Positions 1 to 32,000 of a DNA stretch of 32,000 nucleotides are shown here, in pieces. Each line of letters begins with the position of its first letter. The first letter of the stretch is position 1. The position numbers and the translations under genes are program-made. The DNA lies in contig NZ_CP011391.1 in assembly GCF_001564455.1 (NCBI RefSeq), forward strand, positions 270,001-302,000, read 5' to 3'. The stretch is from Faecalibaculum rodentium (lineage in GTDB: Bacteria; Bacillota_I; Bacilli_A; Erysipelotrichales; Erysipelotrichaceae). A model generated the notes under the pieces. It worked only from the letters and a program-made list of their open reading frames with translations. It was not told the DNA's origin and did not search any database.

Positions 1-335
1 AACCCGGGCAGACACCGGGGAAGCGGATGATGGGCATTGCCATGGCCCGCAAGGACGGAAACCCCCTGGATCTGAAGACGCTTCTGCTTCGGCAGGTCAT
101 CGGGATCCTTCTGATGGAAGGGACGCTCTACAACGGATCCGGACTGCTCCAGGACATGCTCTCGCTGGGCACCGGCCTGAACTTTACCGGCATTCTGCTG
201 TATGTGACCCTCGCGCTCACGATTGTGAGCCTGCTGGCTGCCTTCATGGCTGGAAGCCGGCGCATGATCCACGATTACCTGGCTGGAACCGTGCTTGTTC
301 CTGTGGAAGAAGACCGGCCGGACCAGATGATCTGA
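1..335 (+). CDS. RDD-family membrane protein, C-terminal part (5' end outside window)
   Basis: The reading frame is open to the window edge. It has hydrophobic segments and a C-terminal 'RRMIHDYLAGTVLV', matching the R..HD.LAGT.VV ending typical of RDD-domain proteins. Confidence 0.55.
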   Translation, partial: PGQTPGKRMMGIAMARKDGNPLDLKTLLLRQVIGILLMEGTLYNGSGLLQDMLSLGTGLNFTGILLYVTLALTIVSLLAAFMAGSRRMIHDYLAGTVLVPVEEDRPDQMI

Positions 336-362
336 ATAGATAGAAAATAAGGAGAAAAAAGT

Positions 363-698
363 ATGGACAACCTTGAACTGATTTGTTTTCAGATGATTTC
401 CAACGCCGGCATGGCCAAGAGCACATTCGTGGAAGCCATGCAGGAAGCCGAAGCAGGCAACTTTGATGCTGCGCAGGCCAAGATCGAGGAAGGAAAGAAC
501 TTCCTGGTGACAGGTCACGGAGTACACGCCGGCCTGATTCAGAAGGAAGCCGCGGGAGAAAAGACGGACCTGACGCTGCTGCTCATGCACGCAGAAGACC
601 AGCTGCTGTCCTGCGAGACCCTGGAGATCATGGCTGAGCGTTTCCTCGCCCAGGCAAAGCGTCTGGCTGCCCTGGAAGCCGCTGCTTCCCAGCAGTAG
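363..698 (+). CDS. PTS EIIA component, lactose/cellobiose (Lac/Chb) family
   Basis: 111 aa with an AAGGAGA RBS about 7 nt upstream. The three-helix EIIA-Lac pattern is present, including 'LLLMHAEDQLL' (phospho-His region). Confidence 0.9.
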   Translation: MDNLELICFQMISNAGMAKSTFVEAMQEAEAGNFDAAQAKIEEGKNFLVTGHGVHAGLIQKEAAGEKTDLTLLLMHAEDQLLSCETLEIMAERFLAQAKRLAALEAAASQQ

Positions 699-791
699 GA
701 AAACGCTTCCGGTCACCGGCGGCTGTAGCCGCTTACAATGAGTTTGTCATCAGGGAACAGCCCTGAACAAATAGAAAAAAGGAGACACAAC

Positions 792-1118
792 ATGAAAAAA
801 ATCTACCTGTTCTGCTCTGCAGGCATGTCGACTTCCATGCTGGCCAACGCCATGCAGCAGAGTGCCGACAGTCACAACCTGCCGCTGTCTGTCAAGGCGT
901 TCCCGCACAACAAGCTGGGGGAGATCATTGACAACGACCGTCCGGACTGCATCCTGCTCGGCCCCCAGGTCAAGTACATGCTGAAGGAAACCGAAGACAA
1001 GTACGGCAAGGAAGGCATCCCCATCGCGGTGATCGATGCCGGTGACTACGGCATGATGAACGGTGAAAAGGTCCTGAAGTCCGCCATCGTTCTGATGAAG
1101 AAAGCAAAAAACAAGTAA
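792..1118 (+). CDS. PTS EIIB component, Lac/Chb family
   Basis: Start moved from the track ORF (738) to ATG 792, which follows an AAGGAGA RBS. 'KIYLFCSAGMSTSMLA' is the phospho-Cys loop of EIIB-Lac/Chb. Confidence 0.9.
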   Translation: MKKIYLFCSAGMSTSMLANAMQQSADSHNLPLSVKAFPHNKLGEIIDNDRPDCILLGPQVKYMLKETEDKYGKEGIPIAVIDAGDYGMMNGEKVLKSAIVLMKKAKNK

Positions 1119-1165
1119 GATTCCCCAGAGGAAAGCAATAAGAAAGAAAGAGAGAGTACCTATCT

Positions 1166-2575
1166 ATGATGGACAAACTTGAAAAAGTCCTGATGCCCAT
1201 GGCCTCCGCCATTGGTCGGAACAAGTTTCTGATCGCGATCCGTGACGGTTTCCTGGTATCAACCCCCCTTCTGATTGCAGGATCGATTTTCCTGCTGCTC
1301 GCCAACTTCCCGATCGAGGCATGGACCAACTTCGTTGAAAACTGCATGATCGGCGAATTCTCCCTGGCATCCCTGCTCTCCAAGTGCTCCGATGCGACAT
1401 TCTCCATCATGGCAGTGTTTGCCACCATGGGCATCGGCTACACCATGGCCCGTGAAGAAGGCTCCACTCCGATCTTCGGTGCTGCTGTTGCGCTGATGGC
1501 CTGGTTCATCCTGATGCCCTTCCAGTTCAACGCAAACATCTCCAGCCTGATGGATGCCACAGGGGCTGCTGTCAACATTCCCGAAGGCGCCAATGCCGTA
1601 GTCGGCGGTCTGCAGTTCGGCTGGCTGGGTTCCAAGGGTCTGTTCGTGGGCATCATTGCCGCAATCTGCTCCGTGGAACTGTACAGCTGGGTTGAGCGCA
1701 AGGGCTGGGTCATCAAAATGCCCGCCGGTGTTCCTCCCACGGTCGTTCAGTCCTTCTCCGCTCTGATTCCCGCAACGATCGTCATGACGACGTTCTTCCT
1801 GATCAACATGATTTTCGCTGCCTGCGGAACGAACGCCTTTGACTTCATCTTCAAGTTCCTGCAGACACCCCTGCTGGGTCTGGGTGACACACTGGGTGCC
1901 ATGGTTGTGGCTTACATCTTCCTGCACCTGTTCTGGTTCTTCGGCATCAACGGCGGATCTGTTGTCGGTGCGGTATTCAACCCCATCCTGCAGACTCTGG
2001 CTCTGGAAAACCTGGATCTCTACCGTGCAGTGGGTCCGGAAGGCTACACCGTTGCCAACGGCGCACACATCATTTCCCAGCAGTTCCAGGACCTGTTCGC
2101 CACCTTCGGCGGTGCCGGTTCCACGCTGTCTTTGCTGATTGCCATGCTGCTGTTCTGTAAATCCCGCCGGATCAAGGAACTGGGCAAGCTGTCTCTGGTT
2201 CCGGGTATCTTCGGCATCAACGAACCGATCATCTTCGGTCTGCCCGTTGTGCTGAACCCCATGATCCTGATCCCGTTCATTCTGGTTCCGACCATGAACA
2301 TCGTGCTGTCCTACCTGGCCATGGCCATGGGTCTGTTCCCTCCCTGCAACGGAATCAACATTCCCTGGACCATGCCGGTGGTATTCTCCGGATTCCTGTC
2401 CACCAACTGGATGGGTGCCCTGTTCCAGATTGGCCTGCTGATCCTCGGTGTATTCGTCTACCTGCCGTTCATCAAGATCATGGACAAGCAGTACCTGGAA
2501 GAAGAGCAGAAAGCTGCCGAAGCCGGCGAAGAAGAGGAAATCGACCTGGACGACCTGTCTCTGGACGACCTTTAA
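1166..2575 (+). CDS. PTS EIIC permease, Lac/Chb family, with acidic C-terminal tail
   Basis: 469 aa polytopic protein. 'NKFLIAIRDGF' and 'GINEPIIFGLPVVLNP' are typical EIIC-Lac/Chb motifs. The C-terminus is 'EEEQKAAEAGEEEEIDLDDLSLDDL'. Confidence 0.9.
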   Translation: MMDKLEKVLMPMASAIGRNKFLIAIRDGFLVSTPLLIAGSIFLLLANFPIEAWTNFVENCMIGEFSLASLLSKCSDATFSIMAVFATMGIGYTMAREEGSTPIFGAAVALMAWFILMPFQFNANISSLMDATGAAVNIPEGANAVVGGLQFGWLGSKGLFVGIIAAICSVELYSWVERKGWVIKMPAGVPPTVVQSFSALIPATIVMTTFFLINMIFAACGTNAFDFIFKFLQTPLLGLGDTLGAMVVAYIFLHLFWFFGINGGSVVGAVFNPILQTLALENLDLYRAVGPEGYTVANGAHIISQQFQDLFATFGGAGSTLSLLIAMLLFCKSRRIKELGKLSLVPGIFGINEPIIFGLPVVLNPMILIPFILVPTMNIVLSYLAMAMGLFPPCNGINIPWTMPVVFSGFLSTNWMGALFQIGLLILGVFVYLPFIKIMDKQYLEEEQKAAEAGEEEEIDLDDLSLDDL

Positions 2576-2579
2576 TAGG

Positions 2580-2637
2580 CTGTGTATGGCCGTGTCAGAA
2601 TGATTCCCGGCGGGAATCATTCTGCACCGCCATACAG
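2580..2637 (+). other. Long imperfect palindrome (about 26 bp of stem) directly after the EIIC stop
   Basis: The core CAGAATGATTCCCG/CGGGAATCATTCTG (14 bp, perfect) is extended by GTG/CAC and CTGTATGGC/GCCATACAG with small bulges. No U-tract follows. Confidence 0.7.
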
Positions 2638-2721
2638 ATCACCCAATGCTGCCTGGACTGATAACAATCAGAAACGGGCAGACATGACAAGCGGCTTCGA
2701 GGCTGCATGACAGTCTGAACG

Positions 2722-2758
2722 CAGAAGCCGGTCTGGTCAAAAGGACCGGCTTCTGTTT
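2722..2758 (+). terminator. Rho-independent terminator downstream of the PTS EIIC gene
   Basis: CAGAAGCCGGTC-loop-GACCGGCTTCTG is a 12-bp perfect stem followed by TTT. Confidence 0.6.
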
Positions 2759-2797
2759 ACAGACAACGGTTTGAAACCCTGCAAAAGGAGATTGACA

Positions 2798-3319
2798 ATG
2801 AAACGAATCATGATGGTTTACGACCAGATCCAGGCCGGTGCCGGCACCAAAGACGACAAGATGGTCCCCCTGAAGGCCACGAAGGAAGTGGTTGGCCCCG
2901 CGGTGATGATGGACCGGTTCCTGAAGAAAAATGACGAAAAAGTCATTGCCTGCGTATACTGCGGCAACGGCACCTACAACGAAAACCCGGATGAAATCAT
3001 CCGCAAGATCACGGCTCTGGCCGCGAAGCTGAAGGCGGATGCCGTGATCTGCGGTCCGTGCTTCAACTACGCGGACTACGCTGCCATGGCTGCTGCCACG
3101 GCAGACAGCATCACAAAGCACGGCATTCCGGCCGTTGCCTGCATGTCGAAGGAAAACACCGACACGATCAGTGCCTGGAAAGACAAAGTGGCAATCGTGA
3201 AGGGCCCGAAAAAGGGCGAAACAGGACTGAACGAAGCCCTGGAAAACCTGTGTGTCCTGACCAGCCAGATGGCAGACGGCAAGGACACCAAAGAACTGGA
3301 AGCCCGGATCTGCTACTAA
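2798..3319 (+). CDS. Small protein resembling the N-terminal domain of glycine/sarcosine/betaine reductase component B (GrdB-like), function unknown
   Basis: Start set at ATG 2798 after an AAAGGAG RBS. 'VYDQIQAGAGTKDD...VVGPA...CGNGTYNENPDE...ADAVICGPCFNYADYAAMAAA...GIPAVAC' parallels the GrdB N-terminus as I recall it ('HYINQFFAGIGGEEKAD..GPG..CGD.YFNEN..PDL.IAGPAFNAGRYG.ACG..GIPA'). The gene ends at TAA, and the Sec-containing C-terminal part of GrdB is absent. Confidence 0.5.
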   Translation: MKRIMMVYDQIQAGAGTKDDKMVPLKATKEVVGPAVMMDRFLKKNDEKVIACVYCGNGTYNENPDEIIRKITALAAKLKADAVICGPCFNYADYAAMAAATADSITKHGIPAVACMSKENTDTISAWKDKVAIVKGPKKGETGLNEALENLCVLTSQMADGKDTKELEARICY

Positions 3320-3398
3320 GCGGTCCGGCCGCGACCGGATGCGGATTCCCGGTGGCCGGCTGTCGCCACGGGGTTTCGAAACAGCGAGACAGTCAAAC

Positions 3399-3424
3399 AG
3401 AGAGCGAAAGCTCTCTTCTCTTTT
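3399..3424 (+). terminator. Terminator-like hairpin after the GrdB-like gene
   Basis: AGAGAGC-GAAA-GCTCTCT followed by TCTCTTTT. Confidence 0.5.
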
Positions 3425-3528
3425 GACAGAAACGGGTGTGTGCACCCGATGAGATAGATGTGCAGCTGCCCAAACGGCAGCTCAATGAGGAACAAGCGGT
3501 CTCAGGGACCGGGAAAGGACAAACGATT

Positions 3529-4488
3529 ATGTACGGAATCATTGCAACCTGGCGCATGGCGCTGGAAGGAATCACGGAAGCCGAACACATGCTCAAGGAT
3601 GGGGCCACTGCCTCCGATGCCATTGAAATGGCCATCCGCGCGGTGGAAGACTTCGAATACTACAAGAGCGTCGGCTACGGAGGACTGCCCAACGAAGACA
3701 TGGAAGTGGAACTGGACGCTGCCTGGATGGACGGCGATGACCTGTCCATCGGCGCTGTGGCATCCATCAAGGATTTTGCCAACCCGGTCTCCATTGCCCG
3801 TCTGCTCTCCAGGGAACCCGTCAACAACATGCTCGTTGGCGCCGGTGCGGAGAAGTATGCCCACAAGATGGGCTTCGAGCGCAAGAACATGCTGACTGAA
3901 CGTGCGAAAATCCACTACCACAACCGGAAGAAGGAAGTCCAGGAACTGGAGCTGAAGCCCTATTCCGGTCACGACACCGTCGGTATGGTGGACCTGGACT
4001 CCCAGGGTTCCATGGTGGCTGCCACCAGCACATCCGGTCTGTTCATGAAGCGTGCCGGCCGTGTGGGTGATTCGCCGATCTCCGGATCCGGCTTCTATGT
4101 GGATTCTGCCATCGGCGGTGCCACAGCCACGGGTCTGGGCGAAGACCTGATGAAGGGCTGCCTGTCCTATGAAATCGTGCGTCTGATGGGCGAAGGCCTG
4201 CACCCGCAGGAAGCCTGCGAGAAAGCCGTGCAGGATTTCGACAAAGTGCTGAAGGCGCGCCGGGGCAAAGCCGGTGATCTGTCTCTGGTGGCCATGAACA
4301 ACAAAGGCGAATGGGGCTGTGCCACAAACATCGAAGGATTCTCCTTTGCGGTGGCAACGGAAACACAGGAACCCACGGTCTTCCTGGTGAAGTTCGACGA
4401 GAACGGCAGGCAGTATTTCGAAAAAGCCAGCGATGAGTGGATGGACAACTACATGAAGACCCGCACTGCACCGCTGGTCCGGAAATAA
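3529..4488 (+). CDS. Ntn-hydrolase of the glycosylasparaginase (aspartylglucosaminidase)/isoaspartyl peptidase family, cytoplasmic
   Basis: Start at ATG 3529; the track ORF begins at an upstream GTG. 'SGHDTVGMV' is the autoprocessing site, with nucleophile Thr150 at codon 3976-3978. 'AATSTSG', 'GRVGDSPISGSGFYVD' and 'ATATGLGEDLM' closely parallel human and flavobacterial AGA. No signal peptide is present. Confidence 0.8.
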   Translation: MYGIIATWRMALEGITEAEHMLKDGATASDAIEMAIRAVEDFEYYKSVGYGGLPNEDMEVELDAAWMDGDDLSIGAVASIKDFANPVSIARLLSREPVNNMLVGAGAEKYAHKMGFERKNMLTERAKIHYHNRKKEVQELELKPYSGHDTVGMVDLDSQGSMVAATSTSGLFMKRAGRVGDSPISGSGFYVDSAIGGATATGLGEDLMKGCLSYEIVRLMGEGLHPQEACEKAVQDFDKVLKARRGKAGDLSLVAMNNKGEWGCATNIEGFSFAVATETQEPTVFLVKFDENGRQYFEKASDEWMDNYMKTRTAPLVRK

Positions 4489-4502
4489 GACAGGGGCACA
4501 TC

Positions 4503-5609
4503 ATGAACAAGGAATGTGCATCGGCCCTGCTCAAACAGGCGCAGGCACAGAAACAGCCGCTGCTGACAGGACTCTTCGAGATCCTTTCCATCAACAGCGA
4601 ACGGGGCGAAGCCGAAGCCGGTGCTCCCTATGGTCCCGGCCCCCGCAAGGCCCTGGAAGAAACCATGAAGCTGGCCGAGTCCCTGGGATTTTCCACGGAA
4701 ACGGTGCTCGATCAGGTGGGGATCGCGAAGTATGAACCGGAGGGCACCGAAGGAAAACCCTATATCGGCGTGGTGGGTCACCTGGACGTGGTTTGCGCCG
4801 AAGGCGAATGGACAACCCCGCCGTATGAACCCGCGATCCGGGACAACCGGATCTATGCCAGGGGTGCCCTGGACAACAAAGGACCTGTGCTCGCCTGCCT
4901 GTATGCCCTGAAGGCCGTCCGGGACAGCGGCATGAAGCTGAACCGCCCTGTGTGGATCATCTTCGGAACCAGCGAAGAAACAGGCATGGAGGATATCCCG
5001 GCGTACCTGACCGTCAAGGAACCCCCGGTGGCGGGATTCACCCCCGACTGCAAGTACCCGGTGGTGTATGCCGAACGCGGCCGGTCGGTTTACGAACTGA
5101 CCTTTGCGGATGAAGCCCAGGCCGCTGCCTGGTGCGAAGTGCATCCCGATGAAGCCAGCCTGAAGCTGGATATCCGGGATCCGGAATTCGGCATCCTCCA
5201 GCTGCGCAACCGCAAACAGAACGGAAACACCGTGACGTTTGCCGCCAGCTATCCCCCTGCCACGGATGCAGAACGCATTCTGGCGATCCTGGAAGAGAGC
5301 CTGCCGGAAGGAGCCGGGACAGCCCTGGTTTCCGACTGGAAGCCGGTGTTCTTCAGAAAGGACGGCCCGCTCTGCGCCTCCCTGCAGTGGGCGTACGAAA
5401 CCGTCACCGGTCTGGATGGTACCCCCGTTACGACCACCGGCGGCACCTATGCCAAGCGCATGCCCAACATTGTGCCCTTTGGACCGAGTTTCCCGGGCCA
5501 GAAAGGCATTGCCCACCTGCCGGATGAATGGATGGACGTGGATGATCTCATGAAGAACCTCGAGATCTACACCCTGGCCATTGCGGATCTGGCGACACGC
5601 GAACTGTGA
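4503..5609 (+). CDS. M20-family dipeptidase (PepV/Sapep-like)
   Basis: Start at ATG 4503, 12 nt after the preceding stop. 'VVGHLDVV', 'ARGALDNKGP' and 'GTSEETGMEDI' are metal-ligand and catalytic motifs of M20A dipeptidases. Confidence 0.8.
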   Translation: MNKECASALLKQAQAQKQPLLTGLFEILSINSERGEAEAGAPYGPGPRKALEETMKLAESLGFSTETVLDQVGIAKYEPEGTEGKPYIGVVGHLDVVCAEGEWTTPPYEPAIRDNRIYARGALDNKGPVLACLYALKAVRDSGMKLNRPVWIIFGTSEETGMEDIPAYLTVKEPPVAGFTPDCKYPVVYAERGRSVYELTFADEAQAAAWCEVHPDEASLKLDIRDPEFGILQLRNRKQNGNTVTFAASYPPATDAERILAILEESLPEGAGTALVSDWKPVFFRKDGPLCASLQWAYETVTGLDGTPVTTTGGTYAKRMPNIVPFGPSFPGQKGIAHLPDEWMDVDDLMKNLEIYTLAIADLATREL

Positions 5610-5616
5610 GGGAATC

Positions 5617-6381
5617 ATGAACAGAGACATCAAAATTGAAGTCTGCGCCGGCGGCTATGCCGACTGCGTTGCAGCAAAACAGGGCGGTGCCGACCGTGTG
5701 GAACTCAACGGTGCCTTTGCCCTGGGGGGACTGACACCGACTGTGCCGGTCCTGAAAAAAGTAAAGCGGGACACCGGGCTGGAAGTCATTGCCATGGTGC
5801 GTCCGCGCGCCGGAGGGTTCTGCTACGACGCCGATGAGAAGGAAATCATGTTCGCCGAAGCCAAGAACCTTCTGGAAAACGGTGCCGATGGTCTGGCCTT
5901 CGGGTTCCTGAATGCCGATGGCGGCATCGACCTGGAGAACACTCGAAAGATGGTGGAGCTCATTCACCGGTACAGGGGAATAGCAGTGTTCCACCGTGCG
6001 ATTGACGTGACACCGGACATCGATGCAGCGATCCAGATGCTCATGGACCTGGGCATGGACCGTGTGCTGACCAGCGGGCAGAAGGCAAAAGCCCTGAACG
6101 GGGTGGATGTGATCGCTGAGCTCCAGGAAAAGTACGGTGACCGGATCCAGATCCTGCCGGGCAGCGGCATCAATGCCGGCAATGCGGCAGAGATCCTGGA
6201 AAAGACGGGCGTGAACCAGCTGCATGCTTCGTGCCGTGGCTATCGCCCTGATCCCACGACCATGGGCGAAGACGTGAGTTATGCCTACCTGCCGGCTCCT
6301 CATGAAGGCGACTACGATGTGGCCGATGAAGAGGCGGTATGCTCGTTACGACGGGCAGCGGATACGGCTGCAGCAGCGTAA
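5617..6381 (+). CDS. cutC: CutC-family protein (TIM-barrel, annotated copper homeostasis protein)
   Basis: Start at ATG 5617, 8 nt after the M20 stop. 'IEVCAGGYADCVAAKQGGADRVELN..GGLTP', 'MVRPRAGGFCY', 'FHRAID' and 'RVLTSGQ' match CutC family hallmarks. Confidence 0.85.
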   Translation: MNRDIKIEVCAGGYADCVAAKQGGADRVELNGAFALGGLTPTVPVLKKVKRDTGLEVIAMVRPRAGGFCYDADEKEIMFAEAKNLLENGADGLAFGFLNADGGIDLENTRKMVELIHRYRGIAVFHRAIDVTPDIDAAIQMLMDLGMDRVLTSGQKAKALNGVDVIAELQEKYGDRIQILPGSGINAGNAAEILEKTGVNQLHASCRGYRPDPTTMGEDVSYAYLPAPHEGDYDVADEEAVCSLRRAADTAAAA

Positions 6382-6389
6382 CCTGGCCA

Positions 6390-6663
6390 CCGAACCGGCC
6401 ACTGAGCTGTGCAGACCCTGGGTCTGCGACAGTTCAGACGCCGGTTCGTTCAGAGAGAGCCAGACGCAGGACAGAGATACGTCTGGTGAAGGGGCTGTTG
6501 TCGAAGCGGTAATACACAGATAACTCCCGGAGAGCGGTTCAGAGATGAAGCAGTTCTCCGGGAGTTTGCATTTCCATGCATGCATGAACCCTGATTGTAC
6601 CGCTCATCCAGTCACATAGCTGCATCAGATCTTTGGACTGACGCAGCTCAGTGGCTGGATCGG
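6390..6663 (+). repeat. 20-bp imperfect inverted repeats (12-bp perfect core) bracketing a 234-bp hairpin-rich non-coding segment
   Basis: CCGAACCGGCCACTGAGCTG (6390-6409) faces CAGCTCAGTGGCTGGATCGG (6644-6663). As plus-strand RNA, 19 of 20 positions pair, counting one G-U. Confidence 0.6.
6522..6575 (+). terminator. Stem-loop followed by a U-rich tract, candidate cutC terminator
   Basis: CTCCCGGAGA (6524-6533) pairs with TCTCCGGGAG (6555-6564). The stem is extended by AA/TT and followed by TTTGCATTT. Confidence 0.45.
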
Positions 6664-6768
6664 AGCAGATCCTCCTGCCCGAGGCAGAGGGAGCACATCT
6701 TGAAAACGGTGTTGCTCGCCTGAGGAAGCACCGGTGGAAGCCACGAGAAAATCCTGCATCCATATAAC

Positions 6769-6798
6769 AAAAAAGCGGCATATACTGTCCGCTTTTTT
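6769..6798. terminator. Bidirectional rho-independent terminator
   Basis: AAAAAAGCGGCA-loop-TGTCCGCTTTTTT has an A-run and a T-run flanking a GC stem. It lies between the cutC region (+) and the XRE gene (-). Confidence 0.75.
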
Positions 6799-6875
6799 CT
6801 ATATTTATCGAATGGAATCAAAAACACTCGTACGATGGGCGAATATCGGGTGTTTCTATGCATGTACCGCTCCAG

Positions 6876-32000: not shown

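Follow-up and report, generated by a model that had tools for sequence, protein, structure and literature searches.

What could a PTS of the lactose/cellobiose family be for, when a gut Erysipelotrichaceae bacterium encodes it together with a GrdB-like protein, an Ntn hydrolase, an M20 dipeptidase and CutC? This question is raised by the start of the window, by which we mean the whole stretch of 32,000 nucleotides of Faecalibaculum rodentium DNA that was analysed. An earlier note had described seven same-strand genes with short gaps at 363-6381, and had proposed that the PTS imports and phosphorylates GlcNAc-Asn (N-acetylglucosaminyl-L-asparagine), which would then be cleaved in the cytoplasm with the help of the M20 enzyme. 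Judging from sequence comparison, we consider it quite probable that these genes form a PTS-dependent operon of the "ega" type through which the bacterium uses this compound, the glycoamino acid that remains when N-glycoproteins from host or diet have been broken down by endoglycosidases and proteases. All seven genes lie on the + strand at that span and match their proposed families in Pfam and NCBIfam; they are listed here with the gene end before them and the hairpin after them:

1..335, + strand: 3' end of an RDD-family membrane protein gene (PF06271), second in the operon and incomplete at the window edge (listed ORF 27-335)
363..698, + strand: PTS EIIA, lactose/cellobiose family, 111 aa (PF02255, 97 bits)
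792..1118, + strand: PTS EIIB, lactose/cellobiose family, 108 aa (PF02302, TIGR00853)
1166..2575, + strand: PTS EIIC, lactose/cellobiose/chitobiose family, 469 aa (PF02378, TIGR00410)
2798..3319, + strand: GrdB-like protein without selenocysteine, 173 aa (NF041545, "GrdB_like_no_Se")
3529..4488, + strand: cytoplasmic glycosylasparaginase, an Ntn hydrolase of the EgaG/AsnA2 type, 319 aa (PF01112, 225 bits)
4503..5609, + strand: M20 dipeptidase, Sapep/PepV-like with a shortened lid domain, 368 aa (TIGR01887)
5617..6381, + strand: CutC-family TIM-barrel protein, 254 aa (PF03932, 190.6 bits)
6391..6447, + strand: long hairpin immediately 3' of the CutC stop codon (fold of 6370-6560, z = -4.7; kept in the centroid structure)

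Among genomes a Faecalibaculum MAG comes closest, and in contigs of this species that share 99% identity with the window, the genes are called with equal starts and lengths. For EIIB, whose longest ORF starts at 738, the gene call in one such contig, L001, gives 108 aa. The seven genes are separated, in order, by 93, 47, 222, 209, 14 and 7 nt; the description of short gaps does not fit all of them, and the two longest lie around the GrdB-like gene. In full contigs the first gene of the operon, located before the window start, encodes a PRD-type activator, and the RDD gene follows. L001, whose positions 6523-9107 are 99.1% identical to window positions 1-2585, carries the full-length RDD gene (206 aa) preceded by a 635-aa regulator with HTH_11/Mga, PRD and EIIA_2 domains. 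On the other side, the hairpin after CutC is likely to mark the operon end, and the gene that follows (6876-7877) lies on the opposite strand.

The identity of the Ntn hydrolase is central to the proposed function. The motifs quoted in the earlier note (GHDT|VGMV, GRVGDSPISGSGFY and ATGLGEDLM) are all found in the protein, which begins at the conserved core and therefore has no space for a signal peptide, as had been claimed. Its resemblance to aspartylglucosaminidase rather than IaaA is borne out by scores, by a tree and by a sugar-stacking tryptophan. In fact, it matches the crystallised Elizabethkingia glycosylasparaginase with 208 bits (1e-60), against about 125 bits (about 1e-35) for isoaspartyl peptidases. 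A neighbour-joining tree places it with enterococcal ega-like and Lactobacillus curvatus AsnA2-like proteins (56-58% identity), beside Bacteroidota AGA and apart from E. coli IaaA and the cyanophycin-linked isoaspartyl peptidases. The conserved residues are His148-Asp149-Thr150, Arg178, Asp181, Thr201-Gly202 and Trp8. Close homologues bear the NCBI name N(4)-(beta-N-acetylglucosaminyl)-L-asparaginase, and L. casei AsnA2, whose glycosylasparaginase activity is proven, is genetically linked to PepV (PMC6960285).

These data bear directly on a salvage pathway for beta-aspartyl (isoaspartyl) peptides, in which the Ntn protein would be an IaaA-like isoaspartyl dipeptidase, the M20 enzyme a general dipeptidase and the PTS unrelated. 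Asparaginase_2 does include isoaspartyl peptidases, and the Thr nucleophile and the Arg/Asp aspartate ligands are common to the whole family. Yet the score against the IaaA equivalog is only 131.6 for a cutoff of 567, the tree sets the protein apart, the sugar-binding Trp is missing from the isoaspartyl peptidases compared, and close homologues are linked with PTS or N-glycan genes and not with cyanophycin or glutathione genes. We thus regard isoaspartyl salvage as very improbable.

If the Ntn protein is a glycosylasparaginase, does the PTS deliver its substrate? EIIC scores 407 bits against TIGR00410 (cutoff 236), and it shares 52-53% identity with the EIIC of ega-like loci in E. raffinosus and E. 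gilvus, which served as proxies for E. faecalis in the sequence comparison, versus 28-31% for paralogous Lac/Cel EIICs (28% for the paralogous EIIC within the window). EIIB is 48% identical to its counterpart in the enterococcal ega-like loci. EIIC is thus the predicted GlcNAc-Asn permease. The earlier note knew of no PTS-dependent version of such a pathway, and this is out of date: E. faecalis ega has been published as a GlcNAc-L-Asn PTS (Combret et al. 2023, as described in bioRxiv 10.1101/2024.05.30.596650 and PMC11976118). Homology and synteny strongly support the proposed import, phosphorylation, cleavage and M20 partnership, although the idea is not new. Besides EgaG, the ega locus encodes EIIB and EIIC of the Lac/Cel family, a dipeptidase, a GntR regulator and a GrdB-like "putative oxidoreductase" (bioRxiv 10.1101/2024.05.30.596650); it has no EIIA of its own, and the "GlcNAc-L-Asn PTS" borrows CelA1 (PMC11976118). 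The Faecalibaculum locus shares these core families and is a variant of ega, its pathway type being known already from E. faecalis since 2023. The two differ in regulation, ega having the GntR repressor EgaR where Faecalibaculum has a PRD activator, and in the EIIA, the RDD protein, the lid-truncated M20 and CutC that the Faecalibaculum locus possesses.

How widely does this arrangement occur? We anchored loci from 80 species on the GrdB-like gene and counted its same-strand neighbours: the PRD regulator (69/72), RDD (52/73), EIIA (67/74), EIIB (74/74), EIIC (73/74), Ntn (71/74), M20 (71/74) and CutC (66 of 74 Firmicute loci). The association is kept in about 70 species. The gene order persists in Erysipelotrichaceae, Clostridiaceae, Lachnospiraceae, Oscillospirales, Peptostreptococcaceae and Ligilactobacillus; Collinsella has the same genes minus CutC in a different order, and in Lactobacillales variants Ntn, M20, GrdB-like and EIIC are retained but arranged differently. 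This synteny largely refutes the idea of an ordinary cellobiose/chitobiose PTS that happens to lie beside unrelated housekeeping genes (isoaspartyl peptidase, dipeptidase, copper-homeostasis protein). Such a reading draws on generic names, on a near miss to TIGR00359 "cellobiose IIC", the NCBIfam cellobiose equivalog (407 bits, slightly under the cutoff of 434), on the naming of CutC after copper and on the weak IaaA equivalog matches. However, gene order is kept across several families, the operon lacks a 6-phospho-beta-glucosidase, the Ntn protein is of the AGA type and the copper phenotype has another cause (see below), leaving the coincidence hardly any credit.

Two modules emerge from these comparisons, GrdB-like with EIIC and CutC with glycosylasparaginase, and the first is also found with other partners. 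A gene for a MupG-family 6-phospho-glycosidase (6-phospho-N-acetylmuramidase-like) is present in 51/80 related loci, and in some of them it separates the GrdB-like gene from Ntn. In three loci, the PTS and GrdB-like module is paired with other catabolic genes without an asparaginase: MupG-like only in L063 and L085, and a NanE/NanA sialic-acid cluster in L075. The transporter may therefore accept wider beta-GlcNAc conjugates. Taken further, the PTS would take up chitobiose, chitobiosyl-Asn, GlcNAc-Asn di- and tripeptides and possibly muropeptide fragments, with GlcNAc-Asn one substrate among several and Ntn/M20/CutC one of several interchangeable downstream modules; the near-cutoff cellobiose score of EIIC points the same way. 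But 20 kb of the window species contain no MupG-like gene, about 90% of loci have Ntn, M20 and CutC after the PTS, and the homologous enterococcal PTS is described as a GlcNAc-L-Asn PTS (PMC11976118). We consider this wider specificity conceivable but rather unlikely; it overlaps with the GlcNAc-Asn operon and does not exclude GlcNAc-Asn.

To explain how a GlcNAc-Asn operon could work, we envision that the PRD-containing activator, encoded just 5' of the window, turns the operon on during transport of the PTS substrate. EIIA, EIIB and EIIC would import GlcNAc-Asn and phosphorylate it at C6 of GlcNAc, perhaps acting also on very short GlcNAc-Asn peptides or other beta-GlcNAc conjugates. Where needed, the lid-truncated M20 would strip the neighbouring residue, giving an Asn with free alpha-amino and alpha-carboxyl groups. 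The glycosylasparaginase would then cleave the N-glycosidic amide to yield L-aspartate and 6-phospho-N-acetylglucosaminylamine; the latter would decay, spontaneously or aided by CutC, to NH3 and GlcNAc-6-P, which would enter NagA/NagB metabolism.

The M20 protein scores 303.6 bits against TIGR01887 (cutoff 208). Its residues 9-200 align with Sapep 25-214 and residues 244-365 with Sapep 368-490, which leaves the lid about 100 aa shorter. The motifs that carry the metal ligands in PepV/Sapep are visibly kept in this alignment. A pepV mutant of L. casei has no phenotype on fucosyl-GlcNAc-Asn (PMC6960285), and therefore the peptidase step stays a proposal.

For the GrdB-like and CutC genes the earlier note knew of no described role, and we found none in the literature. 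CutC matches PDB CutC structures with 1e-40 to 1e-21. We also anchored 80 metagenome loci on Bacteroidota-type AGA; of the 65 that could be assessed, 32 encode CutC directly downstream of AGA, and the same holds in Fulvitalea, Hymenobacter and Microbulbifer records. Thus CutC is a conserved partner of glycosylasparaginase across several phyla, which may finally offer it a testable function! The E. coli cutC copper phenotype is caused by the MicL sRNA and not by the CutC protein (PMC4102768); as the copper role was an sRNA artefact, participation of CutC in GlcNAc-Asn catabolism becomes a new, testable hypothesis.

The GrdB-like protein exceeds the NF041545 cutoff (233.6 bits versus 175), covers the GRDB profile (347 positions) from 2 to 163 only and has invariant cysteines at 55, 85 and 172. 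Its AF2 model (pLDDT 92.9) adopts a flavodoxin/CheY-like alpha/beta fold with no significant match among PDB structures. Almost all of the 80 anchored loci have the gene next to EIIC, as does every Lactobacillales variant examined, including loci without asparaginase. It thus appears to belong to the transport module and not to the hydrolytic one, as a putative EIIC-associated accessory factor. Combret and colleagues are said to have shown GlcNAc-Asn use in 2023 in E. faecalis strain OG1RF. The GrdB-like gene is a pseudogene there (bioRxiv 10.1101/2024.05.30.596650), so it would not be essential in OG1RF if that strain used GlcNAc-Asn.

Both gaps of about 200 nt beside the GrdB-like gene contain stable hairpins, and the first of them, 2576-2797, has a folding z of -9.8:

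2586..2646, + strand: strain-variable palindromic insert directly 3' of the EIIC stop, with a perfect 14+14 hairpin at 2596-2624
2713..2764, + strand: GC-rich hairpin about 35 nt 5' of the GrdB-like start, a terminator-like match

The insert is missing from L001, and the Faecalibaculum MAG (L011) carries another palindrome at its site. The GC-rich hairpin is kept in the window, L001 and L011, and is possibly an attenuator, or a structure for processing or stabilising the mRNA.

The operon occupies positions 363 to 6381 of the window, where seven open reading frames follow one another on the forward strand. Pfam and NCBIfam assignments bear out the seven gene families that the earlier note had read from the sequence.

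Genes of the operon within the window, with the profile evidence for each
363-698, forward strand: EIIA (Pfam/NCBIfam)
792-1118, forward strand: EIIB (Pfam/NCBIfam)
1166-2575, forward strand: EIIC of the Lac/Cel/Chb family (TIGR00410, 407 bits)
2798-3319, forward strand: GrdB-like protein of 173 aa (NF041545 'GrdB_like_no_Se', 233.6 against a cutoff of 175)
3529-4488, forward strand: Ntn hydrolase of the Asparaginase_2 family (Pfam)
4503-5609, forward strand: Sapep/PepV-like M20 peptidase (TIGR01887)
5617-6381, forward strand: CutC (PF03932, 190.6 bits against a cutoff of 23.3)

Same-species contigs, 98-99% identical, have gene calls of equal lengths and also supply the 5' part of the operon, which falls outside the window: positions 1-335 are the tail of a gene whose full product is an RDD-family membrane protein of 206 aa, and before it comes the gene of a 635-aa regulator in which HTH_11/Mga, an EIIA_2 domain and two PRD matches are recognised. 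The EIIC scores under all substrate-specific equivalog cutoffs of NCBIfam.

In a search of solved structures, the best matches of the Ntn protein were glycosylasparaginases (208 bits and 1e-60 for the Elizabethkingia enzyme), against ~125 bits for the human, plant and E. coli isoaspartyl peptidases. A quick neighbour-joining tree of the sequences collected during the analysis places it in a clade of cytoplasmic Firmicute enzymes from Clostridium (78% identity), Collinsella (62%), Enterococcus raffinosus and E. gilvus (57-58%) and Latilactobacillus curvatus (AsnA2-like, 58%). As its sister group this clade has the Bacteroidota aspartylglucosaminidases (AGAs), among them the crystallised enzyme (41% identity), and it stands apart from E. 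coli IaaA and the cyanophycin-linked isoaspartyl peptidases. The autoproteolytic His148-Asp149-Thr150 is present, as are Thr201-Gly202 and both Arg178 and Asp181, the ligands for the free alpha-carboxyl and alpha-amino groups. Trp8 aligns with Trp11 of the Elizabethkingia enzyme, a residue which stacks on GlcNAc and which isoaspartyl peptidases lack. Search scores, tree and residues thus all uphold the earlier proposal of an AGA-type rather than an IaaA-type hydrolase. An IaaA identity was rejected on a score of 131.6 bits against an equivalog cutoff of 567, on the separate clade and on the missing Trp of IaaA; NCBI names close homologues N(4)-(beta-N-acetylglucosaminyl)-L-asparaginase. The protein begins at the conserved core and is therefore cytoplasmic, in keeping with the lack of a signal peptide claimed before. 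With the AGAs of Elizabethkingia meningoseptica (Flavobacterium) and of the human lysosome (EC 3.5.1.26) it shares the Ntn fold family, the His-Asp-Thr motif, the Arg/Asp ligands and the Trp. Those enzymes work on unphosphorylated GlcNAc-Asn in the periplasm or lysosome, whereas the window enzyme has no signal peptide and would be expected to meet a 6-phosphorylated substrate. Position 10 is Met in the window protein, where the Elizabethkingia enzyme has Phe13.

The earlier note knew of no PTS-dependent route for GlcNAc-Asn. That statement is outdated: PTS-dependent use of GlcNAc-L-Asn through the ega locus of Enterococcus faecalis was published in 2023 (Combret et al., Res Microbiol 2024;175:104169). 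The families of ega, according to a preprint, are a cytoplasmic glycosylasparaginase, Lac/Cel EIIB and EIIC, a GrdB-like 'putative oxidoreductase' and an M20/Sapep dipeptidase (bioRxiv 10.1101/2024.05.30.596650), and the system, termed the 'GlcNAc-L-Asn PTS' by the same group, borrows CelA1 as its EIIA (PMC11976118). The window locus likewise holds an EgaG/AsnA2-type glycosylasparaginase, orthologous and adjacent EIIB and EIIC genes, a GrdB-like gene and an M20/Sapep dipeptidase, and the proposed import with phosphorylation, followed by amide hydrolysis, is common to both. In E. faecalis, GlcNAc-Asn is reportedly imported and phosphorylated, the glycosylasparaginase EgaG is said to yield aspartate and 6-P-N-acetylglucosaminylamine, GlcNAc-Asn reportedly relieves repression by EgaR, and ega mutants are said to be attenuated in Galleria.

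Our enterococcal comparison was made with loci of E. raffinosus and E. gilvus as proxies for E. faecalis ega. Their megaplasmids carry the genes in the order GntR (LSA1692 subfamily)-Sapep dipeptidase-asparaginase-EIIB-EIIC-EIIA, and identities to the window proteins are 58% for Ntn, 52-53% for EIIC, 48% for EIIB and 44-49% for M20. The operon EIIC is only 28% identical to the second Lac/Cel EIIC of the window. With the GrdB-like protein of L. curvatus as query, many Lactobacillaceae were retrieved, and no named E. faecalis stood among the matches listed. The differences from ega lie in regulation, composition and order. The window operon has a PRD-containing activator in place of a GntR (LSA1692-subfamily) repressor, a regulator type found in the enterococcal and Latilactobacillus loci. 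It encodes its own EIIA where E. faecalis borrows CelA1, it adds an RDD membrane protein and CutC, and it places the PTS genes first whereas ega begins with the hydrolase. Lactobacillaceae, L. curvatus among them, show still other orders: Ntn-GntR-GrdB-like-EIIC-M20 or GntR-M20-Ntn-GrdB-like-EIIC-CutC. We thus regard the locus as an ega variant that is PRD-regulated and has its own EIIA, RDD, a short-lid M20 and CutC. An ordinary Lac/Cel PTS locus also lies in the window, at 23792-28280, and consists of a DeoR regulator (reverse strand), a GH1 6-phospho-beta-glucosidase (24792-26192) and a fused EIIC-EIIB (26580-28280).

Two other systems invite comparison. Import and 6-phosphorylation of a beta-linked GlcNAc compound by Lac/Cel/Chb EIIA, EIIB and EIIC, followed by cytoplasmic cleavage, is also the principle of E. 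coli chbBCARFG. In place of the GH4 phospho-glycosidase and the deacetylase of chb, the window operon has a peptidase and an amidase downstream. Its EIIC reaches 222 bits with the ChbC equivalog, whose cutoff is 760. Lacticaseibacillus casei alf-2 acts on fucosyl-alpha-1,6-GlcNAc-Asn, an N-glycan core glycoamino acid, and links AsnA2 to a PepV-type M20 (Becerra et al., mBio 2020; PMC6960285), as the earlier note had stated along with the permease. A cytoplasmic glycosylasparaginase with a PepV-type M20 is what the two share. The features of its own are the MFS permease AlfH, the alpha-L-fucosidase AlfC, the kinase SugK, AsdA and a GntR regulator, and in the window operon phosphorylation would be expected from the PTS. 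Membership in alf-2 was rejected, the operon having no MFS permease, GH29, ROK kinase or aminotransferase.

To explain this gene content we propose the following route. Judging from its domain architecture, the PRD activator would sense the phosphorylation state of the PTS. EIIABC, by orthology to the enterococcal GlcNAc-L-Asn PTS, would import and 6-phosphorylate GlcNAc-Asn, and M20 would remove flanking residues. The asparaginase, in which we observe the residues of an activity known for its homologues, would then produce Asp and 6-P-GlcNAc-amine. The amine might break down to GlcNAc-6-P and NH3 spontaneously or through CutC, and NagA and NagB, encoded outside the window, would finish the pathway. 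Orthology and synteny support the PTS-dependent GlcNAc-Asn use put forward in the earlier note, although this function was already published for a homologous locus.

How widely does the association hold? A scan with a profile of the GrdB-like protein, using one genome per species, found 266 species; for the best 80, the locus and 10 kb on either side of it were searched by tblastn with the nine operon proteins. Among these best 80 of 266 species, the order PRD regulator-(RDD)-EIIA-EIIB-EIIC-GrdB-like-Ntn-M20-CutC is nearly universal. Counted over the assessable loci of this set, the genes are present as follows: PRD regulator 69/72, RDD 52/73, EIIA 67/74, EIIB 74/74, EIIC 73/74, Ntn 71/74, M20 71/74 and CutC 66/74. 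The ordered locus occurs in Erysipelotrichaceae, Clostridium, Enterocloster, Hungatella, Lachnoclostridium, Butyricicoccus, Agathobaculum, Peptacetobacter and Ligilactobacillus; Collinsella lacks CutC and holds the remaining genes in a rearranged order. The gene association seen in the window is therefore clearly conserved, and this gene set is the prevalent form among the gut Clostridia and Erysipelotrichia examined.

Further genes travel with it. A gene for a YitT-family membrane protein (YitT_membrane and DUF2179) is found in 53 of the best 80 of 266 species, directly after CutC or, as in the window species and other Erysipelotrichaceae, upstream of the regulator and divergent from it. Examples lie at 3301-4191 (reverse strand) of the same-species contig L001, just upstream of the window, and at 12804-13664 of locus L008. 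By Pfam, 51 of the same 80 loci have a MupG-family 6-phospho-N-acetylmuramidase-like gene in or beside the operon (L019, L023, L031, L034, L063, L085 and 45 more), which suggests a 6-phospho-beta-N-acetylhexosaminidase step on a larger substrate. Other beta-GlcNAc conjugates, chitobiosyl-Asn or chitobiose for example, may thus be substrates of the transporter family as well. This wider range, which partly overlaps with GlcNAc-Asn import, is suggested by the many relatives that carry the MupG-like gene; the window species has no such gene. GlcNAc-Asn import is the reading that we follow for the window.

The locus also comes apart into blocks. The PTS and GrdB-like block occurs without the hydrolase block in L063 and L085, where only a MupG-like gene follows, and in L075, where NanE/NanA follow. 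Conversely, a Ntn-M20-CutC triad stands alone in CP060636 and related contigs, with no adjoining ega-type PTS or GrdB-like gene. In two of these loci (L006, 1387-8691 of which is concerned here, from CP060636, and L007), a separate operon located 1.3 kb upstream of the triad comprises a PRD regulator, an M42 peptidase, EIIA, EIIB, EIIC, an M24 (Xaa-Pro type) peptidase and an aminotransferase. Such a pairing of PTS and peptidases may serve the uptake of a glycopeptide conjugate or of one between sugar and amino acid.

The M20 peptidase aligns to Sapep/PepV over the catalytic domain only (residues 9-200 to Sapep 25-214 and 244-365 to Sapep 368-490), and ~100 residues of the lid are therefore missing, unlike in the ega counterpart. 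The short form prevails throughout the Clostridia and Erysipelotrichia loci of the best 80 of 266 species (a single HSP over residues 9-364), while the enterococcal and lactobacillal partners are full length, with 433-437 aa. One could speculate that a shorter lid makes room for a glycosylated side chain. A PepV partner has been tested genetically in L. casei only, and no phenotype resulted (PMC6960285).

Two proteins of the operon belong to orphan families. The GrdB-like protein, with its 173 aa, corresponds to the N-terminal ~160 residues of GrdB (PF07355 positions 2-163 of 347) and, unlike GrdB (~430 aa), has no selenocysteine-containing C-terminal half. Glycine reductase selenoprotein B was rejected, since the TIGR01918 score is 43 against a cutoff of 65 and that of TIGR01917 is also under its cutoff. 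Neither the locus nor its neighbours contain GrdA, GrdC, GrdD or GrdE genes, and NCBI itself treats 'GrdB_like_no_Se' as distinct from GrdB. The protein is highly conserved (mean column identity 72%), with Cys55, Cys85 and Cys172 invariant. An AF2 model (pLDDT 92.9) has a flavodoxin/CheY-like alpha/beta fold; searches by sequence and by fold gave no meaningful solved relative. In the shuffled variants of Lactobacillales the gene still lies directly beside EIIC, and the PTS block occurs without the hydrolase block, so the protein belongs with the permease. Intact in the window, the gene is a pseudogene in E. faecalis OG1RF (bioRxiv 10.1101/2024.05.30.596650) and is therefore unlikely to be essential for transport. 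No more can be claimed for the protein than a place as an accessory factor linked to EIIC.

CutC is a TIM-barrel family conserved from bacteria to humans, and the window protein matches the structures 3IWP, 1TWD, 2BDQ and 4R9X at 1e-40 to 1e-21. In an alignment of 77 sequences, Glu8, Cys10, Arg27, Glu29, Arg62-Pro-Arg64, His126-Arg127-x-x-Asp130, Arg149, Thr152-Ser-Gly154, Gly182-Ser-Gly184 and His203 are each conserved in at least 93%. Several of these are strictly invariant, and the window CutC keeps the family-wide invariant residues. Such a set of residues resembles the site at which an enzyme would bind an anionic sugar. In the Firmicute operon CutCs, Asn replaces the second ('ELC') of the two cysteines proposed as Cu(I) ligands. 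The name CutC goes back to a copper phenotype in E. coli, which stems from the MicL sRNA inside the gene (PMC4102768). A role in copper homeostasis was rejected on both these counts, together with an NF008603 score of 148.7 against a cutoff of 311 and the lack of nearby copper genes. Remote kinship by hhalign was rejected for NanE, the ManNAc-6-P epimerase (probability 2.5%), and for DUF7916 (1.6%), a family found downstream of CutC in one Clostridium and not conserved among the best 80 of 266 species.

What CutC does accompany is the hydrolase block, and its synteny with glycosylasparaginase across phyla is the genuinely new lead of this analysis. In a test anchored on AGA, 80 metagenome loci with a Bacteroidota-type AGA were searched with diverse CutC queries. 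Of the 65 loci with room, 32 have a same-strand CutC immediately downstream of AGA, at a gap of -3 to +280 nt, and 43 of all 80 have one within 5 kb; it is always downstream and co-directional. Annotated plasmid and chromid records were examined as well: Fulvitalea has AGA-CutC-GH2-CBM9-like-GH92, in Hymenobacter the stop and start codons of AGA and CutC overlap and GH92 follows, and Persicobacter has an AGA without CutC. On a Microbulbifer plasmid (L096, 5051-6735) an annotated glycosylasparaginase overlaps CutC by 4 nt. This 'AGA' is divergent (28% identity to the window protein, no Trp, outside the AGA clade) and may be misannotated or another CutC-partnered amidase. In Alphaproteobacteria, CutC sits within sugar clusters beside a ROK kinase and MurQ, or a BadF-type ATPase. 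In Xanthomonas, cutC (XAC3091) has been put in the nix N-glycan cluster and classed as copper (PMC6718126), and XAC3092 is an N-glycan-related asparaginase (PMC5700972). From the Microbulbifer record, taken with the gene numbering published for Xanthomonas, the synteny would seem to extend to Gammaproteobacteria. Three annotated Bacteroidota AGAs whose N-termini were read carry a signal-peptide-like extension, with an RRKF motif in two, and CutC never does, so CutC would act in the cytoplasm and independently of the PTS.

As a working hypothesis, we place CutC at the N-acetylglucosaminylamine(-6-P) released by the asparaginase or at the step just after. We found no functional study in the literature tying CutC to asparaginase, glycosylamine or N-glycan, and no paper proposing its action on N-acetylglucosaminylamine(-6-P). 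In agreement with the earlier note, we found no described role in such a pathway for the GrdB-like gene either. We consider it possible, with the balance tipped somewhat against it, that CutC is a dedicated enzyme of GlcNAc-Asn/N-glycan-core catabolism and that the GrdB-like protein is an unrecognised accessory subunit of such Lac/Cel EIICs. Were this so, the most likely role of CutC would be to hydrolyse N-acetylglucosaminylamine or its 6-phosphate to GlcNAc(-6-P) and NH3; another immediately downstream step is possible.

Since GlcNAc-Asn is the remnant of every N-glycoprotein that endoglycosidases and proteases have attacked, the pathway would give gut Firmicutes a route to host and dietary glycoproteins. 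In E. faecalis, ega is said to be tied to virulence. The fuller set of nine genes (eleven with the YitT and MupG-like genes) is found in ~70 of the best 80 of 266 species, including Clostridium, Enterocloster, Hungatella, Butyricicoccus, Peptacetobacter and Erysipelotrichaceae. Given this spread, we envision GlcNAc-Asn use as a common trait of commensals, not an enterococcal speciality. Since the copper role of CutC fell in 2014, the protein has been left without a credible function, and the synteny with glycosylasparaginase, seen in Firmicutes and in Bacteroidota-type loci, provides an experimental handle. The association of the GrdB-like protein with one particular kind of PTS permease provides a handle on a second orphan family.

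The intergenic gaps of the operon measure, in order, 93, 47, 222, 209, 14 and 7 nt, and the two long ones flank the GrdB-like gene. Both are strongly structured (z = -9.8 upstream and -3.1 downstream, at 3320-3528), and a GC-rich hairpin upstream of the GrdB-like gene (2713-2764) is kept in three genomes. The corresponding junctions of Clostridium are just 12-47 nt long. These flanks may serve internal attenuation or mRNA processing peculiar to the lineage of the window species. Directly 3' of the EIIC stop lies a 50-nt insert with a perfect 14+14-nt palindrome (2586-2646), which is missing in the 99% identical contig L001; a Faecalibaculum metagenome-assembled genome (L011) has another palindrome at the equivalent site, which looks like a hot spot of small hairpin insertions. 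A long hairpin also follows directly 3' of the CutC stop, and the next gene is on the opposite strand. Rfam returned no known RNA element in the operon, and a promoter scan stayed at background level.

That next stretch holds a reverse-strand gene (6876-7877) for a protein of the HTH_3 (XRE) type whose long C-terminal part is membrane-like. It is followed at 8538-10439 by the genes of a small GntR regulator, of an ABC transporter ATPase and of an ABC2-type membrane protein; in other species neither group accompanies the operon. The strong GC-skew excursion between 14 and 19 kb is explained by a complete rRNA operon (16S, 23S, 5S; 14533-19389, forward strand). Beyond it, and unrelated to the operon, are an alpha-amylase-family gene (19503-20909) and a reverse-strand MCRA-family gene (21129-22919, 724 bits), presumably encoding an oleate/fatty-acid hydratase.
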